A DNA stretch of 40,137 bases from Escherichia phage vB_Eco_Bam. A model generated the notes under the pieces. The model searched no databases. It was not told where the DNA came from and was given only the letters and a program-made list of their open reading frames with translations. Positions within the stretch are counted from its first letter, which is position 1. Each line of letters starts with the position of its first letter. Of the stretch, positions 1 to 40,137 are shown one piece after another. Location of the stretch: sequence record OW991346; one strand, given 5' to 3'. The position numbers and the translations under genes are program-made.

Positions 1-2685
1 ATGATTAACTTTGATAACATTCAGCGTAATGACTTCTCTGATGTGAAGAACGCCATTATGCCATTCAACGTACTGGCTGATGCTTACGGTGAATATCTGG
101 CTGGTGAACAACTGCGTTTAGAGCATGAGTCCTACCAGATGGGCGAGGAACGTTTCATCAAGGCGTTCGAGTCTGCCTGTAAGCGTGGTGAACTCGGTGA
201 TTCTCTGGTGGCTCGCCCGTTACTGGAAACCTTGGTTCCTGCACTGAGTGAAGCAACTAAAGCATTCTTAGCTCAAGGTGGTCGTGGTCGTCCGCATGTG
301 TCTAAGCAATACCTGAGCCGTATTGACACCGACCTTGCTGCCTTTATCACCATCAAAGTTGTGCTGATGTCCTTGGGTTCTCCTGCGACAGGCAAAGTAA
401 ACAATCACGGTGCTGTTACTGGTGCTAACATGCAGTCAGTCTGTATGTCTATCTCCAAGGCTATCGAGGAGGAGTGCCGCTTCGGTCGCATTCGTGAAGA
501 AGAAGCACAGCATTTCAAGAATCGCGTTAAACCATCGCTGGATAAGCGCCAAGGTCTGCTGTACAAGCGTGAGTACATGAAGGCTGTTGAAGCTGGCATG
601 ATTGCTAAAGGCGAGTTGGATAGTCACTTTGAGGAGTGGCCGCGCGATGAAGCATACCATGTTGGTGTCAAGATGTTGGAGCTGCTGATTGAATCAACTG
701 GTCTGTGCGAGATTGTACGCAAGAACGCTGGTAATCCTAAGTTAGACCGCTACGAAGTGGAACTGACCGAAGAATACGCTGACAAGCTGACCTCTCGTGT
801 GTCTGCCTTGGCTGGTATCTCACCTGTTAAGCAACCTTGTGTAGTACCACCTAAGCCTTGGACTGGTATCATCGGCGGTGGCTATTGGGCAAAAGGTCGC
901 AAGCCTTTGCGTCTGATTCGTACCGGAACTAAACGCGCTCTGATGCGCTACAACGATGTGGATATGCCAGATGTGTACAAAGCTATCAACATCATTCAGA
1001 ACACCGCTTGGAAGGTCAATGCGGACGTGCTGAAGGTAGCTAACGAGATTGTCTACTGGAAGCATTGCCCTGTTGAAGACATCCCACAACTGGACAAGCT
1101 GGATAAACCTGTACGTCCTGAAGGTATTGATGAAGATGAAGCCCTGCTGAAGAAGTGGAAGAAGAACGCTGCGACCATCTACCGCAAGGAGAAAGCCCGT
1201 CAGTCTCGCCGCTTGTCTCTTGACTTCATGATGGCACAAGCTAACAAGTTCGCTCAGTACGATGCCATTTGGTTCCCGTACACAATGGACTGGCGCGGTC
1301 GTGTATATGCTGAGCCAATGTTTAACCCACAAGGTAACGACCTGACCAAAGGTCTGTTAACTTTCGCTAACGGCTGTGAGCTGGGTTCTGAAGGTGCTTA
1401 CTGGCTGGCGGTGCATGGCTCCAACTGTGCGGGTGTCGATAAAGTATCACTGGACGACCGCGTTAAGTGGGTGTACGAGAACGAAGAAAACATCTTGGCA
1501 TCCGCTGAGAACCCATTAGACTGCACTTGGTGGGCGGAACAAGACTCCCCATTCTGCTTCTTAGCATTCTGCTTCGAGTGGGCAGGGTACGTTAAGTCTG
1601 GCCGTAGTGAAGGCTATGTGTCTCACCTGCCACTGGCATTCGATGGTACTTGCTCCGGTCTGCAACACTTCTCTGCAATGCTGCGTGATGAAGTTGGTGG
1701 TGCTGCTGTTAACCTGCTGCCTGCTGACAAACCACAAGACATCTACGGTATTGTTGCCCAGAAAGTAAACGTCCTGTTGGAGCGTGACCTGTTGAACGGC
1801 ACCGAGGACAGCACCAAGATTGTTGTCGATAAGAAGACAGGTGAACAGATTGAGAAGTTTGTTCTGGGTACACGTAACGCTGCTAAACAATGGCTGCAAC
1901 ACGGTGTAAACCGTAGCGTAACCAAGCGTTCTGTGATGACTCTGGCATACGGTTCCAAGAAGTACGGCTTTGCCGAGCAAATCATGGAGGATACTTTACG
2001 TCCTGCCATTGATAAAGGCGAAGGTAATCAGTTCACTGCACCTAACCAAGCTGCAATGTATCTGGCTGGTCTTATCTGGGACTGTGTATCAACTACCGTA
2101 ATCGCTGCGGTACAAGCTATGGAATGGTTGCAGAAGTCCGCTGCTCTGATTAGTTCAGAAGTGCGAGACAAGAAGACCAAGGAGCTGTTAAAGCCTGCTC
2201 TGCCTATTCACTGGACTACTCCTAACGGGTTCCCTGTTTGGTCAGAGTACATGATTCAGGAGGAGAAGCGCATTGAAGCGACTCTGTTTGGTGAACTGCG
2301 TATCCGCAACACTATCAAGCTGCGTGATACCGCCAAGATTGACGCTCAAGCTCAGGCTTCTGGTATTGCACCTAACTTCATCCATAGCAACGATGCGTCT
2401 CACCTGCAAATGACCGCTGTGTACTGCCACGATGTGTACGGGATTGTTGACTTTGCATTCATCCACGACTCATTCGGTTGTCACGCTGGTAAAGCTCACC
2501 TGCTGTTCAAAGGTGTGCGTGAGACAATGGTTAAGACTTACAGTGAACACGATGTAATCGCTGAGTTCTATGAGCAATTCGCTGAGCAACTGCACGAGTC
2601 CCAACTGGACAAGATGCCAGCTCTTCCTGAGAAGGGTAACTTAGACCTGAACGAAATCCTGAAGTCACTGTACACTTTCAGTTAA
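1..2685 (+). CDS. gp1: DNA-directed RNA polymerase, single-subunit T7-type (gene 1)
   Basis: 894-aa ORF; N-terminus MINFDNIQRNDFSD and blocks such as WFPYTMDWRGRVYA, DGTCSGLQHFSAMLRDEVGG, FIHDSFG and the C-terminal LPEKGNLDLNEILKS match T7 RNAP (883 aa) along the whole length from memory. Window starts at its ATG. Confidence 0.97.
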   Translation: MINFDNIQRNDFSDVKNAIMPFNVLADAYGEYLAGEQLRLEHESYQMGEERFIKAFESACKRGELGDSLVARPLLETLVPALSEATKAFLAQGGRGRPHVSKQYLSRIDTDLAAFITIKVVLMSLGSPATGKVNNHGAVTGANMQSVCMSISKAIEEECRFGRIREEEAQHFKNRVKPSLDKRQGLLYKREYMKAVEAGMIAKGELDSHFEEWPRDEAYHVGVKMLELLIESTGLCEIVRKNAGNPKLDRYEVELTEEYADKLTSRVSALAGISPVKQPCVVPPKPWTGIIGGGYWAKGRKPLRLIRTGTKRALMRYNDVDMPDVYKAINIIQNTAWKVNADVLKVANEIVYWKHCPVEDIPQLDKLDKPVRPEGIDEDEALLKKWKKNAATIYRKEKARQSRRLSLDFMMAQANKFAQYDAIWFPYTMDWRGRVYAEPMFNPQGNDLTKGLLTFANGCELGSEGAYWLAVHGSNCAGVDKVSLDDRVKWVYENEENILASAENPLDCTWWAEQDSPFCFLAFCFEWAGYVKSGRSEGYVSHLPLAFDGTCSGLQHFSAMLRDEVGGAAVNLLPADKPQDIYGIVAQKVNVLLERDLLNGTEDSTKIVVDKKTGEQIEKFVLGTRNAAKQWLQHGVNRSVTKRSVMTLAYGSKKYGFAEQIMEDTLRPAIDKGEGNQFTAPNQAAMYLAGLIWDCVSTTVIAAVQAMEWLQKSAALISSEVRDKKTKELLKPALPIHWTTPNGFPVWSEYMIQEEKRIEATLFGELRIRNTIKLRDTAKIDAQAQASGIAPNFIHSNDASHLQMTAVYCHDVYGIVDFAFIHDSFGCHAGKAHLLFKGVRETMVKTYSEHDVIAEFYEQFAEQLHESQLDKMPALPEKGNLDLNEILKSLYTFS

Positions 2686-2704
2686 TAACACCCACTATGG
2701 GACA
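2683..2704 (+). promoter_or_regulatory. phage RNAP promoter, variant (TAATAACACCCACTATGGGACA)
   Basis: Matches the consensus core CACCCACTAT; initiating region GGGA instead of TGGAGA. Directly after the gene 1 stop. Confidence 0.5.
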
Positions 2705-2722
2705 GACAATCCGGTTTGTCCC
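2699..2722 (+). other. 5' leader hairpin at the transcription start
   Basis: GGGACAGAC-AATCCG-GTTTGTCCC, 9-bp stem beginning at the predicted +1, analogous to the stem-loop at the 5' end of T7 late transcripts. Confidence 0.5.
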
Positions 2723-2749
2723 TAATTACTTAACATTTAGGAGGATAAA

Positions 2750-3247
2750 ATGGTTGACTTTTCTGCTGTTGCTGCTGTTGGTTGTGGTGTTCTGAGCATT
2801 GTGTCTTGCGTCCTGATGTCTAAGCGAAGCATGGACAAGGAAGACATGAAGGTACTGCGCGGCCAAGTCCATGAGTTGAACCAAAAGCTGAAGGCTGAAA
2901 AAGAGTACAACGAGTACATGAAGAAAGACTACAAGTCACGCGAGATTGACTGGATGGGCAAGGTCATTGATGAACAACGGGTAGCCAAGGTGCTGCGTGA
3001 CGAGTTAGGTAAAGCACGTAAGCAACTGAACGAGAAGTTACAACCTGCTACTGTGCAGTGTGACGGGGTGTCTATCCGCTTGGACTCCAAGACTTCAATG
3101 AACTTCTCGGTAGGAAAAGTGATTAAAGAACTGTCACTCTCTGTGCTCGGTAACACTGTGACGGTCACTGTAGTTAAACACAATGGAATTGTTAAATCAC
3201 ATACATTCCAGAACGTGAGCTATAGTTACCGACAAGCGCAGCAATAA
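2750..3247 (+). CDS. hypothetical membrane-anchored coiled-coil protein
   Basis: 165-aa ORF with RBS AGGAGG 7 nt upstream of ATG; N-terminal hydrophobic helix (FSAVAAVGCGVLSIVSCVLM), then a charged heptad-like region, then a beta-rich C-terminus. No recognisable T7 counterpart. Confidence 0.6.
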   Translation: MVDFSAVAAVGCGVLSIVSCVLMSKRSMDKEDMKVLRGQVHELNQKLKAEKEYNEYMKKDYKSREIDWMGKVIDEQRVAKVLRDELGKARKQLNEKLQPATVQCDGVSIRLDSKTSMNFSVGKVIKELSLSVLGNTVTVTVVKHNGIVKSHTFQNVSYSYRQAQQ

Positions 3248-3254
3248 CAATAAC

Positions 3255-3293
3255 TTAGGGTAGTCTGTAATGGGCTACCCTTTTGTCGTTTGT
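3255..3293 (+). terminator. rho-independent terminator (early terminator, TE-like)
   Basis: 9-bp stem AGGGTAGTC / GGCTACCCT with 7-nt loop, followed by TTTTGTCGTTTG. Confidence 0.6.
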
Positions 3294-3303
3294 TAATGCC
3301 ACT

Positions 3304-3325
3304 AATTAACACCCACTATTGGAAT
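3304..3325 (+). promoter_or_regulatory. phage RNAP promoter (AATTAACACCCACTATTGGAAT)
   Basis: Near-perfect match to the ~18-copy consensus AATTAACACCCACTATTGGAGA; first of a tandem pair. Confidence 0.7.
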
Positions 3326-3458
3326 ATAATGACAATAACACTAAGTCTATAAACATTAAGTCTATAACTTATTGTCTATACATTTTGTCTTATTGTTATA
3401 TTAATTATTTAACACCCACTATTGGAAACATTAAGTCTAAACACTAAGAGGAAACATT
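3326..3458 (+). other. candidate primary origin of replication (tandem promoters with AT-rich repeated element)
   Basis: AT-rich tract between and after two tandem phage promoters containing repeated TAAGTCTATAA / TTGTCTATACA motifs. T7's primary origin has the same architecture after gene 1. Confidence 0.4.
3407..3428 (+). promoter_or_regulatory. phage RNAP promoter (ATTTAACACCCACTATTGGAAA)
   Basis: Consensus match; 103 bp after the previous promoter; precedes the methyltransferase gene. Confidence 0.7.
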
Positions 3459-4184
3459 ATGTTAGGTGGAGCACCATTTCAGATTGTACAACCTAAAGAG
3501 CCAGTGAAGTTCGGTGGATTAGGTCACGCTAATGTAGGCATAAAGTCATTACCTAAAGACCGTGGTGTATCATGGTCTGACTTCTATAAGGGTCGCTTAG
3601 GTCAGTCCTATGTTAGTCATGTGTACAAGAACTATAAGGTACATATTGAAGCTATTCGCAGATACATCATTCAGCTATCGCTCAGTAAGAACAGCTCAAT
3701 CAAACCACTACGTGTAGTCGAAGCTGGTTGTGGTATCGGGTCTATCACACTGAACCTTGCTGATATGTCAGACCATAAGACAGTTATCTGCTCAGGCTTT
3801 GATGTGTCAGAAGGACAAGTTGTTAACTCTCGTGAGAACGCATTGCTTAACAATGTGGGTGACAGAGTGTCCTTTCATAAAGGTGACATCTTTAATAGTG
3901 ACGTATATAAAGATGCCCACATCATTCACTCTCATGGTGTCTTAGAACACTTCAGTGACGATGACATTATGAAAATCCTATTGACACAACTCAGTTCTCC
4001 TAACGTTCGGTATGTCATTCACTATGTACCACTGGAAGGATGGAAGACTCCCTCTTATGGTGATGAACGCCTGTTACCGCTGACACATTGGGTCAATGAG
4101 TTCGCTCCTACCCGTACCGTTGCGTTCAACGATGGTAAAGACGCTGTGCTAATCTGGGACGTTGAGTCTTTACTTCGCAATTAA
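3459..4184 (+). CDS. class I SAM-dependent methyltransferase (substrate unknown)
   Basis: 241 aa; motif I VVEAGCGIGSIT, acidic post-I residue in ICSGFDVSE, motif II VSFHKGDIFN, motif III HSHGVLEHF. No DPPY/NPPY amino-methyltransferase motif seen. Downstream of a phage promoter. Confidence 0.8.
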   Translation: MLGGAPFQIVQPKEPVKFGGLGHANVGIKSLPKDRGVSWSDFYKGRLGQSYVSHVYKNYKVHIEAIRRYIIQLSLSKNSSIKPLRVVEAGCGIGSITLNLADMSDHKTVICSGFDVSEGQVVNSRENALLNNVGDRVSFHKGDIFNSDVYKDAHIIHSHGVLEHFSDDDIMKILLTQLSSPNVRYVIHYVPLEGWKTPSYGDERLLPLTHWVNEFAPTRTVAFNDGKDAVLIWDVESLLRN

Positions 4185-4200
4185 CACCCACTATTGGAGA
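4179..4200 (+). promoter_or_regulatory. phage RNAP promoter (AATTAACACCCACTATTGGAGA)
   Basis: Exact consensus; overlaps the methyltransferase stop; precedes ligase. Confidence 0.8.
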
Positions 4201-4282
4201 ACATCGTGTATGAACACTGCTGATATTCTCGCTATCAACTCTATGTTTCAATCCTTATACAAATCCATTGGAGGTAATTCAA

Positions 4283-5254
4283 ATGTTTACAATCAATCCG
4301 GCAAAGCCAGTAGCGTACAAAGAGTCAGCGATTCAGAAAGCTCTGGACAAGTCCGGTTCCCTAATCGCAGACCGCAAGTACGATGGAGTCCGTTGCCACA
4401 TCGTGATTAAACCCACGGCTGACATCAATGGTCGTCCTGCTGCCCGTGCGTACTTCCTGAGTCGTACTAACAAGATGATTGCTGCCTTGCGTAGTGCTTG
4501 GTTGAGCAACGAGGAGCAGCTAGCCTTGGGTCAATTCCTGCAAGAGTCACGCTGGCCTGAAGGCATTGTGCTGGACGGGGAGGCGATGGTTAAAGGTATG
4601 GACTTCAATGCTTCTTCAGGTCGCCTGCGGTCAGACGCTCAGTTACCACTAAGTCAATTGACCTATGTGCTGTACGGTGTGTTGCCTGCTTCTGAGTTGG
4701 AAGCATCCGAGACTGCTGACTTGAGTCTGTCCAATGTGATGATTCAGGTTATCTCTCAAGTCACCATCCATCAGCTAAAGGAACTGCTGAAACCTATTGA
4801 CTGGCAACTGGCTGAGTCATGGGACGTGTACGACATGGAGCAAATCAATGAGCTGTTTGAAGAACAGTTATCATTAGGCCGTGAAGGTCTGGTACTTAAA
4901 GACCCTATGGCACCGTGGAAGCGCGGAAAGAAAACCGGATGGTGGAAGGTGAAGAACGAAGACACCATTGACGGTAATGTAGTTGGCGTAGTGTGGGGAA
5001 CTGAAGGCAAGGCCAATGAAGGCAAAGTGATTGGCTTCGAGGTCTTACTAGAGAATGGCGTTGTGGTGAATGCCTGTGGTCTGACTCAAGACCAGATGGT
5101 TCGATTCACTAGCAACATCAAGTTGAACCCTGATTACTACAAAGATTGGGCTGTTCAGGTTAAGTTCATGGAGCGTACACCTGATGGTTCACTGCGTCAC
5201 CCTAGCTTTGACTGCTGGCGTGGCATGGCTGGGCATGAAACGGAGAAAATGTAA
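4283..5254 (+). CDS. gp1.3: ATP-dependent DNA ligase (T7 gene 1.3-like)
   Basis: Ligase motif I KYDGVRC (adenylation lysine). ATG at 4283 follows RBS GGAGGT; the track ORF begins at an upstream TTG at 4268. Confidence 0.9.
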   Translation: MFTINPAKPVAYKESAIQKALDKSGSLIADRKYDGVRCHIVIKPTADINGRPAARAYFLSRTNKMIAALRSAWLSNEEQLALGQFLQESRWPEGIVLDGEAMVKGMDFNASSGRLRSDAQLPLSQLTYVLYGVLPASELEASETADLSLSNVMIQVISQVTIHQLKELLKPIDWQLAESWDVYDMEQINELFEEQLSLGREGLVLKDPMAPWKRGKKTGWWKVKNEDTIDGNVVGVVWGTEGKANEGKVIGFEVLLENGVVVNACGLTQDQMVRFTSNIKLNPDYYKDWAVQVKFMERTPDGSLRHPSFDCWRGMAGHETEKM

Positions 5255-5322
5255 TGACTGTAGCCGTTATGTTCTTGGTTGTCGTAGGTCTGAGTATTGC
5301 AGCCTATGTGTCATCTCATTAA
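5254..5322 (+). CDS. possible 22-aa hydrophobic peptide
   Basis: ATG overlaps the ligase stop (TAATG); GGAG 8 nt upstream; product MTVAVMFLVVVGLSIAAYVSSH is a single hydrophobic helix. Very short; speculative. Confidence 0.2.
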   Translation: MTVAVMFLVVVGLSIAAYVSSH

Positions 5323-5342
5323 TTATCACCCACTATTGGAGA
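5321..5342 (+). promoter_or_regulatory. phage RNAP promoter (AATTATCACCCACTATTGGAGA)
   Basis: One mismatch to consensus. Confidence 0.65.
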
Positions 5343-5347
5343 ACATC

Positions 5348-5467
5348 ATGTTTATTTCCTATTGTTCACTGCTTGGTGCATCCTGTGGGTCTGCTCACGA
5401 GACGAACACCGTTGCAAATACTGTGGCGCTCCTTACTCTGAGTGCTTCTGTAAACATTCCTAATTAA
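5348..5467 (+). CDS. possible 39-aa protein
   Basis: ATG immediately after the promoter at 5321-5342; product MFISYCSLLGASCGSAHETNTVANTVALLTLSASVNIPN. No clear RBS. Confidence 0.2.
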   Translation: MFISYCSLLGASCGSAHETNTVANTVALLTLSASVNIPN

Positions 5468-5483
5468 CCACCACTATTGGAGA
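5462..5483 (+). promoter_or_regulatory. phage RNAP promoter, variant (AATTAACCACCACTATTGGAGA)
   Basis: Two mismatches in the upstream half; precedes the dNMP kinase. Confidence 0.6.
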
Positions 5484-5491
5484 ACATCATT

Positions 5492-6232
5492 ATGATTCAT
5501 GTACATCTGCCAACAATCATTGGTATCTGCGCTCATGCACCACGTTCAGGTAAAGACACTCTGGCTGACTACATCGAGCGAGAAGCTGAGACCAAGGGTC
5601 TGCGCTATTTCCGTATTGCCTTCGGTGACTTGCTGCGTGAGGTAGTATCAACACTGTTCGGTATGAACTCTCGTGACTACGTTATGGCTGCTCTGCTGGG
5701 TTCCATGAAAGACGTAGCTCATGGTCGGTACAGTATCCGTAACCTAGAGAACGAATCCCTTAAAGAGTTCCTGATTGGAACCTTGGGATTAGACCCAGAC
5801 GAACCACGTTCCCCACGTTTCTATATGCAGCGTGTAGGCAACGACTACGTTAAGGGTCACTTAGGTCTTGAGAGCATGTGGGTTGACGCTGTGGGTACAC
5901 AGATTACCACTCGCCTGTTGTACGGTAACGCTCCTGACTTGGTGATTATCACAGATGTCCGCTCACCTAATGAGTTCGACTATGTGACTGAATGTGGGTT
6001 CTCGGTTGAAGTTAAGACTCAGGGCTTCCCTGCCTTGACTCACTCTGCTAAACCTGACACCTCTCACCCTGTAGAGAATCACCGCTTTGACTGTGACTTT
6101 GTGTTCACCAATGTGTATGGTGACATGCAGTCCCTTCAGTATCAGCTCCGTGAGTCTGGTCTGATTGATGCAGTCATTGAGCGTAACGAGATATTGAAGC
6201 AACGTGTATTTGAACAGGAGGATTACCAGTGA
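5492..6232 (+). CDS. deoxynucleoside monophosphate kinase, T4 gp1-like P-loop type
   Basis: P-loop context GICAHAPRSGKDTLADYI resembles the T4 dNMP kinase N-terminus (SGVKRSGKDTTADFI) from memory. Unlike T7 gp1.7, which lacks this P-loop. Track ORF begins at TTG 5477; ATG at 5492 chosen. Confidence 0.7.
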   Translation: MIHVHLPTIIGICAHAPRSGKDTLADYIEREAETKGLRYFRIAFGDLLREVVSTLFGMNSRDYVMAALLGSMKDVAHGRYSIRNLENESLKEFLIGTLGLDPDEPRSPRFYMQRVGNDYVKGHLGLESMWVDAVGTQITTRLLYGNAPDLVIITDVRSPNEFDYVTECGFSVEVKTQGFPALTHSAKPDTSHPVENHRFDCDFVFTNVYGDMQSLQYQLRESGLIDAVIERNEILKQRVFEQEDYQ

Positions 6233-6396
6233 AGCGATTCGTTATCCATCTTGAACGTGAAGGTTCCAATGAGGAAGAACGCACTGTTATCTTGGCGCGT
6301 GACCTAGACCATGCACTAGACAAAGCTCACTCTTTGTACGGTGAGGACGTGGTAACTCGTGTCCGTCCTGAATTAACACCCACTATTGGAAACTAA
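6229..6396 (+). CDS. gp2: host RNA polymerase inhibitor (T7 gp2-like)
   Basis: 55-aa ORF missing from the ORF track (below its length cut-off). GTG start 6 nt after RBS AGGAGGA; C-terminal ...GEDVVTRVRPELTP matches the T7 gp2 ...FEVTRVRPCVAPK region. Confidence 0.75.
   Translation: MKRFVIHLEREGSNEEERTVILARDLDHALDKAHSLYGEDVVTRVRPELTPTIGN
6371..6392 (+). promoter_or_regulatory. phage RNAP promoter (AATTAACACCCACTATTGGAAA)
   Basis: Consensus match inside the 3' end of the gp2-like gene. Confidence 0.7.
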
Positions 6397-6401
6397 ACTC
6401 T

Positions 6402-6451
6402 AAGATAAAACTCAAGGTCATTCGCACAGAGTGGCCTTTATGATTTATCTT
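6402..6451 (+). promoter_or_regulatory. RNase III-type processing site (two-stem hairpin)
   Basis: Upper stem AAGGTCATTC / GAGTGGCCTT (10 bp with G-U pairs), lower stem AAGATAAA / TTTATCTT, internal loop ACTC / TATGA; member of a six-copy family. Confidence 0.55.
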
Positions 6452-6480
6452 TGTTCAATAAACAACCAATGAGGTAAACA

Positions 6481-6666
6481 ATGCGTAACCCTGAAGTAGT
6501 AAAGATTAAATCAAACAAGGCTCGCCGTTCAGACGAGGAGATGGAACTCATTAATGAGCGTAAGTTCAAAGGTGAGGTACGCCGCAAGGTTCGTGCTGCT
6601 AAGCGTGAACGTACTCGTTTGTGGGCTGAAGGTGAATACGAAGGAGGTGACCGCTATGCGCACTGA
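6481..6666 (+). CDS. hypothetical small basic protein
   Basis: 61 aa, highly basic (KARR, RRKVRAAKRERTR); GAGGT upstream of ATG. Confidence 0.4.
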   Translation: MRNPEVVKIKSNKARRSDEEMELINERKFKGEVRRKVRAAKRERTRLWAEGEYEGGDRYAH

Positions 6667-6969
6667 TAAAGGTTATTCAAACTTGCGTTACTTCTCACGC
6701 CGTAAGGACGCTGGGATGATGGGTGTCTTTTATAATCATGTGCTGACACAAAAGCAGCAGAAGAATATTGAGACTATCCTGTTCAAATCTGGTGACGATG
6801 GTTACAATGCCATCAAGTTACCTAACGGTGAGATTCTATTTCATCGTGAGTTCCTTGAGGCAACATTCAAGAAGGCTGTGTCTGTGTACGCAAGCACTGT
6901 CGATATGTCCATTTCATCCAGTCTAGCATTCAAGGCATTAGGCGAAGTTCTTGAACTACGAGGTGCATA

Positions 6970-6970
<1 letters not shown>
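6656..6970 (+). CDS. hypothetical protein
   Basis: 104 aa from ATG 6656 with RBS GGAGGT 7 nt upstream; the track ORF starts earlier (6554) at a non-ATG codon. Confidence 0.5.
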
Positions 6971-8867
<1,897 letters not shown>

Positions 8868-9050
8868 ATGAAAGGTGCTATTATCTTCTACATTGTGATG
8901 ACTCTGCTGGCTTGTGCTGGTTGGATTACCAACATCGTCAATGTAATTACAGGCTTCCACCATGAGGTCGGTATCCTGTTTGTTGCTCAGTGCTTTGGCA
9001 TCGCCGCCTTCCCTCTTGGGTCTGTGCTGGGCATCGCCTCTTGGTTCTAA
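8868..9050 (+). CDS. hypothetical small membrane protein (two predicted TM helices)
   Basis: 60 aa; two hydrophobic segments; GGAGA 7 nt upstream of ATG. Confidence 0.5.
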   Translation: MKGAIIFYIVMTLLACAGWITNIVNVITGFHHEVGILFVAQCFGIAAFPLGSVLGIASWF

Positions 9051-9052
9051 CT

Positions 9053-9074
9053 AATTAACCCTGACTATTGGAAA
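9053..9074 (+). promoter_or_regulatory. phage promoter-like element, divergent (AATTAACCCTGACTATTGGAAA)
   Basis: Three changes in the recognition region (CCCTGACT vs CACCCACT); may be weak or non-functional. Confidence 0.4.
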
Positions 9075-9095
9075 CTAACATAAGGAGAATACACT

Positions 9096-9371
9096 ATGTC
9101 TATCGTTGCTAAAGTTCTGCCCGCTGTTCTGCGCTTTGTTATTCGTGCTTCTGTTAAAGCTCTGACCTCTGAGGTTAACGGCTCTGAAGCCAAGCGTAAG
9201 GCAATCCAAAAGAAACACGATGCGAAAGAAGCAAAGCTGCACACTAAGATTGAGGAGCTGCGCAAGCAACGTGAAGCTATCCGGTCTGCTCGTACCGAAG
9301 AAGTGTTTGCCAATACACGTAAGACACAGCAAGCACAAGACATGCTGGACAAACTGAGCAAGCTCGCCTAA
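9096..9371 (+). CDS. hypothetical coiled-coil protein
   Basis: 91 aa; RBS AAGGAGA; amphipathic N-terminus then charged helical region. Confidence 0.55.
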   Translation: MSIVAKVLPAVLRFVIRASVKALTSEVNGSEAKRKAIQKKHDAKEAKLHTKIEELRKQREAIRSARTEEVFANTRKTQQAQDMLDKLSKLA

Positions 9372-9411
9372 CAGTGTAAGACTAAAGGTCATTCTTCGGA
9401 GTGGCCTTTGT
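9367..9411 (+). promoter_or_regulatory. RNase III-type processing site (two-stem hairpin)
   Basis: Same conserved upper stem AAGGTCATTC-TTCG-GAGTGGCCTT; lower stem TGTAA / TTACA. Confidence 0.5.
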
Positions 9412-9456
9412 GAGTTACATTGTAAACAACCTGTAAATAAATAAGGAGGACTCCTA

Positions 9457-10182
9457 ATGTCAACTAAGCCACAAAAGAAAATGTACACAACTCCGGTCGG
9501 TGTCGTAGGTGCATATCCTTACCTGCAACGTCCTGACAAGGGTAACGAGAAGTTCCCTAAGCCTCGCGGTGAGTGGAGCTGTAAGCTGCTGATTCCTAGT
9601 GCTCAAGCACAAAAGGTAGTAGACCTGATTGTGAAGGCTTCCGAGGCCAACTATCAGAACTACCTTGAGAACATTCATCCTAAGCGTCTGGCCGAAGCGA
9701 AAGCAAAAGGTAAGCGTCCGCCTAAGCAACTGGATGAAGCACAGTACCCATTCTATGAAGACGACCAAGGTAACGTAGTATTCACCTTCAAGAGTCACGC
9801 TTCATACCAAGACAAGTCTGGTGAGACTAAAGAGATTACTCTGCGTGTCTACGACTGCCAAGGTAAGCGCATTCAGGTAGTACCTAACATCTGCAATGGT
9901 TCTGAGGGTCGTGTTGAGTTCTCACTCGTGCCTTACGTCTCCGAAGTCGCTAACGTTGGTATCAAGCTGCAACTTGAGAAGTTCCAACTGTTGAAGCTGA
10001 AGGAATGGACAGGCAATGACACCTTCGGTGGTGGCGCTGTGGAAGGCTATGAAGATGGCTTCAAGGCTGATGAATTTAGTGGTGAAGGCACAGGCTTTGA
10101 AGACCACGACTACAGCGATGATGAACCTGCTGGTGGTACTGCTCAGGACTACCACGAAGACACTACCTACGGTGACTTCTAA
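9457..10182 (+). CDS. gp2.5: single-stranded DNA-binding protein (T7 gp2.5-like)
   Basis: 241 aa; acidic C-terminal tail ending in F (...TTYGDF); core LVPYVSEVANVGIKLQLEKF resembles T7 gp2.5; RBS AAGGAGGA. Confidence 0.9.
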   Translation: MSTKPQKKMYTTPVGVVGAYPYLQRPDKGNEKFPKPRGEWSCKLLIPSAQAQKVVDLIVKASEANYQNYLENIHPKRLAEAKAKGKRPPKQLDEAQYPFYEDDQGNVVFTFKSHASYQDKSGETKEITLRVYDCQGKRIQVVPNICNGSEGRVEFSLVPYVSEVANVGIKLQLEKFQLLKLKEWTGNDTFGGGAVEGYEDGFKADEFSGEGTGFEDHDYSDDEPAGGTAQDYHEDTTYGDF

Positions 10183-10631
10183 TGGCTAGGACTCCGGTAC
10201 GAAAACACAATGTGAGTGCGTATCGGTCTGGCCTAGAGGAAAAGATTGCGGGTCAGCTTGAACAGGCTGGCCTGCCAGTACGCTTCGAGGAGGCATACAT
10301 TAAGTATGTCATCCCTGAGTCAGACCATAAGTACACACCTGACTTCATCCTACCTAACGGTATCATCATTGAGTCAAAGGGTCTGTTCGATGTAGACGAT
10401 AGGAAGAAACACCTGTTGCTCAAAGACCAGTATCCTGAGTTAGACATCCGGTTTGTGTTCTCTCGATCAGCCACTAAGCTGTACAAGGGAGCCAAGACCA
10501 CGTATGCCGATTGGTGTGAACGTTATGGTTTTCAGTATGCTGACAAACTGATTCCGCCTAACTGGTTACGTGAATCCCATAAACCTATTCCAGAAGGAGT
10601 ATTGATACCTAAAGGAGGTAAATCAAAATGA
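10182..10631 (+). CDS. gp3: endonuclease I, Holliday-junction resolvase (T7 gp3-like)
   Basis: 149 aa, same length as T7 gp3; blocks YTPDFILPNGIIIESKGLFDVDDRKKHLL and KLYKG match T7 gp3. Confidence 0.93.
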   Translation: MARTPVRKHNVSAYRSGLEEKIAGQLEQAGLPVRFEEAYIKYVIPESDHKYTPDFILPNGIIIESKGLFDVDDRKKHLLLKDQYPELDIRFVFSRSATKLYKGAKTTYADWCERYGFQYADKLIPPNWLRESHKPIPEGVLIPKGGKSK

Positions 10632-11083
10632 AGACTAAATTTAAGAAACGTCCTGAGACTACCAAGATTGTAGTCCACTGTTCGGCTACCCGTGAGGACA
10701 AAGACTTTGGTGTGCGTGACATCCGCCTGTGGCATAAAGCTAAAGGTTGGCTGGATGTAGGCTACCACTACGTTATCAAGCGTGATGGTACTATCGAAGA
10801 AGGTCGTCCTGATGATGTAATCGGTGCAGGTGCAGAGGGTCACAACACTGACTCAATCCACATCTGTCTGGTTGGTGGTCTGGACAAGGAGGGCAATACA
10901 CTCGAAGGCTTCCACAATGCGTTCACTGACGCTCAGGAGGTGTCTCTGTTCCACCTGATTGCTGCAATGGAGGAGAAGTATCCTACCGTTCGCGTAGTGT
11001 GTGGACACCGCGACCTGCCTCGTGTAGCCAAAGCGTGTCCTTGCTTCGATGTCGTTAAGTGGCTGGAAGAAGTGGTAGTCTAA
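10628..11083 (+). CDS. gp3.5: lysozyme / N-acetylmuramoyl-L-alanine amidase (T7 gp3.5-like)
   Basis: 151 aa, same length as T7 lysozyme; VHCSAT, WLDVGYHYVIKRDGT, ICLVGG match T7 gp3.5. Confidence 0.95.
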   Translation: MKTKFKKRPETTKIVVHCSATREDKDFGVRDIRLWHKAKGWLDVGYHYVIKRDGTIEEGRPDDVIGAGAEGHNTDSIHICLVGGLDKEGNTLEGFHNAFTDAQEVSLFHLIAAMEEKYPTVRVVCGHRDLPRVAKACPCFDVVKWLEEVVV

Positions 11084-11131
11084 GTTACATACTCAAGGTC
11101 ATCCGTAATGGGTGGCCTTTATGAATGTAAT
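11084..11131 (+). promoter_or_regulatory. RNase III-type processing site (R3.8 analog)
   Basis: Upper stem AAGGTCATCC / GGGTGGCCTT, lower stem GTTACAT / ATGTAAT; directly after the lysozyme stop, as T7 R3.8. Confidence 0.55.
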
Positions 11132-11150
11132 TAACACCCACTATTGGTAT
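11129..11150 (+). promoter_or_regulatory. phage RNAP promoter (AATTAACACCCACTATTGGTAT)
   Basis: Consensus match through +2; overlaps the 3' arm of an RNase III-like structure. Confidence 0.65.
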
Positions 11151-11171
11151 TAACTCAAAGGAGAAAACAAT

Positions 11172-11672
11172 ATGTCAACATCTATGTCATTCGACCGTGC
11201 TGTACACATTGCCTGCAAAACTCTGATGTCTGCGGGTAGCTTCACTCAAGACGAACGCGCTGCTGCGTATGACACCTTGGTAAGCGTCAATGTCCAGTTC
11301 AAACAGATGTTCGAGAACATGTTCCCACAAATTGCTAAGGCAGAGCCAAAGGTTAACGACACTCTGTCTAAGTTTGAGGAAATCCTGAACGAACCAGAGT
11401 TGGAGATGGTTAGCAACATTGTTGAACTACGTGGTGCAACAAAGGCTATGAACGACAATGGGTTCTTTGATGGTATGAAGTTTGAGGTGGTAACATCTCG
11501 TGGTACTCCTTACTCAAACAACAAGTACCGTGTATCCCTGTGTCGTCACCTGCGTACTGGTAAGCTGGCATGGTTAACCTCAGACAAACTTGAGTCAATC
11601 GAAATGACTAAGGAGAAGTACGACTCTCTGGTTGAGAAGCGTATGGCTAAATCTTACAAGTACGACTTTTAA
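11172..11672 (+). CDS. hypothetical protein
   Basis: 166 aa; RBS AGGAGA; lies between lysozyme and DNA polymerase, where T7 carries gene 4. No recognisable motif. Confidence 0.6.
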   Translation: MSTSMSFDRAVHIACKTLMSAGSFTQDERAAAYDTLVSVNVQFKQMFENMFPQIAKAEPKVNDTLSKFEEILNEPELEMVSNIVELRGATKAMNDNGFFDGMKFEVVTSRGTPYSNNKYRVSLCRHLRTGKLAWLTSDKLESIEMTKEKYDSLVEKRMAKSYKYDF

Positions 11673-11684
11673 TAGGAGCTACAA

Positions 11685-13760
11685 ATGATTTCCATCAAGG
11701 TATCGGATATAGAGACAGACGGGCTATTGGATACTGTCTCTAAGTTTCACTGTGCTGTGGTCATCGACTACTTCACTGGTGAGACAATCCGCTATGCCCC
11801 GTGGGACTTCAAGAAGTATATCGAAGACATCGAGCGGTGGTCTGCTGAAGGCCACTTGCTTGCATACCACAACGGTATCAAGTATGACGTTCCTGCCTTG
11901 AATATCCTGAAGAAGAAACACTTCGGTAAGCGGTTGAATATCAACAAGAAATCATTTCTGGATACCCTAGTGTGTACCCGTCTTGTGTACTCAAACATCA
12001 AAGACATTGATGGGGGTCTGATGCGTTCAGGCCGCCTGCCGTCTAAGATGTTCGGGTCACACTCATTGAAGGCTTGGGGTTATCGCTTGGGAATCCTGAA
12101 GGGTGAGTACGGTGAGCAAGAGAACGCATGGGCTGAGTACACTGTGGACATGATGGACTACTGTGAGCAGGACGTTCGAGTAACAGTCTCTCTGCTTGAG
12201 AAGTTGTTCACCAATGAGTGGTACTTTACGCCTAACCAGTGGGGTGACTTCAGCGAGTCTATTCGCTTGGAGCATGACGCTGCGTGGGTTCTCGCTAAGA
12301 TGGAACGCAACGGTTTTCCGTTTGACACCAAAAGCGCAGTCGCTCTGTACGCACAAGAAGCTGGGCATAAGCAAAACTTATATCAAGAGTTGGTTAAGAC
12401 CTTCGGCTCATGGTACAGACCAAAAGGTGGTACTACTCCGTTCTTGCATCCGGTCACTGGTCAACCACTGGATAAGTATCCTCGCGTTAAATACCCTAAG
12501 GCTGGCTCACTGTTCACTAAGTCCGGTAAGCTGTCTTCAACGTTGTATTACGAAGGACGACCATTCACTCCGGTTGAGCATGTAACGTTTAACCCTGCGT
12601 CTCGTGACCACATCGTTAAGGTACTGAAAGACATCGGGTGGACTCCTGTAGACTTCACTGATGCGGGTAACCCTGTAGTAGACGATGATGCACTGTCTAT
12701 CGTTATCGAACACAAGCTAGTACCTGAGGAGTACATTTCAAAGGTAGAGCTGATTCGTGAGTACCTGACGGTTAACAAACTGCTTGGTCAGTTAGCTGAA
12801 GGTGATAACGCTTGGTTGCGACATGAACGTGATGGTTATATCCACGGTTCTGTTAACCCTAACGGCGCTGTAACTGGTCGTGCGACTCACGCATTCCCTA
12901 ACGTTGCACAGGTTCCTTCAATCCGTAAGTATCGGGGCAAAGAGTGTCGCTCATTGTTCGGCGCTTGTCACCACATCGGGAAAGACGGTAAGCCTTGGAT
13001 TCAGGTTGGTGTCGATGCTAGTGGTCTTGAGCTTCGCTGCTTGGGTCACTTCATGGCTCGCTATGATGACGGTGCTTACATTGACGTAATCCTGAACGGT
13101 GACATCCATTGGCAGAACTGTATTGCCGCTGGTCTTCATCCTAACGTTCCACGGGATAAGCACAACGAAGCACACGAAGCCGCACGTAACAACGCTAAGA
13201 CGTTTATCTATGGCTTCCTGTATGGTGCAGGTGCGGCCAAGATAGGTGAGATTGTAGGTAAGTTTGGTGAGGAAGGTAAGAAGGCAGGTAAGGAACTCAT
13301 TGAGTCATTCCTGAATGAAACACCTGCAATCAAGGCACTGCGTGAAGCTGTAGCTGACACCCTCATTGCCGATGCTAAGTGGGTCAACGGTGAGCAACAA
13401 ATCAAGTGGAAGCGTAAGTGGATTCGTGGTATGGATGGCCGTAAGGTTCACGTCCGGTCACCACACGCTGCGTTGAACACTCTGTTGCAATCTGCTGGTG
13501 CTCTCATTTGTAAGAAATGGGTAGTCGTACTTGTGCAGATGCTTGAGGACAAAGGCTATGTACACGGCTGGGATGGAGACTTTGCGCTAATGGGCTGGAT
13601 TCATGACGAGGTTCAGATTGCAGCTCGCACTGAGGAAATCGCACACGACATCATTAACGTGTGTCAAGAGGCTATGCGATTTGTTGGTGAATCGTGGAAC
13701 TTCCGGTGTCCGTTAGATACCGAAGGTAAGATTGGCCGACATTGGGCTGATTGTCACTGA
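11685..13760 (+). CDS. gp5: DNA polymerase (T7 gp5-like, family A)
   Basis: 691 aa; long matches to T7 gp5 (SDIETDGLL exonuclease motif, NPNGAVTGRATHAFPN, DASGLELRCLGHFMAR, NAKTFIYGFLYGAG, VHVRSPHAALNTLLQSAGALICK, HDEVQI). Confidence 0.97.
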   Translation: MISIKVSDIETDGLLDTVSKFHCAVVIDYFTGETIRYAPWDFKKYIEDIERWSAEGHLLAYHNGIKYDVPALNILKKKHFGKRLNINKKSFLDTLVCTRLVYSNIKDIDGGLMRSGRLPSKMFGSHSLKAWGYRLGILKGEYGEQENAWAEYTVDMMDYCEQDVRVTVSLLEKLFTNEWYFTPNQWGDFSESIRLEHDAAWVLAKMERNGFPFDTKSAVALYAQEAGHKQNLYQELVKTFGSWYRPKGGTTPFLHPVTGQPLDKYPRVKYPKAGSLFTKSGKLSSTLYYEGRPFTPVEHVTFNPASRDHIVKVLKDIGWTPVDFTDAGNPVVDDDALSIVIEHKLVPEEYISKVELIREYLTVNKLLGQLAEGDNAWLRHERDGYIHGSVNPNGAVTGRATHAFPNVAQVPSIRKYRGKECRSLFGACHHIGKDGKPWIQVGVDASGLELRCLGHFMARYDDGAYIDVILNGDIHWQNCIAAGLHPNVPRDKHNEAHEAARNNAKTFIYGFLYGAGAAKIGEIVGKFGEEGKKAGKELIESFLNETPAIKALREAVADTLIADAKWVNGEQQIKWKRKWIRGMDGRKVHVRSPHAALNTLLQSAGALICKKWVVVLVQMLEDKGYVHGWDGDFALMGWIHDEVQIAARTEEIAHDIINVCQEAMRFVGESWNFRCPLDTEGKIGRHWADCH

Positions 13761-13774
13761 TATAAGGAGGTCTT

Positions 13775-14110
13775 ATGGCTGCGCGTAAAACGCCTGTTGT
13801 TCGACCTCTCCGCTTCCATACTCACCCTAATGGGTGTATCACCTGCGTATCTCATAAAGCCAACCATGATGGATACTTTCGTTACAAGGTTGGTTCATCC
13901 CGTAATGGGACTGCCAAGATGTTCATGTTCCACCGATTCGTCTGGGAGCATAAGCATGGTGAGATACCAGAAGGCTACACTATTAACCACAAATGTAAGA
14001 ATCGAGGTTGCCAAAATGTAGACCATATGGAATTACTGAGTGTCACTGAACACGCTGCGGAGACTAATCGAAACAGATACAGGAAGATTAAACACCCACT
14101 ATTGGAGTAA
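13775..14110 (+). CDS. HNH endonuclease (putative homing endonuclease)
   Basis: 111 aa; HNH-type motif HRFVWEHKHGEIPEGYTINHKCKNRGCQNVDHMELLSVTEH; RBS AAGGAGGT. The 3' end overlaps a phage promoter. Confidence 0.8.
   Translation: MAARKTPVVRPLRFHTHPNGCITCVSHKANHDGYFRYKVGSSRNGTAKMFMFHRFVWEHKHGEIPEGYTINHKCKNRGCQNVDHMELLSVTEHAAETNRNRYRKIKHPLLE
14087..14108 (+). promoter_or_regulatory. phage RNAP promoter, variant (ATTAAACACCCACTATTGGAGT)
   Basis: Core CACCCACTATTGGAG intact, upstream AT-rich part shifted; lies within the 3' end of the HNH gene. Confidence 0.5.
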
Positions 14111-14161
14111 GGGAGCCAAAGTTCCCTAACTAAATGTCTATTAACATAAGGAGAATACACT

Positions 14162-14488
14162 ATGTCACACCCTAAACATATGACCCACAAGTTCAACGTA
14201 TCATTCGACCTGAAGACTGTTGTTCCACTGGAAGGTGCCGAAGCTGCTCTGCAAAAGATTGTAGCCCACCACAAAGAGAACGTAGAGAACAAGGTCCCTG
14301 TGACTAAGCAGACTGTATTTGCTGGTCTTGTTGCTGAAGCATATGAGACTAAAGGCATTGAAGCTGCTGTGGTTGAACTGATGCGTTTTAACTTGCGTGA
14401 AATGCTGAAGGATGAATTGTCCTCTCTGTTCCATAACACTGAGATTAAGACAATGAGTCCTGTAACCATCAAGGTAGTTCGTGACTAA
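14162..14488 (+). CDS. hypothetical protein (T7 gene 5.5 position)
   Basis: 108 aa; RBS AAGGAGA; assigned by position only. Confidence 0.5.
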   Translation: MSHPKHMTHKFNVSFDLKTVVPLEGAEAALQKIVAHHKENVENKVPVTKQTVFAGLVAEAYETKGIEAAVVELMRFNLREMLKDELSSLFHNTEIKTMSPVTIKVVRD

Positions 14489-14666
14489 GTTACGCCTGCC
14501 CAAGACAACAGTAAACGTGGAAGTGGTCAATGAGAACACCATCCTGATTAACAGGAAGTTCAAGACCACTACCCGTTTCTTTGACTTGAACAGAGAAGAA
14601 GCTCGCATAGTGTATGAAGCCTTAAAGGAGGTATTCAGTAATGAACGATTATCTGAAAGTTCTTAG
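14481..14666 (+). CDS. hypothetical small protein
   Basis: 61 aa; GTG start overlapping the upstream stop; weak support. Confidence 0.3.
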   Translation: MTKLRLPKTTVNVEVVNENTILINRKFKTTTRFFDLNREEARIVYEALKEVFSNERLSESS

Positions 14667-14847
14667 TCACGTTAAGAACCGACCACAAACATTCCAGTCT
14701 GACTTTGTGCGTAACCATGCGTCACTGGTCGCTGAGGCCGCTTCTCGTGGTCACATTAGCTGCCTGAGCAATGGGCGTAACTCAGGGCGTTGGCACCTGA
14801 CTCTCATTGGTCACTCCTTCCTGACTATGGCCGGAGGTGCGCTATGA
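14641..14847 (+). CDS. gp5.7: T7 gp5.7-like protein
   Basis: 68 aa; MNDYLKVL...TFQSDFVRNHASLVAEAASRGHISCL resembles T7 gp5.7 as recalled from memory; RBS AAGGAGGT. Confidence 0.6.
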   Translation: MNDYLKVLSHVKNRPQTFQSDFVRNHASLVAEAASRGHISCLSNGRNSGRWHLTLIGHSFLTMAGGAL

Positions 14848-15710
14848 AAGACCATGCTTTAGGTATGGATGGTGACTACCTAGTGTTTGCCGCTATGTCT
14901 GCTGCTGAGGTAGAGACTCAGTGGGAAGACGATGTGTGGACTCTGGAATGTGACCATGACAAAGCGTGGACTATCTTGTGTCAGTCCATCGAAGCTATCC
15001 GTAAGCGTAAACCTGAATGGGAGGACTCTAAAATTGTGCTCGCCTTTACAGACGAAACAAACTGGCGAAAGTCAGTATTACCAACGTACAAAGCTAATCG
15101 AAAAGCTAGCCGTAAGCCTACTGGTTATCGTCACTTTGTCGAGCGCGTTATGGCTGTTCGTGAGTGGAACTCTTTTCTGCGCCCAACTCTGGAAGGCGAT
15201 GACTGTCTTGGCATCATAGCGACTGCACCTCAGATTGTAGGCTGCAAGTCTGTGACCATCTGCTCCCCAGATAAGGACTTCAAGACTATCCCTTGCGAGT
15301 TCTTCCATATGTCATCCGGTGAGATTACTACTCGCAGTGTAGAACAAGCTGACTGGTGGCACATGTACCAGACTATCATTGGTGACACTACCGATGGTTA
15401 TGGTGGTATCAAGGGTCTGGGTGAGACTGTAGCCGTAGAGTTTCTGAACAATCCGTTTATCTGGGTCGAGTACGAACACGTATTCAAATCAGGTGCTCGC
15501 AAAGGTCAATCTGAAATGCGGTGGCGTAAAGAGCCGAAGCCTGAGGATATGACTCTGTGGCAAGCTATGGTTACCCTTGCGGCCAAGGCTGGGATGACAG
15601 AAGAAGAACTGTTGCAACAAGCACAGGTAGCCCGTATCTGCCGTGCCAGCGACTTTAACTTCAAAGACAAAGAGGTGATTCTGTGGACACCAAACAACGA
15701 CAAGATTTAA
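14844..15710 (+). CDS. gp6: 5'-3' exonuclease (T7 gp6-like)
   Basis: Blocks MDGDYLVFAAMSAAE, IVLAFTDETNWRK, YKANRK, SPDKDFKTIP and GDTTDGYGGI match T7 gp6. ATG 14844 follows RBS GGAGGT; the track ORF starts further upstream at 14790. Confidence 0.93.
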   Translation: MKDHALGMDGDYLVFAAMSAAEVETQWEDDVWTLECDHDKAWTILCQSIEAIRKRKPEWEDSKIVLAFTDETNWRKSVLPTYKANRKASRKPTGYRHFVERVMAVREWNSFLRPTLEGDDCLGIIATAPQIVGCKSVTICSPDKDFKTIPCEFFHMSSGEITTRSVEQADWWHMYQTIIGDTTDGYGGIKGLGETVAVEFLNNPFIWVEYEHVFKSGARKGQSEMRWRKEPKPEDMTLWQAMVTLAAKAGMTEEELLQQAQVARICRASDFNFKDKEVILWTPNNDKI

Positions 15711-15955
15711 AACTCTGCGTTAACTGTAAGTATTGCCGAGTTGTTCCCTGTGGTGACATCTCTGCTGCCTACTACGAGTGTCTTGCTAAGGCACCTGAGG
15801 TTAACGTTGTCACAGGTGACGAGAAGTATTCGTATTGTTCTGTCGTAAGGAACAAAGAGTGCAAAGGACAGTGGTATGTAAAGAAAGAACCTATCCCTGA
15901 GCAAGTACAGGGTACGTTCAGAAAGATTATCACTTGGATTAGCAATAACTTTTAG
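15683..15955 (+). CDS. hypothetical Cys-rich protein
   Basis: 90 aa with no internal Met, so a non-ATG start is required; CxxC-type spacing (CVNCKYC, CGD, C...C). Confidence 0.35.
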   Translation: MDTKQRQDLKLCVNCKYCRVVPCGDISAAYYECLAKAPEVNVVTGDEKYSYCSVVRNKECKGQWYVKKEPIPEQVQGTFRKIITWISNNF

Positions 15956-16000
15956 TTATATCATCAAGGTCATTCTTAGGAGTGGCCTTCATTGGTATAA
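15956..16000 (+). promoter_or_regulatory. RNase III-type processing site (R6.5 analog)
   Basis: Upper stem AAGGTCATTC-TTAG-GAGTGGCCTT; lower stem TTATATCA / TGGTATAA. Confidence 0.55.
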
Positions 16001-16020
16001 TTAACACCCACTATTGGAGG
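15999..16020 (+). promoter_or_regulatory. phage RNAP promoter (AATTAACACCCACTATTGGAGG)
   Basis: Consensus match. Confidence 0.8.
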
Positions 16021-16025
16021 TATCA

Positions 16026-16280
16026 ATGTCTGAAACTTTAAGTGATTTACCTAAAGTACCTCACATCAGTCGTGAACTTGCAGAACACCTAAAGGAAATC
16101 TTCAGTGCTGACCGTCAAATCAATGAAGGTCTACTGCGTGACCCTAATGTTGTTCGCTCTGAGTCTTACCTGCTTGGCTTCCTTGCTGGTCTGGCTTACT
16201 GTGCCTCTCATGTTCAGTACATGATTGACGAACAGGATGGTAAGTTCAACGATGATAATTTAGGTGGATTCCATATGTAA
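16026..16280 (+). CDS. hypothetical protein (T7 gene 6.5 position)
   Basis: 84 aa from ATG 16026 with RBS GGAGGT; follows an RNase III-like site and promoter, as T7 gene 6.5 does. Confidence 0.55.
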   Translation: MSETLSDLPKVPHISRELAEHLKEIFSADRQINEGLLRDPNVVRSESYLLGFLAGLAYCASHVQYMIDEQDGKFNDDNLGGFHM

Positions 16281-16291
16281 GGAGGTCAAAG

Positions 16292-16540
16292 ATGTGTTTC
16301 TTTAAACCGCCTAAGATTGATATGCCTGAGACACCAACTCCTGCCCCACTTCCGCCTCCTGTTGAGGATGCACCTAAAGTGGAGTCCGTAGAGTTCGGAG
16401 GTAAGAAGGAATCAGTCGAGGACGTAACCGGAGTTAAAGGGTCTGGTAGTTCTGGTAAGTCTGCCCTGAAGATTCAGAAGACACCTAAACCAGTAACCAA
16501 CACTACCGGAGCAAACGTGGGTCTTAACACTGTACGGTGA
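16292..16540 (+). CDS. gp6.7: virion protein (T7 gp6.7-like)
   Basis: 82 aa; N-terminus MCF...PK...P and VESVEFGGKKESVED resemble T7 gp6.7; RBS AAGGAGGT. Confidence 0.7.
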   Translation: MCFFKPPKIDMPETPTPAPLPPPVEDAPKVESVEFGGKKESVEDVTGVKGSGSSGKSALKIQKTPKPVTNTTGANVGLNTVR

Positions 16541-16545
16541 TACTT

Positions 16546-16953
16546 ATGGGACTGACAACTAAGTGTTTCTTTCGTGGTGCGGACGAACCGCTGTACACGT
16601 ATGAAGCTCTCCATAAGTATTGCCTTCAGGAGTCACAAGACGTGGAACGTACCAAAGAGGTCTTAGAAGGTCTGCACCGTTATGAGGTGTACGTCTATGA
16701 CCAAGATGGTAACGTTATTGCCTGCACTTACCTTGTACGGTATTTGTGTATGCACCACGGAGATGTGATTGCTTTGGCTGCTTTGTGGATAGACAAGTCA
16801 TATCGTGATGCTGTGTCCGTACAGAAAGCGATTACGCGGGAGGTTGTCACTGTGTGTAAGATGTTCGGTATTACCAAATATCAGCGCAGTAAACACCTCT
16901 CAAAGACTAAACAACTGATAATCACAAAGGAGATACCAAATGGGATTCATTAA
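16546..16953 (+). CDS. hypothetical protein (T7 gene 7 position)
   Basis: About 135 aa from ATG 16546; positional assignment only. Confidence 0.5.
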   Translation: MGLTTKCFFRGADEPLYTYEALHKYCLQESQDVERTKEVLEGLHRYEVYVYDQDGNVIACTYLVRYLCMHHGDVIALAALWIDKSYRDAVSVQKAITREVVTVCKMFGITKYQRSKHLSKTKQLIITKEIPNGIH

Positions 16954-17224
16954 GAAAACCTTTAAGAAACTGACTGGTGCGGATGACGCTGAGAAACGCG
17001 CCCGTGAGGAAGCTGAACGTGCTCGCCGTGAGCAAGAAGAAGCTATCCGTAAACAAGCTGAATTGGACGCTGCTCAACGTGCTGCTACCGAATTGGCTGG
17101 TGAGCAAGAGGTTCAAGCGGAGTCTGTAGGTGACACCACTGAGTCAACACAAAAAAAGAAACTACGGGCAGGTCGAAAGTCCTTGACTGTGGCGCGTGCT
17201 GGCGGCTCTGGTATTAACATCTAA
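16940..17224 (+). CDS. gp7.3: tail assembly / host-range protein (T7 gp7.3-like)
   Basis: 94 aa; C-terminus GRKSLTVARAGGSGINI matches the T7 gp7.3 C-terminus (KKSLSVARSSGGGINI). Confidence 0.75.
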   Translation: MGFIKKTFKKLTGADDAEKRAREEAERARREQEEAIRKQAELDAAQRAATELAGEQEVQAESVGDTTESTQKKKLRAGRKSLTVARAGGSGINI

Positions 17225-17235
17225 GGTGGTAGTCT

Positions 17236-18840
17236 ATGGCTGAAGTTAAACGTGAAGGTCTAGCTGCTGAAGGTGCAGCCAAGACATATGAGCGTTTGAA
17301 GAATGACCGTAACGACTACGTGACCCGTGCAGAGGACTGTGCCAAGTACACCATTCCTAGTCTGTTCCCTAAGGATTCAGACGATGGTGGTACGAGTTAT
17401 ACGACTCCTTGGCAGTCCATTGGTGCTCGCGGTCTGAACAACATTAGCGCAAAGGTAAACCTAGCGTTGTTCCCTGTAGGTGCGCCTTTCTTCAAACTGA
17501 ATATCTCTGAGCTAGAGCTGAAGCAAATCATCACCGATTCGTCTGCACTTCAAGATGTAGCACAAGGTCTGTCGATGGTTGAGCGTATTGTTCTTAGCTA
17601 CATGGAGGCCAACGGTTATCGAACTTCTCTGGTTGAAGCTATTCGTCAACTCTTTGTTAGCGGTAACGTGCTGCTGTACGTGACCAATCCTGACGAGATG
17701 ATGGATGGTGAAATGGCTGGTCTGAAGGTCTACCGATTGCCGTCCTATGTAGTTGAACGAGATGGATTCGATAACGTCTTGCAGATTGTAGCAGTCGATA
17801 AGATTGCCCGCGTAGCGTTACCTGAAGACATCCAATCTGCTATCGCTGAGGAGACTACCGATGAAAACCTGACAGAAGAAGTCGAGATTTACACTCACAT
17901 CTACCGTAACTCTGAGACACAAATGTTCACAGTTTATCAGGAGATTGAGGGTGAAATCGTAGCTGGCTCTGAAGGTGAGTACCCATTGGATGCTTGCCCT
18001 TGGATTCCTGTACGTCTTATCAAGATGCCTAACGAGGACTATGGACGTTCGTTCGTAGAAGAATACCTCGGTGACTTGAAGTCATTGGAGGCTCTGTACG
18101 AGGCTATGATTAAGATGTCCATGATTGCCGCTAAGGTTCTGTTCATGGTTAACCCTAACGGACAGACTCAGGTTCGCCGTATGGCTAAGGCCAACACAGG
18201 TGACTTTGTAGCTGGTCGTAAGGAAGACATCGGAGTATTCCAGTTAGAGAAACAACAGGACTTCAACACAGCGAAGATTGTAGCTGACACCATTGAGGCT
18301 CGCTTGTCGTATGCCTTCATGTTGAACTCTGCGGTACAACGCGGTGGTGACCGTGTTACTGCTGAGGAGATTCGCTATGTGGCTGGTGAATTGGAGGACA
18401 CTCTGGGTGGTATCTATTCGTTACTGTCCCAAGAGTTACAGATGCCTTTAGTCCGCATCCTGTTGCGTGTACTGGAAGCTACCTCGAAGATTCCTAACTT
18501 GCCTAAGGAAGCTGTTGAACCTGCTGTTGCTACTGGTCTGGAAGCTCTGGGTCGTGGTCATGACCTTGACAAGCTGAATATGTTCGTTAACGGTATTGCT
18601 ACTCTGTCTGCAATCCAAGACGAAGACCTGAACATGCGTGACATTAAGATGCGCTACGCTAACTCTCTGGGTATGGACACTGCTGGTATGATTCTGACTC
18701 CTGAGGAGAAACAACAGAAGATGGCTGAAATGGCTCAACAACAGGCCATGATGCAAGGTGGTGCCGCTGCGGGTGGCGTAATGGGTCAAGCTGGTGGTCA
18801 AGCAATGGCTGAACAAGCTGCTCAGATGATGCAACAATAA
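17236..18840 (+). CDS. gp8: portal (head-to-tail connector) protein (T7 gp8-like)
   Basis: 534 aa (T7 gp8 is 536 aa); position immediately before scaffold and capsid; Gln/Ala/Gly-rich C-terminus. Confidence 0.95.
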   Translation: MAEVKREGLAAEGAAKTYERLKNDRNDYVTRAEDCAKYTIPSLFPKDSDDGGTSYTTPWQSIGARGLNNISAKVNLALFPVGAPFFKLNISELELKQIITDSSALQDVAQGLSMVERIVLSYMEANGYRTSLVEAIRQLFVSGNVLLYVTNPDEMMDGEMAGLKVYRLPSYVVERDGFDNVLQIVAVDKIARVALPEDIQSAIAEETTDENLTEEVEIYTHIYRNSETQMFTVYQEIEGEIVAGSEGEYPLDACPWIPVRLIKMPNEDYGRSFVEEYLGDLKSLEALYEAMIKMSMIAAKVLFMVNPNGQTQVRRMAKANTGDFVAGRKEDIGVFQLEKQQDFNTAKIVADTIEARLSYAFMLNSAVQRGGDRVTAEEIRYVAGELEDTLGGIYSLLSQELQMPLVRILLRVLEATSKIPNLPKEAVEPAVATGLEALGRGHDLDKLNMFVNGIATLSAIQDEDLNMRDIKMRYANSLGMDTAGMILTPEEKQQKMAEMAQQQAMMQGGAAAGGVMGQAGGQAMAEQAAQMMQQ

Positions 18841-18860
18841 TTAACACCCACTATTGGAGA
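18839..18860 (+). promoter_or_regulatory. phage RNAP promoter (AATTAACACCCACTATTGGAGA), copy 1 of a duplicated pair
   Basis: Exact consensus, overlapping the portal stop codon. Confidence 0.8.
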
Positions 18861-18965
18861 GTCAACAACAGGCCATGATGCAAGGTGGTGCCGCTGCGGG
18901 TGGCGTAATGGGTCAAGCTGGTGGTCAAGCAATGGCTGAACAAGCTGCTCAGATGATGCAACAAT

Positions 18966-18987
18966 AATTAACACCCACTATTGGAGA
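18966..18987 (+). promoter_or_regulatory. phage RNAP promoter (AATTAACACCCACTATTGGAGA), copy 2 of a duplicated pair
   Basis: Exact consensus, 127 bp downstream of copy 1 within a tandem duplication. Confidence 0.8.
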
Positions 18988-19034
18988 GATGAACAATTTG
19001 TCTCTCCTTAGTGATTAACTTAATGGAGGAAACA

Positions 19035-19934
19035 ATGCCATATTCACACCTGTCCGGTGCTATCGTAACGTCTGCACAAGAAGCTGAACACGCACAAGCT
19101 ATGCTGGAAATGCCTGTAGCTGTTCGTGATGGTGATGATGCTATTGTCATTCAAGAGGAAGAACCGAAAGAGACTCCGACTGAAGACACTCCGTCTGAGC
19201 CTGAGATTCTGGATTCAGTAAACATCAATACCGATGGGGAAGACGACCCTGAGGAACTTCCTGCTGAGGAAGAACAAAAGCAAACCCAACAAGAAGAAAC
19301 AGAGTTGGACTTCTCCAAGGCTGACCTGAAGTCTATTGACGATGTGTCTGCTGCAATGAAGACTGCTGAACAAGGCCGAGACGAGTTGATTAAATCTGCC
19401 GTTGAGAAAGGTCTGGACAGCTCCGTTGTAGACACCCTGACCGCTGAGTATGAGCGTGACGGTAAAATCTCTGAGGCTTCCTACAAAGCTCTGGAAGACA
19501 TCGGCTATGGTCGTTCGTTCATTGACTCCTTTATTGCTGGTCAGGAATTGATTGCCACTAAGTTTGTGCATTCAATCTATGACTACGCTGGTGGCAAGGA
19601 GAACTTTGAGAAACTGACAGCCTTTATCGGTCAGAACCATCCTAATGTTGCCGATGCGTTCAACGATGCGTTGGAACGTAATGACCCTGTGGTTATCAAG
19701 GCAATGTTGGACTCAGGTAAGGCTCTGTACACCAAACACTTTGGTAAGCAACCTGCTCGTAACTTGGCGAACCTCGCTAAGCCTACAGCAACAAGTCGCA
19801 CTAAAGGTGAGGTCGTACAGCCGTACACTGAGCGTGCTGAGATGATTAAAGACATGAGTGACCCACGTTACGCTAAGGACGCTAAGTTCCGCGCTAAGGT
19901 GGAAGCTCGTGTAGCCAAATCGTCTTTCTTCTGA
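19035..19934 (+). CDS. gp9: capsid assembly scaffolding protein (T7 gp9-like)
   Basis: Acidic protein; VAVRDGDDAI, IGYGRSFIDSFIAGQE and MIKDMSDPRY match T7 gp9. ATG 19035 follows RBS GGAGG; the track ORF starts at an upstream GTG (19011). Confidence 0.9.
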   Translation: MPYSHLSGAIVTSAQEAEHAQAMLEMPVAVRDGDDAIVIQEEEPKETPTEDTPSEPEILDSVNINTDGEDDPEELPAEEEQKQTQQEETELDFSKADLKSIDDVSAAMKTAEQGRDELIKSAVEKGLDSSVVDTLTAEYERDGKISEASYKALEDIGYGRSFIDSFIAGQELIATKFVHSIYDYAGGKENFEKLTAFIGQNHPNVADAFNDALERNDPVVIKAMLDSGKALYTKHFGKQPARNLANLAKPTATSRTKGEVVQPYTERAEMIKDMSDPRYAKDAKFRAKVEARVAKSSFF

Positions 19935-19942
19935 TTGAACTG

Positions 19943-19964
19943 AATTAACACCCACTATTGGAGA
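19943..19964 (+). promoter_or_regulatory. phage RNAP promoter upstream of the major capsid gene (phi10 analog)
   Basis: Exact consensus; followed by a ~100-nt leader with strong RBS. Confidence 0.85.
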
Positions 19965-20068
19965 GGACATGCAGAGATGAATAAGTCTGACAGTAAAGAA
20001 GCTGTGAGCATCATCCTGTGTGTGTATCTCAACCTGATTTATTTTGATATTAACGGAGGTATTTATAT

Positions 20069-21247
20069 ATGGCAGATATGCAACGTGCGCAACACATTGG
20101 TAAAGACCAAGGTAAAGGTGCTGTAGACGCAACAGGTCTGGCTCTGTTCCTGAAGGTCTATGGTGGTGAGGTTCTGACTGCGTTCGCACGTCAAGCTCAA
20201 ACTCTGGACAAGGTTATGGTTCGTACCATCCAGAATGGTAAGTCCGCTCAGTTCCCTGTTATGGGTCGTACCAAAGCGTATTACCTGAAGGCTGGTAAGA
20301 ATCTGGATGACCTGCGCGGTGAAATCAAGCACACCGAAAAGGTTATCTCCATTGATGGTCTGCTGACTACCGATGTTCTGATTTATGACATCGAAGATGC
20401 AATGAACCATTATGATGTCCGTTCAGAGTATTCCCGTCAGATGGGTGAAGCTCTGGCTATGGCTACTGATGCGGCTAACTACGGTGAGATTGCCAAGCTG
20501 GTTAACTCCCGTGCCACTGCCGCTAAGAACGAGAACATCGCCGGTCTGGGTAGCTCCTCTCTGATTATGATTGGTAAGGACATCGTTGATGCGGCTGACC
20601 CTGCCAAGATTGGTGAGGCTCTGATTCAAGCTCTGACCTACGCTCGTGCTGAGTTCACTAAGCGTTACATCCCTTCGGGTGACCGTTACTTTGCTACCTC
20701 TCCTGACAACTACTCTGCGATTCTGTCTGCGATGATGCCTCATGCAGCGAACTATGCAGCTCTGATTGACCCTGAGACTGGTAATATCCGTAACGTGATG
20801 GGCTTCGAGGTGTACGAAACCCCTCATATGGTCAAGATGTCCGACTTTGTGGATAACCCTGCTGATGCTCTGGCTGGTGACGGTCACGTATTCCCTACCA
20901 CTGCTGCTGATGATAACTTCGCTGTGCCTACTGGTACTGCTGTTGTTAACGCCACTAACGTGATGGGTCTGTACTGGCACCGTTCTGCGGTAGCAACTCT
21001 GAAGCTGAAAGACATGGCTCTGGAACGTGCTCGCCGTCCTGAGTTCCAAGCTGACCAACTGATTGCTAAGTATGCAATGGGTCATGGTGGTCTGCGTCCT
21101 GAAGCTGCTGGTGCAATCATCGTAACCAAAGACGCTGCTACTGGCGTGAAGGTGGACAAGCTGGCTGGTCACGATGGTGCTGCTGCTGCGGCTCTGTCTG
21201 CTGACGAAGGTACTGCTCGTACTCGCCGTTCTGCAAAGTCTGAGTAA
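20069..21247 (+). CDS. gp10: major capsid protein (T7 gp10-like)
   Basis: 392 aa; long near-identities to T7 gp10 (LFLKV.GGEVLTAFAR, KHTEKVI.IDGLLT.DVLIYDIEDAMNHYDVRSEY, AANYAALIDPE.G.IRNVMGFEV, RRPEFQADQLIAKYAMGHGGLRPEAAGA); strong RBS GGAGGT in a long leader. Confidence 0.97.
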   Translation: MADMQRAQHIGKDQGKGAVDATGLALFLKVYGGEVLTAFARQAQTLDKVMVRTIQNGKSAQFPVMGRTKAYYLKAGKNLDDLRGEIKHTEKVISIDGLLTTDVLIYDIEDAMNHYDVRSEYSRQMGEALAMATDAANYGEIAKLVNSRATAAKNENIAGLGSSSLIMIGKDIVDAADPAKIGEALIQALTYARAEFTKRYIPSGDRYFATSPDNYSAILSAMMPHAANYAALIDPETGNIRNVMGFEVYETPHMVKMSDFVDNPADALAGDGHVFPTTAADDNFAVPTGTAVVNATNVMGLYWHRSAVATLKLKDMALERARRPEFQADQLIAKYAMGHGGLRPEAAGAIIVTKDAATGVKVDKLAGHDGAAAAALSADEGTARTRRSAKSE

Positions 21248-21267
21248 TTCCATTAACATCTGACATA

Positions 21268-21300
21268 AAGGGGAGGCCATTAGGTCTTCCCTTTTTTTTT
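21268..21300 (+). terminator. rho-independent terminator after the capsid gene (T-phi analog)
   Basis: 11-bp stem AAGGGGAGGCC / GGTCTTCCCTT (two G-U pairs) with ATTA loop, followed by nine T residues; 20 nt after the capsid stop. Confidence 0.85.
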
Positions 21301-21318
21301 CGCTAAGGAGGCTACTTT

Positions 21319-21915
21319 ATGTTCCAAGCTAACCCATATGAAACCAATTGGGCATACCAAGCGGAACTGGAAGCTGTTAACGAAATCTTGGCTGCGATTG
21401 GTGAATCACCTGTGAACACCCTTGAGGGTGACGCTAACACAGACGTAGTGAACGCCCGAAACATGCTGCAACAGGTCAATCGTACCGAGCAGGCACGAGG
21501 GTGGACATTCAACATCGAAGAAGGTTACATCTTGAACCCAGACATCTTCTCTGGTCTTATTCCGTACCTTCCGAATTACCTGAGTGTCACTACAACGGGT
21601 GGTACACCTTATGTCAACCGAGGTGGTTACATCTATGACCGCTTCAATAAGACTGACCGTTTTGATGCTCCAATTGAGGTAAACATGATTGTCTTGAAGA
21701 CATTCGATGAAATGCCTGAGCCATTCAAACGTTACGTTATCACTAAGGCTGCTCAACGCTTTAACATTCGGTTCTTTGGTGACCCTAATATTGACACCTC
21801 TCTGGGGAACGAGTTGATTGACCTTGAGCGTACAGTCAATGAGTTCGAGCTGGACTATGGTGCATTCAATATGTTCAACCAAGACCCGTTCGTATCACAA
21901 GCTATCAGCCGTTAA
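21319..21915 (+). CDS. gp11: tail tubular protein A (T7 gp11-like)
   Basis: 198 aa; AVNEILAAIGESPVNTLEGDAN, RGWTFNIEEG and YVNRGGY match T7 gp11. Confidence 0.93.
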   Translation: MFQANPYETNWAYQAELEAVNEILAAIGESPVNTLEGDANTDVVNARNMLQQVNRTEQARGWTFNIEEGYILNPDIFSGLIPYLPNYLSVTTTGGTPYVNRGGYIYDRFNKTDRFDAPIEVNMIVLKTFDEMPEPFKRYVITKAAQRFNIRFFGDPNIDTSLGNELIDLERTVNEFELDYGAFNMFNQDPFVSQAISR

Positions 21916-21929
21916 TAAGGAGGCTAACG

Positions 21930-24320
21930 ATGGGACTTGTCTCACAATCAATCAAGAACCTGAAGGGTGGTATCAGTCAACAACCTGACATCCTTCGGTT
22001 TGCAGACCAAGGGGAGAAGCAAGTCAATGCGTTCTCCTCAGAGGTTGAGGGTCTACAGAAACGACCTCCAAGCACTCACGTCAACCGATTGGCAGACCAC
22101 GGTGCTCTCAGTGAGAAACCTTATTGTCACGTAATCAACCGTGATGAACAAGAGAAGTACGTTCTGTTCTTCGGGAACAACACTGTGTACGCATACAATC
22201 TATTGACAGGTTTGTATGTTCCAGTGAACTTCCCTAGTGGTGCTTCTTACATTGCCACTGCGAACCCGCGTAAAGACTTACGAATGGTTACCGTAGCGGA
22301 CTTCACCTTTATCATCAACCGTAATGTGGTAGTACAGGAAGGTTCCACTCGGACACCGATGCACTACCAACAAGGTAAACATGGTCTTGTATATTGCCGT
22401 GGTGGCCAATATGCTCGTACCTATCAGATTATTCTGAATGGTGCAGTGCAGGCTACCTATACGGCTCCACTAGGTGACCAAGTAGCCCATGCCAAAGAGA
22501 TTGACACTCAGTTTATCTTGACTAAGCTGGCAGAGAACTTCAACGCTAACCTAAGCCAACACGGATGGTCAGCGTCAGTTCAGGATGGTTACCTGTGGAT
22601 TCAAGCAGGTGGAAACACTATCACTTCCCTGAAGGTAGTGGACGGCTTCAACGGGCAACTGTTGGATTGTATAACTTATTCAGCACAGAAGACCGTAGAC
22701 CTTCCGGTTACAGCTCCCGATAAATACCAAGTGTTAATCTCAGGAGATGCAGCTCAAGGTCAGGATGACTTCTGGGTTCAGTATGATGGTCAACGCCGTG
22801 TATGGACTGAAATCCCTGCACCTAACATCATTGCTGACCTGAACAAGAATACCATGCCTTGGGTGATGATTCGTGAGGCAGACGGTAACTTTACCCTACG
22901 TCCTACCGATTGGTCTACCCGTGGTAGTGGTGACGATGACACTAACCCGATGCCTTCCTTTGTGGGTCAGACAATCAACGATGTGTTCTTCTTCCGTAAC
23001 CGTTTAGGTTTTCTGAGCGGTGAGAACGTTGTGATGTCTGAGGCAGGGTCATACTTCAACTTCTTCCCTCGGTCTGTTGCTGTGACTTCTGATAGTGACC
23101 CTATTGACGTTGCTGTATCAACTAACCGGATTAGTATCTTGAAGTACGCTGTGCCATTCTCTGAGGAACTGCTATTATGGTCTGACCAAAGCCAGTTCGT
23201 AATGACTGCCGATGGTATTCTGACTCCTACGTCTGTCCGCTTGGATATGACCACTGAGTTCGAGGTGACCGATAGTGCTCGCCCTTACGGTATTGGCCGT
23301 GGTGTTTACTTCATTGCACCTCGCGCTAAGTTCTCCTCAGTGCGGCGTTACTATGCTGTGCAGGACGTTACTCAGGTGAAGAACGCTGAGGACGTTACAG
23401 CTCACGTACCGAGTTACATCCCTAATGGTGTACACAAAGTCACCGGTAGTTCCATTGAGAACTTGCTTACCGTGTTGACCGAGGGTGCTCCACATAAGGT
23501 GTTCCTTTACAAGTTCCTGTACTTGGAAGAACAGATTGCCCAGCAGTCTTGGTCTGAGTGGGACTTTGGGGAAGGTTCTCGTGTACTGTGCTGTGACATG
23601 ATGGGAGCTATTATGCACCTCGTGATTGATGCCCCTTCTGGTATCTACATGGAACGCATTGAGTTCACTCAGAACACTAAGGACTATCCTAACGAACCGT
23701 ACCGTTTGTATATGGACAGAAAGATTCGTTACACCATCCCTAGTGGCGCATACAACGATGACAACTTTGAGACTACTATCTACTTGCAGAACGTGTATGG
23801 TGCTAAGCCTCAGTACGGTAAGTATTTCGTAGTGTTAGAATCTGGTGTCGTGTATGAGTTCGACCCGCCTGATGGTGGTTGGGCTGCGTCAGATGGTGGT
23901 CTTCGCATCAACGGAAACCTTGAAGGTTACAACGTGTTCATCGGTGAGCAGTACACCATGCTGTATCAGTTCTCCAAGTTCCTTATTAAGTCTGTTGATA
24001 CTAATGGTGGTACAACTACTGAGGACATCGGTCGCTTACAATTGCGCCGCGCTTGGGTTAACTACGACAAGTCAGGCGACTTCCGTATCCAAGTTGAGAA
24101 TCAAGGTCGAGTGTTCACGTACAACATGACAGGTCGCCGCTTAGGGACTAAACAACTGGTACTTGGTGAGCAGAACCTAGATACAGGACAATTTAAGTAC
24201 CCTGTGTCAGGTAACGCCAAGGTGGTTAACATTACGTTGCTATCCGATGCCCCAAGCCCTGTTGCTATCATTGGTGGTGGATGGGAAGGTAACTACATCA
24301 GACGTTCATCTGGTATTTAA
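21930..24320 (+). CDS. gp12: tail tubular protein B (T7 gp12-like)
   Basis: 796 aa (T7 gp12 is 794 aa); position after gp11; RBS AAGGAGG. Confidence 0.92.
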   Translation: MGLVSQSIKNLKGGISQQPDILRFADQGEKQVNAFSSEVEGLQKRPPSTHVNRLADHGALSEKPYCHVINRDEQEKYVLFFGNNTVYAYNLLTGLYVPVNFPSGASYIATANPRKDLRMVTVADFTFIINRNVVVQEGSTRTPMHYQQGKHGLVYCRGGQYARTYQIILNGAVQATYTAPLGDQVAHAKEIDTQFILTKLAENFNANLSQHGWSASVQDGYLWIQAGGNTITSLKVVDGFNGQLLDCITYSAQKTVDLPVTAPDKYQVLISGDAAQGQDDFWVQYDGQRRVWTEIPAPNIIADLNKNTMPWVMIREADGNFTLRPTDWSTRGSGDDDTNPMPSFVGQTINDVFFFRNRLGFLSGENVVMSEAGSYFNFFPRSVAVTSDSDPIDVAVSTNRISILKYAVPFSEELLLWSDQSQFVMTADGILTPTSVRLDMTTEFEVTDSARPYGIGRGVYFIAPRAKFSSVRRYYAVQDVTQVKNAEDVTAHVPSYIPNGVHKVTGSSIENLLTVLTEGAPHKVFLYKFLYLEEQIAQQSWSEWDFGEGSRVLCCDMMGAIMHLVIDAPSGIYMERIEFTQNTKDYPNEPYRLYMDRKIRYTIPSGAYNDDNFETTIYLQNVYGAKPQYGKYFVVLESGVVYEFDPPDGGWAASDGGLRINGNLEGYNVFIGEQYTMLYQFSKFLIKSVDTNGGTTTEDIGRLQLRRAWVNYDKSGDFRIQVENQGRVFTYNMTGRRLGTKQLVLGEQNLDTGQFKYPVSGNAKVVNITLLSDAPSPVAIIGGGWEGNYIRRSSGI

Positions 24321-24336
24321 CACCCACTATTGGAGA
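24315..24336 (+). promoter_or_regulatory. phage RNAP promoter (ATTTAACACCCACTATTGGAGA) upstream of the deoxynucleoside kinase
   Basis: Consensus match overlapping the gp12 stop. Confidence 0.75.
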
Positions 24337-24353
24337 CATAACACCCACAACCT

Positions 24354-24379
24354 GAGGGTCACTATATTTAGTGGCTCTC
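24354..24379 (+). other. leader hairpin upstream of the deoxynucleoside kinase RBS
   Basis: GAGGGTCACTA-TATT-TAGTGGCTCTC, 11-bp stem with two G-U pairs, then TTTTAT and the RBS GGAGG. Confidence 0.5.
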
Positions 24380-24397
24380 TTTTATGGAGGAATTTTA

Positions 24398-25027
24398 ATG
24401 AGAATTGTAGTTATTGAAGCTAACATTGGTGCAGGTAAATCCACTTTGTTACAACCTCTTGTGGATGAACTTCAGCTATGGTCTGGTGAAGATTGGGACT
24501 TAGTGATTGAACCAGTAGACCAAGACCCTGAGTTCCACCGTCTGTTGAAAGAAATGATTGCCGATATGTCTAACCCAGACAAGCGTATTCGTTTCCAGAT
24601 GTACCTGACCGAGCAGCGTCAACAACTGTTAAAGAACTTACCTGATGGAAACTATGTCGTTGAACGCTCTCTGTTCAGTGACCTTGTGTTCTCCCAGATG
24701 TATTTCTTAACGACTGAGAAACCTTCTGCCGAGTACATGAATTATTACTACAACATCAAGGAACGTCTGAAAGACTACCCTCAGATTGATTGTGTCGTGT
24801 ACTTAGACCGTGACCCTGCGTCTTGCCATGAGTCCATCATCAAGCGTGGTCGTGAAGGTGAGCACTATGAGATGCACTATCTGGAAGACCTAAAGCGTTT
24901 CCACGATGCGTGTCTACCTCAGATTGCTCGTGAGTATAACACTAAGCTAATCACTGTGGACTTAGGTAAGACCTATGCTCTGCCTTCTGTGATTGCTGCT
25001 GATGTAATGGAGCACTTATATGGCTAA
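24398..25027 (+). CDS. deoxynucleoside kinase (dNK/dCK/dGK family)
   Basis: 209 aa; P-loop IEANIGAGKST, substrate-site EPV, ERS motif (VVERSLFSD) and arginine-rich LID KRGREGEHYE are the defining dNK-family signatures. Own phage promoter and RBS GGAGG. Confidence 0.8.
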   Translation: MRIVVIEANIGAGKSTLLQPLVDELQLWSGEDWDLVIEPVDQDPEFHRLLKEMIADMSNPDKRIRFQMYLTEQRQQLLKNLPDGNYVVERSLFSDLVFSQMYFLTTEKPSAEYMNYYYNIKERLKDYPQIDCVVYLDRDPASCHESIIKRGREGEHYEMHYLEDLKRFHDACLPQIAREYNTKLITVDLGKTYALPSVIAADVMEHLYG

Positions 25028-25517
25028 TGAAATGAAACCTATGTTTACTAAAGTCAAAGCTACTCTGGAACATGCAGACCGCTTGTCTCAGAATTTGTCC
25101 ATTGAGGACTGCAACGAACTGGTAGCCAGCGGGTCTTTACGTGAAGACTATGAACTGCGTGATGTTCGTAATCTGCTTCGCACTTGTGTTCAATTCGGTG
25201 GTGATGTTTATACCATCTTAGACCAATATCAAGTACCTATCATGATTGGTGGGGTAGCTGAAGATATGGGCTACTTTGGTGCTGGCACAGTGTGGATGCT
25301 GACCAGTAAGACTGCTTCAATGCGTCCAGCCACTCAACGTGCAGAACTTCTGTTAATGTTGTCAGACCATCTGAACCTGTGCTTGCAGAAGTACGTTAAG
25401 CTGCACAATGTGATGTGGAAGAAGAACACTGGTCATTATCGCTTCTTGTATAACCTTGGTGCTAAGTTCCGAGAGATTCCAGATAAGCCTGACTTCCTGT
25501 ACTTCAGCTTTGAATAA
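25020..25517 (+). CDS. internal virion protein A (T7 gp13 position)
   Basis: 165 aa; positional assignment immediately upstream of the gp14 homolog. Confidence 0.55.
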   Translation: MANEMKPMFTKVKATLEHADRLSQNLSIEDCNELVASGSLREDYELRDVRNLLRTCVQFGGDVYTILDQYQVPIMIGGVAEDMGYFGAGTVWMLTSKTASMRPATQRAELLLMLSDHLNLCLQKYVKLHNVMWKKNTGHYRFLYNLGAKFREIPDKPDFLYFSFE

Positions 25518-25528
25518 GGAGGTGCAAT

Positions 25529-26098
25529 ATGTGTGACCCCGCGTCAATCACAATGGCTACAATCGGGGTGGGAAGCTCTCTGATTGATGCCAAGAATCAG
25601 AACAAAGCGTATGCTGCTGGTGAGTTAGCAAGACGTAAACAACTCATGCAGATGGTACGTCAGGCCAACACTCAGGATGCGAACCTTCAGTTACAAGACA
25701 AGTCTAACTTCGAGGCTGCTATCCAAGAGCTTGAGAAGGCAACGATGGACTCTGTGAAAGCACAGGGTACTGTCCAGACTGCTATGGCTGAAAGTAACCT
25801 TGAGGGTCGCTCTATGGAACGTACAAAACGTGATGTAGAGAATGTCTACCTGCGTACCAAGGGCATGATTAACGAGAACTATGAGCGTGATTATGCAAAC
25901 ATCTATGCTCAACGTGTCTCTAACCGTGATAACCTGATTGCTGCCATCGAGGGTATGCCTCCACTTCAGCGTCCTGACCCACTGTCCCAAGGACTCAATG
26001 TGGTCACTGCTGGTGTACAAGGTGCTATTGTTGGTAGTAACATCTGGGGAACTTACAAGAAGACTCCTCAGTTCGGAAATACAGGAGTAACTAAATGA
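25529..26098 (+). CDS. gp14: internal virion protein B (T7 gp14-like)
   Basis: 189 aa; N-terminal MC and blocks AESNLEGRSMER and ENYERDY resemble T7 gp14; RBS AAGGAGGT. Confidence 0.85.
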   Translation: MCDPASITMATIGVGSSLIDAKNQNKAYAAGELARRKQLMQMVRQANTQDANLQLQDKSNFEAAIQELEKATMDSVKAQGTVQTAMAESNLEGRSMERTKRDVENVYLRTKGMINENYERDYANIYAQRVSNRDNLIAAIEGMPPLQRPDPLSQGLNVVTAGVQGAIVGSNIWGTYKKTPQFGNTGVTK

Positions 26099-28173
26099 GT
26101 AAACTTCAACAGGCTTTAGCCTCAGTTAAAGCTCCCACTGTTTCCATCAAAGGTGTACAAGGTGCAACGTTCACTGCCCAAAATGTGCAAGCACAGCAAA
26201 CCAATCAGACCAACTACTCAGGTCAGTTGTTAGGCATTGCACAGCTAGGGTCACAACTCTATGCAGACTATGTAGACCGTAGAGAGAAACAAGGGAAAGA
26301 AAGAGCTGCGGAAATCCTGATGAAGAAGATGCAGCCTGAACAGATTCGTGAACTACGACAGTCAGGCGCTCTGCTCTATCAAGATGACCCGTACGCCATG
26401 CGTGCTCTTGAACGTGAATTAGGTCGTCAGGAGGCATACAACGTTGACGCTATGGTTCGTGAACGTATTGCCAATGGCGACTACCCAACTCGTGCAGCAA
26501 TGGAACAAGACCGTAGTGATATGATGGAGTCTGCCCGTGATGGTATGGCTCAGACTTACGGTATTGAACCAACGTCAGAGTATTTCCGTGAGGGTATGCA
26601 AGCTGATATTGTTGAGCGCAATATGGCTATCTATGATGCTCAAGCACGTAAGCAAGACCAACGTCACCGCAACGAAGCCCGTGTAGTCATTGAGTCTAAC
26701 TTAGGTTCACTGGTCAATTCGGGCAATGGTGGTCACGTTCTGTCTTACCTTCAGGACATGAAGAACAAAGGTGTTATCCGCAATGATGCTGAGTTTGAAA
26801 CTTATGCTATCAAAGCGGTGAAAGACCTGTCTCAACGTCCTAACAGCATTGACCAAGTTCGTGCCATTATGGACTCGGACATTCCGCTGTACGGAGGTAA
26901 GACAACCTTACGTGCCCGTCTTGGTGAAGAAATGTTCCGTAACTTCGAGAACTCCGCTGCTGAGTCTACATTGCGTAACAATCAAGAGACGCAACGGTGG
27001 TTCACCCAGACGTTAAACTATGTGGCTAACCCAGACCTGACACAAGATGGTGCTGAGTTACAAGCATACGATAACCTTGCGAAGTTAGAACAATTTGCTA
27101 ACCAGACACAAGGTACTGAACAAGCGACTGCTGTACGACAACAAATTGAGCAGGCTAAGATTCAGCTTGAGAATAAACTCCGAGCTAAGAACCAAGCCAA
27201 GCAGAAAGAGTTAGCTAAACAGCAACAGCAATACGTTCGGTTAGCTGCGATTGATGAACGTGTGGAAGGTCGTCTAAGTGGTGACAATCAGTTATCCCTG
27301 AAGTTGGATAGCTTTGAGTCAAATGAAACCACTGGTGAATACACTAAGAATGACCTCAACGCTTACTATCGCATGAAGATGGACGAGATTAAGAACGACC
27401 CTCAAATGTCTCAGGAACAGAAGGCACTCAAGGTGTTGAACATCGGGGCACTACTGAAGGATGAAGACAAAGCGGGATTTAGCGCCCACTTTGGGGAGAT
27501 GATTAACTCGGCCACTCAGGAACTCAACAAGTACGGTGTCGCCTTAGATGCTGGCGCTGAGTTACCTCCGACTCCTACCTTGGATTCCATGATGGAGTTG
27601 TATAAAGCTGATAAGCAGAAGTTTGTCAGTGTGTTCGGTTCAGAGTCGTCTTTGATTACTGACCTAGCGGCAGGTGCTACACTTGGTGTTCACCCTGCAC
27701 GTATCGCACAAGGTCGTATCGTCTTGGATAAGATGCCTAAGGATGCTCGAATGGCTATGTCATTAGAGTTCCAGAACATGATGTCTAAGACTGATGACAT
27801 CTATAACTCGCTGCCTGATACTCAGAAGGAAAGCCTACAAGCTGCCTATGTGGGTATGTCTGGCTTGTCTAATGCAGACCGAGTGAAGGTACTGAACGAA
27901 CACCTGAAAGACCAATATCAATCACTGACTGACCGTGGATGGTTTAACACTGGTCATGTACGTGGAGTAGTCCCTAAGACTTTCCTTATGGGCGACCCTA
28001 CCAATCCATCTTCTGTGGATGTCGGTAAGGCTAAACTTCAGAAGTACATTACCACTGAGTTCGGTGATAACGGCCTGACAAGCGTCTCTGCTGTTGGTGA
28101 TACCCTCCTGTTGTGGAATACCCTGCGTAATACGCCTCGGTATCTGACCAAGGAGGAGTTGATGAAGTATTAA
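26095..28173 (+). CDS. gp15: internal virion protein C (T7 gp15-like)
   Basis: 692 aa; position and size (T7 gp15 is 747 aa); start overlaps the gp14 stop. Confidence 0.85.
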   Translation: MSKLQQALASVKAPTVSIKGVQGATFTAQNVQAQQTNQTNYSGQLLGIAQLGSQLYADYVDRREKQGKERAAEILMKKMQPEQIRELRQSGALLYQDDPYAMRALERELGRQEAYNVDAMVRERIANGDYPTRAAMEQDRSDMMESARDGMAQTYGIEPTSEYFREGMQADIVERNMAIYDAQARKQDQRHRNEARVVIESNLGSLVNSGNGGHVLSYLQDMKNKGVIRNDAEFETYAIKAVKDLSQRPNSIDQVRAIMDSDIPLYGGKTTLRARLGEEMFRNFENSAAESTLRNNQETQRWFTQTLNYVANPDLTQDGAELQAYDNLAKLEQFANQTQGTEQATAVRQQIEQAKIQLENKLRAKNQAKQKELAKQQQQYVRLAAIDERVEGRLSGDNQLSLKLDSFESNETTGEYTKNDLNAYYRMKMDEIKNDPQMSQEQKALKVLNIGALLKDEDKAGFSAHFGEMINSATQELNKYGVALDAGAELPPTPTLDSMMELYKADKQKFVSVFGSESSLITDLAAGATLGVHPARIAQGRIVLDKMPKDARMAMSLEFQNMMSKTDDIYNSLPDTQKESLQAAYVGMSGLSNADRVKVLNEHLKDQYQSLTDRGWFNTGHVRGVVPKTFLMGDPTNPSSVDVGKAKLQKYITTEFGDNGLTSVSAVGDTLLLWNTLRNTPRYLTKEELMKY

Positions 28174-28195
28174 TAACACGTAAGGAGGACTTTCA

Positions 28196-31100
28196 ATGAG
28201 TTATTCAACTGATACGTCCTCCACTTCAATGTATCAACGACTGAAGGCATTGAGTGGAGACACACACGGATTAATTACTACCGCTGGCAATGAGCTTGGA
28301 TTACCTGAAGGCCAAGCTCTGAAGGTTGGTATGATTGAGTCCGGCTTAAAGGCTGATGCCAGTTCTGGTGTAGCCAAAGGTCTATTCCAATTCACCAAGA
28401 CTACTTGGGATGCAATGAAGCAGAAGTATGGTGCTGAGTATGGTATCGACCCTACCGCTTCCCGTACTGACCCTGTAGCTAACACTATCCTTGGTGTGGC
28501 TTACCTGAAAGAGAACGCAACAAACTATCAGTCAACCTTCGGTAAAGACCCTGAGTTGGTAGACCTATACATGGGTCACTTCTTGGGTCAGTCTGGTCGT
28601 AACCAATTCCTGAAAGCAATGGAACAGAATCCTAATGCTCCGGCTTATGCTGTGGTAGGTAAACGTTCTGTAGCTAACAACAAAGATGTCTTCTTCAAGA
28701 AAGACGGTACTGCTCGCACACTGAATGAAGTGTATCAAATGTACTCTAACAAACTGAGTGCAACCGAGCTGGAACAGGACATGAAGACCGACCGTTTGAA
28801 GATGGACATTCAGGATGAATTGTTGTGGAAAACTCTAGGGCGTAGCCAAGACGGAAGTGCTAACGCAACATTGTCAACCGGAACTGCACCAAGTACACCA
28901 AACTTTGACGTCTCCCTTAGTGACTCCAAGCCTCAGTCTATCGCTGACGCTCTTAGCAGCTACGGTTTGCAAAAGCCTGAAGATACTGTAGAGAAGGACG
29001 AACGGTCTTTCTTTGATGGTGCTTGGGAAGCTGCCAAAGCGGAAATCCGATTGTCACCTATTGGTCGTGACCTACGTGAAAAGTACATTCAGTCAGGTGC
29101 TCCGGTAGAGTGGGACTCTGCGGCTGCTGCTCTGCGTGAGTCATTCAGTGGTCTGTCTCAAAGTGAAATGTTCACAGGTAACATCAATCCGTTAGAGCCT
29201 ATGGACATTACGCCTGAGATGTGGAACACAATCCTGAGCAACGGTGTAGACAAGAAGTGGATGGAGTACATCAAGATGTCCGCTAACCCACAAGACCTTG
29301 TTAACCGTGTTCAAATGGCTCAAGAGATGCAACGTGCAGACCAAGCACGACAAGCGGCTGCTACAGGTGGACAGTTAGTCGGTGGTATTGCTGGTGCATT
29401 CGGTGACCCATTGACGTTCGCTACTGGTGGTACATCCGCTGGTGGTAGCTTAATGACTCGCCTCTTTGTGGCTGGTACTGAAGCTGCTGCTGGTAATGCT
29501 GCCAATGAGTTCTCACTGAGTCAGGAGACACGAGGTGGTGTAGAGACTAACATTGCGGCTGCTGCCTTAGGTGGCTTTGCTGGGGGTGTAGCTCTGCGTG
29601 GCCTAGGTGAAGCATTCACTAATATGTCTGCTGCTGGTCGTATGAGAGCACGTCAAGAGTCTATTGATGCTGGTGTACCGGATGTTACTGCCCGACCTGA
29701 TGTGGAAGTACCTGAAGGCAAGACTTGGGTTGAGAAACCTGATGAAGCTGGTGCTGTAGTTGATGAACTCGGTAACACTCACTCTGCCACATCCTTCGGT
29801 AATCCTAAGGTAATGGAAGCTGTGGAAGCTAACAAAGGTATCGAACTTGGTGGCCTTAACTCCATCAGCTACGACCTGCTTCGCAGTGAGTCCACTGAGA
29901 CTCGTACCATTGCACAGGACTTAGTGCGTTCACCTACAGGTATCAAAGGTGGTGGCTCAGGTGTCACTCGTATGACCGCTGAGGACTATCTGGGACGACT
30001 TGAAGGGCAAGACAACCTAATCTATACCCAAGCGATGAAAGCTCGTGAGAAAGCCTATGAGCACTCTATGTTCGACCTTCAAGGTGGGCGTAATGCTCGT
30101 GAAGCTATGGAACGACAAGTAGTCGAGGCCATTGAGTCCGGTGACTTCAGCCGACTCACTCCTGAGATGAAAGAGTATGCAGACCTGTTGACTACCAACT
30201 TCACGGAGAAACACTATGCAGCCTCAAACATTGCAGCACTGAGTGGCAACGCTGATGCACCTAATGTACTGACCTCCACGATTGACCCTAAGCGTTACGT
30301 CCCTGCTATCTATGAAGAAGGTAAGGTGATTGACGCTAAGATGCGGTTTGACCCTGAAGGTAAGTACGAAGGTCTGTACAACGAGATTCAAGCAAATTGG
30401 ACTGCTCAATGGAAGAACAACCACAACGGTGTTCGTGAGCGTATGAAAGCCTTGTTTGATGAAGACAACTCTAAGTTCGCAGAAGACTTACGCGCTAAGT
30501 TGACCAAGGACAAGGAGCTGGATGTTGTACCTGAGGGTAAACAGAAGTCTGCCCGTATGGAGAAACAAGAGGGTATCCAAGCCAAGATTAGCAAGGCTGA
30601 GGAACTGCGTCAGAAGAACGCTGTCAAGTTACAGAAAGCACGTAAACCTGAAACTAGAGCTAAGTATGAGGGTCTTGTACAGAAGTATGACAAGCAATTG
30701 TCTGAACTGAAGACAGAACTCGAAATGACTAAGCCTATGGATGAAGACAAGCTGCTGGAAATCTATGCACAGCGTTACATCGAGCGTAAGTCCTACGGTA
30801 TTGCCAAGAATGGTGAGTTCACCCACTCGTCTTCTCTTGAGGATGTAGACCTGAGTGATTCACTGGTAGGTATCGAAAATAACAACTTCACCCAAGAGCG
30901 TAACATCTTTGATATGGCCTATGAGTCTATCGCTAAGGATGGTGAACCGTTCTCTCTGAATGACCTCCGTCACTTCGATATGATGAACGCTATGTCAATG
31001 TACAACAAGCGCATGAACGGTGATATTGCTATCCATGCCTCAACAGGTAAGACAACGAAAGACCTCAAAGATGCTATCGTAGCGTTGCCTGAAGGCCGTG

Positions 31101-32521
31101 ACCGTACTAACCTTGACCAACTGACCCGATTGATTACTGGCCGCCGTAGAGCTGAAGACCCTGCGTCTGCCTTGGTGACTGCAATTCGTGGTCTGCAAGA
31201 TTGGTCGTTCCTGTCTAACTCTGCGCAGATGTGGGTGAACAACCTAACTGAAGTATCAGGGTGGGCAACTAACCGGATGATGTTTGTGGCTCGTAATGGT
31301 GTCAAAGGTCTGAACCAACTGTTGAACCCAGAAACGAAGTTCTCTAAGGCTGACCTGAAGGACTTTGCTGATGGTCTGTTCGGCTATGACCTGAACACTT
31401 CGTTGTTACCTTCCTACCGGAACATCAAAGACCAACTGATTAAGACAGGTGCTAGCGAACGTGCTGCTTCAATCGCTGCTGGTATTCGTACAAGTGGTGC
31501 ATTGGCTGCAAGTCATAAGTACAACATCTACACTAAGCTGTTGAACAAGACTACTGAAGGTCTGGTCAATATGGCACGTAGTGGTGTACTGAGTGACATC
31601 ACACACGAAGCATTCGGTGGTGTGCGTATCAATAAGGCTATCTTGAGGAATGCCTCAATCACTGAGAAACAGTATGCAGGTGTCTTGGATATGTTACGTC
31701 AGCACATCAAAGTGCAAGACGGTAAGTATGTCCCTGATGTGCAGGCCATTAAGCGTGACGTTAGGTCTAATGACCTGTGGCGCTTAGCGGACTACATTGC
31801 GTCTGACTCTGTGATGCGAACAAACAAGGTGGGCTTCAACTATGTGGCTAAACCTAATGCCTTTATGAACCTTGCGTTGCAGTTCAAGTCCTTCATGTTG
31901 AAGGGTCTGAATGCTCGCACTGTTCGTATGTGGCATGAGTCATTCCAAGGTAAGTCTATTGACAACGCTATGCGAGTTATCGTTGGTGCTGGTATCACTG
32001 GTGCTATCTGGGCTGCACAGGCTCACTACCGTTCTATTGGTATTCCACCTGAGCAACGCCAAGAGTACCTTGAGCGTATGTTAGACCCTAGCATGGTAGC
32101 TTATCAGGCATTCTCACGTAGTGCTGAGATGGGTACTGTACTTGGTGGTGTAAACCTCGCGTTGACTCCATTCACAGACAGTGACCTGTTCCGTTTAGGT
32201 CGTTCTACCGTAGACCCTGTACGGGCTATGAAAGGACGCTCACCTTTACGTGCAGACGTTCTGAATCAACAAGCTGTCGGTGAACAACTTGGTGACGCTG
32301 TGTACAACACAATGCCAGCCTTGAAGTTCATTGGTACTGCTGGTGTCCTTCCGGCTAACGCTGTGCAATGGGCACTTGCCGACCACGGCTATCAGTCTGA
32401 CATGCAGGCTCGTACCTTCTTTGAGAACTTAGCGTCTGCTGCTCCTAATGCTCCTGAGATTCAGTGGTTAATCGGGATGATGGCACAAGATGCAGGTGCT
32501 TCAGGTAAGGGTATGTGGTAA
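28196..32521 (+). CDS. gp16: internal virion protein D with N-terminal lytic transglycosylase domain (T7 gp16-like)
   Basis: 1441 aa; N-terminal SLT-like motif (GMIESGLKADASSGVAKGLFQFTKTTW with catalytic-type ES); size and position as T7 gp16. Confidence 0.92.
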   Translation: MSYSTDTSSTSMYQRLKALSGDTHGLITTAGNELGLPEGQALKVGMIESGLKADASSGVAKGLFQFTKTTWDAMKQKYGAEYGIDPTASRTDPVANTILGVAYLKENATNYQSTFGKDPELVDLYMGHFLGQSGRNQFLKAMEQNPNAPAYAVVGKRSVANNKDVFFKKDGTARTLNEVYQMYSNKLSATELEQDMKTDRLKMDIQDELLWKTLGRSQDGSANATLSTGTAPSTPNFDVSLSDSKPQSIADALSSYGLQKPEDTVEKDERSFFDGAWEAAKAEIRLSPIGRDLREKYIQSGAPVEWDSAAAALRESFSGLSQSEMFTGNINPLEPMDITPEMWNTILSNGVDKKWMEYIKMSANPQDLVNRVQMAQEMQRADQARQAAATGGQLVGGIAGAFGDPLTFATGGTSAGGSLMTRLFVAGTEAAAGNAANEFSLSQETRGGVETNIAAAALGGFAGGVALRGLGEAFTNMSAAGRMRARQESIDAGVPDVTARPDVEVPEGKTWVEKPDEAGAVVDELGNTHSATSFGNPKVMEAVEANKGIELGGLNSISYDLLRSESTETRTIAQDLVRSPTGIKGGGSGVTRMTAEDYLGRLEGQDNLIYTQAMKAREKAYEHSMFDLQGGRNAREAMERQVVEAIESGDFSRLTPEMKEYADLLTTNFTEKHYAASNIAALSGNADAPNVLTSTIDPKRYVPAIYEEGKVIDAKMRFDPEGKYEGLYNEIQANWTAQWKNNHNGVRERMKALFDEDNSKFAEDLRAKLTKDKELDVVPEGKQKSARMEKQEGIQAKISKAEELRQKNAVKLQKARKPETRAKYEGLVQKYDKQLSELKTELEMTKPMDEDKLLEIYAQRYIERKSYGIAKNGEFTHSSSLEDVDLSDSLVGIENNNFTQERNIFDMAYESIAKDGEPFSLNDLRHFDMMNAMSMYNKRMNGDIAIHASTGKTTKDLKDAIVALPEGRDRTNLDQLTRLITGRRRAEDPASALVTAIRGLQDWSFLSNSAQMWVNNLTEVSGWATNRMMFVARNGVKGLNQLLNPETKFSKADLKDFADGLFGYDLNTSLLPSYRNIKDQLIKTGASERAASIAAGIRTSGALAASHKYNIYTKLLNKTTEGLVNMARSGVLSDITHEAFGGVRINKAILRNASITEKQYAGVLDMLRQHIKVQDGKYVPDVQAIKRDVRSNDLWRLADYIASDSVMRTNKVGFNYVAKPNAFMNLALQFKSFMLKGLNARTVRMWHESFQGKSIDNAMRVIVGAGITGAIWAAQAHYRSIGIPPEQRQEYLERMLDPSMVAYQAFSRSAEMGTVLGGVNLALTPFTDSDLFRLGRSTVDPVRAMKGRSPLRADVLNQQAVGEQLGDAVYNTMPALKFIGTAGVLPANAVQWALADHGYQSDMQARTFFENLASAAPNAPEIQWLIGMMAQDAGASGKGMW

Positions 32522-32541
32522 TTAACACCCACTATTGGAGA
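32520..32541 (+). promoter_or_regulatory. phage RNAP promoter upstream of the tail fiber gene (phi17 analog)
   Basis: Exact consensus overlapping the gp16 stop. Confidence 0.85.
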
Positions 32542-32561
32542 GGGAGGCTAAATGTCTCCCT
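32541..32561 (+). other. 5' leader hairpin after the tail fiber promoter
   Basis: AGGGAGGC-TAAAT-GTCTCCCT, 8-bp stem starting within the initiating GGAGA. Confidence 0.45.
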
Positions 32562-32597
32562 ACTTAATGTCTATAACAATTAGTGTAAGGAGGATAA

Positions 32598-34466
32598 ATG
32601 GCTAACGCTACTCCATTCTATACACGGTCGCCTAAGACTATTGTCGTTTATCCGATTAATGGTCAGACAGAGTTCACTATTCCCTTTGAGTTTCTAGCTC
32701 GTAAGTTCGTAGTGGTAACACTGTTGGGTGTAGACCGTTTACCGTTGGTACTCAATACCGACTATCGTTTTGTGTCTGTGAATCGTATTCAGTTACTCTC
32801 TCCGGTTCCCGCTGGGTATCCTAACATTGAGTTACGCCGATTGACTTCCGCTACTGACCGACTGGTCGATTTTCACGATGGGTCTATCCTACGTGCTTAC
32901 GACTTAAACTTGGCTCAGATTCAGACCATGCACGTTGCTGAAGAAGCTCGTGACCTGACTGCGGACAACATTGGTGTAAACGATAACGGCGACCTTGATG
33001 CTCGTAACCGTAAGATTGTCAACTTGGCTAACGGTACAGAGAACAACGATGCTGTGAACTTGGGTCAGTTACGTCAGTTCGATACATCCACTGCTAACAA
33101 TGCTGACCGTGCTGAGGCTGCAAAGAATCGTGCTGTACAAGCTGAGACTAACACTGCGCGTGACTCTGCGTCTGCCGCTGTGAATGCTACCAAGGCTGTA
33201 GCGTCTGCTGGTACTGCTGTGCAGGCTGCAAGTGATGCCAATCGGTCTTACGATAAGATTGTCCCTTTGGAACAGTCCACTGTGGCTAACGCTCAGGTAG
33301 CAACTCAACAGGCTCAACGTTCTCAGAGCGAAGCAGACCGAGCTAAGAGTGAGGCTGACAAGCTGGCTAACATTAACCAGTTCGCACAGACCATTGAACG
33401 TGTAGACGGTACTGCTCCGGTATTTAAAAGCAACCTAGCGATTGGAGGTAATTCCGCATCTACTCATGCTTACATTAGTATTAACTCAAAGGCATCCGAT
33501 GAAAGTGGTGTAACACGAAAAGGGTTTATTGGGGTTGCTGGTGAAAACGAGAAACACATTACCGTTGGTTCAGATGTTAGTGCTGTTCGTTTACAAACAC
33601 CTAGTGGTTCTGTTCAAGTTGGTGGTAATCTAGTACATTCTGCTGCCAACAGACTATTGGTATCTGCACAGGATGATAATGACTGCTATATCGACATTGC
33701 TGCCAGAAACTCTGAGAATAAGTTTCGTCGTATTTATTCAGGTGGCGGTAGGTTAGCAGTGACAGAGAACGTGTCAACAACTGGTGAGTGGTTGCGAGAT
33801 ATTATCAGCACATACCAATACCCTAGTGACCCAAGACGCGGTATCTTTGAGGTTGGTAACGCCAATATGCGCTCAAAGGCGTGGGGTTCCACTTGGGCGG
33901 ATAGTTTAACAACTTGGAACTCTGGTAACTTTGTTGATGCAAACTATGCTGCTGGGTCTGCAATTTCTGCTGTGACCCTTAGTGTCCCTTCTCGACCTAG
34001 TGTAGGGTGGCCGACTAACATTGGATTTGGTACTTTGATGGACGGTCGTGCCGGTCTTATGAATCCTTACATCTGGGCGGCTGGTATGGATAATGCAGAG
34101 TTACGAGGTTGGGAGTTCCAATCTGACGGTCGTATTCGCTCATTTAACCAGTTAGGTAGCTTAGGTATTGTGTCGTTTATGGGAGACTGGGCACCTCGTA
34201 ATGCCCCTATTGGTGCTGCTGGGTACAGTGGAGGACTTCAGATTCGTTACGGTGTTGTCTATGCTGCACAGGCAGAGGCATGGAACTGGCACGCTTACTC
34301 TGAACCTTTCCCTACTGCTACCCTCTCTGTTGCATTGACACAGCGTAACCCGCCACGTTTCGACAATACTTGGAACCCGAAGATTGGCTCTGTGAACAAC
34401 ACAGGTTTTAACTTTGCTGGTGGTGGTCAGGAACGTGACTTCTATTACATCGCTGTAGGTTACTAA
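32598..34466 (+). CDS. gp17: tail fiber protein (T7 gp17-like N-terminus, divergent C-terminus)
   Basis: 622 aa; N-terminal ~150 aa nearly collinear with T7 gp17 (FEFLARKFVVVTLLGVDR, TDRLVDFHDGSILRAYDLNLAQIQTMHVAEEARDLT, DARNRKIVNLANG); the remainder is divergent. Confidence 0.93.
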   Translation: MANATPFYTRSPKTIVVYPINGQTEFTIPFEFLARKFVVVTLLGVDRLPLVLNTDYRFVSVNRIQLLSPVPAGYPNIELRRLTSATDRLVDFHDGSILRAYDLNLAQIQTMHVAEEARDLTADNIGVNDNGDLDARNRKIVNLANGTENNDAVNLGQLRQFDTSTANNADRAEAAKNRAVQAETNTARDSASAAVNATKAVASAGTAVQAASDANRSYDKIVPLEQSTVANAQVATQQAQRSQSEADRAKSEADKLANINQFAQTIERVDGTAPVFKSNLAIGGNSASTHAYISINSKASDESGVTRKGFIGVAGENEKHITVGSDVSAVRLQTPSGSVQVGGNLVHSAANRLLVSAQDDNDCYIDIAARNSENKFRRIYSGGGRLAVTENVSTTGEWLRDIISTYQYPSDPRRGIFEVGNANMRSKAWGSTWADSLTTWNSGNFVDANYAAGSAISAVTLSVPSRPSVGWPTNIGFGTLMDGRAGLMNPYIWAAGMDNAELRGWEFQSDGRIRSFNQLGSLGIVSFMGDWAPRNAPIGAAGYSGGLQIRYGVVYAAQAEAWNWHAYSEPFPTATLSVALTQRNPPRFDNTWNPKIGSVNNTGFNFAGGGQERDFYYIAVGY

Positions 34467-34475
34467 GGAGGAACA

Positions 34476-34820
34476 ATGTACTTAAACTATTCACAAGCTA
34501 TGCAGGCTTTGTTGGATGGTTATGATGTCATTCGGGAGAGCACAGGACGTGTTCTCTCTGTTGATAAGACCAACAACAATATGTTTGCCTACTGGCCTGA
34601 ACTTGGTGAAGGTCTGCGGGATACACCAATGAGTCAAGAAGACTTAGAGGCAACCGACTGGAAAATCTATGACCATAATGGTAACGATGCTCCTGAGGAC
34701 TCCTCTCAGTTCGACATCAAGGTTCCTGTGGACACCAAGCAACAACAAATTGATGAACTAACTGATAAGTTAGCAAATCTTGAACAGAAACTCATGGAGG
34801 TGCTAAATGCCAAGTCCTAA
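34476..34820 (+). CDS. hypothetical protein downstream of tail fiber
   Basis: 114 aa; strong RBS AAGGAGGA; acidic with a C-terminal coiled-coil-like segment; stop overlaps the next start. Confidence 0.6.
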   Translation: MYLNYSQAMQALLDGYDVIRESTGRVLSVDKTNNNMFAYWPELGEGLRDTPMSQEDLEATDWKIYDHNGNDAPEDSSQFDIKVPVDTKQQQIDELTDKLANLEQKLMEVLNAKS

Positions 34821-35892
34821 AGCTCAAGACACTGTTGAGTTCGGATGGTCTGGTACTGATGGTTATATTCGTAATGGAGGTAAGTACAACCTCCTTACGT
34901 CTAAGCCTAAGATGACCTTTGCGTATGACACAGTGATGTACTCAACTGACCCTGCCGTAGAGGATGTTCGGACAGTTGGACTGCAAGTGTTCCCACTTCA
35001 GCCTAACGAAATGTCTGAACTGAATGCCTACGCTGTGGCTCACTCAATCAATGACCCGTGGAATCCGGCAGACCCTGCTGACCCTGTTGGTAAACCTGAG
35101 CATCCTGTCACTAACATGATTTACTCGTTTGACACTGCGTCTGGCCGATTGGTTCCAGTCAATGTGTATGCCCAAGATGGTGACTTCTGGGTAGGTGACC
35201 AAGCGTCAACCAATGAGAAACGACTGGCTGTGTTACGTCAGGTTGGTAGTGGGTTTACTGCTGCCTTGGTTCACATTACCGATGCTGGTCATGTTCAGGT
35301 AACTCGAACAGATAATGCAGGTAATATGGTGTCTCTGGACATTGGAGATACAGATATTGGCATCACCACGAGTGCTGGCCGTAAGCGGTTTGTTACCGAG
35401 GATGAACTGCCTCCTCCGCCTCCACCTCCTGCTGCACCTGTTGTCCAGTCTATTGACTTGGTAGATACCGTGAAACTTGCAGGTGCAAACTACGTGTCTA
35501 ACACTGCTGTGCTAACTCAAACGTTGATGCAGGAGAATGGTACTGGCGACTACGTTGTGAAGCATCGCCTTGTCAGCTACGGCACGTTCAACTTCCCAGC
35601 TACATCATCAAACACTAAGTCAACCACATTGTCTTTGTCTGGGATGTTCTCTGGCAATCAATATGTGTTCTGTGACGAGATGACAATCAGTGGTTGGACT
35701 GTATCTGGTGGTTCTAACCCAACACAGCACAGTTATCGTATTGACCAGACCAAGCGACAGACAAACCAAATTGTTGTGCAAGCAAATGGTACGACTAACG
35801 GTGCTCTGACTGTCGCTGCCACTATTGTGATTGAGTTTAATCTGCCTAACCAAGACTACGGCTTAGGTGTCCCATTCCCTGAATTTGCGTAA
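34807..35892 (+). CDS. hypothetical protein, possible second tail-fiber / receptor-binding accessory protein
   Basis: 361 aa; RBS GGAGGT; beta-rich composition, internal PPPPPPP linker and a Ser/Thr/Gly/Asn-rich C-terminal half typical of adhesin-like domains. Function inferred from context only. Confidence 0.55.
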   Translation: MPSPKAQDTVEFGWSGTDGYIRNGGKYNLLTSKPKMTFAYDTVMYSTDPAVEDVRTVGLQVFPLQPNEMSELNAYAVAHSINDPWNPADPADPVGKPEHPVTNMIYSFDTASGRLVPVNVYAQDGDFWVGDQASTNEKRLAVLRQVGSGFTAALVHITDAGHVQVTRTDNAGNMVSLDIGDTDIGITTSAGRKRFVTEDELPPPPPPPAAPVVQSIDLVDTVKLAGANYVSNTAVLTQTLMQENGTGDYVVKHRLVSYGTFNFPATSSNTKSTTLSLSGMFSGNQYVFCDEMTISGWTVSGGSNPTQHSYRIDQTKRQTNQIVVQANGTTNGALTVAATIVIEFNLPNQDYGLGVPFPEFA

Positions 35893-35903
35893 GGAGGTAA
35901 ATC

Positions 35904-36044
35904 GTGAAGGTTAAAAAGCGTATTGTTGCCGCTGTGGTTCTGGCATCCCTGATTGTTCTGGGTGCTATCTTTGAAACCGACCTGACCAAGATGGCTGACG
36001 CTCTGGTGTCCGTCTCTTGCTCTATCGTTGAGTGTACACAATGA
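35904..36044 (+). CDS. hypothetical 46-aa single-pass membrane protein
   Basis: GTG start 5 nt after strong RBS GGAGGT; product MKVKKRIVAAVVLASLIVLGAIFETDLTKMADALVSVSCSIVECTQ has an N-terminal signal-anchor-like helix; stop overlaps the holin ATG (ATGA). Below the ORF-track cut-off. Confidence 0.45.
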   Translation: MKVKKRIVAAVVLASLIVLGAIFETDLTKMADALVSVSCSIVECTQ

Positions 36045-36250
36045 GTCTTGAACTTAACTTTGGAGATGCTGTAATCCGCTCTGCCCCTGTTGGTGGGGCG
36101 GTTGCAACAGACTTAGTAGCAAGGTTCATGGGTCTAACACTTCACGAGTGGTTCTATGTAGCGGCCATAGGATACACTTGCATTCAAGGGTGGGCAGTAA
36201 TCTATAAGACTCTCAAGAAGTACAAGGAGGATAATGTAAATGACACCTAA
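36041..36250 (+). CDS. gp17.5: holin (T7 gp17.5-like)
   Basis: 69 aa from ATG 36041; LNEWFYVAAIGYT resembles T7 holin (LNEWFYVAAIAYT). Confidence 0.8.
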   Translation: MSLELNFGDAVIRSAPVGGAVATDLVARFMGLTLHEWFYVAAIGYTCIQGWAVIYKTLKKYKEDNVNDT

Positions 36251-36485
36251 AGAGTTTGAGCTATTACTTCAGGAACTAGACTACGAAGCTGCAAAGCTGA
36301 TGTTACAAGACCTGAAGAACGACGAGAAGCGTAACCCTCAGTTGTTTAACGCTGTGGTTCGCATGTTGGAACGCCACAAGCATACAATTGCAAAGGTTGT
36401 TCCTGATGAAAGCATTCTGACCAGTCTTGCGTCTGAACTACCAGACCTGACTGAAGATGAACAATATGGAGGTATCTTACAATGA
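36240..36485 (+). CDS. gp18: terminase small subunit (T7 gp18-like)
   Basis: 81 aa; RNPQLFNAVVRMLERHK matches T7 gp18 (RSPQLYNAIVRMLDRHK); RBS AAGGAGG. Confidence 0.9.
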   Translation: MTPKEFELLLQELDYEAAKLMLQDLKNDEKRNPQLFNAVVRMLERHKHTIAKVVPDESILTSLASELPDLTEDEQYGGILQ

Positions 36486-36625
36486 ACCGTATCGTAACTT
36501 GGGTTCTGTTGGTCTGTGTGTGGACTGCTGTTCTGCTGAGTCTCAGTGGTTGCACCATTATGATTGACAGTCCAAACTCACAACCAATGGTTGAATGTGG
36601 TGACTTGTTAGGTATCACCCTGTAA
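36482..36625 (+). CDS. hypothetical 47-aa lipoprotein
   Basis: ATG overlaps the gp18 stop; RBS GGAGG 9 nt upstream; signal peptide with lipobox LSLSGC, leaving a ~24-aa mature peptide (CTIMIDSPNSQPMVECGDLLGITL). Below the ORF-track cut-off. Confidence 0.45.
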   Translation: MNRIVTWVLLVCVWTAVLLSLSGCTIMIDSPNSQPMVECGDLLGITL

Positions 36626-36674
36626 GTTATATACTCAAGGTCATTCGCGTAGAGTGGCCTTTATGAATATAACT
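36625..36674 (+). promoter_or_regulatory. RNase III-type processing site (R18.5 analog)
   Basis: Upper stem AAGGTCATTC-GCGTA-GAGTGGCCTT; perfect 8-bp lower stem AGTTATAT / ATATAACT. Confidence 0.6.
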
Positions 36675-36695
36675 AGCAACTAAGGAGGTTAAATT

Positions 36696-36941
36696 ATGAC
36701 CGAAAGTGATAACGCTACGCAAAATCTGAGTAGAAGTCCTTATGGATTATGGTCAGAAATTGAAGGATTGCGTAGTCTGGCAGACACTTTGATAGGTGGA
36801 GAGATGCCTATGGAGGTGTACAACGCTCTGACTCCTGAGCAAAAGAAGATTACCCTTAACGTAACCAAGGCGTGTTCACAATGTGCTACTGCCTTAGAGA
36901 AGTTTCAAGAGGAGGTACTAAATGTCGGCTGCCCAAAGTAA
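36696..36941 (+). CDS. hypothetical protein (T7 gene 18.5 position, no transmembrane segment)
   Basis: 81 aa; strong RBS AAGGAGGT; follows the RNase III-like site as T7 gene 18.5 does, but has no hydrophobic N-terminus. Confidence 0.55.
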
Positions 36942-38694
36942 CAAAGACAAACTCATTCTAGCTCGCCTGAAGGCTGACTTTGTGGCGTTCCTCTTTGTCC
37001 TGTGGAAAGCGTTGAACCTTCCTAAGCCTACTCGGTGTCAAATCGACATGGCTAGAAAGCTCGCTGCTGGCTCTGAGAGACGTTTTATCCTTCAGGCATT
37101 TCGTGGTATTGGTAAGTCCTTTATCACCTGTGCGTTCGTTGTATGGAAGCTCTGGAACAATCCTCAGTTGAAGTTCATGATTGTGTCTGCTTCAAAGGAA
37201 CGTGCTGACGCTAACTCCATCTTTATCAAGCGTATCATTGACCTGTTACCGTTCTTGCATGAGCTGAAACCTAAGCCTAACCAACGTGACTCTGTAATCA
37301 GCTTTGATGTTGGTCTAGCGAAACCTGACCACTCTCCTTCAGTTAAGTCTGTTGGTATCACTGGTCAGTTGACTGGTAGCCGTGCTGACATCCTGATTGC
37401 GGACGACGTTGAGGTTCCTAACAACAGTTCCACACAGGCTGCTCGTGACCGCCTAGGTGAGCTTGTAAAGGAGTTTGACGCTATCTTGAAGCCTGAGGGT
37501 ACTATCATCTACCTTGGTACTCCACAATGCGAAATGACGCTGTACAGAGAGCTTGAGAACCGTGGTTACACTACTACCATCTGGCCTGCTCGTTATCCTA
37601 AAGACCGCAAAGACCTTGAGTCGTACGGCACACGCTTAGCTCCTATGCTTCTGGAAGACCTTGAGGAAAACCCTGAGGCCATGTGGTGGACACCTACTGA
37701 CCCTGTACGCTTCGATGATGAAGACCTGCGGGAACGTGAGTTGTCATATGGTAAGGCTGGCTTTGCGTTACAGTTCATGTTGAACCCTAACCTGAGTGAT
37801 GCCGAGAAGTATCCACTCAAGTGTCGTGACTTCATTGTGGCGGCTGTAGGTGATGACTTTGCGCCTTTGACCTACCAATGGCTACCTAACCACGAGAACC
37901 TAGCTGGGAACGTCCCTGCGGTGGGTTTGAAGGGAGACACATACCACTACTACCACGTAGCAGATAAGCGCACTGCGGCCTTCTCAGGCAAGATTCTGGC
38001 TATTGACCCTAGTGGTCGTGGTAAGGATGAAACAGGGTATGCTGTCTTGTACTTCCTCAATGGCTACATCTATGTGATGGCTATGGGTGGCTTCCGAGGT
38101 GGTTACGATGATGAAACCCTTGAGAAGCTAGCTAAGGTTGCCAAGCGATGGAAAGTCAATGAGGTTCTGGTGGAAGGTAACTTTGGTGACGGTATGTACC
38201 TCAAAGTGTTCTCTCCGGTACTGGCTCGTATTCATCCTTGTACGTTGACTGAGACTAAGAGTAAAGGTCAGAAGGAACAACGTATTGCTGATACCATCGA
38301 ACCTGTCTTAGGTGCTCACCGTATGGTTATCACTGAGGATGCAATTCGTCACGACTATCAGACTGCTCGTAATATTGATGGTCAGCATGACATTAAGTAT
38401 TGCTGCATGTATCAACTTACACGTCTGACTCGTGAACGCGGCGCATTGGCTCACGATGACCGTCTGGACGCATTGGCAATCGGGGTGGCATATTTCCTTG
38501 AGTCAATCGAGAAAGACGCTCAGAAAGGCGCTGAGGAGCTTACAGAGGAATGGTTGGAAGACCAACTCAATGCTGAACGCATCAGTGACCAACTGAGTGA
38601 CTACATTGTGCATCAAGGCGATGTGGAAATCCGAGTAGGTTACCAAAATGAGGACGCATATTGGGTCACTAACCTAGTTGGGTTTGACCGGTGA
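36922..38694 (+). CDS. gp19: terminase large subunit (T7 gp19-like)
   Basis: 590 aa; near-collinear with T7 gp19 ([81 protein letters not shown]). Confidence 0.97.
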
Positions 38695-38750
38695 TATGTT
38701 AACAAAGATGGTTAAATGTTAACGAATTGAGTAGATTTTTGACCATTTTG

Positions 38751-38772
38751 AATTAACACCCACTATTGGAGT
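38751..38772 (+). promoter_or_regulatory. phage RNAP promoter after the last gene (phiOR analog)
   Basis: AATTAACACCCACTATTGGAGT; no ORF downstream; followed by a structured repeat region. Confidence 0.75.
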
Positions 38773-38782
38773 ATACGACAAT

Positions 38783-38863
38783 AAGAGGGAACATTAAGTC
38801 TATAGACACTAGGAGAGTCGACCTTAGAGTAGGCACTCAGTCTGACCTTAGTGTTCCCTCTTT
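38783..38863 (+). repeat. inverted repeat AAGAGGGAACA ... TGTTCCCTCTT flanking a 59-bp spacer
   Basis: Perfect 11-bp arms at 38783-38793 and 38853-38863; spacer contains palindrome GTCTATAGAC and direct repeat GACCTTAG(A/T)GT; directly after the last phage promoter. Confidence 0.7.
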
Positions 38864-39039
38864 GTCTTGGGAGTATTCTTCATTATTAGAATAACTCCCT
38901 TCTCTTTGTGTAGAGACACTGAGGCGTATCTTGGAGGTGATTGTATGAGGAAGACTACCCTTATGGTCACCTACTATGTGGTTAAAGTTACCTTCTTGGT
39001 TTACCTGTTGGTAACCCATGCTGGCGCTTAATCTCGGTA

Positions 39040-39510
39040 TCCTTATCAGTCTACCTACGATTAAGTGTCTAGTGTCAATACCCTTATGTTAGTGACCTTA
39101 TGTGTTAACCTTAGGGTAGGTTGGTCTTAGTGTCGCCTACCTTATGTTGTTAACACTATGTTAGTCCATTTTGTACAACACTAGAAAAATCTGAGTGACC
39201 ATCTCACATATCAAGACCCATTTAATCCCCCCCATAGGGGTCAAACCTTATGTCCATCCCTTATGTCATTCCCTAAGTCTATCATTTTGTCTATCAATAG
39301 GTTTTAACTCTCGGTTGAGGTGGGGACAATAGGTGGAGACTATGGGTTTGTATCTCTATGTCTCCCTATCTGTATAGACCTTGTGTCTCCTCTCTATGTC
39401 TCTACCCTTATGTCTCCTCTCTATGTTCTATCAACTAGGCAGCATCCTACCTTATGTTAGACCCTAGGTCAATAACCTTATGTCATAGACCCTATAAATA
39501 GACCTTATCT
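39040..39510 (+). repeat. array of ~12 short direct repeats (consensus CCTTATGT) in the genome-end region
   Basis: Motif recurs at irregular spacing, e.g. ACCCTTATGTTAGTGACCTTATGTG, CTACCTTATGTTG, AACCTTATGTCCATCCCTTATGTC, CTACCCTTATGTCTCC, CTACCTTATGTTAG, AACCTTATGTCATAG; includes a 27-bp imperfect tandem at 39379-39432. Confidence 0.7.
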
Positions 39511-39521
39511 ATATAGACCAT

Positions 39522-39543
39522 AATTAACACCCACTATTGAAGA
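39522..39543 (+). promoter_or_regulatory. phage promoter-like element with altered initiation region (phiOL analog?)
   Basis: AATTAACACCCACTATTGAAGA: recognition region perfect, +2 is A instead of G. Confidence 0.4.
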
Positions 39544-39574
39544 ACAACAATCTTAATTATTTTAATATTGAGTA

Positions 39575-39603
39575 TTGACATTAGAACTTAGTGTCTATAG
39601 TAT
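39575..39603 (+). promoter_or_regulatory. sigma70-type host promoter (A1-like)
   Basis: TTGACA, 17-bp spacer, TAGTAT; AT-rich UP-like tract (TCTTAATTATTTTAATATTGAGTA) immediately upstream. Confidence 0.6.
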
Positions 39604-39703
39604 GGCGTCCATCGAAGGGAAACACGGAAACGGTGCGACTCTGAGATTACAGCGTCAAGCGGTACAAGTAGACAGCCTGCTAAGTCATACGAACAACAGG
39701 TAC

Positions 39704-39732
39704 TTGACAACAGAAACAAGAAACACTAAGAT
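39704..39732 (+). promoter_or_regulatory. sigma70-type host promoter (A2-like)
   Basis: TTGACA, 17-bp spacer, TAAGAT; same hexamers as recalled for T7 A2. Confidence 0.55.
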
Positions 39733-39774
39733 ACACCACAACGAAACAACAACAGAAACACCAACAAATAGGAG

Positions 39775-39803
39775 TTGACAATGTTCAAGTTAAAATGTAA
39801 AGT
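39775..39803 (+). promoter_or_regulatory. possible sigma70-type promoter (A3-like), overlapping a small ORF start
   Basis: TTGACA, 17-bp spacer, TAAAGT; overlaps the RBS and ATG of the 39781 ORF, so one of the two calls may be wrong. Confidence 0.3.
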
Positions 39804-39924
39804 GATGCCAATCCACAACAAACAGGGTCACACAGTATGTACACCTGATGGATTTGCGATGAATGCTCGTGTTGAACGACTGAAGCGTGAACTCAAGATG
39901 AATCGTATGCTGAACAACATCTAA
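39781..39924 (+). CDS. hypothetical small early protein
   Basis: 47 aa; RBS AGGAG 6 nt upstream of ATG; downstream of sigma70-type promoters; basic. Confidence 0.4.
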   Translation: MFKLKCKVMPIHNKQGHTVCTPDGFAMNARVERLKRELKMNRMLNNI

Positions 39925-40054
39925 TAGCTACGATAATCAAGCAACACTGCTGGTCTTGTTGTACTACGCAACTGCAAATGTAGTCGGGACGATGAAACTG
40001 CTATCCCTAAAGTTCTTTAACAATCTGGTATAAAGCGCATGTGTTGAGTTAGAA

Positions 40055-40100
40055 AGTGATTGACTCAAGGCTGCTGAATGTAGTAGCCTTTATGACAAGC
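40055..40100 (+). promoter_or_regulatory. RNase III-type processing site in the early leader (R0.3/R0.5 analog)
   Basis: ACTCAAGGCTGC-TGAATGTA-GTAGCCTTTATGA: same flanking consensus (ACTCAAGG...GGCCTTTATGA) with a divergent upper stem. Confidence 0.4.
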
Positions 40101-40137
40101 ATTTAATTTCAGCCACTATAAGATGGAGACAACAACA

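Follow-up and report, generated by a model that had tools for sequence, protein, structure and literature searches.

The stretch of about 880 nucleotides (38695-39575) that separates the large terminase gene of Escherichia phage vB_Eco_Bam (OW991346) from the host promoters of its early region raises the question of whether the ends of the virion DNA are formed here and, if so, whether they can be located when only one copy of the sequence is present. The analysis covered the whole stretch of 40,137 nucleotides, referred to here as the window. An earlier sequence-only reading had placed the terminal repeat and the signals for concatemer processing in this region, and had considered that their boundaries could not be set from one copy. 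The placement is borne out by the T7-type terminase gene directly upstream, by an order of parts that is that of T7 and T3, and by the presence of both boundary motifs. The reservation about the boundaries does not hold, as both could be placed by homology to T7, T3, JELG-KS1, Berlin, A7 and TM1. Judged from its sequence, the region is very probably a T7-like concatemer junction, the assembled circle having been closed through a single copy of a short direct terminal repeat.

Identity and genome context

The window matches the phages vB_Eco_Mak and Titus at 99.9-100%, and both of these records belong to the Studiervirinae; it corresponds to the Escherichia phage vB_Eco_Mak/Titus genome in a rotated form. 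As deposited, Mak and Titus are circularly permuted at arbitrary points, with no terminal repeat annotated and with several doubtful small CDSs placed over the junction.

The large terminase ORF (36922-38694) lies just upstream of the region and is of the T7 type (PF22530, Terminase-T7_RNaseH-like, E = 7.5e-40). The small terminase, which is gp18-like (36240-36485), carries PF11123, and an 894-aa ORF with PF00940 and PF14700 is a single-subunit RNA polymerase. The architecture of the region can be read directly in the window and its parts follow the order annotated for T7 and T3, namely phiOR, a small ORF, a right-flank array, the repeat, a left-flank array, phiOL and the promoters A1-A3. This arrangement is already known as the established T7 scheme, and 38695-39575 is an ordinary, though well preserved, example of it.

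Megablast of the region returned matches to Mak and Titus only, and an exact-protein look-up likewise returned only the records of these two phages and no close relative with mapped ends. At the DNA level, identity to the nearest terminase genes is 77%, and in IMG/VR no relative was found that is closer than Vibrio N4 (80% amino-acid identity). In distant BLAST searches, conservation of the region was limited to approximately 60 nt around the left junction and approximately 60 nt around the right junction, and footprinting of the whole region is therefore impossible. Mak, Bam and Titus are named among the nearest relatives of JELG-KS1, an Aeromonas phage whose ends were mapped using PhageTerm and Sanger run-off sequencing (PMC10974468).

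Boundaries of the predicted terminal repeat

The direct terminal repeat is predicted to occupy 39202..39367, from TCTCACAT... to ...TCTCTATGTCTCCCT, which gives a length of 166 bp (165 with C6) and boundaries that are drawn entirely from homology, to within about 2 nt either way. The predicted repeat occurs once in the window. The boundaries were aligned with those of T7 (160 bp), T3 (231 bp), JELG-KS1 (185 bp) and Berlin (226 bp), together with A7 and TM1, which are offset by 1-2 nt.

Directly left of the predicted left-end cut site is a conserved junction box, AAAAATCTGAGTGACCA (39185..39201, plus strand). This box directly precedes the repeat in T7, T3, JELG-KS1, N4, VP4, A7 and Berlin, and forms the core of the one part of the region for which BLAST gives matches in other genera. 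The boundary pattern AAAAATCTGA(G/A)... and then A|TCTCA, which is shared by T7, T3, JELG-KS1, N4, VP4 and A7, is present here with its box at 39185-39201 and TCTCA starting at 39202. Compared with T7, the box agrees at 16 of 17 positions (AAAAATCTGAGTGACTA in T7, ...CCA here) and the repeat starts with the same TCTCACA; compared with JELG-KS1, the 22 nt of AAAAATCTGAGTGACCA|TCTCA are identical. The annotated repeat starts at exactly TCTCA in T7, T3, JELG-KS1 and A7. As for the N4 and VP4 records, analogy to T7 may have determined where they start, and they do not count as independent evidence. In TM1, A7 and Berlin the deposited repeats are 1-2 nt off the T7 rule, and the one annotated for Yep-phi is 7 nt longer, with GACTGTA; an error of a few nucleotides in the boundaries predicted here is therefore possible.

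The right boundary is predicted to lie directly before ATCTGTA (39368..39374, plus strand), which forms the first bases past the repeat and is the likely counterpart of ATCTGTT, the class II pause/termination signal of the T7 concatemer junction. Its start at 39368 is 166 nt after 39202 and falls within the 160-231 bp past the left site in which ATCTGT(T/A) was sought. In T7, T3, JELG-KS1 and Berlin this motif comes directly after the repeat, in A7 and TM1 it is offset by 1 nt, and the N4 and VP4 records begin with it. Over its final 15 nt (TCTCTATGTCTCCCT) the repeat agrees with that of T3 (TCTCTATGTGTCCCT) at 14 of 15 positions, and in T7 the repeat also ends in ...TCCCT and is followed by ATCTGT. 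Two motifs, ...AAAAATCTGA-N7-|TCTCA at the left boundary and |ATCTGTW at the right one, make it possible by such sequence comparison to delimit the repeat from one copy in at least seven Studiervirinae lineages.

Headful or another mode of packaging, with the region serving as an origin and promoter region only and not as a fixed-end site, would be in keeping with both deposited records being closed circular permutations with no annotated repeat. It is nevertheless extremely improbable, as the terminase has a T7-specific nuclease domain, the 185-bp direct repeat of JELG-KS1, which among relatives with mapped ends is the closest, has the same two motifs at its boundaries, and both boundary motifs occur here at repeat-like spacing, one of them being unique on its strand. 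No sign of ends located elsewhere or of circular permutation of the virion DNA emerged from the analysis. A fixed direct repeat at 39202-39367 is the reading followed below.

The pause motif and its strand distribution

ATCTGTW is present once on the plus strand of the window genome and eight times on the minus strand. On the transcribed strand it occurs once each in Mak, JELG-KS1 and T3, always at the repeat boundary, compared with 15 occurrences on the other strands; in JELG-KS1 this sole sense-strand copy is the ATCTGTA that comes first past the repeat. The motif is thus excluded elsewhere from the transcribed strand in the three genomes tested, which fits the T7 model in which pausing of the polymerase marks the junction. 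In IMG/VR, ATCTGT was located 125-306 nt past the left junction in nine of nine metagenomic Studiervirinae contigs, these being the contigs with a left anchor and enough downstream sequence, and the background rate is 0.038 per 240 nt. The left junction itself was recovered by a strict regular expression at 4 of 80 IMG/VR loci and by a relaxed anchor (TCTCA-like plus C-run) at 12, the remaining loci belonging mostly to more distant subfamilies or ending too early.

For T7 RNA polymerase, ATCTGTT is a class II signal with the concatemer junction as its only natural site, and any base change in this 7-mer has been reported to abolish termination in vitro. At class II signals the polymerase pauses or terminates 6-8 nt downstream. 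Measured against the class II consensus (ATCTGTT in the non-template strand, after A, C or T), ATCTGTA agrees at 6 of 7 bases, and the base before it is T. Set beside the class II signals of T7 RNA polymerase (CJ, PTH and VSV), it shares these six bases, the natural CJ position and the avoidance of the sense strand, but its seventh base is A, not T, and there is no downstream T-run. The A variant is also found in JELG-KS1, N4, VP4, TM1, Berlin and A7, and this comparison shows that most lineages appear to use ATCTGTA and not the ATCTGTT that has been studied with T7 polymerase.

The C-run box

The sequence CCCCCCCATAGGGG was found at 39227..39240 (plus strand), as had been noted from the letters alone, and it lies 25 nt from the predicted left end. 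In the earlier reading it was taken for a C7-ATA-G4 hairpin, but it folds no better than shuffled sequences, and the pairing is absent in T3, JELG-KS1, N4 and VP4; the comparison suggests that it is better read as a conserved C-run box. A run of C5-C8 lies 24-28 nt past TCTCA in T7, T3, JELG-KS1, N4, VP4, A7, Berlin and 12 IMG/VR contigs, and a G-run follows in only some of these. T7 has its C-run with ATAG approximately 25 nt into the repeat, and JELG-KS1 has a C7 run 25 nt in. The deposited Mak and Titus records have C6 compared with C7 in the window, which is the sole difference in 3.4 kb.

A role of the element as a hairpin in DNA or RNA, such as a structure for cleavage or termination where the genome ends, is very unlikely. 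T7 does carry a perfect C5-ATA-G5 palindrome at the equivalent place, and several contigs retain a G-run after the C-run, one of them with a different loop (C5-TCT-G5). Against this, the fold here has an energy of -3.4 kcal/mol and z = -0.32, with 68 of 200 shuffles as good, and the T7 version has z = -0.10. The T3 (C8ATAGC4), JELG-KS1 (C7TATGGCCC) and N4/VP4 (C5-6ATATACCC) sequences are unable to form the stem. Across 17 genomes the G-run varies from 0 to 5, whereas neither the C-run nor its distance from the end (24-28 nt) changes, and the length of the C-run differs between the window and the deposited records.

The short-repeat arrays

Eight exact copies of CCTTATGT are located between 39082 and 39483, all on the plus strand, whereas the other 39 kb contain four on both strands together and the chance expectation for the whole genome is 1.2. 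At up to one mismatch the region contains 11 copies (adding those at 38959, 39379 and 39503), and there are a few with two mismatches (39271, CCCTAAGT; 39462, CCCTAGGT), so that the approximately 12 copies counted previously are a reasonable tally.

The copies fall into three groups on the plus strand. The right-arm array (39082..39147) has exact copies at 39082, 39096 and 39140 and is the apparent counterpart of the right-arm CCTAAAG array of T7. Within the predicted repeat, phased copies at 39246..39278 comprise CCTTATGT at 39246 and 39259 and CCCTAAGT at 39271, with spacings of 13 and 12 nt; T7 has three CCTAAAG copies within its own repeat. The left-arm array (39379..39510), the apparent counterpart of the T7 left-arm CCTAAAG array, has exact copies at 39406, 39450 and 39476 and variants at 39379, 39462 and 39503. 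Its spacings are 12-15, 27 and 44 nt, compared with 13 and 25-26 nt in T7 and 12-13 and 27 nt in T3. The 27-bp imperfect tandem that had been described was recovered here as well (39379-39430, period 27, 2.0 copies, 92% matches). Arrays on one strand with phasing of approximately 13 bp were thus found on both sides of the repeat, as at T7-type junctions. The CCTTATGT arrays correspond to the CCTAAAG arrays of T7 in that a spacing of about 13 bp is common to both, but the motif itself differs. In Yep-phi, Berlin and A7 the left-arm motif is in the equivalent place, and in Berlin and A7 copies of CCTTATG lie 59-199 nt left of the repeats. The array motif varies by lineage: the window phage and Berlinvirus have CCTTATGT, T7 and T3 have CCTAAAG, and JELG-KS1 and N4 have motifs of other kinds.

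By analogy with T7 and T3, the arrays are most likely repeated protein-contact sites that help to mark the junction. They might instead have arisen neutrally, through slippage during replication or local duplication within a non-coding spacer, and have no function. The array is partly a recent 27-bp tandem duplication, closely related Yersinia fPS phages differ in the copy number of such arrays, with 11 to 34 copies (PMC5923468), and in Yep-phi a 39-bp unit is repeated several times, all of which would suit a neutral origin. It is still unlikely, as every copy is in one orientation, the phasing of approximately 13 bp is common to T7, T3, Berlinvirus and the window phage despite unrelated flanking sequence, every lineage examined has copies inside the repeat and on both sides of it, and the same 8-mer is present in Berlinvirus, a genus other than that of the nearest relatives of the terminase.

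A further alternative is that the arrays belong to a replication origin, as binding sites of the iteron type. They are flanked by phiOR-like and phiOL-like promoters, and phiOR of T7 has been linked with a secondary origin in the literature. The arrays bracket the terminal repeat, however, and not the promoters, and no candidate initiator gene was seen. T7-type origins consist of a phage promoter and an A+T-rich stretch and are not known to use an iteron-binding initiator, which also counts against this alternative, and it is considered highly improbable.

The more specific proposal that the protein-contact sites serve a packaging or end-processing protein (the small terminase, for example) as recognition modules that can be exchanged is speculative and improbable. 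Literature searches for CCTAAAG or pacB, which did not include the primary T7/T3 packaging papers, found nothing relevant.

The right flank

The phage RNA polymerase promoter at 38751..38773 (plus strand) has the full consensus AATTAACACCCACTATT|GGAGTA, with +1 at 38768, and belongs to a set of 17 phage promoter copies; the promoter core TTAACACCCACTATTG occurs in exact form at 38753 and again at 39524. It lies 74 nt past the terminase stop, while phiOR is 99 nt past gene 19 in T7 and about 100 nt past it in T3. T7 phiOR is a known replication origin and the source of transcription across the junction. By sequence and position, the promoter at 38753 is the predicted counterpart of phiOR. It had been described as a promoter with no gene behind it; the promoter is indeed present, but a candidate 28-codon ORF with a strong Shine-Dalgarno sequence follows 177 nt downstream of +1.

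The leader of the phiOR-like transcript contains a long imperfect stem-loop (38784..38862, plus strand). At its base is the perfect 11-bp inverted repeat that had been pointed out earlier, AAGAGGGAACA (38783-38793) and TGTTCCCTCTT (38852-38862), which extends to 16 nt at 94%, and inside it is the reported palindrome, the 10-bp GTCTATAGAC (38798-38807). The RNA fold of 38769-38950 has an energy of -60.3 kcal/mol and z = -2.58, with 2 of 200 shuffles equally good. The same fold also places a second, shorter hairpin, GGGAGTATTCT...AGAATAACTCCC, at 38869..38899 (plus strand). Leaders with the same architecture fold in T7 (z = -1.5) and JELG-KS1 (z = -2.16), and both have a short hairpin before the small ORF at the equivalent position (GGTGAT...ATCACC in T7). 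Rfam gave no match at a permissive threshold, the leader stem-loop included, and a scan of 38600-40137 for intrinsic terminators found none.

The candidate 28-aa ORF, MRKTTLMVTYYVVKVTFLVYLLVTHAGA (38945..39031, plus strand), is preceded by the Shine-Dalgarno sequence GGAGGTGA at 38933-38940. It had no match in PHROG, in which the controls both hit phrog_2193 (T7 gp19.5, 4.5e-25; JELG-KS1 ORF52, 4e-07). Homology to gp19.5 was thus not found, and all that the two have in common is where they lie, a Shine-Dalgarno sequence and their hydrophobic character. The ORF is a candidate coding sequence and may be an analogue of T7 gene 19.5 by position only.

An inverted repeat, TGGTTTACC-tgtt-GGTAACCCA, is present at 38997..39018, with its centre 194 nt left of the terminal repeat. 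All of the comparators have an inverted repeat left of theirs, with centres at 190 nt in T7, 184 nt in T3, 179 nt in JELG-KS1 and 160 nt in N4/VP4, and the stem changes between T7 and T3 are compensatory. The DNA fold in the window has an energy of -4.7 kcal/mol and z = -1.57. An inverted repeat conserved at 160-194 nt from the terminal repeat is tentatively suggested, this range of distances having been picked after the data were seen.

The left flank

The phiOL-like promoter (39522..39544, plus strand, +1 at 39539) has an exact core and the initiation region GAAG instead of GGAG. It follows the repeat by 172 nt and precedes the first host promoter by 36 nt, and phiOL of T7 and T3 is placed likewise. 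T7 phiOL is linked with a secondary origin. An A+T-rich stretch (39548..39574) that separates the phiOL-like promoter from the first host promoter can be read from the sequence; T7 has an equivalent stretch between phiOL and A1, and by this analogy the stretch here may act as a secondary replication origin.

The host promoters that had been placed beyond the region are present as three strong sigma-70 matches on the plus strand, at 39575-39603, 39704-39732 and 39775-39803 (TTGACA, 17-nt spacer, 10/12 each), and are the predicted counterparts of A1, A2 and A3. The junction is therefore flanked, as in T7, by phage promoters (phiOR and phiOL) and then strong host promoters. A leftward sigma-70 candidate on the minus strand (39444..39472; TTGACC, 17-nt spacer, TAGGAT) scored 9/12 in the consensus scan. 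It could possibly be a counterpart of the leftward A0 of T7 and T3, on what is a weak pattern match; the annotations put A0 at nt 224 of T7, within the equivalent array, and inside the repeat in T3.

Comparison with the closest known systems

The likeness to T7 extends over all parts in the same order, including 7-8-mer arrays on one strand with phasing of approximately 13 bp flanking the repeat, and a phiOR leader in which a long and then a short hairpin precede a small ORF that has a Shine-Dalgarno sequence. The differences are in the array motif (CCTAAAG in T7, CCTTATGT here), the pause motif (ATCTGTT, ATCTGTA here), the repeat length (160 bp, 166 bp here), the interior of the repeat, which is mostly unalignable, and the small ORF, which here is 28 aa and outside the gp19.5 family. 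JELG-KS1, with its 185-bp direct repeat, shares the motifs at both boundaries but differs in the repeat interior, in its array motifs (TTAGGT and GTATGT types) and in its small ORF, which unlike that of the window phage is of the gp19.5 family. The Berlinvirus phages (Yersinia phages Berlin and Yep-phi, Shigella phage A7 and Escherichia phage P483) have CCTTATGT with 13-nt spacing on both sides of the repeat and the same boundary motifs. They belong to another genus, their repeats are 177-226 bp long with a different interior (CTGTGGATAACT-type repeats in A7), and in Yep-phi the boundary is GACTGTA.

Proposed formation of the genome ends

The steps of pausing, cleavage and duplication of the repeat set out here, like the role given to the arrays, are modelled on T7 and T3. 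The cleavage order and hairpin intermediate of T7/T3 are used as background, from secondary citations. The virion DNA would start at 39202 (5'-TCTCACAT...) and end at 39367 (...TCTCTATGTCTCCCT-3'), with the 166 bp at both ends and a true genome of about 40.3 kb. Replicated genomes would be joined head to tail via the repeat, and the phage RNA polymerase would transcribe over the repeat from the phiOR-like promoter (+1 at 38768) and pause at ATCTGTA (39368-39374), the first bases beyond it. The paused complex may then help to recruit the prohead and the terminase (gp18-like, 36240-36485; gp19-like, 36922-38694). The right end would be formed by a terminase cut after CCCT and the left end by a cut between the box AAAAATCTGAGTGACCA and TCTCA, and the repeat would be duplicated by DNA synthesis between the two cuts. 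The early region would then start with the phiOL-like promoter and the A+T-rich stretch, followed by the three host promoters. Plasmids that carry phiOR and the junction are packaged by T7.

Implications

For annotation, the analysis gives predicted true ends at 39202 and 39367, a genome approximately 166 bp longer than deposited and a correct start point for the record. Should the arrays be exchangeable recognition modules, the switch of motif between lineages with terminases otherwise closest to those of a different genus would mean a changed packaging specificity, and the window phage and Berlinvirus would form a natural pair with which to assign a function to the T7 arrays.

Identity and setting of the junction

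The 40137-nt window, from vB_Eco_Bam, a third isolate named in PMC10974468, is a rotated copy of the genome of Escherichia phage vB_Eco_Mak (OX001577.1, likewise 40137 bp), with vB_Eco_Titus as a near-twin; Mak and Titus are classified as Autographiviridae, Studiervirinae. The 1.2 kb around region 38695-39575 matches Mak and Titus at 99.9%, and the terminase gene at 100%. The window opens with the start codon (ATG) of the gene for the single-subunit RNA polymerase (PF00940 and PF14700), the large ORFs are all on the + strand, and the terminases comprise a small subunit (36240-36485, PF11123) and a T7-type large subunit (+ strand, PF22530, E = 7.5e-40). As the latter ends at 38694, and from the gene order, the region follows the last of the late genes and precedes the earliest early promoters, the slot that by analogy with T7-like phages is the meeting place of both genome ends.

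The region is a T7-type concatemer junction, of which assembly has left one repeat copy; its architecture and motifs are shown here for a lineage without mapped ends. That this is the place of the terminal repeat and the concatemer-processing signals, as the sequence-only reading proposed, is supported by the boundary motifs, the T7-type terminase and the T7-like layout. Almost every feature it listed was present on checking (motif copies, repeats, tandem and promoters), and its overall interpretation is supported, now with explicit predicted boundaries, except for one element labelled a hairpin.

The terminal repeat is annotated in neither the Mak nor the Titus record, and neither begins at a physical end. 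Small 'hypothetical protein' CDSs, probably spurious, are annotated across the junction in both (OX001577.1 and OX090892.1; equivalent to window 38766-39778). They comprise the minus-strand MAK_047 and the series TITUS_045 to TITUS_049, and some overlie the terminal repeat and the motif arrays.

Predicted boundaries of the terminal repeat

Termini were read from phages with known ends, T7, T3 and Aeromonas phage JELG-KS1 first. Their repeats are 160 bp, 231 bp (annotated) and 185 bp, the last from PhageTerm analysis with Sanger confirmation (PMC10974468). In all three, AAAAATCTGA(G/A)TG...A stands immediately left of the right-hand copy, TCTCA starts the repeat, and ATCTGT(T/A) forms the first bases beyond the left-hand copy. 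In the window the left-junction box AAAAATCTGAGTGACCA (39185-39201) is followed by TCTCACAT from 39202, and ...TCTCTATGTCTCCCT, with its last base at 39367, by ATCTGTA from 39368; the T3 equivalent is ...TCTCTATGTGTCCCT followed by ATCTGTT. Because these are the boundary motifs of comparators with known termini, the repeat is predicted at 39202-39367, 166 bp (165 bp with C6), to within about 2 nt. It had been thought that no boundaries could be set from one copy, but the comparison supplied these limits. The predicted repeat occurs once in the window; two copies have probably been collapsed into one by assembly, giving an expected virion genome of ~40.3 kb.

The same rules were found more widely. 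The Vibrio N4 and VP4 records begin exactly with ATCTGTAT, and each has AAAAATCTGAGAGACCA, then TCTCATAG across the boundary, ~175 nt from the record end. In Berlin (226-bp repeat) the right boundary obeys the rule exactly and the left one is shifted by 1 nt, the boundaries of A7 (177 bp) and TM1 (179 bp) are shifted by 1-2 nt, and Yep-phi has GACTGTA at the boundary and an annotated repeat longer by 7 nt. Of the IMG/VR contigs that encode related terminases, 12 carried an anchor of TCTCA plus a C-run, and ATCTGT lay 125-306 nt past it in all nine with enough downstream sequence (background 0.038 per 240 nt). Distant BLAST of the region against other genera found no conservation beyond two short islands, both near record ends.

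The genome has one further AAAATCTGAG, at 36721-36730, inside an 81-aa ORF (36696-36941) close before the terminase gene. Two copies were found versus 0.08 expected; this one has no TCTCA after it and is probably a coincidence.

The C-run box

The element CCCCCCCATAGGGG is present at 39227-39240, as had been described, and the label of hairpin given to it is not supported. As DNA its fold (-3.4 kcal/mol, z = -0.32) is equalled by 68 of 200 shuffles, the perfect C5ATAG5 of T7 folds no better than shuffles, and DNA folding of the T3 and JELG-KS1 counterparts gave no fold. Across 17 genomes and contigs, a C-run of C5-C8 and its placement 24-28 nt into the repeat from the left end are constant, and the G-run behind it is anywhere from 0 to 5 long. 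On these grounds the C-run is taken for a conserved box close to the left end, possibly a protein contact, and not for a hairpin. The C7 at 39227-39233 is C6 in OX001577.1 and OX090892.1, the sole difference in 3.4 kb, so that the window is identical to neither record although their total length is equal. The extra C reflects either true polymorphism or an error in sequencing the homopolymer; poly-C tracts within the repeats of fPS phages are variable (PMC5923468).

Promoters and leader

Exact copies of the phage promoter core number 12 genome-wide, those at 38753 and 39524 among them, and extended alignment gave 17 promoters with the consensus AATTAACACCCACTATT followed by GGAGA. The promoter at 38753 (+1 at 38768) is the counterpart of T7 phiOR, which is also a replication origin and, combined with the junction, suffices to have a plasmid packaged. 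The leader of the 38753 promoter (RNA fold -60.3 kcal/mol, z = -2.58) carries a long imperfect hairpin (38784-38862), based on the previously noted 11-bp perfect inverted repeat (38783-38793 with 38852-38862) around the palindrome GTCTATAGAC (38798-38807), then a short hairpin (38869-38899). This promoter had been described as lacking a gene; the promoter is confirmed, but a candidate 28-codon hydrophobic ORF (38945-39031) with a strong Shine-Dalgarno sequence lies behind it. The T7 leader before gene 19.5 and the JELG-KS1 leader before ORF52 have the same layout. The products of those two genes match the gp19.5 family whereas the 28-codon ORF does not, so the analogy to gene 19.5 is positional only.

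Directly behind the terminase stop and ahead of this promoter are two ATGTTAAC copies (38696-38703 and 38716-38723), each with the palindrome GTTAAC; repeated TGCAT(A) palindromes occupy this slot in T7 and T3.

On the left arm, a phiOL-like promoter (+1 at 39539) has the non-consensus start GAAG and is followed, as in T7, by an A+T-rich stretch and the first host promoter. The expected host promoters are present as three sigma-70 matches (starting at 39575, 39704 and 39775; TTGACA, 17-nt spacer). A weak leftward sigma-70 match (39472 to 39444, - strand) lies inside the left-arm array at the position of T7 A0.

Repeated motifs

About 12 copies of CCTTATGT had been reported. Eight are exact (39082-39483, all + strand), 11 have at most one mismatch and a few more have two; only four exact copies lie elsewhere in the genome, both strands counted (1.2 expected genome-wide by chance). 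Those left of the repeat start at 39082, 39096 and 39140, those inside it at 39246 and 39259 (variant 39271), and those to its right at 39406, 39450 and 39476 (variants 39379, 39462 and 39503), with spacings of 12-15, 27 or 44 nt. The 27-bp imperfect tandem was also recovered (39379-39430; 2.0 copies, 92% matches).

To our knowledge array function is not established even for T7, and we know of nothing contrary in the literature searched. Copies of CCTAAAG in T7 and C(C/T)TAAAG in T3 have the same distribution and share spacings of 12-13 and 25-27 nt. The motif here differs from that of T7 at two positions (CCT-T-A-T-GT versus CCT-A-A-A-GT). Berlinvirus phages carry the identical CCTTATGT at 13-nt spacing flanking the repeat, with eleven copies in Yep-phi and others in Berlin, A7 and P483; given these matches, the array is one lineage's version of an already known feature and not unique to this phage. 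Copy number is highly variable in Yersinia relatives (PMC5923468).

Two unrelated IMG/VR contigs of ~34-40 kb, L102 and L111, have an intergenic array with the pattern tatgtacggaCCTTATGTacgga, which holds CCTTATGT in another context with no T7-like terminase or terminal repeat adjoining, so the bare 8-mer is not diagnostic alone.

Other inverted repeats

An inverted repeat is centred 160-194 nt left of the terminal repeat in the window (38997-39018, within the 28-aa ORF) and in all comparators examined (T7 L004 1380-1398; T3 L007 786-804; JELG-KS1 L005 1367-1405; N4 L009 547-578). The sequences are unrelated between genera, and the T7 (TGAT/ATCA) and T3 (TAGT/ACTA) stems differ by two compensatory pair changes. 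In T7 the site of the 'hairpin end' lies ~190 bp to the left of the junction. The inverted repeat may correspond to this intermediate in the processing of T7 concatemers, reportedly described by Chung, Nardone and Hinkle in 1990.

A perfect 12-nt inverted match, CTATAGACACTA/TAGTGTCTATAG, links 38800-38811 and 39589-39600, 777 nt apart, where ~0.04 such matches are expected over 1.2 kb. The first arm falls within the loop of the leader hairpin behind the phiOR counterpart, and the second overlaps the first host promoter at its spacer and -10 region; in a concatemer transcript they would enclose the whole junction. Inside the repeat, TTAACTCTCGGTTGAGG (39305-39321) resembles the mid-repeat TTCG-loop stem-loops of T7 (GTCAACCTTCGGTTGAC) and T3 (TTAACCTTCGGTTAACC), which differ by a compensatory C-G to T-A change, and is itself no more than weakly palindromic (-1.1 kcal/mol, z = -0.16).

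A candidate pause signal at the junction

For T7 RNA polymerase the class II pause/termination signal is ATCTGTT, whose sole natural site is the T7 concatemer junction. ATCTGTW occurs nine times in the window genome, eight times on the non-transcribed strand, and the lone sense-strand copy is at 39368. JELG-KS1 and T3 likewise each have one sense-strand copy, directly after the repeat (nt 186 and nt 232), with three and four antisense copies respectively. With the junction copies left out, the three genomes hold 0 sense versus 15 antisense copies (binomial probability ~3e-5), an avoidance that is expected if the phage polymerase reads ATCTGTW as a signal. The ATCTGTA variant is common to the window phage, JELG-KS1, N4, VP4, TM1, Berlin and A7; as most compared phages carry it, ATCTGTT is the minority form, and ATCTGTA is a candidate pause signal for the cognate polymerases. 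Pausing, the cleavage positions and repeat duplication are what we infer from T7 and T3.

The general interest of the junction prediction is low, the biology being of a known kind, and in practice the prediction mainly serves annotation. It adds a small comparative observation, that the sense strand carries a single ATCTGTW and that ATCTGTA is its commoner form.
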